A stretch of 64,000 nt of DNA from Orbicella franksi (lineage: Eukaryota). The notes under the pieces are model-generated. The model worked only from the letters and a program-made list of their open reading frames with translations, had not been told where the DNA came from and did not search any database. The stretch is from the NCBI GenBank assembly GCA_964199315.1, contig OZ116706.1, forward strand, positions 1,302,001 to 1,366,000, given 5' to 3'. This document shows, piece after piece, positions 1 through 64,000 of the stretch (its first letter is position 1; each line of letters starts with the position of its first letter). A program made the translations under genes and the position numbers.

Positions 1-100
1 CTAGCTGTGGCAAATGCGCGTTGGACATTACCATTTTGTTTAGTCAACAATTTTTGGGGTGAGTCTAATGCTGTATTTGAACGTCTTGTGTCTCTTTCAG

Positions 101-758
101 GGTACCACTGGATTTCCATGGATTGATGCAGTAATGCGTCAGTTGCGGATAGAGGGTTGGATTCCTCATGTAGCACGTCAGGCTGTTGGATGTTTCTTGA
201 CCAGGGGATGCCTTTGGGTTAACTGGGAAGAGGGATACAAGGTAGATAAAGAGCGACTAGAAGTGGTTTCATTTGTAACATAACAGCAGCAGTAAGGATT
301 AAAATGTGTTTATTGTAGGTTTTTGACGAGCTTCAGTTGGATGCAGAGTGGAGTCTGAATGTAGGCAACTGGCTGTGGCTGTCAGGAAGCACTTTTGTGA
401 AAGAGCATGTACCTTGGTTCTGTCCAGTGGAGGTTGGAAGAAAGGTTGATCCCACTGGTGAATATGTGAGGTAAGTACATTTGTAGTTGCAAGGTTGTGT
501 TTTGAAAAGGTAAACATATGAAAAAGGTTTTTACTATGTCCTGAAAACTGTGTTGCAGAAAATTTGTACCAGAAGTCAAAGGTTTGCCCACAGACTACTT
601 GTTTGAACCGTGGAAAGCTCCTGAATCTGTGCAACAAGCTGCTAGATGTGTGGTGGGTAGAGACTATCCTTTACCACTTGTGGACCACAAAGAGCAGAGG
701 AGAGTTTGCGTACAGAGGCTGAAAGAGCTGGCTCATAGTATTGGTGCTGATATTCCTG
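101..758 (+). CDS. Cryptochrome module M1 (partial; exons d-f only)
   Basis: Exons 101-241, 319-470, 559-758. The window begins inside intron c-d. Encodes [12 protein letters not shown]...[11 protein letters not shown]...[18 protein letters not shown]...ADIP. Confidence 0.9.
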
Positions 759-3700
759 GTAAATAGTACAGCTGTTTGGAGTATTGCTGCCAGCATTATT
801 CAGCTGTCCGATATTACAGATATATCAGTGCCTTTGAAAATTTTGAATCAAGTTGATTGCTTAGTAATAGCATCTTTTTATGTTAGATATTCAAGATGAC
901 TGGATAGGAAATGAGAATACAAATTCTAAAATAAGACAGTTTCTCGTACTATAGTAACTAAAAAGAGAAGGTTAACGCCAAACAGAAAATCCATGTGTTA
1001 TGGGAAGGTTAAAAAAGTAGCATAAGATTGAAGAGTTACCTTGAGCTCAGAATTCTCCAATATTTGTGTGAAGATGGTTAAGTAAAGTTAGTTTCCTATT
1101 GATGCTGAATACTTGACAAGTGGAGGGTATTTGAGTGTGGAAAAATGCTGAGAAGATATATGGCTGTTAAGCTGTTGGATTTGTTTGTTTGTTTTGTTTT
1201 GTTGCAGTGGAGCAAAGAACATACACTAGTTTGCACTTGTTTAGAAAAGACCTGAGACTCCATGACAACCCTACATTGCGTACCTGTTTGGAAGGTAGTG
1301 GCACATTCTACCCTGTGTACGTCTTGGACACTGCAGCTGCGAGGCAAGGCAAGATCTCTGCAAACCGCTGGAATTTTTTGCTGGAGAGCCTGAGAGATCT
1401 GGATAGTCAGTTGGCTAGGCTGGGATCGCACCTGTTTGTTGTGCGTGGCAGGGATGTGGAGGTGCTGCCAAAGCTCTTGTCAGAGTGGGGAGTAACGCGC
1501 CTTAGTTTTGAAAGTGATGGAGAGCCATTTGGAGCTCAGAGAGATGCTGTGATTCGACACATAGCCGAGGAAGCAGGAGTTGAAGTGTTAAGCAAAACAT
1601 CACACACACTGTACGAGCCAGGTCAGATTATACATGGCAATCAGGGTGATATACCTATGCTGTTCAAGGAGTTTGTGAGAATTGTAGAAGAGAACAAGCT
1701 AGGTGTACCCAATCCAGTCAAAGAGGTGGACAGACGATTGGTAGGGTGCTGTGTGACACCAGTAGCTGTTGACCACCAGGCTAAGTATGGAATTCCTGAA
1801 TTGAGTGAATTAGGCGTGAAAGACATCCGATGTGTGACAAGTGCAGCATTGTGGAGAGGAGGAGAACAAGAAGCACTGAGGAGACTTATCCTTCTGGAGC
1901 AAGAGGTAAGCTATGATAAGAGGAATTGCAATATGGAAAGTGTTTTAAAGTTGGGTATCACTTTGTCAGACTTGAAGGCCTCAGTGTTCATCACAGATAC
2001 ATGTTTGGTTCAGACGGACTGGGGATACAATGTAGATATAGAAATTTTACCAGTGTTTAATTAACATGCATATATGAAGGGATTGATAGTGTCTGTCAAT
2101 TAAAGAGAGTTTCCATTGTTATGCTGATTATCTGTTGGATTATTTTTCAGCTGGCCAAAAATGACTTTGAAGAAGTAGCACTGAGTGCAGAAACCATGCC
2201 ATCATCTCCCACCCACCTAAGCCCTTACCTACGATTTGGATGTCTGTCACCCAGAGTGATGTGGCATCGGCTGAATGATTGTTATGGAAAGGTGGGTATC
2301 TTAGTTAAAAGATGGAAGTGAAGTTGGTGTTAGTAAAGCAGAATGAACTGGAAAGTTTTGTGGAATTCAATGTTGTTTTGGTGCTGCACAATGTAAGAGG
2401 TTTACTTTGCAGACAAAGAGTCACAGCAAAATACATTCACTAAATGAGTGTTGCAGATGTTGCCAAATTTTGAGTCTTGATATAAGGGGTTTCTTTTGTT
2501 GAAAGAAGTCACAAGTAAAAGTTTATTTTTCCTACAGGCAAAGGGAGAAGCTCCGCCTGTGTCATTTCATGAACCACTTCTACTACGAGAGTTTTTCTTC
2601 ACCATGGCTAGTGCCAACCCAGGTTTGCATAAGATGGACAACAACCCTATGTCTGTTCAGTATCCTTGGGAAGAAAATGCTGAGGGTCTCCAGAGGTGGA
2701 AGAACGTAAGTGCTAGCTGTGGCAAATGCGCGTTGGACATTACCATTTTGTTTAGTCAACAATTTTTGGGGTGAGTCTAATGCTGTATTTGAACGTCTTG
2801 TGTCTCTTTCAGGGTACCACTGGATTTCCATGGATTGATGCAGTAATGCGTCAGTTGCGGATAGAGGGTTGGATTCCTCATGTAGCACGTCAGGCTGTTG
2901 GATGTTTCTTGACCAGGGGATGCCTTTGGGTTAACTGGGAAGAGGGATACAAGGTAGATAAAGAGCGACTAGAAGTGGTTTCATTTGTAACATAACAGCA
3001 GCAGTAAGGATTAAAATGTGTTTATTGTAGGTTTTTGACGAGCTTCAGTTGGATGCAGAGTGGAGTCTGAATGTAGGCAACTGGCTGTGGCTGTCAGGAA
3101 GCACTTTTGTGAAAGAGCATGTACCTTGGTTCTGTCCAGTGGAGGTTGGAAGAAAGGTTGATCCCACTGGTGAATATGTGAGGTAAGTACATTTGTAGTT
3201 GCAAGGTTGTGTTTTGAAAAGGTAAACATATGAAAAAGGTTTTTACTATGTCCTGAAAACTGTGTTGCAGAAAATTTGTACCAGAAGTCAAAGGTTTGCC
3301 CACAGACTACTTGTTTGAACCGTGGAAAGCTCCTGAATCTGTGCAACAAGCTGCTAGATGTGTGGTGGGTAGAGACTATCCTTTACCACTTGTGGACCAC
3401 AAAGAGCAGAGGAGAGTTTGCGTACAGAGGCTGAAAGAGCTGGCTCATAGTATTGGTGCTGATATTCCTGGTAAATAGTACAGCTGTTTGGAGTATTGCT
3501 GCCAGCATTATTCAGCTGTCTGATATTACGGATATATTGTCGTGTTTGAAAATTTTGAATCAAGTAGATTTCTTAGTAACAGCGTGTTTTAATGTTAGAT
3601 ATTCAAGATGACTGGATCGGAAATGAGAATACAAATTCTAAAATAAGACAGTTTCTCTTACTATAGAAAGCAAAACAAGGGACGTTTAAGCCAAGCAGAA

Positions 3701-6700
3701 ATTCCATGTGTTATAGGAGGCTAAAAAATTAACATAGGATTAAAGAGTTATCTTGAGCTCAGAATTCTTCAATATTAATTTTGAATTAAGATCGTTAAGT
3801 AAAGTTAGTTTGCTATTTATGCTGAATACTTGACAAGTGGAGGGTATTTCATTATGGAAAAATGCTGAGAAGATATATGGCTGTTAAGCTGTTAAGCTGT
3901 TGGATTTGTTTGTTTGTTTTGTTTTGTTGCAGTGGAGCAAAGAACACACACTAGTCTGCACTTGTTTAGAAAAGACCTGAGACTCCATGACAACCCTACA
4001 TTGCGTGCCTGTTTGGAAGGTAGTGGCACATTCTACCCTGTGTACATTTTGGACATTGCAGCTGCGAGGCAAGGCAAGATCTCTGCAAACCGCTGGAATT
4101 TTTTGCTGGAGAGCCTGAGAGATCTGGATAGTCAGTTGGCTAGGCTGGGATCGCACCTGTTTGTTGTGCGTGGCAGGGATATGGAGGTGCTGCCAAAGCT
4201 CTTGTCAGATTGGGGAGTAACGCGCCTTAGTTTTGAAAGTGATGGAGAGCCATTTGGAGCTCAGAGAGATGCTGTGATTCGACACATAGCCGAGGAAGCA
4301 GGAGTTGAAGTGTTGAGCAAAACATCACACACGCTGTTCGAGCTAGGTCAGATTATACATGGCAATCAGGGTAATATACCTATGCTGTTCAAGGAGTTTG
4401 TGAGAATTGTAGAAGAGAACAAGCTAGGTGTACCCAATCCAGTCAAAGAGGTGGACAGACGATTGGTAGGGTGTTGTGTGACACCAGTAGCTGTTGACCA
4501 CCAGGCTAAGTATGGAATTCCTGAATTGAGTGAATTAGGCGTGAAAGACATCCGATGTGTGACAAGTGCAGCATTGTGGAGAGGAGGAGAACAAGAAGCA
4601 CTGAGGAGACTTATCCTTCTGGAGCAAGAGGTAAGCTATGATAAGAGGCATTGCAATATGGAAGGTACTTTAAAGTTGGGTATCACTTTGTCAGACTTGA
4701 AGGCCACAGTGTTCATGACAGGTACATGTTTGGTTCAGACGGACTGGAGATACAATGTAGATATAGAAATTTTAGCAGTGTTTAATTAACATACGTGTAT
4801 AAAGGGATTGATAGTGTCTGTCAATTAAAGAAAGTTTCCATTGTTATGCTGATTATCTGTTGGATTATTTTTCAGCTGGCCAAAAATGACTTTGAAGAAG
4901 TAGCACTGAGTGCAGAAACCATGCCATCATCTCCTACCCACCTAAGCCCTTACCTACGATTTGGATGTCTGTCACCCAGAGTGATGTGGCATCGGCTGGA
5001 TGATTGTTATGGAAAGGTGGGTATCTCACTTAAAAGATGGAAGTGAAGTTGGTGTTAGTAAAGCAGAATGAACTGGAGAGTTTTGTGTAATGAAATGTGT
5101 TTTTGGTGCTGCACAATGTAGGAGATTTACGTTGCAGACAAAAAGTCACAGCAAAATACATTCACAAAATGAGTGTTGCAGATGTGCAGATAAGTTTTTT
5201 GTTGTTGTTGAAAGAAGTCACAAGTAAAAGTTTATTTTTCCTACAGGCAAAGGGAGAAGCTCCACCTGTGTCATTTCATGAACCACTTCTACTACGAGAG
5301 TTTTTCTTCACCATGGCTAGTGCCAACCCAGGTTTGCATAAGATGGACAACAACCCTATGTCTGTTCAGTATCCTTGGGAAGAAAATGCTGAGGGTCTCC
5401 AGAGGTGGAAGAACGTAAGTGCTAGCTGTGGCAAATGCGCGTTGGACATTACCATTTTGTTTAGTCAACAATTTTTGGGGTGAGTCTAATGCTGTATTTG
5501 AACGTCTTGTGTCTCTTTCAGGGTACCACTGGATTTCCATGGATTGATGCAGTAATGCGTCAGTTGCGGATAGAGGGTTGGATTCCTCATGTAGCACGTC
5601 AGGCTGTTGGATGTTTCTTGACCAGGGGATGCCTTTGGGTTAACTGGGAAGAGGGATACAAGGTAGATAAAGAGCGACTAGAAGTGGTTTCATTTGTAAC
5701 ATAACAGCAGCAGTAAGGATTAAAATGTGTTTATTGTAGGTTTTTGACGAGCTTCAGTTGGATGCAGAGTGGAGTCTGAATGTAGGCAACTGGCTGTGGC
5801 TGTCAGGAAGCACTTTTGTGAAAGAGCATGTACCTTGGTTCTGTCCAGTGGAGGTTGGAAGAAAGGTTGATCCCACTGGTGAATATGTGAGGTAAGTACA
5901 TTTGTAGTTGCAAGGTTGTGTTTTGAAAAGGTAAACATATGAAAAAGGTTTTTACTATGTCCTGAAAACTGTGTTGCAGAAAATTTGTACCAGAAGTCAA
6001 AGGTTTGCCCACAGAATACTTGTTTGAACCGTGGAAAGCTCCTGAATCTGTGCAACAAGCTGCTAGATGTGTGGTGGGTAGAGACTATCCTTTACCACTT
6101 GTGGACCACAAAGAGCAGAGGAGAGTTTGTGTGCAGAGGCTGAAAGAGCTGGCTCATAGTATTGGTGCTGATATTCCTGGTAAATAGTATACCTGTTTGG
6201 AGTATTGCTGCCACCATTATTCAGCTGTCGGAAATTTTAGATGTATTATGGAGTTTGAAATTTTGGAATCAAGTGGATTTCTTAGTAATAGCGTGTTTTG
6301 ATGTTAGATATTCAAGATGGGTGGTAGGAAATGAGAATACAAAACCTAAAATAAGACAGTTTTCTTGTACTATAGAAACTAAAAAGAGGGACGTTTAAGC
6401 AAAGCATAAATTCCATGTGTTATGCAAAGTGTGAAAAATTAGCATTAGATTAAAGAGTTATCTGGAGCTCAATTCTCCAATATTTGTGTGAAGATGGTTA
6501 AGTAAAGTTAGTTTGCTATTGATGCTGAATACTTGAGAAGTGGAGGGTATTGTAGTACGGAAAAATGCTGAGAAGATATACATGTATGACTGTTAAGGTT
6601 TTTGATTTGTTTGTTTGTTTTGTTTTGTTGCAGTGGAGCAAAGAACACACACTAGTCTGCACTTGTTTAGAAAAGACCTGAGACTCCATGACAACCCTAC

Positions 6701-9700
6701 ACTGCGTGCCTGTTTGGAAGGTAGTGGCACATTCTACCCTGTGTACGTCTTGGACACTGCTGCTGCGAGGCAAGGCAAGATCTCTGCAAACCGCTGGAAT
6801 TTTTTGCTGGAGAGCCTGAGAGATCTGGATAGTCAGTTGGCTAGGCTGGGATCACACCTGTTTGTTGTGCGTGGCAGGGATGTGGAGGTGCTGCCAAAGC
6901 TCTTGTTAGAGTGGGGAGTCACGCGCCTTAGTTTTGAAAGTGATGGAGAGCCATTTGGAGCTCAGAGAGATGCTGTGATTCGACACATAGCCGAGGAAGC
7001 AGGAGTTGAAGTGTTAAGCAAAACATCACACACGCTGTTCGAGCTAGGTCAGATTATACATGGCAATCAGGGTAATATACCTATGCTGTTCAAGGAGTTT
7101 GTGAGAATTGTAGAAGAGAACAAGCTAGGTGTACCCAATCCAGTCAAAGAGGTGGACAGACAATTGGTAGGGTGTTGTGTGACACCAGTAGCTGTTGACC
7201 ACCAGGCTAAGTATGGAATTCCTGAATTGAGTGAATTAGGCGTGAAAGACATCCGATGTGTGACAAGTGCAGCATTGTGGAGAGGAGGAGAACAAGAAGC
7301 ACTGAGGAGACTTATCCTTCTGGAGCAAGAGGTAAGCTATGATAAGAGGCATTGCAATATGGAAGGTATTTTAAAGTTGGGTATCACTTTGTCAGACTTG
7401 TAGGCCACAGTGTTCATGACAGGTACATGTTTGGTTCAGACGGACTGGGGATACGATGTAGATATAGGAATTTTAGTGGTGTTTAATTAACATACATATA
7501 TGAAGGGATTGATAGTGTCTGTCAATTAAAGAGAGTTTCCATTGTTATGCTGATTATCTGTTGGATTATTTTTCAGCTGGCCAAAAATGACTTTGAAGAA
7601 GTAGCACTGAGTGCAGAAACCATGCCATCATCTCCCACCCACCTAAGCCCTTACCTACGATTTGGATGTCTGTCACCCAGAGTGATGTGGCATCGGCTGG
7701 ATGATTGTTATGGAAAGGTGGGTATCTTAGTTAAAAGATGGAAGTGCAGTTGGTGTTAGTAAAGCAGAATGAACTGGAAAGTTTTGTGGAATTCAATGTT
7801 GTTTTGGTGCTGCACAATGTAAGAGGTTTACGTTGCAGATAAAGAGTCACAGCAAAATACATTCACAAAATGAGTGTTGCAGATGTTGCCAAATTTTGAG
7901 TCTTGATATAAGGGGTTTCTTTTGTTGAAAGAAGTCACAAGTAAAAGTTTATTTTTCCTACAGGCAAAGGGAGAAGCTCCGCCTGTGTCATTTCATGAAC
8001 CACTTCTACTACGAGAGTTTTTCTTCACCATGGCTAGTGCCAACCCAGGTTTGCATAAGATGGACAACAACCCTATGTCTGTTCAGTATCCTTGGGAAGA
8101 AAATGCTGAGGGTCTCCAGAGGTGGAAGAAGGTAAGTGCTAGCTGTGGCAAATGCGCGTTGGACATTACCATTTTGTTTAGTCAACAATTTTTGGGGTGA
8201 GGCTAAGGCTGTATTTGAACGTCTTGTGTCTCTTTCAGGGTACCACTGGATTTCCATGGATTGATGCAGTAATGCGTCAGTTGCGGATAGAGGGTTGGAT
8301 TCCTCATGTAGCACGTCAGGCTGTTGGATGTTTCTTGACCAGGGGATGCCTTTGGGTTAACTGGGAAGAGGGATACAAGGTAGATAAGGAGTGACTAGAA
8401 GTGGTTTCATTTGTAACATAACAGCAGCAGTAAGGATTAAAATGTGTTTATTGTAGGTTTTTGACGAGCTTCAGTTGGATGCAGAGTGGAGTCTGAATGT
8501 AGGCAACTGGCTGTGGCTGTCGGGAAGCACTTTTGTGAAAGAGCATGTACCTTGGTTCTGTCCAGTGGAGGTTGGAAGAAAGGTTGATCCCACTGGTGAA
8601 TATGTGAGGTAAGTACATTTGTAGTTGCAAGGTTGTGTTTTGAAAAGGTAAACATATGAAAAGGTTTTTACTATGTCCTGAAAACTGTGTTGCAGAAAAT
8701 TTGTACCAGAAGTCAAAGGCTTGCCCACAAGCTACTTGTTTGAACCGTGGAAAGCTCCTGAATCTGTGCAACAAGCTGCTAGATGTGTGGTGGGTAGAGA
8801 CTATCCTTTACCACTTGTGGACCACAAAGAGCAGAGGAGAGTTTGTGTGCAGAGGCTGAAAGAGCTGGCTCATAGTATTGGTGCTGATATTCCTGGTAAA
8901 TAGTACAGCTGTTTGGAGTATTGCTGCCAGCATTATTCAGCTGTCTGATATTACGGATATATTGTCGTGTTTGAAAATTTTGAATCAAGTAGATTTCTTA
9001 GTAACAGCGTGTTTTAATGTTAGATATTCAAAATGACTGGATCAGAAATGAGAATACAAATTCTAAAATAAGACAGTTTCTCTTACTATAGAAAGCAAAA
9101 CAAGGGACGTTTAAGCCAAGCAGAAATTCCATGTGTTATAGGAGGCTAAAAAAAATTAACATAGGATTAAAGAGCTATCTTGAGCTCAGAATTCTTCAAT
9201 ATTAATTTTGTATTAAGATCGTTAAATAAAGTTAGTTTGCTATTTATGCTGAATACTTGAGAAGTGGAGGGTATTGTAGTATGGAAAAATGCTGAGCAGA
9301 TATATGGCTGTTAAGCTGTTGGATTTGTTTGTTTGTTTTGTTTTGTTGCAGTGGAGCAAAGAACACACACTAGTCTGCACTTGTTTAGAAAAGACCTGAG
9401 ACTCCATGACAACCCTACATTGCGTGCCTGTTTGGAAGGTAGTGGCACATTCTACCCTGTGTACATTTTGGACATTGCAGCTGCAAGGCAAGGCAAGATC
9501 TCTGCAAACCGCTGGAATTTTTTGCTGGAGAGCCTGAGAGATCTGGATAGTCAGTTGGCTAGGCTGGGATCGCACCTGTTTGTTGTGCGTGGCAGGGATA
9601 TGGAGGTGCTGCCAAAGCTCTTGTCAGATTGGGGAGTAACGCGCCTTAGTTTTGAAAGTGATGGAGAGCCATTTGGAGCTCAGAGAGATGCTGTGATTCG

Positions 9701-12700
9701 ACACATAGCCGAGGAAGCAGGAGTTGAAGTGTTGAGCAAAACATCACACACGTTGTACGAGCCAGGTCAGATTATACATGGCAATCAGGGTAATATACCT
9801 ATGCTGTTCAAGGAGTTTGTGAGAATTGTAGAAGAGAACAAGCTAGGTGTACCCAATCCAGTCAAAGAGGTGGACAGACGATTGGTAGGGTGTTGTGTGA
9901 CACCAGTAGCTGTTGACCACCAGGCTAAGTATGGAATTCCTGAATTGAGTGAATTAGGCGTGAAAGACATCCGATGTGTGACAAGTGCAGCATTGTGGAG
10001 AGGAGGAGAACAAGAAGCACTGAGGAGACTTATCCTTCTGGAGCAAGAGGTAAGCTATGATAAGAGGCATTGCAATATGGAAGGTACTTTAAAGTTGGGT
10101 ATCACTTTGTCAGACTTGTAGGCCACAGTGGTCATGACAGATACATGTTTGGTTCAGACAGACTGGGGATACAATGTAGATATAGAAATTTTAGCAGTGT
10201 TTAATTAACATACGTGTATAAAGGGATTGATAGTGTCTGTCAATTAAAGAAAGTTTCCATTGTTATGCTGATTATCTGTTGGATTATTTTTCAGCTGGCC
10301 AAAAATGACTTTGAAGAAGTAGCACTGAGTGCAGAAACCATGCCATCATCTCCCACCCACCTGAGCCCTTACCTACGATTTGGATGTCTGTCACCCAGAG
10401 TGATGTGGCATCGGCTGGATGATTGTTATGGAAAGGTGGGTATCTCACTTAAAAGATGGAAGTGAAGTTGGTGTTAGTAAAGCAGAATGAACTGGAAAGT
10501 TTTGTGTAATTGAATGTGTTTTTGGTGCTGTAGAATGTAGGAGAGTTACGTTGCAGATAAAGAGTCACAGCAAAATACATTCACAAAATGAGTGTTGCAG
10601 ATGTGCAGATAAGTTTTTTGTTGTTGTTGAAAGAAGTCACAAGTAAAAGTTTATTTTTCCTACAGGCAAAGGGAGAAGCTCCACCTGTGTCATTTCATGA
10701 ACCACTTCTACTACGAGAGTTTTTCTTCACCATGGCTAGTGCCAACCCAGGTTTGCATAAGATGGACAACAACCCTATGTCTGTTCAGTATCCTTGGGAA
10801 GAAAATGCTGAGGGTCTCCAGAGGTGGAAGAAGGTAAGTGCTAGCTGTGGCAAATGTGCGTTGTTACCATTTTGGGTAGTCAACAATTTTTGGGGGGAGT
10901 TTAAGACTGTATTTGAACGTCTTGTGTCTCTTTCAGGGTACCACTGGATTTCCATGGATTGATGCAGTAATGCGTCAGTTGCGGATAGAGGGTTGGATTC
11001 CTCATGTAGCACGTCAGGCTGTTGGATGTTTCTTGACCAGGGGATGCCTTTGGGTTAACTGGGAAGAGGGATACAAGGTAGATAAAGAGCGACTAGAAGT
11101 GGTTTCATTTGTAACATAACAGCAGCAGTAAGGATTAAAATGTGTTTATTGTAGGTTTTTGACGAGCTTCAGTTGGATGCAGAATGGAGTCTGAATGTAG
11201 GCAACTGGCTGTGGCTGTCAGGAAGCACTTTTGTGAACGAGCATGTACCTTGGTTCTGTCCAGTGGAGGTTGGAAGAAAGGTTGATCCCACTGGTGAATA
11301 TGTGAGGTATTTTTTATAAGAAGGCCTAAGATTAATTTTGTGAATACTGTTTTATGGGATTGCTACCTTTGGTTTGTTATGGAAGGCATTTGCCGTTTGA
11401 AATTATTGACTTTTCTTCTGTATTCAGCTTACAACATGAATGTAAACTGGACAAGACACAAAAATAATGAATGTCTGAACTAGATTGTGATGATAGTGTT
11501 AGGTTATTATTAAATGTGGTTAAGTTTTTCTTGTTGAGAGTGACAGGGTGGTCCTTGTTGGAGGGATATAATTTTCTAAACGAGGTTTCTGGAGGAGTAG
11601 AATTCTTTTTTGCACTGTAATTGTAGTTCCTTCCATTCATATTTTAATCTACTCTTTAAGATATCTTTTTCATATTTTTTTTTTTTCGCCCAGGGCACCC
11701 ATCGGGTTTCGTCCACATCGTAGTAAATATCTAGAGGTGGCAAGTTGTAATGTACTGATTTTGAAACGTGGTGGAATGGATATTATCCATAAACATTGTA
11801 TGGTTTACTGTTTTTTTTGATCGCGGATTTTCTAAGGTTTCCTTTCTCTGAATTGTGTAGGTTTTTGTTTATTGTTCTTAGTACCCTGATATTCTGTCTC
11901 TAAACTTTGCTTGCAGGAAATATGTTCCTGAACTGAAGAGATTACCTCTAAAGTATTTGTTTGAACCATGGAGAGCACCTTTGAAAGTGCAAAAAGCTGC
12001 ACGGTGCATTGTGGGTGACGATTATCCTGAACCTGTGGCTAGTCACACTGAACAGCGGGAAATCTGTGTTCGGCGCTTGAAAGATCTCTGCATCTCTTTG
12101 GATATTTTTGGTACTTATTCGAGTATTGTTTAGAACTATTCACGATGCATACAGATTTTTGTATTCACAGTAACACTTGTACAGGTTTCTTTCCCTCTTA
12201 GTTTCCAAAGCAATTTAATGCTGTGTATCATTGTGACCCTTTGTGCCACGTGGCATGAGAGGGATAGTTAGTTAGTACTTCTGATATAAGAATGAGATCC
12301 CCTTTGTGAGGAAGAACTCGTATATAAACAACAGCCTCCATTTGACTTAAAAATATGCTCGAATATTTGTCCGCGGACATTATCTGTTCCCCGAAGCCCA
12401 CAGTCTTCCTCGAGCTTCGCTGTTGGAAAACTGTTCGCCTCTCGGAACAGACAATGTCCGCGCAGTAACATCTGAGCCTATTTTTTCGCGCCAAATAGAA
12501 GCTATTGTTTATATATCTGCCACAGCTGAGAAAGAGTGACTCGAACAGTGTGGAATGAGAAGAGGGGCCAGCTGCAGTGAAACTGGCCCTGCTTCGGATG
12601 CTTTTTGTTTGTTCATGTAGTAGTTTCATTCAGCGTTTGTTATATCCCTCAACTGTTTTGTTTTCCACTGGAGAAAACCTTATGACACCGTGGGTTCAGA

Positions 12701-15700
12701 ACTGTATAACCCTATAGTGGTCCCCTAGGACATCGTTTGGTAGATGACAAGGTCTGCTGGAAATTCAGGGAACTCTACCAACCATGATGGCGACACCGAT
12801 GACAACGATAAAAAAAATTCTCGCTACTAAACTTGAATGTGTTTAGCGTCTTGTTTCAGAAGTGACCCCCTCACTGTTGAATTGGAAAAAACAATTTGGT
12901 CATTTCACATGTTGAATGTAGAACAAACATGTTAAGCGAAGACTCTGCTCCTTCTGTTTGAGAGCGTTTTCAATGCTGTTGAAATTATGTTTACCAAAAT
13001 TTGACGTTCGGTGACAGAAGTCACTGCCAACCTCAGTCAAAACAAATCTTTACTCGTACGAAGCATGGCGCTTCTGTTCATTTGATCTATTAATTTTTCC
13101 CTTTTTAGGTCATAGGAGCCTTCATTGGTTCAGAAAGGACCTGAGACTTCACGACAATCCCAGCCTGCGTGAATGTCTCGCAGACAGCAAGGTGTTTTAC
13201 GGAGTGTACTTCTTGGAGTGTTCTGCTGAAGATAAGATGACTGTCAGCCCAAACCGCTGGCATTTCCTGCTTCAGTCACTTCAAGACCTCGACAGGGGTC
13301 TTGCTCAGTGTGGTTCACGTCTTTTTGTGCTGAAGGGAAGACCTATGGACATGCTGCCTTCACTTTTTAAAGAGTGGGGCATCACTCGGCTGTCGTTCGA
13401 GGTTGATTGTGAGCCATTTAGGAAGAGCAGGGATGCGGTCATCACTGGTCTTACTAAACAAAGTGGAGTTGAAGTGATCAGCCGTGTTTCACACACTCTT
13501 TATGATGCTGAAGTGCTGTTGATGTCAACTGAGGGAAGAGCACCACAAGTGTTTGATGAGTTTATGGAGGTTGCATTGCAGCTAGGAAGGCCACAGATGC
13601 CGGCACCAAGGGTCAATAGACAGCTGTTTGGCTCCTGTTTGACTCCTGTAGCGAGAGACCATAACCAACAATACGGAGTACCTACCGTGGAGGAGATAGG
13701 CTTCCAAAAACCAGCTGCTACCGGCTCTTGGTTTTACCCAGGTGGGGAGCAGGAGGCTTTAACGAGAATGGAAGCAGCTTTGCAAAAGGTATTACTCCTT
13801 TTGCTATGCATATCCCTGTAGTTTGTAATTTAGGTGCAATACTCCTTGCACAGCCTTGCATGCATTTGACATTCTTTTCTTTTGAGAAGTGTGCCCAACG
13901 GAGTTCAGAACAATCTCTGTTTTGCAAAGGGAGGAAATAACGTGTAAGACAAACAACAAGGAAAAAAATAAGTGTTACTCCATCTTTTTTTAGTCATTAT
14001 GAAAAAGCTTCTAATAAGGGATGTTGTACCTGTAGGAATTGTCTGTACGTCACGTATTATACGGTAACTGCAAAAATTCTCGCGTGCTAATTGGAGCTAA
14101 TTGGAGCTAATTGGCGAATTTTCAATGTCAATAAGCGGACAGACGATAACGATGTTGTTATAGTAAAAACCAAATTGACTTCAATTTTTCATGCGTCTGT
14201 CCTGTCATTGTCGATGAATTTCGTCACAGCATTGTCAAAGTAGCTGTGGATTTACGAGGCGATAGCCGAGTCAACACATTGTTTTGACGAAATTCATGAT
14301 CAATAACAGGACGGACGCAAGAAAAAGGGACGTCAATTTGTCAATTTCCGATGACTGTAAGCAAGAGCTATCAGCCAGTAAACTATGCTTAAAAATGGAC
14401 GTGGAACTACTAGATAAGGCTAAAGCTTTCTATCAGATTGACTCTTTGTGTCTTGTAGTGAATTATTTTATTGATCCCACAGATGAAAGAGAACGATTTT
14501 TGCGATTCGCCATTAACTGCAAATTCTCTGATGCCGTCGGCAAGTCACTTGAGTCCTTACCTGAGGTTGGGCTGCCTCTCATCGCGGCTTCTTTACCAGA
14601 GAATGACTGAGGAATATATAAAGGTACACGGGAAGTCTTTTGCATGTTAATAATCCTGTAATGTGGTCTGCTTAGAGAAAAGTGTAATTGGATGTTTGCC
14701 AATGGACATATCACGTCAACAGGTGCTGCCCTTAGATAGGCACCCTATCAAGCTGTTACCAATTCCTTGAACATTTGTAAATTTCTTTGCAGAACAAGAC
14801 AGTGAATCCGCCTCCAGAGGTGTACAGTAAGCTCTTTTGGCGTGAGTTCTTTTTTCTTGTTGGAAGCCAGGTGCCAGGTGCGCATGAGATGGTCAACAAT
14901 TCACTAAGTCTTCAAATTCCTTGGGAAGATTCTCCAGAGTATCTTCACAAATGGAAACAGGTCAGTCTTGAAAGGAACCTCTTACCATACCGTAACGTAC
15001 ACAATTCTAGAAGAGTCCTAATGTCCTTCTTAGGCCTATGTTATGATATCTGTTTCGATTGTATGCTCTAGAATTTTTTATTTCATAGACCGTGTGACTT
15101 GAGGTAAATAGTCATTTTGTAAACCATAGATTTTGCAACAGATGGTTTGATACAAATATCTGTAATTTGTCAATATCGAGTATTCTGCTGGCGAGATGTA
15201 AGGAAACTATATTAGAGGAAGAATTAGATAACTAAATTGTCGGTGAGAAGTCCCTAGAACAATGACGCGGTGAGAAAAGGATCTGGAAAAGACACCAGAA
15301 ACTCTGGCTCAATTCTAAAACAAAAAGTTAGCCGACAATCATTTACATCGATTATTTTGAATAAATTAGAGACAGTCTAATGTATTTTAGAGTAATTTTT
15401 GTCTAGCTAGATTGTGTGGCATTATTTATAACTTATCTTATCCATACTATCATTACTGTTTATTTATTTAATTGTTAGAACCTGAAGTGATATCGGTTTT
15501 TCCGTTTAAATACTGAAAGAGAAACCCTATAAACACCACTAAGTTATCTGCTAAATTTGCCCCCTCCATGATACCATGAATATTTCCGTCATTTGTATAG
15601 GGGACCCTTACCGTGGAAAATGCATGTTCATACAAAATCTCATACAAAAGCGCAGTCATGTGTTTGTCTGTGAAGGCGCAGTGGCCTCATGGTTAGGAGG

Positions 15701-17259
15701 CTTGACTCCGGATCGAGCGGTCCAAGATCGAGCCCTGGCCGGGGACATTGTGTTGTGTTCTTGGGCAAGACAAACTTTACTCTCACAGTGCCTCTTCACC
15801 TAGGTGTACAAATGGGTACCGGCGAATTTAATGCTGGGGTAACCCTGCGATGGACTAGGATCCCATCCAGGGGGAGTAGAAATACTTCTAGTCGCTTGAT
15901 GCTACAGAAACCGGGATAAGCTCCGGCCTGATGGACCACTTAGCTTGTGTGCATAATTTACCTTTACCATGTGTTTGTCGCAGGGTATGACTGGTTTTCC
16001 TTGGATTGACGCTATTATGAGACAACTCCACTTAGAAGGATGGATTCATGACGTTGCCCGAAAGGCCGTTGGCTCATTCTTGACACGTGGTTGTCTTTGG
16101 ATTAGCTGGGAAGAAGGGTTTAAGGTCAGTTTTACTGAGTGGTCGCCAAGCAAAGTAGGTTGCAATGTGTGTTGATTAGCACTTAAGTGCTCTAGATAAA
16201 ATACTGGACGCTGAAATTTCAAAGGCTCTAGAGTAGCTTAAGCCAACATTGATGAACTTTCCTGAGTGGTACATTTATTTGTCAGGCAAGCCAAGAGTAT
16301 TTTGGTAGGTTATCTGACTTGTCCATTATGATCTATCTACTCTTGATTTCAGTAATGAATAGCCTATTTTTTGTTCATTGTAGGTTTTTGACGAGCTTCA
16401 GTTGGATGCAGAGTGGAGTCTGAATGTAGGCAACTGGCTTTGGCTGTCAGGAAGCACTTTTGTGAAAGAGCATGTGCCTTGGTTCTGCCCAGTGGATGTT
16501 GGGAAAAAGATTGATCCCACTGGTGAATATGTGAGGTTTGTTATTTTAATTCCACTTTTGCCCAGTTTGTACTTCATTCTTCTGCCAGCTTGCAAGTGAA
16601 GAGAGCTGGGGGATGTTTGATCTGCACTCCGAAGCCAGTGTACTATAAACAAGTTATGGGGAGTCTTCGCCTTTTCGTTGATGCTCTTTGTTTTCACCTC
16701 TCTCCTCTAGCCTAGCCACAATGTGATAATTCATCATTGACGTTTTTCTTCGGAATGCTTTTCGCCAAGGACTGTTGACCAGATTTGTTGCCCTATTGGT
16801 GCAGTTGGTCTGCTTTAAATTTTGTCGAGGAAGTAAGAACCAGTGAAAGAAATACGAAGACCTGTTAGTGATGAGAACAGTTGTCAGTGATGCCGCATGA
16901 TGGTCTAAACGTTCATTTTAGACTCGAAACATTCTATTAAATATACCGTCAATAAGGAGAAGAGTTTTGGCTCGTCTGTTAACTTTGGTCATAGTTTATT
17001 TCTTTCAAGTAGTACGCTGTTGCGACATCATTAACCCTCATTTCTTTAATTTTGTTCCAGAAAATATGTCCCAGAGGTAAGAAACCTTCCCACAAACTAC
17101 ATTTTTGAACCGTGGATGGCACCACGTGATCTCCAAGAGTCTTGCGGCTGTGTGATTGGTCAAGATTATCCTGCCCCACTTGTTGATCACAGGCAGCAAC
17201 GCGTTGTGTGTGTGCAGCGGCTCCGCGACCTCGCTTTCAAATTATCTGCTACCAAGTGA
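101..17259 (+). CDS. cry: Multi-module (tandem PHR) cryptochrome / (6-4)photolyase-family protein; one spliced ORF of at least 6 modules, 5' end outside the window
   Basis: Each module has the same six exons (a-f) with family motifs [15 protein letters not shown](R)(F/L)GCLS, REFF, [10 protein letters not shown], [36 protein letters not shown] and DYP. Exon f ends in a phase-1 donor (CCTG|GTAAAT at 758, 3470, 6179, 8895; TTTG|GTACTT at 12110). Exon a starts at a phase-1 acceptor after a pyrimidine tract (TTGCAG|TG at 1208, 3933, 6634, 9352; TTTTAG|GT at 13109). The joins are therefore in frame. Spliced length in the window is 7968 nt = 2655 aa + TGA (17257-17259). Confidence 0.88.
1208..3470 (+). 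CDS. Cryptochrome module M2 (500 codons)
   Basis: Exons 1208-1905, 2151-2291, 2538-2705, 2813-2953, 3031-3182, 3271-3470 (698+141+168+141+152+200 = 1500 nt). All introns GT-AG; no internal stop seen. Confidence 0.92.
3933..6179 (+). CDS. Cryptochrome module M3 (500 codons)
   Basis: Exons 3933-4630, 4876-5016, 5247-5414, 5522-5662, 5740-5891, 5980-6179; same lengths and phases as M2. Confidence 0.92.
6634..8895 (+). CDS. Cryptochrome module M4 (500 codons)
   Basis: Exons 6634-7331, 7577-7717, 7964-8131, 8239-8379, 8457-8608, 8696-8895; same lengths and phases as M2. Confidence 0.92.
9352..12110 (+). CDS. Cryptochrome module M5 (498 codons; array-type exons a-e plus a divergent exon f)
   Basis: Exons 9352-10049, 10295-10435, 10666-10833, 10937-11077, 11155-11306, 11917-12110. 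Exon f encodes [65 protein letters not shown]. Confidence 0.9.
12321..12515. mobile_element. Palindromic MITE-like element in the M5-M6 intron
   Basis: Terminal inverted repeats TATATAAACAACAGCCTCCATTTG ... CAAATAGAAGCTATTGTTTATATA. Internal inverted pair GCGGACATTATCTGTTCC / GGAACAGACAATGTCCGC. Confidence 0.7.
13109..17259 (+). CDS. Cryptochrome module M6 (divergent terminal module, ~493 aa, no C-terminal tail)
   Basis: Exons 13109-13788, 14483-14623, 14793-14960, 15984-16124, 16384-16535, 17061-17259. Intron positions, phases and internal exon lengths (141/168/141/152) match the array. Starts [17 protein letters not shown] with no ATG and ends [17 protein letters not shown]. Confidence 0.92.
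14172..14339. repeat. Imperfect ~64-bp inverted repeat (MITE-like hairpin) in M6 intron a-b
   Basis: AAATTGACTTCAATTTTTCATGCGTCTGTCCTGTCATTG... pairs with ...CAATAACAGGACGGACGCAAGAAAAAGGGACGTCAATTT. Confidence 0.6.
15673..15950 (+). mobile_element. tRNA-derived SINE in M6 intron c-d
   Basis: Pol III A-box-like TGGCCTCATGGTTAG and degenerate B-box AGATCGAGCCC, followed by a core TTCTTGGGCAAGACAAACTTTACTCTCAC resembling SINE central domains. About 280 bp; ends ~35 nt before the exon d acceptor. Confidence 0.75.
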
Positions 17260-18456
17260 TTGTTCCACGAAGCTGACATTAACATGGGACTTCTTCCCCT
17301 TGTCCCTACCTAATCCGGCCACATCTCAGTTTGTTCAGTAGTATTTGCTATATAGTTTGTCTATATGCGGAAAAAGTTAAGAGTAAGTGGTAACGATAGT
17401 TTGACGTAGCAATGACGTAATTCATCACTTGCCGCTCTACATCAACTACGATTTGATATTTACTCAAGTATATGTTGCAACGTTGACTGTGCTGGATTCA
17501 TAGAATAGTATTTACAATACAATAAGATTTATTAGGTTCCCGAGAGTATCTTCATACCTAATTTACCTAAGTGTTGTCGTTACTCTGGTCGACAAAAGCT
17601 TAGTTTTCTTTTTCCTCCTACCCTTCTCTTAGGTTCAACAGGAATTTTCCGAGTTTCACGCCAAACGATATAATTAAAACTTGGCAGGAGAGGTTCTTAT
17701 AAAGAGAACTTATTTATCTCGGACGACACTTTGCTGTGACTTTGTAGAAACCGTTGCTTGTGGAGGGGGAAGGGGACGAGGAGGATCGGTGAAGGGCTTA
17801 GAGATTTGTTAAGACCACTTAGGTTATATGCGGTCGTTTGTTATTCAGATAATATTATCTTCAAGAAAGTAATCAACTTAACTAAGTTAAAAGAAGTGCT
17901 GGAATATATATTAATAAAAATGTGTAAATCAAATTTAAGGCAATAAAAGTACCGAAACTTGAAATACAATGTTGAGATTTCGAAATTCCTTCATTACCGT
18001 AGTCTACGAATGAATATGTCTTCATATCTTCTTGCCGTAAAGTCTGGTCTATGTGTGGTGGTAACTCCCCTTATTTTCAGATTTAGCAACCTTTTTTTTT
18101 TCCTTTGGAAGGTTCCTGTTCAAGAGATTGCTATTTTCGGGTCACTCAAACGTATCTTGTATATGAAAACACAACTGGTACACAATGTGAACAAAAACAT
18201 AACTGGTTTTGTTTATGGCAAACGTTTGACAGTTTTATAGTCAACCAAAAAGTTCACATTGAAAAGAATCAATGTCCAGACAACGTTTGCATCGTCCTTA
18301 GTATTTTTTTCTTTTCCACTTTAGAGGCTATTTATTAGACGCGTTAAATTTCCTACGGTTAAACATGCGTATGAGGTTGGAGCGGGGGGAGGGGGACGTT
18401 ACTCAGCGAGCTTTGCGGTACTCACTAGTGTAAAGGCACTGCTATGTTTTGATGGG

Positions 18457-19059
18457 TACCGTAGAATTCCGAAAGTAACGGCCCCCGTTACTTTCCGATT
18501 TAGCAGGCGAAAGGGGCCGCTACTTTCGGGTAGCCGTTACTTTCGGATGGTTAAAAAACGCTTTTACAGTAACAGTCGTTTCAGACAAAGCGGACACGTA
18601 ACACAAGAAATTAAACATTCCGTTAATGACCATTTATGTAGGTTTTCAACTACCCCCGTAAACAGAGCAGACTGTGTCGACAAAAAAGGCCCAAAACCGG
18701 TTTGTACTGTAGGACGAAAGTATAACGGAAGCATTATATCATAGTACAACTGATTACCCTACAGTATATCATTTGACTCTGCTGCTAGCCAAATACAGCT
18801 TATAAATTATAGTTTCAAGGAAAATTCAGTCACGTTAGGAATGAAATCACAGATAACTCTTCAAGTCATTGTTCAGTCATACATTCAGGCTGTTCCATCT
18901 GCATGACCCGCGCTTGAGAACAGAGACCGCCAAGTCTCGGGTGGACCGCTACTTTTGGGGGCACCGTTACTTTCGGGGTTCACTGAGGAAGGTTAAGAAA
19001 TTAACGTTTCGGGGAGCCGTTATTTTCGCAGGGGCCGGTACTTTCGGAATTTTACGGTA
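18457..19059. mobile_element. Non-autonomous Tc1/mariner-type DNA transposon (MITE)
   Basis: 29-bp TIRs TACCGTAGAATTCCGAAAGTAACGGCCCC / GGGGCCGGTACTTTCGGAATTTTACGGTA (2 mismatches), with TA at both termini as a possible target-site duplication. Several subterminal CCG(T/C)TACTTT(C/T)GG repeats; no transposase ORF. Confidence 0.75.
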
Positions 19060-20197
19060 TTCACCAGTTGTATAATGATGGATGAGTAGTCAAGAAGCGT
19101 TATCACTGTACTATTCTCTAAATTGTTGTCAAACTTCAACTCCTCTTGTCGTGAATTATGAATGACGTGCATCGCGACTACCGGAGGGGGGTGGGGGAGG
19201 GGCTCAACAGGTCCATTTTTACGGAGAAAGGTTAGCCTAAGCAAGGCGCAACTGCTATAAGACAAAGGAACCTCAAGCAAGTTTAAGCATGTTTTGTGTT
19301 TTGAAGACAAAAGCGCGAACTAAACAGGGTTAATCCGTGTTATCACTTTAGATAGAAGTGCTATCTGCTTGGATTCCATTTCGAATGCGGGATCATTTGT
19401 CAGCTCACTTACTTCGGTCGGTGGTTTCTCATCTAATCACGATGGTGAAGTGCGTAGTCATCCTACATGGCCTGCATCTCATTCATCTCTCCACGTATAC
19501 TTACGTTATCCGCATCTCATTTGACCCTCGACATATAACTACCTGGCCGTTCAGTTAATTCTGTGATAATCTCTTCATGTTAAACCAAGTGATCTGTTCT
19601 TGAACTGTAAAACTAGAGGGTGGTATGAGTTACTGCATTATTGATCATGTGCGAATTCACAGCAACGAGGGACGAATTTCTTGCTGAGCACGTTACAAGC
19701 CATGTTCTAAGGTAATCTTCACGTCCATCTTAGTGAATGGCAATAAAACATTGATTTATGTCTATATGAGGTATATAACAGCAAGAATTAGAGGCCATTT
19801 ATGATAAGCATTCTATTGACTCTATTTACAGATTTGGCGATCTGTTATTGGATTCTCTTCTTGCAGTTGGAAAATCTCCTGATCACTTTATCACTCATAG
19901 TTTACTTTCTGAATTTCCGTAATCTGATCGTTGTTATTTATATTGTTAATGCAGGTGTAGAAGACGTTTGTGTTAAAAGACAATATATTACAGGGCACTT
20001 TGTTTTACAGAATTTTGGCACAAAACTGCTGAGTTATTTGATTAGATGGCAATCTGTTTCAGCTAGCACCTTAACTGATAAAACTGCCTTTTGCCAAAAC
20101 ACGCGGGTGTACCCAAGGTGACGTCACGAAGGCCTTATTTTTATCAACATTATCTACATGGATACGTAAACTTGATGTGAACCAAACTGATCCAGTT

Positions 20198-23100
20198 TCA
20201 CCACAGTCTGCAGCGCTGCTCGGGATTCAAGGGGCTTCCTTTCGGACAGTTATACGCCTTGGCAAATTCTTCCATATTGGACAAAACACCATTTACCCTG
20301 AAAGTAACGAGTAACATCTGTCAAGCTCTAAAGACTCAAGTGTTCATGAAACATCAATTCTCCTCGCGGACCAAAATATACTTCTTTCAATGATAGTTAT
20401 GGGGGTTTGGCAGTAAAACAGGAGCGATTATCATGGCTCCTGATCCCATGGGCGCGCTTTAAACTGAGGAGCCAGGAAATGACTTACCTATAAATAGGTA
20501 AAGCGTGTGGATCAGCTTTAGCTCTCCTGAAGATCTGTGTGGGACTAAAATTACTGCACCACATCTGACAGGAAAAGAACCCAAAAAAACAGAAGTTGTG
20601 TCGATAGTAATAACTTTGATATTTCACACACTTGTTCGCAAAACCCACCTGAAGTATTTTATATTTCTACCCAATCAGGTCTTCTGGATTGCGTTATCGT
20701 CGTACACAAGCACAATATAACATTTTCAAAATGGCGACGATCATCTCTAACGGTTCTGTTAGAAGCGTTTTCAAATACAATCGGACCTCTTCTTACAGAC
20801 AACTCTATAAAAAGGAAACCTCCATATTACGGACAGTTGACTTGGTCCCAGCGTAACTAGAATTCATATACATTTGACCCTCTTTAGTACGGGCACCAAC
20901 CTGCCAACGGGCGACAACTGAGTGTCCGTTTTGTAGAGGTGTTTGCAATATAGAGGTAGAGGGTGTCCGTAAGGAGAGGTTCGACCTCTAGCTCTATATC
21001 GCGGACACCTCTCTCAGCTGTTGTCCTTTGGTGTCCGTACTAAAGATGATCGATTCTGTTTTCTTCGACCTTATGTTTTTAAGGATTTGTGTCTTTTTTA
21101 CTATAATCTTGCCAACTAGTGTAATTTTAACTTCGGCCAATCTGTGATCCCATGTGACTAGGAACCGAAAAATCTTTCAAAAGATTGACGTGATTTTAAA
21201 TGTTATTACTTGTGCATAACTCAGGAAGAACATCTGTTCACTAGATCTCTTCAGACCAGGCACCAGCTCCTCAACGCCACGTTCTCGCACCCAGTTTTTG
21301 TAAGCCTGTGAGAAAAAATGGCAATACTGAATAATATCTACTCATAACAAAACAAAACAAAACAACAGTCTGTTCCTACAATATTTTAAGTAATGTAAAA
21401 GTGTTCTTCTGCTCACCCTAAAGGCAATCTTGAGAGCTCCATTGTCGGCAATGTTCTCGGATAATGTTAGTCGACCGTCAACCTAAAGAGTTAGGATATT
21501 GATTTACTAGGTTTTACTTTAAACACTACATTGTTAGCATTTGCCACTTTTACTTGATTTAAAGATTCTTGCGCTTATGTAACATTTGTGTGACATGAAG
21601 CGACAACAACTGTCTGTACTATGTAGACATCGTGAACGCAATGCTAAGCCAATGTTCTACCAGTACGGTCTTCGCGTTAGGTTGACAATATGGATATATT
21701 TGTGGCTTGAGAGAAGCTCTGCGAGAGGGAAGTGTCAAAAAACTTTATTTCAGTGTCAAGGGAATTAAACATAACAATGAAGCAAGGCTGATAAATACGT
21801 GAAGAGCTTAACGGGACAACAACATGAGAGAGTCCAAACTGAAAGCCAAGAATTGCAACCCGCGTGGACAGCTGTTTCGACCTGGTTGGGTCTCGTCAGC
21901 ACGGTGTAGCATGCAGCAAGAAGTGAAGCAACCTACTGGCTGACCGATCCGGCGTCCATCAAATACACATGATAGTAATAAGCTCAGATGAGACTCAAAT
22001 CCAAATCTTTGCGGATTGGTCAATGTCACATGTAAAACGCGTGACAACGGACAATAGGCAAAGATCCAGAATATCATATCTTTGTCGCGGTAAGGAGACT
22101 GCGGACAGACAAAAACTGTGCCGCAGAAAATACATGGCCAGCATTATTGTTTGCGGTCTCTCGCATCATCGTATCAAGGGATTTAGCATTTCTGCTAACT
22201 GGGGACACGATAAGTTATTTACAATATCAAAATAAGTTAATTAGAATTAAATTTTATAATCTAAAAAAAAAAAAACAGTCTCTCTTCCGGCGCGCTGATC
22301 ATGAGCTTAGTACCACGCCTTCTTCAGTCAAGTCGGTAAATGATGAATAAAATTTCCCGTGGTTCACAGACTCTAGCCGCTAGCTCCACTATACGCGATA
22401 CGCTTCTCCTTACGTACAAATATCTTTCGGCCATACACATCTAGTGGGTATTCATTGTACTGGTCGACCAGGCATTGGGATCTGTTTTGGAATCCAGTTA
22501 ATGTGAAGTTGCTCCACCACGGCTTGCCGATCTCACCGTATTTATTAAAAAGACGACCTACAATGATGAGTTAACAAAGAAAGTCAATAGCAGCAGCTTT
22601 TAATAACAACGATATCAACAAACATGACAGATGATAACCACCTGATTTTAAAGATTTTTGAGATACATACCTCCTCATTTTATAAGCAAAACCCCCAAAC
22701 AATAGTAGTCCCCAATGCGGAAAACTTTTGTCTCTTTTGTCTCTTTTGAATCCAGCAAATAAAGCGGATAATTTCGGAAGCATCAAATGGCGCCTTTTTT
22801 TAAACAAAATTTCTCGTCAGTCTTTAGCCGGCGAAGGAAATTATTAGCTAGGGAAGGTTTGAATCGCTAACGCAGCCACTACAGCTATGCTGTTATATTC
22901 CTTACCGACGTTATCAAAGCCATGAGTAAGCTCGTGAGCCAAGACTATGCCAATTCCTCCAAAGTTCACTGCTCTGTGTATATGAACAAAGGTAAGTCTA
23001 TAGAGTAACGTTGCTGAAAACATCTTTTAGATAGCATTTAGGGTGCCCGCTAAATAATATGCCTCCAGTATTTAATGTGTATTTATTTATTTTAGTGTGA

Positions 23101-26100
23101 ACGCTAAACAGTTTTCCTCCAATATTTAATGTGACGCTAAGTAATATGCCTCCAACATTTAGTGTGACCTCTAAACAGTTTGTCTCCAGTATTTAGTGTG
23201 ACCGCTAAACAGTTTTCCCCCAGTATTTAATGTGATCATGTCGCTAAACAGTTTGCCTCCAATATTTAGCGTGCCCCCTAACCCTTTGAATACCAATTAC
23301 GCATATATGCGTGATTAATGGTCGTGCTCTTAGTACCACTTGTGACGTCATCAATTTAAATGTCATCAGATATTCTTGATAAGCAGATAGTAGTGCTAGG
23401 CTAGCCCTTTCCGCACAATGGTCAGGTTTAGATATCGACGACATTCCGACGTCGCAAATCGAAAAACAAGGTTATCAGTTTTGGCGCAAAAATGGTGGTA
23501 AAATGGTCCACAACGCCTATGATTGATCAAGGTCCATTTCTAGGCTTCGCCCGTAATTAACATCCAACTTTTCACTGCAGCCAGAAAGAACATACAATGC
23601 AAAAGGTAGCCAGTGTAAAAGGGCAGAGAAAAACAGAAAGGAAAGGGCCAACAAACGAAATTGAGAACGGTTAATTGAGAACGATTAATTTTGGCTTATG
23701 CGCATGCCCGTAATTGAAGTTTTGCTCAATTTTGTACCTAATCCTCGAAAAATCTCTCCTTTTAGTAAAAAAAAAAGCTTTTTTAACAAAACTTAGGCTT
23801 ACTTAGCCTCATGGCAGCTAAAAAACCTGACAAAACGGTTAAAAACGGTATTTTTTGGCGAAAGTTTGGTATTCAAAGGGCTAAATAATATTCCTCCATA
23901 CCGTGGTGCTAAGCGGCCGTGGTAAAATGGAGGCTGAAGTATCCCTGCCAGGACATCTGCAATAAAGAAATAGTAGAGTCATAGTGGTGTGATTTATCTT
24001 GCAGTATTGAGAACCATAACTAAGCATGAACCAGTTATACAACAAAAACTCGATAGTTCGTGCAGGTGGTTTGAGGAACTTAATTTTGCTCAGGAGGTCA
24101 TAGATTTAACTCCAGATAGGAGAGAACTCGGATATATATATTTTTTCTGGTTAGCTTGTGTCACAGGATGATTCACTTGTCGCATCTTAGATAAATATTA
24201 CATATTTTTGGCACCGCATGTCAAGACTTACTTATTTCATTTTTCTCTCGTTGGTAGTATGCATTAACAGATTGCGGCCCATCGAACCATCTATAATAGA
24301 ACCAAGAAAGACAAAACTAATTGCGTTTGCCATAATGTAACCTCCACACTCTCTTTATGAACGTCGTGAATGTATGCCGTGTGAATTAAAAGCAGAGTTA
24401 AGAAACAGCACATCACACCCATTTGACAACTACTGCCTCAGTAGTGCAGTTGAACTTGCAATTTTGTTTTCAATTTTCAGCGCGGCTGATGGCGAGGCGT
24501 GAGTGTTGCATTACATCAAACCGGCAATATCTTCCAGCTGCATGTTAATGACCTTCTTTATTCTCATCGCAGTCTGGAAAAAAATCTCAAATTAAAGTTT
24601 AAAACAAATGTTTGTTTTAGCATTAATTGTAACAAGGATTACAGGACTGGAATTTAAGAGCATGGGTTAGTATCGGCTGTCTGGTGATACTGATATTAGC
24701 ATGCGCATTATGTGAGGAACATTCATCGCTGCAAAACAGCTAATGCACTTACTGTCCACGCGTTGAAGGCTTTCTCAGCTTAGCGAGAGACTGTGCCGAG
24801 TACCACTTGCTGACATTTACTTCGTTCAACAAAAATCTTGTGTCGTCTACTTCAAGCTAAAAAGAAACAAAACGACTCATGTTTGTACGGGAAAGCTGAA
24901 GAAACATTGGCAGCCATTTTGGTCATTGCTGAATTATTGATTTTATCTATAATCGTCCCTTAGTTACATAGTTTAGTTAGCATATCCCTTGAATCCCTCC
25001 CCCCGAAACCTGGGAGTCTCTTCTCTGTGAATTCTCCACAGAAGTGTTTCAGATAGCCTCGATTTCCAACCTCGTTCCCAGGACTTTTCCCTTAAAGATT
25101 TCTCTAAGGGCAAAGCCCTGGGAACATGGTTGCTCGATTTCGTCTAGCATGAAAAAAATATTGCTGACTACTCTGGACTGGACCCTGATTCCCACCTGTG
25201 ATCATCGATGGAGACGCAAAGAATAGGTAGAGTAGAAAAAGTTACCTACCGAGGTCTGTTGTTCCCGTACCAAGAAAGGGAAAAAAGAAACGAAAAGGGA
25301 ATGGGGAAGGATACACCGAAAAGACACTGTTTATGATGGATACTTGAAGTAGCTTGATGATTCAACTGACACTCACCCCTTGATAGTACTCTCTGAGTAG
25401 AGTTCTATTCACACATATTTCTGGGTAACCGATCTTCTCGACCATCGCATCTTCCTGGGAGAGAACAAAAGATTATCGATATACTTCAACATGTTAACGT
25501 AAGTTCTCAGTGCATTGTTAATAACATATTTTCACTATGTTGCCATTTGAATACGAATTTAATTATAGTCAGATGATATCATCATGCCAAATAAATATTC
25601 ATGCTAATAGAACGAATAGACAACTGAGACAGTTGACAAATAATAGACGAAATGGAAGTTGCACTATATTTCGAGGAAACGTTTTCATTCTAATTGATGA
25701 AGAGTAGTACCTTTGAAATTTCGTGATGGTGGACGGGTCAAAGTAACTTCAAAAATAATTGGTAGAGCGATAAAATTTTAAAAGCTCCTTACATAGAAAA
25801 ACTGACCGATTACAAGAAGTAACTTGTCATTGTTATCAAATATTCTCACCTGGTACACAACTTTGACCAATATGGTTTGTTTTCTTTTCCAGAGCATAGC
25901 GCGGCAACCTAAGAAAAGTGATAAGCCTGTAAAATATTACCTTTTGGTATAGTCTTGGTTTTGTTTCGCTGTCTATCCAAGTCAAATCAGCCACTTCCTC
26001 TCGGAAAGCTTTTCTGATATTGTCCATCATTTCGCTCATCTAGGAAAATACGATTTAATTCCGTCAGTGAATTGAACTCGATATCTGACAGGTTTTATTG

Positions 26101-29100
26101 AATTAAACAACTTTTACTGTACACTCCGCTGCAGCGCATCACTTTTCTAACTGTTTGAAAGTTTCAACCAAGAGAGGATAAAGGGTGAGAGAACTCAGAC
26201 AACTCACATAGACCTTACTCAATCTAGAGAAGATAAAGAGTAAGAGAACTCACATAGACCTTACTCAATCAAGAGAGGATAAAGGATAAGAGAACTCACA
26301 TAGACCTTACTCAATCAAGAGAGGATAAAGGATAAGAGAACTCACATAGACCTTACTCAATCAAGAGAGGATGAAGGATAAGAGAACACACATAGACCTT
26401 ACTCAATCAAGAGAGGATAAAGGATAAGAGAACTCACATAGACCTTACTCTCAAGTTAATCCCTCTCAAGTTATTTGTAGATATGTTATCCAGTTCCAAC
26501 GCCCGTTCTGTAGATATTTTCTTGCTGGATGAAAATGATTGCAAAGCCGTTTGGACTGTCCACATGAGTAAAATGCGCGTCATAGGGCTGGATCACACGA
26601 TTGGTAATTTCTAGACACTCCTGGGATTTATGACGTCAGGAATGATGTACAAAATAACTCGATAGGGATTATTTTATGAATAGTGACCACATGCCGAGGA
26701 TTAACATCATGTAATAATTAATATTCTTACTTATTATTATTATTATTGTTATTCTGAATTTTTACCAGATACATGTAAGATTCAAGTTTGTATGAAAAAA
26801 GTACTCAATAAAGTTTGTATTAATTATTATTATTATTATTATTATTACCCTGTTACCCTCCATTCTTTCTTGTTTCAACCAAATAATTGAAAAAGGTTTT
26901 CTTAGTAGGACACAAACTTGCTTTAGACTCATTAAAAACCAGCCCAGTTTTACCGTTTTCCAATTCCGCTCGTTAATTCTGCAGTCTCCCTATGAAATGT
27001 TTTGAATATATATGGCTCTTTAAGAAGTCAATTATCCCGTTGTCCAGACTGAAAAATTCCGATTTGTATTAGAACGTCCAAGAATAAAATATGCTGTCAC
27101 CGTTAGAAGAAGACAAGTTTTAAGCACACCCCGTGTAAATTATTAGTTCCGTTCAACGTTGGATAGCGTTGCAGATCAGCACCCAAGACGAACAGTTAAC
27201 CATCCCAATCGGAAATGGTGGAACAAAACCTCGATTCCGGCGCTATTCTCTATTAGAATCAGAAGTCTTAGGATCAGGTTTGGTTGGGACACCTTCAGAT
27301 GCTTCAATCAAATCACTGAACCAAACCGAGTTAAATAGTTGTCTAAGCAGAATCTGGCATTAAGATTTAAACTGATGTAATGCTAGAAAAGATCGTATTT
27401 GCGACAAACCAGTGGAATCATCCTCTTGTCAAATGCCTTTTCTATATATAAGCTTCCAGTAGCAAACGTGAGCCCGCGGTAGTAGTTGGTCGTTGTAATG
27501 CACGTCAGCCATCTTGCTGGTTCAGCTTTGATATGAGAAGTTTGCCTTTTGTATTTGGCTTCAGCCTCTCGGAAAGGCTTGGAGAGGAATGGGATTAGTC
27601 TCCTTAACACTGTCCAGATGAAGTAATCGGACAGGGTTCTGTTGGAAATAAGCATTGCAGAATTGAGTTAAAACTACGCTGTTCAGATACGACCAAAACG
27701 ATGAAATAAGCAGTGGGTTGTTATAACCGGCCCTTATTACATTCCAGTAGGGGTAGAACACCAGAAAATGATCCCTGAGCCATTTTAAAAGGCACATAAG
27801 CTTCTTGGCTTCTTGCAAATACAATAAATTGCCTCAATTAAATTTTGACGCCAATTGAAATTTAGCCTGGTCCAGGCTCCTGGTCGGTGGAGACGATCGA
27901 AAAAGCGGGTGGCACACGAACGAACGGGTCTGGGTCCGGTCATCACCCGCACGCTTTTTCGATCATCGATCCCACAGTAACCCCTCTGACCGCCTGGAAC
28001 GAGCGAAATAAATTTTGTCCGTTGAAGTGGTTCCAAAAAGCGACCACTCCTCTTACAAGTGGATACACTTTTTACCATCGTAATTCAAACCAACAGCTGA
28101 TCTAGGTGACAATGCAGATGCTTACACCTAAATGCCTAATAGGACAAGTTGTTCATCACAGACTGCTTCTCTAGTAATACTTACACGTTATCTGCAGCAA
28201 GCACAACATCGGACATATTTCGGAGATACTCGGGCGCAGGGACGATGATATTCTCGGAAGAGTTTAGTGTAATGTTATACTGAGGGAACAAGCTGTTGAA
28301 ATGCGACAGCCATTGAAACTGTGAAGTAAAAGAACGTTTTTAAGAAATGGCAATACTACGATTAGCTGGTGTCAGGCAAAAATATCGAGCACAGTTAACT
28401 TTTTGTAAATATGAGGAAAATCCCGAAAGTTTTAGCAAACAACAAAAACTGAAGACAGATTGAAATTTGTGAGAATCTTCAGACGAGGAGAGCATCAAAT
28501 GTAGAGTACCAGTATTACTGAGCCTTAACCGGATGCATTCTCCTTACGAAATAATTTACATCGTACGACACGTTACTGGCCACTAATAGCTGATTTTGTC
28601 TTGGTTTTGCGGTACTAATAAATAAATCAATTAATTACTGCAGGAAAGAAAACTAGAAATAAACTTCCTTCCGCGTAGTAGTTGTAAGAATGATAAGAAA
28701 CCGAGTTACAGTTGATCCTCTAATACGAGTTGGAAAGTAGACTGAGTGCTAGAAATGAGCCACAAAATGTTTCTTTTACCCCAGGAGCGAGTTTCTGGAG
28801 TTCTTCTATTGTAACTGTGTTGTGCGTATTCTCGTAAAGGAACGCCTGAGAAGGCATACTCTGCAAAGAAAACAAGAAATAGAAAAAAGATAAGTTATGT
28901 TGAAAGCTAAAAATAGTATCAAAGCAACACGTGGCCAAGCATCTGATCACGTGTCTACAGTCACTTTACCCGAGCAAGTTGTTCTTCAAACTTGAGAATT
29001 CCCCACATGTGCTGTAGAATGGTAGATTTCTGTCCTCCAAGAAGCATACCTACTGTTGTCATATATTCAAGATATGCATTCTTCTTCTAACAAAGAAAAA

Positions 29101-30823
29101 ATAATTCAAATAACAACATATATAAAATGAAAAGAAGCAAAGGAAAAGCTGAATAGTTGTAAACTGAACTTATCTGAGCAAGGTAATAAAATACTCATTT
29201 TCTTACCTCAATAACTCTGTCGTTGTTTGCCAGATACTCTTCACGGATCAAGCTTAATTCAGGGAGAAGAAGCTGAAAGAATAAAAACAACGGCAATTTA
29301 ATCCAAACAGATGATAGCAAAATGAAATATTTCTTCAGACTTATTCCATAAAACCAGGCAAAATGAGCCGCTCTCAGTCAATTGTGTGTAACCGTGCAGC
29401 AGCTAGCGGTCTCCTACTTTCAAAGCCTGGGCTAATGACGCTGCAGAGGTTTCCTTCAGGCGGATTTCTTGATTAGCTTAAAACTTTCCGTTACTGCATG
29501 TTTCACGGCATTACCGAACTGACCATACGAAGAAAATTTAAATAGTGCCCTCGCCGATCTAGAGGATGAAACAATTAACAAGGAATTAATCAAAATAACT
29601 CGGTCACTTTTCTTACCACTGTCGACTACATAAACAAAGAAAAAACACGTATGAAAATCAAAACGACACATGGCTATTGCAGTTATCCAGCAACAGTTTG
29701 GAAATTGACAAAAGGCATATTTATGCACAGTATTGGTGATGTCAATACAAAGCTTCCTATCACAAAGACATATGTTTGTCAGTTTCCTTTCCTTTAATTG
29801 TTCTTATGTCAAATTACCACATTTAGACCAAAGCAAAAGTAAACATTTATACTTGCAGCATGAATTTAGGTAAGTTTAATTATAATTTCTATAAGATTTA
29901 TCGTAAGGTTAATTTTGAAACTATGGGATCTTTGATACGATTTGAGAATAGATTCGTTGTCGTTTAGATTAGATTTCGTTGTATATAACTGAAAAACTAC
30001 AGTCACCCCAATACGCCTGGCACATAGCTTGGTGTTATTGTAAGCTTACCTTTACAATATGTTTTGTGGAATGTCTAGGGTTTGTTAGCACATCAATGGT
30101 AAACAAAGGAGAGGAATGCAAAAATGTTTTTTGAATCTTTACTAGGGCACTCTTCCAGTTCCAGGCTGTCCCACTCCACGTTTTATTGTCCAAAGCCCAG
30201 GATCCAAGGCTCTCGATAAGCTCCAAAATTTGCTGTTTGGTTGTCCTTTCAACTTCTTTCTCATTCATACACGAGCGATAATACCTCTTCGCTTTCATAA
30301 CCGGATCATCACGTTTTCCGGTGACATCTTCCAGCATATTTCGGAGCTTCTCATTGTTGGCTTGAATCTTCTTGATGAATGTAATATACTCGTTTTGGGA
30401 GGAAGGAATCGGGTTGTCCCGTATCCAGCCGTCGCAGGCAAAGTGGAAAAAGTCCTCGCATGGGTCCATGGACTCGTTCATGTTCCGTTTAAAGCGTGCT
30501 GCAAGCTCAAGACATTCTGCTGTGTTGCACACGCTTGGCTTGAAGTTTCCAGTGGTAGGATTTGGAGGAGGTGTTGAGGATGTCCCGCTATTGTTAGTCT
30601 CCGATGGTTTAGGGACTTCTTCGTTCTGTATTGAAAGCTCCACTGCAAATAACGTAGCTAGAATGACGCAGATCAACAAAAGTATTCCACACAGGCACAA
30701 AAGACATACTTCTACTCGTGTTCGACTTTTGCGGAACGAAGTGGAGTTGATTCCAAGACTCTGGGTACTGGGCGCAGAGCACAGCTCTATTCCACCGCTA
30801 CTCTTGTTCTTATGTGCTCCCAT
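20198..30823 (-). CDS. M13 family zinc metalloendopeptidase (neprilysin / endothelin-converting-enzyme-like), type II membrane protein; apparent 1-nt frameshift in exon 13
   Basis: 17 exons on the - strand: 30823-30050, 29272-29207, 29086-28970, 28860-28780, 28318-28185, 27638-27410, 26039-25941, 25454-25377, 24856-24753, 24290-24232, 23956-23902, 22973-22906, 22556-22418, 21482-21417, 21305-21210, 20564-20488, 20297-20198. Motifs: TM segment [72 protein letters not shown], and C-terminus [16 protein letters not shown]. Exons sum to 2342 nt, one short of 781 codons. Confidence 0.9.
23047..23273. repeat. Degenerate ~34-bp minisatellite, about 6 copies (M13 gene intron)
   Basis: Repeating CGCTAAA(CAGTTT/TAATAT)(T/G)(C)CTCCA(G/A)TATTTA(A/G)TGTG. 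Confidence 0.8.
26169..26450. repeat. 46-bp minisatellite, 6 copies (M13 gene intron)
   Basis: Unit CAAGAGAGGATAAAGGATAAGAGAACTCACATAGACCTTACTCAAT, head-to-tail with no spacers. Confidence 0.92.
26738..26846. repeat. Two (ATT)n tracts flanking an AATAAA; possibly a retroelement 3' tail
   Basis: TTATTATTATTATTATT at ~26738 and ATTATTATTATTATTATTATTA at ~26823, with CTCAATAAAG between them. Confidence 0.45.
27863..28005. mobile_element. Short palindromic MITE-like element
   Basis: Ends TAGCCTGGTCCAGGC ... GCCTGGAAC; internal inverted pair GATCGAAAAAGCGGGTG / CACCCGCACGCTTTTTCGATC. Confidence 0.55.
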
Positions 30824-31751
30824 CGATGGCTGCTGCTGTGAAGATTGCTGCTATCAGCTAAACAAACAATTTTGTTATTAGATTCCAAACACTAACAACC
30901 TGACCAACAATAAAAAGTTCCACAAGTGCTTAAGTCTCTTAATTAGCCTTTCTTACTATTTCTTTATGCCGTTATTGTATTAAATCAGCGATTTCATAAG
31001 TCAGAGTTCAATAGTCACGTCAGTTATGTTAGATCAGACAATAGATCTCCAGGTGAGAGTTCAAACCATCACCACAGCCCTGGCTTTGCTTGACGATGGG
31101 GTTAATAATGCGAAGGAATTACTTATTCATTTCACCGTCGCCTACAACTAAACAGGTGTAATAAAGTTTGCCATTAATGCACGAACAACAAAATAGAAGC
31201 TGGTCGCAGTGTCCTTATTGCTTGAGGTATTGCTTGAGGTATTGCTTGAGGTATTCAACTATGCTAGCCTCAACGGTCTCAAATAAGGTATCGACTTTTT
31301 GGTCACGTCATAAATAGAGTAGGGAAAATCGAAGATTTTGGTCATAAATAGGGTAAGGAGGCTGCACGCCCCCACAATGTGGAAAAGGGGCATCACCTTA
31401 AATTCCTTATGATTATCAGTATGACCATGATACTGATATTTACATGTAATGCCGGGAAAAATAAAAAACACTTCGACTACCTAACCTAAACATTCGATAA
31501 ATATGGTCATATAGAGCTACCGGGAGGCAACACTTCACCGGGCTAAGCCAAACAAGCCAAACAAAATGGTTCAAAATAGAACGGCACAAAGCGTAACCTA
31601 CAGCCGTGGTAACATGATTCATCCTCTTGGGAGATGCGCGACGTCGGGGCACTTTTTGATGGCCGGGTTGATTAAACGCCGCAACAAATTAAAGACCTAT
31701 ATAGCGGTCGGATTTGCGCGTAAAATCGACACTCGTTGGATGCTTTTCATT

Positions 31752-32094
31752 GTGCCGTTCCGACCGGTCAGAGACCAGTGGAACTACCCGAGGAAAAATG
31801 CAACGACATTTTCCGATCAAACCGGACCGACCAAGAGGAATGGCTCTTACCATTTTGTATTCCTTTCTCAAATTCCGTACATAAGTGAAATCTACCGAAG
31901 AGAAGTAGGTGAATGAACCGGTTTGTCAAAATGGAACGGCAAATTTCGCTCCGACCGGTCCGACCGGTCAAAGTTGACAAATTCCAGAGGTGGAAGGTGA
32001 TCATGAAGATTCCGGTCGGACCGAACCGAAACGGAACGTTATCATTGGACTTCCGACAGAAATGTCCGGAATTCTTGGCATAATGGAACGGCAC
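31752..32094. mobile_element. MITE-like element upstream of the M13 gene
   Basis: 10-bp inverted termini GTGCCGTTCC / GGAACGGCAC and multiple internal CCGACCGG(T) motifs. More GC-rich than the flanks; no credible coding. Confidence 0.55.
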
Positions 32095-35000
32095 CTCGTT
32101 CATTATAGTGCTACACAGAATGAAAGAAAAAAGCACTGTGACTATGATAAACTGAAGCTTATTAATGCAGTCCGTAGGCGACCTACGCTTTCATTGTGGT
32201 CAAATTCGTTCGTCCTCCAACCGCCATCATGATTAGTTTTCGATGCTGCTTTGGTATCACTGCCGTGCGTTTTAAACAGCTTGTTTACAATTGCAGTCGC
32301 ATGTAAATTGTTTTACTTGGGTTTGTCTCTTTCAAGGACTGTTACTTCGACTGTAGACTGAAACAGACGTTTTTTCAGTACAAATGAAACGGTCTGACTG
32401 GCAGACACTCAGCTACACTACGTTATACAGTAAACCGAAACAAGAAAGGACAGATAAAAAGCAGAAAAAGTGATAATTAAAACACATTAGTATTTATGAA
32501 CGGACTCACTTTAACATAATAATGGTAATATATTCTGTACATATTCGAATATCTTTTGTACAGTTGAATTTATTTCAGAAGTCCAAGTTTGCTAAATGAA
32601 AGATCGTCTGGCTTGTTTGTCCTCTTTAGCATTAAACTTACTGCATTGATTCCTGAGTATTTTAAAAATAAAGATCAGTCAAATTTAAATTCAAGCGATA
32701 AAAAAATGGTAAATTAAAGTTGCCTCGTACTTTATAGACTAGTAATAGTTTGGCGTACCTGGCCTGTTGAAATATTGATGACACTTTAAGTAAATACCCC
32801 TTTAAGAATGCAGTAAAACATACAGAACATGGAACTATATTCAGTGGGATTCACTGAATACTTCAGTGGTCCTTCACTCGTCTGCTAACACCAGACTAGT
32901 AGCGAAACGTTAAAATGTTAACATTAAAAGATGACAGAAGAATACCTCAACAAACGACAATCTCTTAGAATTAAGTGGATAAATCAACAATTAAATTTAA
33001 TTTATGGTTTAAAACGTTTTTCGAGGACATCTCTGGCATAACTGTCACAAATCTGAGCGAACCAAATCAGCATGCAAGGTTTTTCGTTTCTGTGAACTTG
33101 AGCAAGCAGATAATAAACTCAGGACTCCGTACTCTTACCCCGCACACATTCCTACCTGTTTTCTTTTTTAATCCACCGGCGTCCAAATCAGATACACTTC
33201 CACGCCTACCTTTCCAAGTTTGGTTTTGATCGCTGGCAAATTAGTTTGACCACAGTCAAACGAACAGGTATAAGAACATTTATCTACAACAATAAATGTT
33301 GTTATGCTTTGTTTCTGTTTTGTAAAGGATATTTGATGCTAGCGCTGTGAGGAAATTACTCATTGGTTTTCATTAGGCGGTATAAACATCGCGATTATAA
33401 ATTTCAAGCTTGCATTTACAAGAACCGGATGAGAATTCCACGGAAAAACGGTGATGGTCGCATGCAGTGCAGATGAATATTGGCTTTGGGCAAAACTGAT
33501 GCGCCCAATTAAACAGGTCACCTTGACCCTCTGAAGTGCCTAGAAAATGTCAACAGCCAAAAAAAAAACATTTCTTTAACTTTTCCCCAAAGCAAACGCC
33601 AAGGTAAAAGTTCACAAAGCACACGTGTATGTAAACAGCTTGACAGGGTGAAAACTTGGAGAAATGGAAAAATAATAATAATAAAATAGCCTAAAAGCAA
33701 TTTGGAAGTAATGCAAATATAAGCCTGAGCTAGTTTTTAGCGACTCCTACGGACTGCAGTCTTCGTTATCGATTTCCGTGCAAATAAGAAAAACTTTGTT
33801 CATTCCGTGATGAGAGTGTCGAGAACCTTCATTCACTGTTTGATTTCTCGGCCTTTTGTGAATATCCTGAAAGAATCAACGGAAATCTCTTTTTCGTGCT
33901 TCTACAAAGGCGAAATCCAGCTGCAAGATAATAAAGTAATTTTTCACCAATAAATGCCAAGAACATTTTGCCGGAATTATTGTTATCAGAAAATGAGAAA
34001 TGACAAAAGAAAGAAGACACATGCACGGAAATTTGAAGATGTACGAGAAAGCCACAAAATCCGAAGTGAAATCGGTCATGATTGCACGAGTGTTTCCAGT
34101 CAGACTGTTTTGACGACTTTAAGGGACAGTGTCATGAGCTGCCCATGCACGTCTTTCCTAGCTCTCGCGCTCTCAGAGAAAAGCGGCGGCCATTATGGAT
34201 TTGCCGGTAACTGAAAATAATTTTGCATTTATTTTGCATTCATGAATTTTATGTAAAGCAAGTCGCTCATAATTTATCAATTCCGGCGGAACTTTTCAAG
34301 TTTAGATCGGACGCTCACGCATGCACAGCTCATGGCCCTGTCCCTTTAACTTTGAAGAATGAATCCTAGGAGCTTGGGGCGACCTCAAAACATTTCTTTT
34401 AATTTTTCTTCGTCCCAAGAATCTTCGCCGCTGCAGCCCTTTTATTTATTTCTGCGCTCTCCGGAAACACCTGTAATAAAGAGTGTTGCGGACAGCCTCA
34501 GCCAAACATCAAACATCCGTTTCAGGCTTTGAGTCTAATCTATGTGCTTTTTGGGACATCTTTGACATAAAACTGAGAAACATTTACATGTGCAAAAAAA
34601 ATCCATTTTTTCACGCGTCAAGGAAAATCGCGGTACCATCTACTTTTTCATACCATTCCCATGCTCCTTGATGAAATATGTAGTCGTTTCGCTGGGAAAT
34701 GGAATGGAACAATCTGACCAGAGGGTTTACAAATGCTGTCAAATTGCACACACGCATCCTGTCTCTGTTTGTTGAAAATTTCTACTGTACCATTTGGTGC
34801 AAAATTCTCGCCAGTTTTTCCACCAAATGGAAAGCGCTCTAGAGGATTCAGCTAAAATGCAGCAACAAGAAATTTTATAAAGAATTTCGACAAAGAACAT
34901 CTTTATCCATGTATCACATGGTGTAAACTTATTTTATTCTCAAGCTTAAAATAACGTGTTATCAAACGGTGGGTAACAATATTGATAAGTAAATTCTCAT

Positions 35001-35809
35001 CACCAACACAGGGTTAGGGTTAGGTATAACTTAACTTAAACTTACATCAAACCACTAGTAAGGTGAGTGGCAAGTTGAAGTGTGTTGTGTTTATCACCGT
35101 AGTTGTAATTAGATACCCCTTATGGGGATTCCTTATGTACCCCAATTGTACATACATATTTACTTCCTTATTTTGCTTTCTTGGCGCACCTGTAAACTAC
35201 CGGTAGCTGGTGTGTCCTGTAGACTCTGCTCATCAAGTCTATGGGGCGCACCATTACCATAGCTAAGTGTTTTGTCCAAGTAAAATAAACTATGTCTATG
35301 CCTAGTTTCTGTCTTAGCTTGAGTGTGTGCAATTTATTCTTTGAAGCCAGTCGTACTTCTAAATATTTTGCCTTTTCACATCAAATCTTACATGCCTTTG
35401 TATGGGAGCAGGCCTGAGGTGATTTTCACAGGGGCGGATGGGTCACGATTTTCAGAGGGAAATCCAAACGTAAATAGGAATTTAGTTTCTACTAGGCATT
35501 GTCTCAGGTATCATCTTTGTTATTGCTATTCATAAATAATTTGTGATGATCTATGTTGAATTTCTCACAAAGTTTTTGTCTGGCAACCTTCATGGGAGTG
35601 GTGGCCTTCATGTGTTGCTCTTCCCCACGCATCCTGATCTAAGAGCGGCCGAGGAGATTGACCTAATGAAAGACTTACAAGCTAATGAATACCCAGCCAG
35701 GCCCTGAGAAGCGCTGTTAAGTAGAGGCTGCACAAAGATCCCTTCCTCCAATTTTCTGAAAATAAATCTTGATTGTTGATCTTTTAGATCAACATATGGA
35801 GGAAGCAGT

Positions 35810-38548
35810 TCACACTACTGAGTCTGTGTCCCTTGGTTTCTCCGAAAATTCTTCTTTGCCAACCTTTCTTCGCTTAGCATTAACAATTTCCAGTTTGGAT
35901 TCAAAGCTCTCATGCATGGCTCTCTTCATAAGTGGTTTGTGTACTCTTGTTGTGACTTGAAAAGGGACCAGTGAACTTAACTGATGAAATTGAGGCTGCC
36001 TTATGTCACGCCACGTGACAACTTTGTCACCCTTGTCACCTATATGTGTTTTCACAGCTGCATCATCTAATTTGCCAATCAAGCTTGTTAGCATCTCCGC
36101 TTTAATAGCATGAGTTGTCCATTGTCTTTGGAAATCTTTCAACAAAGCTTCCAAAATGCCAGGTTCATGTTTCCATGACAACTTTTCATAACAAGAATCA
36201 TACAGCACAAGGGGTACTTCTGACGCCATATTATACTGTGGCCGTCTTGGGCACTGTTTGATATCAAGCATCCAGTCAATGACCTCAGATTTTTCTAGAT
36301 TCTGGCCAATCATAAGCAGCACAGCGACCATGCAGCGCACTTGATGCCACAGAAATGCTGATCCACAAATTATCAGTTCACACATTTCATACCCATTGCA
36401 ACTCTGCAAGTTATTTGTTTGGACTGTGCATGAGATAAGCTCCCTCTCAAAAGCTACAACACCATTTGCAACATCCATTTTACAGAAATTTCTGAAATCG
36501 TGTTTTCCAACAAATTTTTGTGCTGCATGATTCATAAGATCTACATCAACATTTGCCACAGGAAAGAAGTACTTATATGTCCGGTTCAGACAGCTGAATC
36601 TTGCGTCAAACTCTTGATCCACTGGTGCCCAGGCAATAATCCTTATTTCTGGTGGAAGGAGCTTGTTTAGAACATGAGCATAAGGGATTTCTAGCAGTTT
36701 GGCTTTCTCTGTCAAAATAAAACACATGTCAGAATAATATTATAAAGTAACTGTAATGTTTAAATTGACAAAGTTGTTTTCCTTCCTATTAAGTAGCCTG
36801 TGTCACAGTCGCCCTTGCTGAAAGAAAAATCAGGGAGACTTGTATTTGTTACTGTTGTTAATCGTGTTAAAGGCATGTGACTTTTCCAGGCACATGACTT
36901 TTCCAAGAATGTGTGGAAAATGTTCAGATTGGTCGATCAACCATTGGCAGTTTAATGAAGAGTAATGTTCATAAATTGTTGAGGCCACAATCACAGTTTA
37001 TACACTTTGTGGGTGAGATTTAGTTTTACAATTTGAAGTTTAAAAGCCAGATTAATGGCAGTAAGCAGCATTTTATGTCAGCAAAATTATTCTGCGAGTG
37101 GTCTGTTTCTATATTGTGCCATTGACAAATCATTTAGTGTCTCATGCCAAGATCACACACAGAGAGCAAGTTCTTTTGTTGTCTCCTCATGTCAATGTGT
37201 GACAATGAAATGTTTTTATGCAAAGCCATGGATAATTTATATAAGGAACACGGTTATCAATGGTAACACACAAACACTCTCTCCAATTTTTCTTTTGCGG
37301 GAGGACAGCTGTGACAAAGGCTGACTATTATGTATTTCTTAAAAGTTAAATAATCAGAATAATCACTGCACGGTCATTTTAGATTTTATGTATTAACTAA
37401 TGGTTTTGATATAGTACATTCCCTGAAGAACAGGGATGGGGAGGGGTGGGTTCACGGGTCAGTTTTTGTTACATGTAGGTAAATGTAAGCACTCTATGCA
37501 TGAATTACTCAACCAAAACGCTTCTATTGGTCAGTTCCTTTGTCAGAAGTAGATAACTATTGTGTTCTGTGCAGTTGTGGATCCACACCGGTTTCCACCG
37601 TTCTATGGATATTGGTCAGATTTTTCAGAATTACTCAGAAAACCCCAAAAGGGGACTTTAGTAGTAAAAAACTCCAGAACATTTCCTAAGGGAGCATGGC
37701 CCTGGAACCTCCCTAGAAGGCACTCGTTGTTTCAGAAATCAGTCACCATTTATCCTAGATCTGCACCTGCTGTGCACGGTTAAGGCCAAAAAATTGAACA
37801 GGAACATATAGCAAAGGACGTTGTTTGTTTCATAAGCATTCCCCTCTATAATGCACCTATCACCTGTAGATACACCTATGACCTTGAATTATATTCCCAT
37901 TTCACACTCTGGTAATGTCAACAGCATCTGTCTATATATAATGTTATACACAGACTACATACCAACTCGCTTTTGCACTTTTTCCTGGTCTCCACTTGTA
38001 ATGAGACCAAGACCTTCAGTGAGATTTGACCGTACATCGAGGGATACAACCTGTGAAAATGCACTAACTCCTTTATCTGTCCTACCACATCTGGAATAGT
38101 TACAATCAGCTCTGTTTTCTATCAGGCACGCTTTCGACAACGCCGCAAAAAAGTGACTTTCAATGGTATTCTCGATGCTCTCTTGACTGGCAAAGCCGTG
38201 AAAGTCCCATCCAAGATACGCCATCTTTATAGCTATGTGTCGTCTGTGGTAGCGAGTAAAATCAAATGATTTCTGCTTTTTAGTTCTTCCACTGCCTTCA
38301 CTAGCTTTCTTGTTCATATTTCCATCGTCAAGGTCTTTCGATGAATTGTTCTCCACAGGAGGTTTGCAATCCAGATTACAATCGTTTGTTCGATCTGGTT
38401 GTTGTTCAGCGACTGAGTTGGTATGTAGCTTCTTCCAGAGTTCTTTTTTCTCTCTGGTTAGCTCTACAATCCTGCCAACAAGATCCTCTTTGGAAAGTGA
38501 TTGTAACTGTGATATTTCATCAACTGAAATGTGGTCGTCAGAATCCAT
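35810..38548 (-). CDS. PUS3: tRNA pseudouridine(38/39) synthase (TruA family), 494 aa, 2 exons
   Basis: Exons 38548-37963 and 36708-35810, joined by a phase-1 GT-AG intron (1485 nt total). Motifs RRHIAIKMAYLGWDFHGFA, catalytic CGRTDKGVSA, LNKLLPPEIR, FDARFSCLNRTYKYFF, GKHDFRNFCK, GSAFLWHQVRCM. Confidence 0.93.
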
Positions 38549-38774
38549 ATGGAAGTTGAACTCTTTGACTCAAGCGTGCGATTTCAGACGGTGGAACTGC
38601 AGCTACGGTGCTTTAAATATTTTTGGAGAGAAGAATGGTGTAAATGAATATTTTCACCAAAATAGAGCAGGATCAATTCGCACGTTGGAACGTGAGGACG
38701 TCTTATATGACATGGTTGTAAAGTATAACCAGTAACCGCTGAGTTATAAGAGACCGCGTGACACAACAGACAAA
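38549..38774. promoter_or_regulatory. Putative bidirectional promoter between PUS3 and IDH3G
   Basis: The two divergent start codons are only 226 bp apart. Individual elements were not identified. Confidence 0.6.
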
Positions 38775-41700
38775 ATGGCGGCGGTTAATCTATCATTGCG
38801 GCAATCTTCAAGACTACTCTCTGGGCTCGGTTTAACAAGAGTCTGCCGCCAAATATCACCTGTGATCTTTAAAAAGGTAACAACGGCGTCGGCCTTTAGT
38901 TGTAATCGTTCTTGCAAAGAACGTACATTTGGTAGAAAGAAAATTAAACTTAGTTAGATAGAGTACTGGCTACCTGGATAAACTGAAATAATAATCAGAT
39001 GACTAAATTACTTTCAATTTAGCTTCTGATAAAAAACACAAAACACCTACATGAAACACAGCACTCCTACAGTCAGTATCATGGACGCACTGAGTCAAAA
39101 CCAAGGATATAAATTAAATTATTTTAAAACAAAAACCTAAAGATAATACAAGCATGTCTGATAGAGAAGGAAACTGCAAACTAGAGAAAGAAATGAAATT
39201 ATGACACACAACTACAACTGCACTACAACTACACCCTAAGTAACGCCATTGATGTTAATTTTTATCTCAGCTACATTGTGGGTACATGTACGCTTGGTCA
39301 TAATATACATGTACATGCAGCAAATTACATGTCAAGTGTTCAATTTAGTGCACTGGTACTATAACAATGGAATATTTTTAATGCCACCATCCATGTACTT
39401 GAGTTATCCAGATTGTATTGTAAACATCATCTTTTACTGGACTGGAAGCTATCCAAAACTGCATTAAGAACAAATGATTGTCACGTTGCTTCATTTTTGT
39501 TGTTCCTTTTAAACGTTGCAGAATTCTTTCCACCAATCTCATGAAGTTCCAATACATGCCAAGTATGGCGGGCGTAACACTGTTACATTAATTCCAGGAG
39601 ATGGTATTGGCCCAGAGATGGTCACTGCAGTGCAAGATATATTCAGGTGCCTTTTGTTTTACCATGTTCCTCAGTCTTTCTGAAACCCATGTGAGTAGTC
39701 CACACATTAATTTGAAACAAAAGATGCTGGAAATAATGTCCTTAATAAATTACTAGCATAGATTTTTACAATTTAATTGTATGTTTTCTATCAAACTGGA
39801 GTAGTCACATATATTCATGTACTTGAATGTGTTTTCTCTTTTAAGTTGTTGTCGTACTGTCCTCTAGGTATATTGGTGCACCAGTGGATTTTGAAGAACT
39901 TAATTTAAGGTATACCGTATATATACATATTTGACATTACGGGAACAGTTCAAGTGTATCACCATATTTGCTTTGTACGGTCTAAATAGAAGTTCATTTG
40001 GTGCAAACCCAACTGCTGTTCTGTCATTAATCTGGCTAGCCTTGTTGCTGGGCCCAGTTTATCTTGGTCATCAGAAAAACTAACCTGAAATCAAACTATG
40101 GAAAATATCACTTTCATTTACTGGATATTCTGTCTGAAGTTATAATTGAATTCAATGTGGACATAATTACCTTCCACCTCCCTTAACACCCAGGAGGCTG
40201 GCATGTAACAATCTTGGCAGAAAGATTGGGCCAATATTTGTTCAGCAAGACACATTTACTTAAAACTGAACTGGTAACACACCTTAAAATTTACTGTAAA
40301 TGTAACAAACATTTTGTGTTGATCTGTCACTGTTAGTGGGGTAAATTTAAGTGACGAGGATGCATTCAGTGACACCTTGGAAGATGTTGTGACTTCAGTG
40401 AAGAGGAATGGAGTAGCAATGAAGGGTACAGTAGACAAGATTTATTATCAAGATTTATTATCAATAATAACCGTCTCAACAGTTTATTACAGAATTTTAA
40501 TCTCTTGCATGAGTTTTTATGTTATTTGTTGTAGTTAAGTTGTAAAAGGTTTTCACTGCCAAGGATGATGGGATATGGGATGGGATACAAATTTATATTC
40601 AATATCACCATCCTTAGATGTTGATACATGCAGATAGTTTGACTGGTCAAGTTATCAAGTTCAAATAATTGTGTGGTTAGCTGAAGAATGTTACAGTGAC
40701 TGCAAAATTATAATATTATGTCACAGTAACCTGGGGTGTTATTAGTAGCTTTGTATTTGCCTTTCAATATGATTTTGGTAATCAGTATTCACTTCAGGAA
40801 ATTGTGAAACAAACAACAACATCAACAACAACAACAACAGCTATATGCAGAGTCAGATTGAATGTCCAGTTATCCTCCTCCCCTTAATATCACATTATAT
40901 ATACAACTACACATACGTGTACACACAAGCACAATGCACATTACACATTTAATTGACGTTTCAGTTTGTTACCAGATGTTTCACTCTTCTATTATGTTTG
41001 ATTTCAGGAAATATATTTACTCCATTAGATAAACCTACTTTTAAGTCACTCAACGTTGAATTACGGTGAGTGTTATCACACATATAGTGTATATATATAC
41101 ATGTAAATGTAGGAATTCTATGTGAGCATGCTAGCTGTAAAAAGATTGTAACAATGCAACACAAGTAACAAAAATGTATCATTCTACAGTGGAATCTTTT
41201 ATTTCTGGGACCCTGAATTTTTCAATCCTCAGGTGACAACTTTAACCGATAGTCATTAATTTTGTCTTGGATTTGTTTCACTATTAATCATGTTTTAGCT
41301 AATCTCTTGAAATCCCAATTTCTTTAACCAAGTTTCATTTCCCTTGAGCATTTGATAAATCAGATTTCACTGTAATTTTGTTTGCATCATATAATGCATG
41401 ATACATACATTTATGATAACCTGCTTTTGTTTCAGTCGGCAGCTGGATCTATTTGCCAATGTTGTAAGATGTAAATCCATACCAGGAATCCCAGTGAGGT
41501 ATGGGACTCTTTACTCTCAGCCATTTTTCTCACCCCTTTGTGGAGCACAGGACATATCCAAAATATCCAATTTTAAAATTATCGCAGCTCTCACAATATT
41601 GTTCTTCAGTTGACTTTGTTTTGTTGTTGCAATTCTGGCCTACTCTACTTTGTCTTTGCATGTGGATTCCAGTGGTTGACATAACTTCAAAGGAACTTAC

Positions 41701-43088
41701 TACTCAACAAGTGCAGTTCATGTACAGTACTTGTACTGTATATTCAAGAAATAAATTGGTATTGATTAATAAACAATAAATGACAATGTAAAGCTGTAAT
41801 TTCAGAAAAATAGAAAGAAATTAAAGAAGTTATTGGGGTGTTAAAATACAGGTGTTCAAATGGACTTAAGTGAAATACGTTCATTCTTAACCATGTTATT
41901 CTGTTTTGTAGACATAGCGATTTGGATCTGGTGATTATTAGAGAAAACACAGAAGGAGAATACAGTCACATTGAACATGAAGTATGCATCAGCCATCTTT
42001 AATTTGCTGCTTTACTCTTTTCATAAAAGAGCAAGTTAATATGACATTACCTGGTTATTGTACATGTATGCAGCCCAACTTATGCACTTTAGTAGAAATT
42101 GTTGAGACCATGTTCTTGCGACACTTATGGAATCTTATGAGAAGTCATCAGTATTGATACAAGACAATCGGGAATTTAAGAATGTTTAACCCTGGTTTGG
42201 GGGGACTCCAATACAAAAAGGATGGGGGTGTTCTTCTGAAATTTTGAAAAAAACACCTAAGAGGTACTAAGATCCTGTTTTGTGAGAGCTTGGCTTGAGA
42301 TGTTTTTTTTGTGTGTGTGTGTGTGGCTTGAAACGCTTTTCACCCCTAAGAGATACCAATTCCAAAACAAGACATAATCTTCTGTGATATATTTTTGGCT
42401 CAATACCTAAAAGGTACTGCAAAAGCTCCTGCTGTGGACCTTTTGAGGCTGAATACCCTAAGATTTACCAAAACTGCATTTTTAACCCCTAAAAGGTATG
42501 ACGAGCACCACTGTCCTTTTTATATGGGAGTCCTTCCCCCCCCCCGGGGGGGGGGGGTTTAAGTGCTTGAAACAAGCCCTATTAAAGGTTTCCAAAATTT
42601 GACAGTAACATTCACAAGATTCTACCTCATGCAAGTGTTTCTGTATTGCAAGAGAGCTGAAGTGTCAGCTCACAGCCTGTGTACTGGTAAACTCTCTTAT
42701 CCTTCCCAATATACAACAACTAAAGTGCCTAATATGGTTCTCATCTTTGTTATTTGTTTGGTTATCTTGTAGAATGTTGATGGGGTTATTGAAAGTTTTA
42801 AGATCATGACAGAGGAGAAATGTACCAAAATTGCAAAATATGCATTTGACTTTGCTGTGAAGCATGGCCGAAAGAAAGTGACAGCTGTTCACAAGGCCAA
42901 CATCATGTGAGCTTCCAAAACTGACATCTGTAGTAATCCAATAACTTAATATGTTGATAATGCAGTTTAAGCATACATGTAATGGGAGTAAACTCTGACA
43001 AGGTGCTATAAGAGATCTGCAACTTGGTAGTGTAGTTGCTTACAGTTTATACCATGGTCCGTTAGATTTTAATCAATCAATCAATCAG

Positions 43089-43126
<38 letters not shown>

Positions 43127-46096
43127 TTCAGTAAGTACAACAGTACATGTATAAAATATAAATACCAATATTACATTAATTAAAAACTGTCATGTACTGT
43201 TTTACAAGATTGCCAAGTGAGAATCCGATGATTCAAATATGCGATTGATTTGTGTCTTGAATTTTGCAATTGATTTAATCTTTTTGATGTTTTCAAGTAA
43301 TAAATTCCACAATAAAGCACCGCTGTAACTGAAACTGTGTTTCAAATAATGTACACATGACAATGTTGATGTCAATCGCAGAGTTTTTGTTTTTGTTTTT
43401 CACTGAAGGAAACTTGGTGATGGCTTGTTCTTGCGATGTTGTGGCGAGGTCTCCAGGGACTACCCTGACATTGAATACAACTCTATGATTATTGATAACT
43501 GTTGTATGCAGCTTGTTTCCAACCCTCAGCAGTTTGATGTGATGGTAATGCCAAACTTGTATGGCAATATAGTCAGCAACATTGGCGCATCTCTTGTAGG
43601 CGGACCAGGCATCGTACCTGGTGAAAACATAGGTGGAGATTATGCTGTGTTTGAATCGGTAAGGACTTTATGTTGTGATGTTTACATATTATATTATATT
43701 TAATGCTCTTGTGGGTGGACAGGCACCGTACCTGGTGAAAACATAGGTGGAGACATATTTAATAGAGGGAATGGTTATAAAACCTGACAAAGTTCTTTGT
43801 TGTATGTTTTTGTTGGCTATTTTAGGAGTTGACCCTGCACAAAACCTGGCAATATACCAAAGGTGGTTGTGTGCTTATACAACTAAGTATGTAATTCATG
43901 CTTAGTCAATGAGCATTAAACAAAACATGTGCAGGGTTAAGTGCCTTCCAGCATAAATCTTAGCCTGTTTGTCTACTTCTTTGATGTTCATCACGTTTCC
44001 ATTTCCTCTAATAACTATGGTGGAGATTATGCGGCATTTGAATCGGTGAGGACTTGATAAAAAAAAAAATTGTTTGTAATTAGCTCTTACTAACCGAGCA
44101 GGAGGTCTGTATGGGAGGATCCTGACCAAGGTCGTGAGTACAGACCGAATACGGTGAAGTCTGTACACACGACCAAGGTCGAGATTCTCCCATACAGACC
44201 AACTAAGCTTGGTTAATAAGATGTTTATTATATGGCGCAAAGAAGAACAAATTTCATTTGTTTAATGTAACTGGTTTGTACTGACTGACATTTTGCCCCG
44301 GGCATTTTGCTTGGGAACGGTAATGAGCTGAATTTAATTCTGCTAAAATTTGCTCATCCTACATAAATATAAATTATTGTTAGATGAAAGTAGTCAATGA
44401 TTTTGCATTTTAGTTGGCAAGTTTTTCACTGCAAAACATTACCGGTCTAGATGCCAGTCTAGATGGGAAAATGTAGAGCACTTTCAATATCGATTTCAGC
44501 CAATCAAATTGGTGAATTTGGTAGTTTCCAGTCCTTGTGAGATAGAGCCATATAATAATGCTGAATTATCTCTTATGGGTTGCCCAGGCTTTGCACTTGG
44601 TCAAAACATAGTCGGGATTATTCTGTGTAAACCGAAAAGGACTTGAGTCAAAAGAAAACTTGTTTCTCTGTAGTGTCGGAACATTTTTGTGGGTGCACTG
44701 GAGAATATAAACGTGTAACACACATTATAAGAAAGTACATGGTCATATATGTTTAATTTGAACAGCCTCAATACCATATTGTTGTCTTTTTGTTATTGAG
44801 GGCTCGCGTCACACAGGTCGGGACATCGAAGGAAAGAACATTTCAAATCCTATGAGCCTGCTGTTTGCCAGCACACTCATGCTGGAACATTTGGGGTAAG
44901 GAGAGAAAATAGATTAGACTGTTACGTTTGAGTCTAAATGACTTACATAGGTGAGCCTGCTGTTTACCAGCGCACTCATGCTGGAACATTTGGGGTAAGG
45001 AGAGAAGAGCAGATCTTTTAAGTAAAACGTGTTCATAGATTAGACTAGTATAAAGTCAGAATATGGTCATTTCACACCATCGTTTTGAATAGCTGAGGAC
45101 GGCTAAGGAATGTACCAAGATGTATAACGTACGTGCGGAACCATTGTACTGTTCATTGAACTTTATGTTTATGAATATCTCAAATAAGGAGCTAATATCC
45201 CAGCAACTGATAACCTGACCTGACCGTAACCTTGTGAAGTCCAACTTGATAACACAATAGTACATGTAATAGTAACAGAATTCGCAGTACTGCCATTTGT
45301 ACGTGAGATAGAAATACTCGCTATTATCTGTTCTGGTTCTATCATCCGATATTCTGAAGCCTGATTTGGTTTGAGGTCGCTTGGTCTCAGTCTCCTCTTT
45401 GTCTCACGAGGAAAAGGAGAGGTGCAGAGAGATGAGGCCACCTTGCACCGTCCTGGAATCATGCTAGGACACGAGAAGCTCTGTGCATGGTCTGTAGTTA
45501 CCATAATCTGTTGTATTTTGTTCTGTTTCAGATGGAATGCTTATGGTGACCTAATTCACAGTGCTATCTTAAGAGTCGTGGAAAAAGGAGTGGTAAGAAT
45601 ACTTCTTTCTGAGTTATGAACAGTCTTCGTCCTTGCTGGTGTGTTGTCGGGTGAGACTCTGTGCTCCCCCATGCCTTTCTCTGTCCACCCGGGAGTAGTC
45701 CTAAACTATCGGGCCGACATTCAGCTGTAGTCCTGGGCATGTATGGGCGCCTTGTTCAAGTTGATTCCTCAACTTTTGTTAACGAATTTGGTTTTCTTTT
45801 TTCTGAGGTTTTTCTCTGCTAAGCTTAACTTACCGTAAGGAGACGCTTCATGAAATCTTGCCTTCGCTCCACCCCGCCCTCAGTTACTTGCCTTCCTAAA
45901 TAGGGACTTTCCTCAGTACAGTGACTTGCGCTGCGGGTTACGCAGGGATGTTCAAGTTACTGATTTTAATTTTTTAACTAGTTTATTTTGTCTTCAGAAA
46001 ACCGCCGATGTTGGAGGCGAACATTCCACTACAGATTTCCTTGAATGTTTAAAAGAAGAAATCGGTCAGATGGCTAGAGTTGGTGGAATGGAGTAG
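38775..46096 (+). CDS. IDH3G: Mitochondrial NAD-dependent isocitrate dehydrogenase subunit gamma, 395 aa, 12 exons
   Basis: Exons 38775-38876, 39522-39646, 39868-39909, 40337-40425, 41008-41065, 41436-41498, 41912-41981, 42773-42906, 43409-43658, 44801-44895, 45532-45592, 45998-46096 (1188 nt, phases consistent). Basic, Ser-rich presequence; gamma-type [21 protein letters not shown]; [54 protein letters not shown] at 46406. Confidence 0.9.
42190..42548. mobile_element. MITE-like element in IDH3G intron 7
   Basis: Inverted ends GGGGGGACTCCAATACAAAAAGGATGGGGGTG ... CACCACTGTCCTTTTTATATGGGAGTCC...CCCCCCGGG. Confidence 0.6.
43071..43126. repeat. (TCAA)n microsatellite
   Basis: About 14 tandem TCAA units with one TCAG variant. 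Confidence 0.95.
44087..44219. mobile_element. Palindromic MITE-like hairpin in IDH3G intron 9
   Basis: TTACTAACCGAGC-AGGAGGTCTGTATGGGAGGATCCTGACCAAGGTCGTGAGTACAGAC pairs imperfectly with GTCTGTACACACGACCAAGGTCGAGATTCTCCCATACAGACCAACTAAGCTTGGTTAATAA. Confidence 0.65.
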
Positions 46097-49000
46097 AGTT
46101 GTTGTTTATACTGCTGCTGAATCCCGTATGTTACCGCAAATATATAAAACATGGAAGTTGTTTTTAGATTAAGCAACCTTTGCGAGTGCCAAGTGTTGTT
46201 TGCGCATAGAAGATATTGTAAAATATAACAGAGAGATTTGTAAATTTACCATTGTACGCATTTTACTGATTTCAAGTGGCAGTTTCGTGCGGTTTACTTG
46301 ATCACGACCTTCACAACAGCCACAAGAAGCCCTGAATTTTATACAGAGTTGAAAAGGTTCTCGCTTGTCGTCTGTTAGAACTCCTATTCAAACTCAGTTG
46401 TAAAGAATAAACTGTTAAGCTGAAATAATAATAAAAAAAAACGTTTAAACATTAAACTTTGATTACATGCAGGTTAATAGAAAAGAAGGATGATTTTAGA
46501 CCTGAAATGGTGTATTTAGAGTCAGTCATAACTTGGCTCCGAGCCTTAGGAAAATAGACTAAAAGAAATGACTGAGTTTGTGTTTTATTTCCTTTTTCCC
46601 CTTTAGTCTGGAAATTTGATCTATCGAAATTGGCTTAAAGCACTTAAAAGAGGTAAAGTGATAAAATAAGGTCTCAGTCAGTTTGGTCCCTAAAAAAAAA
46701 CTAAGCACCCACACTGACGTCAGGGGTGGATAAATAATTTCATTCCCGTAGGCCTGGGAGATAGTTCTTTTGACTGTGTATAGTTATGGCTGTTTATGAT
46801 GCCTCACTTTCAACTAATATAGACGCTGACCTTATCGTGAATCGTGAAATATGCATGCATCAAAAATAGGACAGCACGGCCGGCCGGTGGGAAAGATCTC
46901 CTAGGAACCGACTATAGTTCTCACAAAGATTACGGCGACAGCGTAAGAACCCTCAAATTAACATAAAAAGGTTCGTGCAGTAACAGGTGCTTTGCTCGTA
47001 CGCATTTCTTTGTATCTCGGTGTAATTCGGAAGTGATTACTGAACTTAAGACATATCAGTACTCGTAATCCGTTTTTTCGCTCTTGTTAAGCTTTGATTA
47101 AGCTAAAAAAATCAAGGTGAAACCAGCTTGCCTGGATTTTTGTCATATTTTAGTGTACGATTAGTAGTTTGAGTTAAAAGGGACGCATGATCCTTCAAGA
47201 GAAAGTCCACTCTTAGCGTAACCTGAAATGGAAAAGACACTCATTTTGTTGAAGTGTCAATACTTCTACTCAGCTTGTGTGGAATAACCAGCGGCTGCCT
47301 TACTGATTCTTCAGTCCTCACTGAATGAGACACTAACGTAATGAACAGTAAGCAAGGATAATATCGTCTTTCCTAGACCACGACACTATGAAAATTATCC
47401 TTAGTCAACCTCCATCTCTAGACATCGCCTCCAACCAGTGAAATATGATACATAATACGTTTAGGTTTCTCTCCTTACCAGCTACGTGCAGTCGCTGCTG
47501 AAAAGCCGGTAAATCAACGAGGACAAGTTCAAATAGGTCGTCCTGAAATGGGGCCAGCTTAGCCAGTAAAAATTATCGCGTGCTTTCTCTGGGCTAAGAA
47601 TTGTAAACAAAACGAAAAGGATTCACGTAGACTCTCTAAGTCAGTACTAAAGATACAGTGCACTGTCTTACTAGGATGTAAATGACATCAGTTGCTGCCA
47701 GAAAAACATATATATGTATTTTTTTTCATATCACTAATCAGTACAAATTTTCCGGCGTTCATTCAAGTTCTTTAATTTTAATTTTTTAATCTGATTTTTT
47801 TGTATCTGTTCAAGAATGACGGATCCTGTCGTCTGTATTGAGGGCTTATGAAGTTTCATCTCTGAATGCACGCTTGTTCGCTTACTTTGTTTTGTGTAAA
47901 GGACGCCGTTCAGCTGCGGATTGATGGTTCAGTTTAATTTGAAGCTAAAAATGACGTCAGCCGATTAACAGACAAACCAAAAAAAAAAACTTTCAGTATA
48001 CACTACTACCATTGCATTTACAAAACTGAGTTCTTTAGAAGCTAAGCCGTTACTTCTCGTTTTCTACTAATTGACTTAAAGAGCCCAAATTTGACATTTA
48101 CACAAGAAATTATGAAAGGTAAATCCATAACACTACATTCATCAAAGGATTGATCTTTCAGTTTCTGAAGTGTCATGCCCTTAAACATCCCTGTAGCTTG
48201 TAGCCAACACGCAAACGGCTACTATCTTTAACTAACTGTAAATTCTGTAAAGGTTCAATTGTTAAAAAAAAAAAAAAAACACTAATGATACGAAGATAAG
48301 TGAACAGGGTGACCTGTAAATTCTTTGTTATAATCTCTGCAGATATAATATAACCACGCAAGGGTTTTTTTGAAGGACTTATAAGTCATATAACAGAGCT
48401 GAGCTTGAAAAGATAGGGACAGTTGACTTCCTGTTTGTGGTAATGATTGCCGGAGGGGATTGTCTGACGGTCTCAGACGTTCAAGACCCCTCAAACATCT
48501 CCCTAAGAAAAGAGGCAATGCAATTTCGTGCTGTTGAAAGATAAATAGCTAATGTGTGCTGATGTTGAATTATTACCCCTAAATCCTTAATTAATCCATA
48601 ATTAACTGAGCTCTCTCTCTCTCTTTCATTTATTAGGAAAAAGCATGTAGACCTGGCGAGCCGGTGAAGGATATGGATTTAGATACAGCACATTCTATGT
48701 TACTACCTAAAGGGGATTATAATCCAGTCTCTTGCTACCTAGTTTTCATGTTGAACTGAGCGTGCATGTGAACCTGCTTGATTCGTCAATCAGAATGCAT
48801 TTACCAAACAAATTTTAGATCATCCTAGGTTTCTTTTAACCTTTCGGCCACGTTTAAGTGTAGTTGATCAAATAACTGAATCAATAACCACACCTCTCGC
48901 GCTAAATTGAGGCCCACAATAAGTGGAATAAGCCGGCTATAGACCAACAACTTCATGTTCTTGTTTCCGTTAGAAAAGTCCGGAAGCCCTGACAAAAAAA

Positions 49001-52000
49001 AAAAAAGAAAAAAAAAAAAAATAATAATCAAAGCTGTCAAAAGGTTTAAGGCCAGAGAGCTCATTCTAAATTTGTCTTAACGGTCTAAACCAAACAGATA
49101 AACTGATGACAAGGGTTTATCATCGGAATTTTCTATGAAGAGGTAATCAGTTTATTGAAAACACGCATCGCAACCAGGTACATATTATGCAGCAAACTCG
49201 AATACGTTCTGAACATATATACAGTCAGTCAAAGATATACATAGAAAGCTTCTCTCCGATGAGAAGCAAAGACAAAGTAAATTAAATTCTTTGAAATTTC
49301 GTTGGGAAGGGGAGATAATGAAACTCTTTTATGACTACCATCAGGTGAAAATGGTCTCTTGCCATTTACCTCAATGTAAGGTGGAAGAACCGTGGGCCCA
49401 GTGGATTATCCACCAAAATAATGTCGTTGTCGTGGAAAGGAGAGTGGTTTTCACGAGTAAATTTTGCCAAAAACGTAAGTAACCGCGACGCAAGGGTATT
49501 CAGACATTTTTCGAACAGTTTATAAATTTTAAGGTAATCACACATTGCTCTCAAGCACATCCACAGCATGCATTTCATGCAAACGAAGTCTTAAGTCATG
49601 TTGAACGAAAGCCGACTGGGAGGGAACTCAAACCAGACTTCAGACCATGCAGTTAGACTTCAGACTTCAGACTTCAGACCGTGAAGACAACTTTTGGGCT
49701 AGTTTTAGTTTGTCCCCAAAATATAAAGACAACACAGATGTTCCAGTCATTCCTGATATACTTCTGACTTAATCAGATTAATTCTTTTAACCTAATCGCT
49801 TCTGCTCTCCTGGTGCCTCGCGTAACAAACCTATCCATGACCTGCAGTCAGGATAAAAAGACTGTAAGCTTTAGGCAAGTGCTGTTGGAATTCTTTCTTC
49901 CAGTCATTTCTGACCGAGTACAAAAATAGAATGAATTATGAAGAATAAGTTACTTCAGACCAAGTTAAATATGAACGTTAAATATGAACGTTTCCCTCGG
50001 TTCAATCCCAAATCATTTGTCCTAATTAGGTTTGAATAGCTGTTAGTGCACGAAGTCTGCTTGATCATGTTTTGGAATATGAGATTAGACGTTCTTCAAG
50101 ATACATGTATATAATTATATCAACGCGGTACAATCTAGTTGAACTGGGGAAAGTTAATGCTTCGATATCAGTCTGGCGAAGAGACAATTTCAATAGTTCT
50201 GATAAACGTTTCCTGAGTAAAAGAATGCCTTCAGTGATGTCCAAGAGAAACACTGTTACCCGACGTGATGTTAAATAATCCGCCTCCCCCCCCCCCCCCC
50301 CCCCCCGCACAAACTCACCAATTAAACTGTGTCCCTTACTGAATATCTCGTTTTGGTTTCAAAACTGTCCCTTGTTACAAAAGCAAGTTTTTTTCGGTCA
50401 TTCGACATAAGTTGAATTTTTTCAAGGACTCAGGATTTAATCCGGTCAAAGTGACCTCAGAACTCTAGCATTGCGAGGATAACCGTACAACTGGCATTTT
50501 ATATCAAGAGGGTTATCGGGCATTCCAGCCAACAAAATGACTTTTTTTGTGGGGTTTAATTTGGGATGAACACGAAACTTGAAATCCAGCACGCGACAGC
50601 CGACTCATAACACAGCGTAAAGGAGCAAGTCAAGACGTAAGTACCTGACAAGAAATGTGACTTTTGCACTTAAGCGTATATTTTTTCGTAAGTTCAGATT
50701 TGCTCATTTTGCTATCTAGGTTGTATACATGTTTATCGTTTAACACTCAGCCGATATGGAGCCACTCGCACAACCTGCTCGCACGCTAATGAACACTTGC
50801 CTGTTGAGAAACTGATATATAAACTGGTCTTAGTTTAGTTTGCTTCTAAAACGGTTAAGTAGACAAACGCCTTAGAATGGTCGATACTTAAAAAGTTTGT
50901 TCGTTGCTCGTTAGCCAGGAGGGTTGTCTTTTGTCCTCATTTTCTTTTGCTTTTCCTTAAACTAAAGAGAAAAAAAATCAAATGAAACACCTTGACAAAA
51001 ATCCCGAAAGAGTCTTGGAAAGTTAGTGGGACGTCTAGCGACCACACAAACATCAGACCAACAATGTGAGGAACATTGAGCACTACAGAACACTTCAACA
51101 CTGTGTATAGCTCTCTGTTATCGCAGTACTAGATGCTGAGTGACACAGTTTGGAAGACTCGAGTAATTGCAAGTTTTCGTTGTTGCGACGAACTGTCCTT
51201 AACCGCCGTGAACAGCTGTATTTGACGATATTTTCAAAGCCATTATGCAATGCGAACTCGTTGATTCATGAACATTTATGCTAATAGCAATATCGGATTT
51301 TAGGCTAGTCACTGTAGTTTTCCAATTTTGATGACGTTAGAAAGGAAAGCTCTATTTGTATTCTTGAAATACAGCCACTGTTGCTATGGAGACAGTCCTG
51401 GGTACTTGAACAGCGGTGATTGGTTGTTGACGTTATCTTATAAATATAAATCAGACCAAACGTTTCATATCAGGTTCATAAGGAGACGCATAGCGTTATT
51501 ATCTCCTTGTTGCCTTTGAAAGGACTGAGGTTATCGACAAGAGAACACAAAGAATACACGATACGTGGGTAAGAACAAGAATTAGATGTCGGACAAAGCG
51601 TCTAGCTAGTAAACACATTATAATTAGCTCGAAGCTTTGTGTTTCTTTAAGATTTAGCGTTCTTTAGTGAAAATTGCAGCAAGTATTAGCCAGCTGGGTC
51701 CTCTGAATTTGACTTCATTGCTACAGCAATAACACTGGAGTGTTCAACATTAATTCGTCCAAAAGTTAAACTCAACTATATGGTAGAACTGAAAGTCATC
51801 ACTATTAACAAAAATATGTAGGACAAATTAATTAGAAGCTAACATAAGCTGGGTAACTTATATCAGTTCCAAGGTAAAACGGAAATCTCTTTTAAAATGT
51901 TATGATAGAAGATTCCTTACATAGTTGAATAGTTTGACCGACAGCAGCACGCAGTAGAACATTTTCACCATGGCCTCCATTCCTTCCAAGTCTCCGATTG

Positions 52001-55000
52001 ACATTGAATTTCTCCATACAAAATCAACGCATTATGGTAGAGTCTGTGAATCATTACGAGGAAAAAAAATCTTCAAGCCATACATTAAAAGAAATGTTAG
52101 TCAATCTGTCAGGGGAAAAAAAGCATTTCGAACTCCAGCCGGCTTATCAACTTATTTTTGAAACCATTCTGTTTTGTAAAGTTGAAGATAAAGGACTGCT
52201 CAAGTGGAGAAGAGTTTTCAAAAAATTAAAATTTGCCTATTCACTATAAATTCCAAACCGCCGTAAAACTCATGCGAAAATGTAACGATGGCTTGGCAAG
52301 TGACTGTTCGTTGCAAGAGTTGTGCGCTTCCTTACTGGCACAATGGAAGCCTGTTTTCCAGGCACGAACTTCGCAAAACTATTCTCATGCCATTCAAAGC
52401 TGCCTGGCAATTTTTTGTGGTAGAACGTAGCAGTTTGTTTCGGCTTAGATGATCGAATCAAATGCTACAAATTCTTGGAGTGTATACGTAGCCAAGGATA
52501 AAGAAAACTTTTAAACCAGCCTGAATCAGCGAAAATGAGCTAATTCTAACAATAATAAAAGCGACAAGAGTACAACCCTGATCAAACAAAGACAAGTTTA
52601 AACAACAGGTTCTGCCGTCAGCAAGTCTCACTTTGTGTATTTAAATATAGTTCAGCATTACAAAGAAAAAATCTGAGTTCCTGGCGCTATGCGACCTCGT
52701 GACCTTTGTGTGAGCACTGAGATAGTAACATTTTGACTTAGCTTGGCGAAGAAGTGAAAGAGATGGATTGTTCCTTCTGCCACACGCTGTTGCGCGAGCA
52801 CCGCACTCAAGGTCTGAATTCACAGTTGTCTTACATCGCTTATCGCTTGAACAGCATGAAATAGCAATAAATTATATCAATAACCTCTGGTTTCGTATCA
52901 AATATATTTCGCCTTGCCCACCCACAAAACTAATCAAAACCACACCGTCACATTTAAAGGAAATTTTCTCTGATTAGAACACGACTGAATGGCTTGTTTC
53001 TCGCATAGGAACAATTCGCGCGACAAGCCCTCAAAATCAAAATAGAAACCTTACAATCGCAAGGACCACAGAAAACCGCGGCTTTTTTTTCTCGCTGTCT
53101 CTAACGCAAGGGACGCTCAGCTCATAACCTGTAATGGCCGATTAGTAACAAATGGTGGACGGTGGGAAGTTATCTCGGTTTGGAGGCAAAAAGGAAATGA
53201 AAAACCAAATAGAGGACACTGTCACTGAACCCATTTCTCCTTCACGATCGTGCACGTGGTCGCAAGTGATCGCGAGAATTGTTAAAAAAAAACAAATTAA
53301 TTATTACTTTTAATCATTTACACTGGGTCTCGGAGTATTTTTTCGCGTGATCATTGAGTGTGTGAATTAGTTCTTTACCCTTGTTTATTGTTTACTTGCG
53401 GGGGAAGGGATTCAAAAGACCACACCTAGTGAAAAAGGTTATTTCTAAGGATCTTCTTGCCGTATTAAAAGTCAGTCAAACATCGTTTCCAGGGTGCCGA
53501 ACCTAAATTGCGTTAACTGCTCATAAGTAACCTAACTATATCCTCCCGGGTATCCTGTACGTTATAAGACAGTTTCTCAAGAGTTCATTAAGTAAGGCTA
53601 AGCCACTGATTAGGCCACATATTCATTCCTTCACGGACTAAAGAAACATTCTCACGGTTAAAACGTGTTTTTCTTGGGGCTGAACATGTTTTCCTAGTCT
53701 GTAACTGTAATTTAACTCCTCTTCAACGCGTGGGAAAAGATTACAGCCTTCTTACACCTTTCCAGTCTCTTTTCGTGCAGCTGGGAAAAATCAAAACACA
53801 GACCACAACTCCATTTTGCGGTGAAAACCAGGAACACAAGGTATAGGGCCTCGATCAAGGAATGGTATCGTAACTAACCCGCACGGAGATAGAATTATTG
53901 TTTTCTTTTCCATCAAGGTCATGAATCAGTAACCTTCTTGAATAGCCTGCGTTTAAATTGTAGTTCCCTGCTAGCCAGCATGGCGCCTTAAACTGTTTAG
54001 CTCAGTTTGCGTGCGTTGTAAGAAAATAATTAGCGATGTAAAAGGTATATATAAAGAAGGTAATTGATTATCAGAGGTCGTGCGAGTTGTGAGAAATCAA
54101 AGGCTCTCCGACTTCCTGTGAACGATACTTTTAGCAATGACAGATGCCATTTCCTCTAAATTGGTCAATAGCGAGCCTTCCGCTTTTCTATAAGTGGCAT
54201 GTCCCAAGTCAAATTTATTAAGACTTAGAGGAAAATTAATAGCAAGTCGTGTGCACTAGCCACGCACACGTTCAGAGTTTCCGACCCAACACCCGCGCGT
54301 GCCAACTACTAAGATAGGAGCTGCGATATCAGCGATAACCTTCGCTCTTGAACGTCCTATTTCGATTCGATTGATTTACCTACTGACAGACTGCAGACGT
54401 CTTCACTTCTAAGGCAAGGCCGATATATATTAATCTATTTACAAGCAAAACTGTTTACTACTCATTCCGTTAGATTATAATGTACATGATAAGGCTGCTA
54501 GGTATGGTCACTGCATTGAATCGCGTGTCTGCGTAATCTTTGTTTTAAATTCTTGTTGTTTTGGCTTCAGTTCATATGACTTTTGTTTTTTCTAACACAG
54601 AATGGCAGTTTTGGTAAACATGTAATGTAAACCCGCTTTCTATTAGACGGGAGATTCGCGGTTAGGTTGGAAAACCAAAGGTTCTTTTTTCTGAACAGTT
54701 ATTTAGTGATCATTCACTCTTCGCAGAGCTTTTCACTATAATAGTGTTTTACTGATACAAGTCTGATCCACTATCCTGTCATGTTGCCTGGATAATCTGG
54801 AAGAAATTTTCTCTGCTTGTCTTCAATTGATAATTTGAATCACAGCAGGGTAGAGAAATTTGAGAACTGTCAAGTTCACTCATATTCCCTCAGGGAAGTC
54901 TACTGCAGCTCACTTGGTATTTTTTCATCGTAGGTTGTCTCCGAAAACTCTTTTGACTGCGAGTCGATCTCAGTGCCGAGGATTTGCAGTATCGCACCAA

Positions 55001-55091
55001 GCTCGGGAGATTTGTAAGACAGAACGTGAACCTGATCAAGCCCTCAATTCGTGTAAGTTAAAAAACAACATTTTTAGTGTGATAACTGATC

Positions 55092-58000
55092 ATGGTTCCG
55101 CTTGTGAAGTTTTCACTCTTGTACGTGGTTTGTATGATGTGCGCTCTGACGCCGTGCGAAGCCCGATCTAAGAGGGCACGGCCTGTGATCCGCAAATCCT
55201 TGTTAATTGTCGACCAAGAGGGAATCGAGGTGATCAAGCACGCGTCCGAGTTGACCAAGAATGCCATAACGAAGTCGCTGAAACCAATGTTTATGGACGA
55301 CCACCATTTCATCAAGCGAGTGGCAATGGTTGAAAATTCGCTAAACAGAACCTCTAAGGAAGGCGGCCTTTGGAACGTCGACGAATGTGCTTTCAAAGCT
55401 ACACTCAACAGACGAAAGGAAAACAAAAAGTTAGCAGCGCTACACAAGACGGTACGCCGTACGTTTGGTGTCACTTGGTCCAAGATAAAATACAACGATT
55501 TAAGGCGACCCCTGTACTCTGTGTTGGCCGCTAGGATTATCCTGGAAATGACTGAACGCTCCATTCCCCGTGGTCTGAGAAACCAGGCAAAATTTTGGTT
55601 AGAGACATACCACGGCTGTGCAGAAAAACTCGGCAAACCACAAGCATGGGAAGAGATGAAAAACAAATTTATCAGAGGTGTGTTTTTTTATTTTGTCCCA
55701 TTTATTGTACAAATATAAATTAAAGGTAGAGATGCATGTAGAGATGCATGTTGAGTATTTACCAGTCAGCTTAAACTCTGGAATTAAGCTTAAAACAGAG
55801 GAATGAGGTCCTGTGCTTCAACCGGAAACTCAGTAGTAGGTTCCGGTGCGCATCGTATTTTCTCGCGAGAAAATGTACAGGAATCTCACCGCAAATGGAA
55901 AGGTCAGTGAGGTAATAACTAACTATTTTTACATTTCTTGCTGTGTCCCGCGTTATCTCACGCTAACTAGCAATGATTTCAAAGTTAATTATGTCTCGCG
56001 CGTGTGGCTGACTAAAACTGACTTGAAGATGTTGCGCTAGGTTTGGACAGCAAAATATAACATGATCTGGGAAGATTTGTTGCTTGAGCGTCTCTGCTAT
56101 GCTATTTTTGAATCTCATGAGTGTTTTTGAGAGGTTTACTGATATACTTTGATAGAAGCGCCCTTGTATAGAGCCAATGAGAATGAAGCAGATGAACAGA
56201 CATCGTGAAAGCGGCTTCGCCCGTAACTCCCGCGGCCACGCAGATTCTGTAAACAAACAAGTAGCGGCTAATGGTCGAATATAAATCTCAAATTTCTCAA
56301 GTAAAGTGCTGTCATTAGGCAATGGAATATTGGTAACAGCTGAAGATTGAACTTTGTTCTTCTCAGTAAAATAATTCATATAATGTCCTGGTTTTGGCAA
56401 GCCGCAGTTTCTGCTACTTTTCTCAAGAATATTATTGTTCCAGTTTATGATAGGATAAGGTGGAACACGCGGTTTTCCCTGTTTACTTAATAAACGTGAA
56501 CGCCGATAAACTTCCATGAAGCTGCTTCTCTTTTTCCGAGATAAAGTGTTCGCTGCTGTCGCAATTTGTTACAGAGCGCTAGGAACTTAACTCTTGTTTG
56601 TTCAAATTTACTCGTTGAACAGATTGCGGGCCGCGAAACTCACTAAAGGCTTGTTACCGATTTTATTACGTGATTCACTATTGATAAGGAAGCGAAAGGT
56701 AATTTCTGTTACAACGTTAGCGGGATTACAACTGCGCTTTGAGCTGCGGAACCAGCTCAAAAATGCTAGATAAAGCGAAAAAACGCTCAAAGCGTCTAAT
56801 AAATAGAAATACGATCTTTCATATTAGGGGGAATAAAGTTCGTAAATCAGTCATTTGTGTTTTACCCTTTGGTGTTTTAATTTTTTTTATTTTTGGGTGC
56901 ATTTTTTTCATCTCTGTGACAGTTAGTTGTTTTCATCACTTCTGATTTGTTTAGTTTGCCTCATAGAGAAACATTCTTTCCAGTCTGGTCCCGATAGAAG
57001 ACAAATAAAGCATTCTGATGATCTAATAACTGTAAAATTACTTAACACTAGAAATCAATTTTCCCTCTGCTAAATGATGAGAATAACACGTTCGATTCCA
57101 AGTGCTGTGTCATTTGTACTTAAAAAGTTTTGTTGTCGATTCTCCGGGACGAAAGTCACTAACAACTGAGAAATTGATACAAATTTGTTTTTAAAACCCT
57201 TTCATTCTTCCGGCCCCTTTGTTCTCAGTGTTATCACAATTGTATTTGTTCATGCTGTTTTTAAGCCCATTGGAATCGTTCGAGATAAAAAACATTTAAA
57301 GGAGATGAACAAACAGGATTTGTTGAATATCTCAAATGTAAACAATGCCCAGGAGTCTGATCCCCTCTTGGTGGCACTTTTGCACTTTGGGAAAAAGTTT
57401 TAGCGTAGCTCGTTTCCCGTTAACGTAAACAGAAATTTGCTGAAGTTGACAAAGAAATTGTTTTACCTCAAGGCAGTTTTGTTATTTCCTGTACATGCCT
57501 CCCCCATCAATTTATCTAGCCCACCCTAATAAATAACTGTTAAATAGTTCACATTAGTGTTTTTTTTTTTCTCACTCGTAAGACCCCCGCCCTCCATAAC
57601 CTTCTTGCTGCTCTCGGCTAATTCTTTCACTGATGGACATAGTATCGTATCCGTGGTGAACTATATATAAATTTCTATGGATTCTTATCGAAATAGTTTA
57701 ATGTTAACGCTTAGTAGGTACAGCGTCAAGTACGTGCTTCTAAATCTGTGCTGTGTAGGATCGGAATGGAAAGGATTAATCACTGAAGAACACTTAACAT
57801 ATCAACTGGCGGTGGAGTCCCAGATGTTCAAATTTACTCATTTGATCGCAATTGCATGAAAAGATCGCGCAATATGGGGTACACATTCATTTAATAAATA
57901 GCTGCTAGTTAAGAAAAGTAAGTACAAAGTACAGATAAGAATGAAAAAGAATAGCAATGCCATAAACATTAAAAGTGATCTTTTTAAAGGCCGTACGTGA

Positions 58001-61000
58001 GTGCATTTTGGAAGAATTTGTAGCCAATCGGTTCAGCTGACTGCGGTCACAAAAGCGAGAAAAAGTGTTTATTCAAGGAAATTATTCTCGCCCTAAAGGA
58101 AAAAGCAGGTCTCCGGCCGGACGTTTCTTGGTGTTCAACCACACCAGAATTGAAGTTCCGTGGCTTTTCATTAAAACTGGTTACAAACGACAATGGTGGT
58201 CCCACGCTAAATTATTTTCCACATTTTTACACTTAGCTTCTCTATTTTTCGAGAATCAAAACGTTTCCTCTTACTAAATGAGCTTCATTTACAAGAAACC
58301 TAATAAACAATTTGATTGGAATATGGTTGAAGGGGTTCAGAGTTTTCTGCTTATCTCGTCTCAAACTGAGAGAAGGAAAACAAGAGATTAGCTGGGATAA
58401 ACGGATCCACCTTATGAGATGGACTTCACTTTAGCACTGCAGGAAAGAGATCAGCTGTTTAGTAACTTGAAAATAATCCATTCACCCATCCAGTCAGAAG
58501 TCAAATAGTAAACATTTTCATTCAGCAACGGTTTTTTTTTTTATTATTATTTTCCTTGTAGTGCTAACGCCTGGTTACAACACGAAGTGTGCTCGCACTT
58601 GCACGTGACAGCATTGGTAATGTTCTTAGAACAGAACCATGACATTCTCATTTCGGCATTTCTTGAGTACCAATGGTGTTACGAATAATGTAATTGCATG
58701 TGTCGTGATAGCAAAGAAACTCAGTGTTAACATTGAAGTAGTGGTAAAGATGTTTTCTATCAGCAGCTTCGCTTTCGAAAAAGCCCTTGTCAGTGGCGAT
58801 AGATCTCGGAGAAACTACATTTCGTCAGTGTATTCGGCTGTCTTTTAATTATTTTTTTCCGTATGGAATTTCAAGTTTTCTTATTCTTGTTTCACTTAGC
58901 GATCGAATACACATTCTTGTGGGTTTTAAATTGATACTTCAACAATTATCAATCACGCAAGTCTTTAGTTTTCCTGTTTTTCATAAATGTTTGGAACTTT
59001 CTAGCTCCCATAAGACAATCAGGGCTTTGACTTCTGCCAAATCAAATTTAAAATCCTTGAAAACTTTTTAACTTTTCCAGGGACTAGGCTATCCTAGTTT
59101 GGGTTTCTCCATTCCTTGTCTTCTAATTGCCAGATCGATTGTTTCATATGCATTTAATGGGGAACTCCAGTCACAACGTGTAGGCCCGATAGAAATCCAA
59201 TTATCATTAATACGATCCGATTACTATTTTGGGCTCACCTTTAACCACCTATATTCCTCCGTACGTCCCTTTTCAGATGGTTTTATTTACTCATCGTTTC
59301 CAACAATCTCTTGTTAAGAATTTCTTTTAACTGAGGCCTAGCTGTTTTTCTGTTATAAGAAATCGGTGTGACATTAAAATACAGCACAGTTTGAAAATAT
59401 TGTTCTGCACGAAAGCAACGAGACATGTTTTAAAAAAATCATTTACATTGACGCCTTTTGAAACTTTGTTTATCTTTCAAACCAAAAACAGGCTCTTTAA
59501 AAGTTATTTTCTGAAAAAATCAACTTGAGGTTTTCCGCTTAAGATTCTATTGTTTCTGAGTGCTTTTATGTTTGCACGTACTGATACTTGACAAGAGCTC
59601 TTTATCTTTTCTTCAAAAGGCAAACAGCATTGCAGAAAGCCCGCCATAGTCAATCGAACTTTCGGAAATCGAACTCAATCGAACCAAATCCAATACCGAA
59701 CTTTGTGTGAGTTCGATTTCCGAAACAATCGAGCTCAATCGAACAAATCGAACCGAACCTAACTAAATCCATTAGATTGTGTTTGATTGGGTTCGGCAGC
59801 CGAATTCAATCGAACAAAATCCAATGGATTGCGTCTAATTGTTCGGAGAATAAATTCGCTTGAACAAAGATTATGTTATTTGGGCTCGTAAATACGAAAA
59901 ACGCGTGTTATACTGTAGTAACTCGAGCCTCGAAAACCTTGAACAAAGATTATGTTATGTGGTCTCGAAAACACGAAAAATACGTGTTATACTGTAATAA
60001 CTCAAGCCTCGAAAAACTTGTTCTTGATTTTCAACACCAGTTTTACAAAAAAACAAGAGTTCGGAAATCCAAAGTTCGATTTGGTTCGGTTGTCCAATTA
60101 TTTTTGTGTGAGTTCGATTTGGTTCGATTGCCGAACACAATCGAACTCAATTGATGGATTGAGTTTGATTTAGTTCGATTGAGTTCAATTGAATACAGTT
60201 CGATCGGGTTCGATTGACTATGCGGGAGTAAGAGTCCGTTTCATGAAAACTAAACCTATTTGGCATGGCGTGTGAAAATTAAGTAACCGATTAATAAATT
60301 AATAAATACATCAGACCAGTTGACTGTCGATCAACAGGTTTTTCCGGTGTTCATCATCAGTCCTTATTGCCCCCAGTGGGGCATGGGGCCGGTGCTCGGA
60401 ATACTGAGAAATTCTTCAGTTGCGCGAGCAGCGAGCACTTCAACAGCTAGTCTGTCAATGGAGACGGCTCCTGGATGTGCAGTGGCTGAAATTTCAGACG
60501 GCTTCAAAACTGACAGCCAATCACTAGTGTAGCGGTGCTGTTTGTTACGTCTTGCAGCCACTTGCAGCGTTTTTCGCTTCTTGTTCTATGATTCATGATG
60601 GTAAAGAACAATAAACAGTGCTCGTAATTTAAATGAGAAACTCACAGTTGCGCAAAGTTTGACTAAAAATGATCTCCTAGGGCTATTCTATTCAGTCCAT
60701 AGCTTGAACAAGAACAGTCACTAAGAACTGAAACAACAAGAATATGATAACCACCGCAGGAATACTGTGTCGTTACTGGAAAGAACGGCTGGCGCTTCCA
60801 TCATTTTACATGGAACTAAAATCTTTCCTGTGTTGATAGACACATACAGTCTTTTTCACAGCTATACCGGTGTGTGTGTATGGTTATATGTAGTGCTTTG
60901 TTCTACAAAAGTTCCCATGTCTACTTTTGAAGAAGTACAAAAACATGATGAAAAGAGGATTAAGTTTTTAAGAGGTAATGGTGGGTTAATCCGATAAATG

Positions 61001-63710
61001 AAATCTTCGCAGTGTCCCAGGTGTTACCATAGCTCTGAAACACTACGTGTGCTGGTTTTCTGTCGACAGGCGCTTTTGCGGTAGATGCGGATGTGCGTGT
61101 GTTCAGCGCATCTGGAGCAGGACAAAGATCAAAATGATGAATATTTGTTCTGTCTTGCGTCATGCGTGTTTCGGCTGCAAAAAGAAGTCATTGCTTGCGG
61201 CGTTAACTACGAATGTTGAGCGAGAGAGAACAGACAAACATCCGAGAACTAAAACGCATAAATCAGACCCAGGCGCTATATCATTGCTCGACTAACACTT
61301 AAAAAAGTTATTTGTATAACGTTCTATTTATACTTTTGAAAAGCGATCGCGGAAACTTAGCAAAGCCGGGTAGGTAGTTCTGATGTTTAATTAGATTTGT
61401 ATTACGTTTCAGTGGCCACGCAAGATGCAAAGCGGTAACCAAACGAACAGAGGGACTCTAAGCAAGCTAGAAATAATGACAACAGATAGAGGATTTTTTG
61501 AAATGTAGGCTTGCACCCAGTGAAAAAAACTCGATGCCACTTTGTTTCTTTATTTTAAGTAGAGTTGTTAGTCTATTATGTCCGTCAGCGCGAAAAGCCT
61601 TAGCTTTAACTCTGAATTAAGGAAATGCGGTGTTTTGTTCCAATTCTTTAATAATGACTCGGTTGTTGATTTCTTTGCCTGTGGGCTGTCGCGTTGGTCT
61701 TGAGGTTATGAACAGCATTCAAACTTAAAAACCTAGTAAATAATATACGTTCGTATCTGGTCAAATTATGTTTGTTTTGATAGCCGTTCACATCTCTCGT
61801 TTCTCAAAAAAGAAAGTGCAAAACCGCATCTAAGGGAATGAATCTCGACAGCATTTCCACCTAAATTATTTATCTTGCCAAAACCCACAAAACTAATCAG
61901 TTGGCATGCAGTTTTAAGAAGGAAGACCTACTGATATCAAAGTGTGCTCTCGTCCTTTTTATTTCTTTACTTTTCAAAACCGCTCTTCCGTCTACCTTGG
62001 AGAATCACCGCATGTTTTAAGGAATTTGCCGTTACAGCTTTTTTGGGGGTGAGTTTGATTCCTTGGTTGATATTCTGTCTTTTTGTCTTCTCCTTCGCAG
62101 CTGTGAAAAATTCTTGTGACAGTGAGTTTTTAAAGTGTGAACACGAGTGCTATAAGCCGAATAAGGGTAGAGCTGAATGCCGGTGTAGAGACGGATACAC
62201 GTTGCAAAGTGATGGGCAATCTTGTGCAGGTGAGACACCACTATCAATGGTACGTCCTGCCGAGGGGTTTTAGGCAATTTTACTCTTCATACTTGTAGAA
62301 CTTGGTCGGGTGAATAAGCAAAGAAAGATCTGATCTGAAATTCCACGCAGCTAGATCGTAAATGTTTCTTTACCTTGTATAATTTTATTTTCGTATTACG
62401 CTAAATCATTCAATGTCAAAACGTCTTCCTTTGATATTATTGACAGAAGCATTTCACTTGAATATATCATAACATTGTGTTTTGTTTTAGCCGGAGCATC
62501 TCGATCCCCCAGTGGTACCAAGGCCCCATCTCCAGAGCTGGAAACTGACAATGGGTGTGGGACTGGGCTCAAGTGTGAACACAAGTGTATATCATATGAT
62601 GGTGTCTCTCAGTGCGTGTGTCGTGATGGCTACCAGCTGCATATGAATGGCTACAGTTGTGTTGGTAAGCCAAGTGAATGAAAATTTTTTGGCTCTCATC
62701 ATGGATGTAAACGTTATAGAATCGCATCGTAAAGCATAACAAACAGTATCACATGAAAGTACTTCTCAACAGCCTTTATTTGGCTGGTCACATGCAGTAA
62801 GGCTTTAAAAACTTCCGTTGGTTGACATTAATAGTTTGAACCTTTTACTCTGTATACGGTATTTAGATAATAATCAAATCAATGCGCGCGCTCTGATTGG
62901 TCAATCAGCTATGGTTTATTGTACCAGTAAACTCATGGAAATTTCGCGTGTCTTCTGAATTATTATTTAAAAGCAACAGACCACAAGTTTTTATGGTTTA
63001 TAGGCTGATAAACCACTGCGGATGTTGGAAGAACACTCGAAAAATTCGTTAATCACTCGCGGTTCATGATTTACGAATTCTTCTCCTGTTCTTCCAACAT
63101 CCGCAGTGGTTTATCAGCCTATAAACCATAAAAACTTGTGGCCTATTGATTAAAGAAGGGTTAGAGCTGCCATAACCGGAGTGAAGTTTTTGTTCATGAA
63201 TGGGTCTTTACTTTCAGGTTGTAAACTAAACTACAATGCGGACGACCAATGACATGAACTAATGACGTCATTACATTGCATTGCTTGTTTTCAGACATCG
63301 ATGAATGCCGGTATTCACCGTGTTCACAGTTGTGCAGAAACACTCCTGGCTCATTTTACTGTTCTTGTAGATCAGGATTTAAGCTTCAGTCAGACAAGAG
63401 CACATGTAAAGGTAAATAAACGAACACTTCACGTGAACAAGAAATGATGGTGGACCTGTCTGTGATGTGTCTAATGAATGCCAAGTCATTGCGGTGGTAA
63501 ATATGGTTACTAGATCTCAAAAACGTTTAGGTTATAGAATAACAATAGAATAGAATCTAGAATAATCTTGTCTGGATATATATCTGATTGCAGAAGAGAA
63601 GATCAAATGCTCGTCGAATGATATTGCTTGTATCGAGAGATGTAAGCAGATTGGCAATTGCTCCTGTCCACCAGGATTTGCCATGGGCCCGGATGGCCAG
63701 ACTTGTGTTG
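55092..63710 (+). CDS. Secreted protein: signal peptide + ~170-aa putative lysozyme-like domain + at least 4 EGF-like repeats (one calcium-binding type); 3' end beyond the window
   Basis: Exons 55092-55677, 62101-62229, 62491-62664, 63295-63411, 63594-63710, all joined by phase-1 GT-AG introns. Hydrophobic N-terminus [24 protein letters not shown]. Six-Cys EGF exons, including [25 protein letters not shown] (cbEGF consensus). Further exons inside the 6.4-kb first intron are not excluded. Confidence 0.82.
59640..60226. mobile_element. MITE with internal duplication (intron 1 of the EGF gene)
   Basis: TIRs CCCGC(C)ATAGTCAATCGAAC / GTTCGATTGACTATGCGGG; many AATCGAAC / GTTCGATT subterminal repeats; ~79-bp direct duplication at ~59860 and ~59939. 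Confidence 0.75.
62981..63141. repeat. Perfect 55-bp inverted repeat with 51-bp spacer (young palindromic MITE)
   Basis: 62981-63035 (CCACAAGTTTTTATGG...GGAAGAACA) is the exact reverse complement of 63087-63141. Confidence 0.9.
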
Positions 63711-64000
63711 GTAAGTTAAACCAACCGTATTTAGTCGATAAATGAGGTAGCCACCGCACAAAGTTGAAAAAATCTCAAACAACATGCGTAGAGGTCCTAA
63801 AGATGTTCAAATTCAAGATGGTGAATGATCTTGGAAATTTAAAACTTGCGAGATGAGTCTGGATACGAGGTCCGAGTGTTGGCTTGTTGCCTGCATGAAG
63901 GGCTTACTTTCAAAGTGTCAGTCGCTGAAACCTTCGAAGGCGGTTATATCATTCGACTCACTTCTTGTTGATAAAACGAGTTAACTGATCGTGAGCACCA

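Follow-up and report, generated by a model that had tools for sequence, protein, structure and literature searches.

The last module (M6) of a seven-module coral cryptochrome gene has very probably had its exon e overwritten by exon e of the tandem array upstream of it, through recurrent, exon-limited ectopic gene conversion from array to last module that occurred independently in several coral lineages. Three features mark the exon: a sharply bounded tract of high identity that includes synonymous sites, a phylogeny discordant with that of the other exons, and retention of the flanking markers. Below we describe the gene and its island of identity, the behavior of exon e in eight species, and the competing readings of the pattern.

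Gene architecture and the exon e island

For a full-gene reading, the upstream 40 kb of the same contig was added to the window, that is, the whole 64,000-nt stretch of DNA analyzed here (G000:C9:1302001-1366000). The complete gene comprises seven photolyase-homology region (PHR) modules (M0, M1-M5 and M6) in a single 3488-aa frame without internal stop, running from an ATG at window coordinate -9154 to a stop codon at 17257-17259 (Table 1). The window covers the 3' six-sevenths of this gene, with M0 and the start codon lying upstream of it. Its first 11.3 kb form a tandem array with a 2.71-kb period and units that are 95-98% identical; each unit possesses six exons (a-f) encoding one complete 500-aa PHR, and array exon f splices in phase 1 into exon a of the following unit. 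The coding parts of M1-M5 differ at 0-21 of 1300 nt. Within these 1300 nt, which make up exons a-e, M1 and M2 (window -1504 to 3182) are identical throughout; M3 and M5 are separated by 9 differences, and the remaining pairs by 16-21. The identity of M1 and M2 hints at higher-order structure or a very recent duplication inside the array. Overall, M1-M5 are a young 2.7-kb tandem array, and M0 and M6 are old paralogues of it. The resemblance among array modules reflects the recent copying of whole 2.7-kb units rather than conversion at the level of exons.

The terminal array module M5 is chimeric, with exons a-e of array type and an exon f (11917-12110) of another type; array homology stops 2 nt past its exon e (window 11307-12110 region). 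The M5-type exon f is distinct and old, occurs in 8/8 species and is sister to the last-module exon f (98/97, a starred branch), which indicates that the chimeric terminal array module is ancient. At the other end, the left edge of array homology falls inside M0 exon f (window -2153 to -1954; locus L010), the first ~50 nt of which are diverged from array exon f, with the remainder and the next intron nearly identical to the array. Upstream on the same strand, at G000:C9 about 1266400-1281300, is another tandem-PHR gene, of at least two modules (U1 and U2); a phase 1 splice apparently joins U1 exon f to U2 exon a, and the frame ends shortly after U2 exon f. The introns of M6 contain high-copy interspersed repeats (window 15728-15922, and also 12300-12500 and 14100-14500), with a summed contig depth above 100,000 in one DNA run and many loose ends at 15728 and 15772.

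M6 has the cryptochrome/photolyase architecture of an N-terminal PF00875 followed by PF03441. Its exon a matches PF00875 (DNA_photolyase) at 1e-40, and exons d, e and f match PF03441 (FAD_binding_7) at positions 50-94, 96-146 and 148-202, respectively (Pfam). Among solved structures, those nearest in sequence are CRY1, CRY2 and (6-4) photolyase. M6 exon e aligns without gaps to CRY1 residues 380-429, such that the D, N and W of its segment fall on CRY1 D387, N393 and W397. In CRY1, D387 and N393 are the flavin-pocket Asp and Asn, and W397 is the proximal Trp of the electron-transfer chain. The alignment agrees with the view of the first-pass annotation, made from the sequence alone, that exon e holds these three residues.

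Every predicted M6 splice joint is present in RNA contigs from three libraries. The joints around exon e are d6-e6 at 16124/16384 and e6-f6 at 16535/17061, and the intermodule joint f5-a6 (M5 exon f to M6 exon a) at 12110/13109 was likewise found in three libraries, so that at least two PHR regions are joined by splicing in one ORF, as is characteristic of AnthoCRYs. One RNA contig continues colinear with the genome beyond the M6 stop codon with no splice. The sequencing runs that contain the gene are labeled coral or coral reef metagenome. Judged by architecture, the gene is best described as a putative tandem-PHR cryptochrome of the AnthoCRY type.

Comparison of M6 with the array revealed how abruptly similarity is confined to exon e. 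A blastn search of the M6 region against the window returned a single island at 94-95% identity to five array copies; the next best match was exon f at ~69% identity, and similarity of exon d to the array went undetected in this search. Over its 152 nt, M6 exon e differs from M1-M3 at 7 positions (57, 93, 105, 114, 120, 122 and 127), from M4 at 8 and from M5 at 9, and its first 56 nt are identical to those of M1-M3. Exon d differs from the array at 40/141 nt, with 26/47 third positions changed, and M6 exons b, c, d and f as a group differ from array exons by 28-47%. The hand counts of the first-pass annotation for exons d and e are thereby reproduced exactly, as is its description of exon f as clearly diverged (36% different). 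At synonymous sites, exon e of M6 and the array differ at 4.0 of 31.8 (dS 0.14), in contrast to 25 of 30 in exon d, which is saturated; synonymous sites are likewise saturated in the other M6 exons (pS 0.6-0.9). At the exon d rate, at most 7 differences in 152 nt would arise with a probability of 5e-14; for synonymous sites of exon e versus exon d, Fisher's test gives 2e-8.

When the whole module is aligned by codon, identity between M6 and the array exceeds 80% only in exon e, and all identical runs of at least 14 nt (59, 35 and 30 nt) lie within that exon; a sliding window across the whole module found no second island outside exon e. On the upstream side, identity extends 12 nt into the intron with one mismatch, and on the downstream side it ends at the donor GT. 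A DNA contig derived from the array likewise ceases to match M6 upstream of 16372. Beyond these limits the flanking introns of M6 and the array are unalignable, as had been noted from the sequence at the outset, and the introns downstream of exon e in M5 and M6 gave no blastn match to each other.

Table 1. Coordinates of the cryptochrome gene, its exons and the candidate conversion tract (window coordinates unless stated)
Feature	Position	Strand	Basis or remark
Complete cryptochrome gene	G000:C9:1292846-1319259 = window -9154 to 17259	+	ORF reading
Second tandem-PHR gene (U1, U2)	-35584 to -20696 (loci L009, L011)	same strand	at least two modules
Array exon e, M1 (candidate donor type)	319..470	+	
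Array exon e, M2	3031..3182	+	
Array exon e, M3	5740..5891	+	
Array exon e, M4	8457..8608	+	
Array exon e, M5, final array copy	11155..11306	+	array homology ends just after
M6 exon a	13109-13788	+	unconverted; ~50% protein identity to array
M6 exon b	14483-14623	+	unconverted; 46% nt difference from array
M6 exon c	14793-14960	+	unconverted; 46% nt difference from array
M6 exon d	15984..16124	+	unconverted; 40/141 nt differ from array; groups with last-module orthologues
M6 exon e (152 nt; intron phases 0 and 2)	16384..16535	+	RNA splice joints on both sides
M6 exon f with stop codon	17061..17259	+	unconverted; 36% different from array exon f
Candidate conversion tract as it stands (exon e, 12 nt of upstream intron, donor GT)	16372..16537	+	94-95% identity to array

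Exon e in eight coral species

Seven orthologous loci from other coral assemblies (L012, L013, L015, L017, L018, L019 and L020) were compared with this genome (W). Orthologues were located by a protein search with M6 exon a, which returned ORF fragments of 64-91% identity on long contigs; each species is represented by one haplotype, and assembled contigs lose rare variants. All seven loci share the same layout of array modules, a terminal array module with an f5-type exon f, and a last module. Two of them (L012:19035-19193 and L013:17449-20582) have a minus-strand Peptidase_M13 gene downstream of the cryptochrome gene, which suggests conserved synteny of the two genes.

In 8/8 species, the last module differs from its own array by about 45% in exon b, about 45% in exon c, about 28% (25-29%) in exon d and about 38% in exon f. 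The corresponding distance in exon e is 3.1% in L017, 5.0% in W, 5.4% in L019, 7.2% in L012, 8.3% in L013, 13% in L018, 16% in L020 and 17% in L015. For W, L012, L017, L013 and L019, the exon e distance between last module and array is below the divergence of exon e between species.

Maximum-likelihood trees recovered a last-module clade for exons c (95/94), d (98/94) and f (100/96), all on starred branches, and such a clade was not rejected for exon b (AU p 0.41). In the exon e tree, the last module instead joins its own array in L017 (99/94, starred), L013 (95/90, starred), L018 (94/95) and L019 (89/69), and the last module of W falls within the W/L012/L017 array clade. A single last-module clade for exon e is rejected by the AU test (delta lnL 79, p=2.7e-7). 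The starred branches of the exon e tree require only three changes of last-module label, and since exon e is only 152 nt long, several nodes of its tree are weak. Array copies cluster by species in all species. The first-pass annotation had expected exon e to group by species and the remaining exons by module, and across eight species this is the pattern for exon e and for exons c, d and f, with exon b compatible. Together with the low synonymous divergence of exon e against saturation elsewhere in M6, the rejection of the last-module clade strongly supports its proposal of exon-restricted gene conversion.

The direction of transfer can be read from residual states in the acceptor. At exon e positions 13, 31, 36, 37, 39 and 43, states found only in last modules are present in L013, L015, L018 and L020; these six last-type relic states are absent from every array copy and erased in W, L012, L017 and L019. 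Their survival only in the 5' part of exon e of four species argues for transfer from array to last module, a probable direction that rests on these six sites. Four of the six are weak-to-strong, one is strong-to-weak and one is neutral, too few to judge GC-biased conversion. In L015, L018 and L020, the unconverted relic 5' part encodes DAERSLN(S/C)G, and the array version in converted species is DAEWSLN(V/A)G. Conversion thus replaced Arg with Trp at the residue aligned with CRY1 W390.

Conversion tracts are partial, and their ends differ between lineages. In W, the 5' 56 nt and 3' 25 nt match the array exactly, with differences in between. In L013, differences lie within the first 40 nt of exon e. 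In L018, the 3' 100 nt are nearly identical to its own array, including L018-specific states, and the 5' 45 nt are diverged; both L013 and L018 last modules carry states of their own arrays that are specific to those species. L015 and L020 have the least-converted exon e.

The last conversion in W was probably not very recent and would be several times older than the coalescence of array units. In exon e, 7-9 nt separate the W last module from its own array and 5-8 nt from L012 arrays, and W array copies differ among themselves at 0-2 nt. From these distances, the last event in the W lineage may be about the age of the W/L012/L017 split. Of the seven differences, those at positions 93 and 122 seem to have arisen later, on the W array side. 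The W last module carries G150 as the arrays do, with C150 kept in the last modules of L012 and L017, which suggests an event in the W lineage. Finally, the terminal array copy of L012 (L012:8668-8819) has G120, like the last modules of L012 and W and unlike the other L012 array copies, and this may reflect a small reverse transfer from last module to array.

Proposed mechanism and competing readings

The transfer is best explained by DNA-templated, non-crossover ectopic gene conversion, with a tract of ~166 bp bounded by unalignable introns. Exons d and f beside the tract remain orthologous in eight species, hence no crossover took place, and from the distribution of sequence states the transfer was presumably non-reciprocal. 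A first conversion would have created the island, possibly in the common ancestor, given that in L015 and L020, too, the last module lies nearer to the array in exon e than it does in exon d. Thereafter the island would have been the only substrate for heteroduplex formation. The longest identical runs between last module and array measure 23-83 nt in exon e versus 6-17 nt in other exons, and exon e alone would offer uninterrupted identity of sufficient length for heteroduplex to form. Each conversion would restore the identity of exon e and render the island self-sustaining, with the unalignable introns fixing the tract ends. The last-module exon e would in this way evolve in concert with the array, with exons a-d and f keeping their own history. 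Under purifying selection on the flavin and Trp-chain residues, the array version is probably tolerated or favored. Self-sustaining homology leaves unexplained why the first hit fell on exon e rather than exon d and why the first module was spared. A neutral, homology-limited mechanism accounts for the pattern equally well as selection on the flavin pocket.

Selection may nonetheless refine this picture rather than replace it. Conversion could occur along the whole module and be retained only in exon e, as adaptive homogenization or 'repair', a scenario we regard as possible but rather unlikely. The recurrence of the pattern across many lineages would fit such retention, as would the change of pocket-region residues by conversion, namely Arg to Trp at the CRY1 W390 position. 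Against it, identical runs outside exon e are those of 6-17 nt, probably too short to start conversion, and the first module keeps a diverged exon e in two species. M0 exon e (window -4945 to -4794; L020:26-177) differs from the array at 40/150 nt (26%) in this genome and at 47/152 nt (31%) in L020, and it clusters with its L020 orthologue. In both species GSWLSLS replaces GNWLWLS. Ser stands in place of both Asn and the second Trp, and this change in the M0 flavin-pocket segment is conserved. This divergence of the first-module exon e implies that pocket uniformity is not required across the protein, and it contradicts the broader suggestion of the first-pass annotation that the flavin pocket is being homogenized across all modules.

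A specific form of selection, in which recurrent exon e conversion is kept as repair and a drifting terminal pocket segment (as with the Arg of L015, L018 and L020 at the CRY1 W390 position) is repeatedly reset from the array, is an unlikely idea. If true, the array and terminal modules would need matching flavin and Trp-chain photochemistry for the function of the seven-PHR protein, and the first module would have been released to another role.

Recurrent conversion must also be weighed against a single ancient conversion or partial duplication before the divergence of the corals, followed by slow evolution and no recurrence. In 8/8 species, last module and array are at most 17% apart in exon e, compared with 25-29% for exon d. 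This makes an early event in their common ancestor likely, and it may have paved the way for later ones. As the whole explanation it is improbable. An ancient event alone predicts the last-module clade that the AU test rejects, and it predicts within-species distances at least as large as those between species, yet we observed 3-8% within and 9-18% between. It would also have to account for states derived within one species that are common to its array and its last module.

Nucleotide-level constraint, in the form of splicing enhancers, RNA structure or codon bias, might in principle preserve synonymous sites of exon e without recombination. Exon e does encode the most conserved peptide of the FAD domain, and 12 nt of the acceptor region are also common to M6 and the array. 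Between species, however, the array exon e is no slower to diverge than exon d: W differs from L013 at 13/152 nt in exon e and 4 nt in exon d, from L015 at 22 and 14 nt, and from L019 at 28/152 nt (18%) and 22 nt. Among the three closest species, the last-module exon e has diverged by 7-9% between orthologues, compared with 2-4% for the adjacent exons d and f. Within this genome, exon e of M0, U1 and U2 is 61-73% identical to that of M6 or the array (27-39% different, pS 0.5-0.8). Low divergence between distant species or unrelated paralogues, which the first-pass annotation had named as the sign of such constraint, is thus not what the data contain. With between-species divergence of exon e reaching 18%, nucleotide-level constraint is ruled out for practical purposes, and we give it scarcely any credence.

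Similarly, the assembly is sound at M6 exon e. An artefact in which array reads overwrote M6 exon e in the consensus during assembly or polishing would draw some support from the short-read contigs, which break inside exon e, so that no single one covers the whole exon plus both unique flanks; these breaks arise because k-mers are shared with the array. In an independent 2018 DNA run, however, a contig over 16446-17290 carries M6-specific variants (16476-16510) and continues into unique intron. A second DNA contig spans 16097-16409 and, with the spliced RNA joints, agrees with the assembly. The phenomenon recurs, in a pattern particular to each, in seven further contigs that were assembled independently, and an artefact is hence exceedingly improbable.

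Two further routes were considered and set aside. Array homology also ends after M5 exon e, and the island could be the edge of a duplication or the product of unequal crossover; we reject this, since unequal crossover between exon e copies would duplicate or delete f5 and a6-d6, and 8/8 species have single orthologous copies. The 12 nt of upstream intron inside the region of identity, and the retention of both introns, make conversion mediated by cDNA unlikely.

Relation to known systems

Exon-limited ectopic gene conversion and concerted evolution between tandem paralogues are familiar from the primate L/M opsin, globin and RH genes. The coral exon resembles these cases in its short tract between diverged introns, its homogenized synonymous sites and the recurrence of events, and also in a phylogeny that follows species in the tract and paralogue in the flanks. 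It differs in that donor and acceptor are domains of one polypeptide rather than separate genes, and in that the donor is a multi-copy internal array and the acceptor one old module with a single exon of six involved. Whole-unit homogenization by unequal crossing-over likewise acts in this gene, on M1-M5 with their 95-98% identical units. In contrast, it cannot explain M6, where exons a-d and f around exon e are old and orthologous.

These observations have several consequences. Coral tandem-PHR cryptochromes have been described only recently, and a map is now given of which module parts evolve independently and which jointly. Functional models are constrained accordingly: the terminal exon e is tied to the array, the first module is free, and the array is homogenized as whole units. 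The residue switched by conversion (Arg/Trp at the CRY1 W390 position) offers a natural variant of the pocket region. Trees of AnthoCRY modules would be misleading if exon e were included. More broadly, the gene provides a clean example, replicated in eight species, of one-exon conversion between domains of a single polypeptide.

AnthoCRYs are cryptochromes specific to anthozoans, in which as many as six PHR regions occur in tandem (Gornik et al., Mol Biol Evol 2021, PMC8097283). The words 'gene conversion' are absent from that paper, and our literature search found no paper connecting AnthoCRY genes with gene conversion. The present gene is like the published AnthoCRYs (PMC8097283) in that several complete PHR regions share one reading frame and intron phases are conserved, and in being expressed, as judged from RNA contigs; its source is probably a coral. 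It differs in joining seven PHR regions in one frame, compared with the published maximum of six, and in having a second gene with at least two PHR modules just upstream. Overall, the process is classical and the gene family is published, and the present case is a well-replicated one between domains of one polypeptide.
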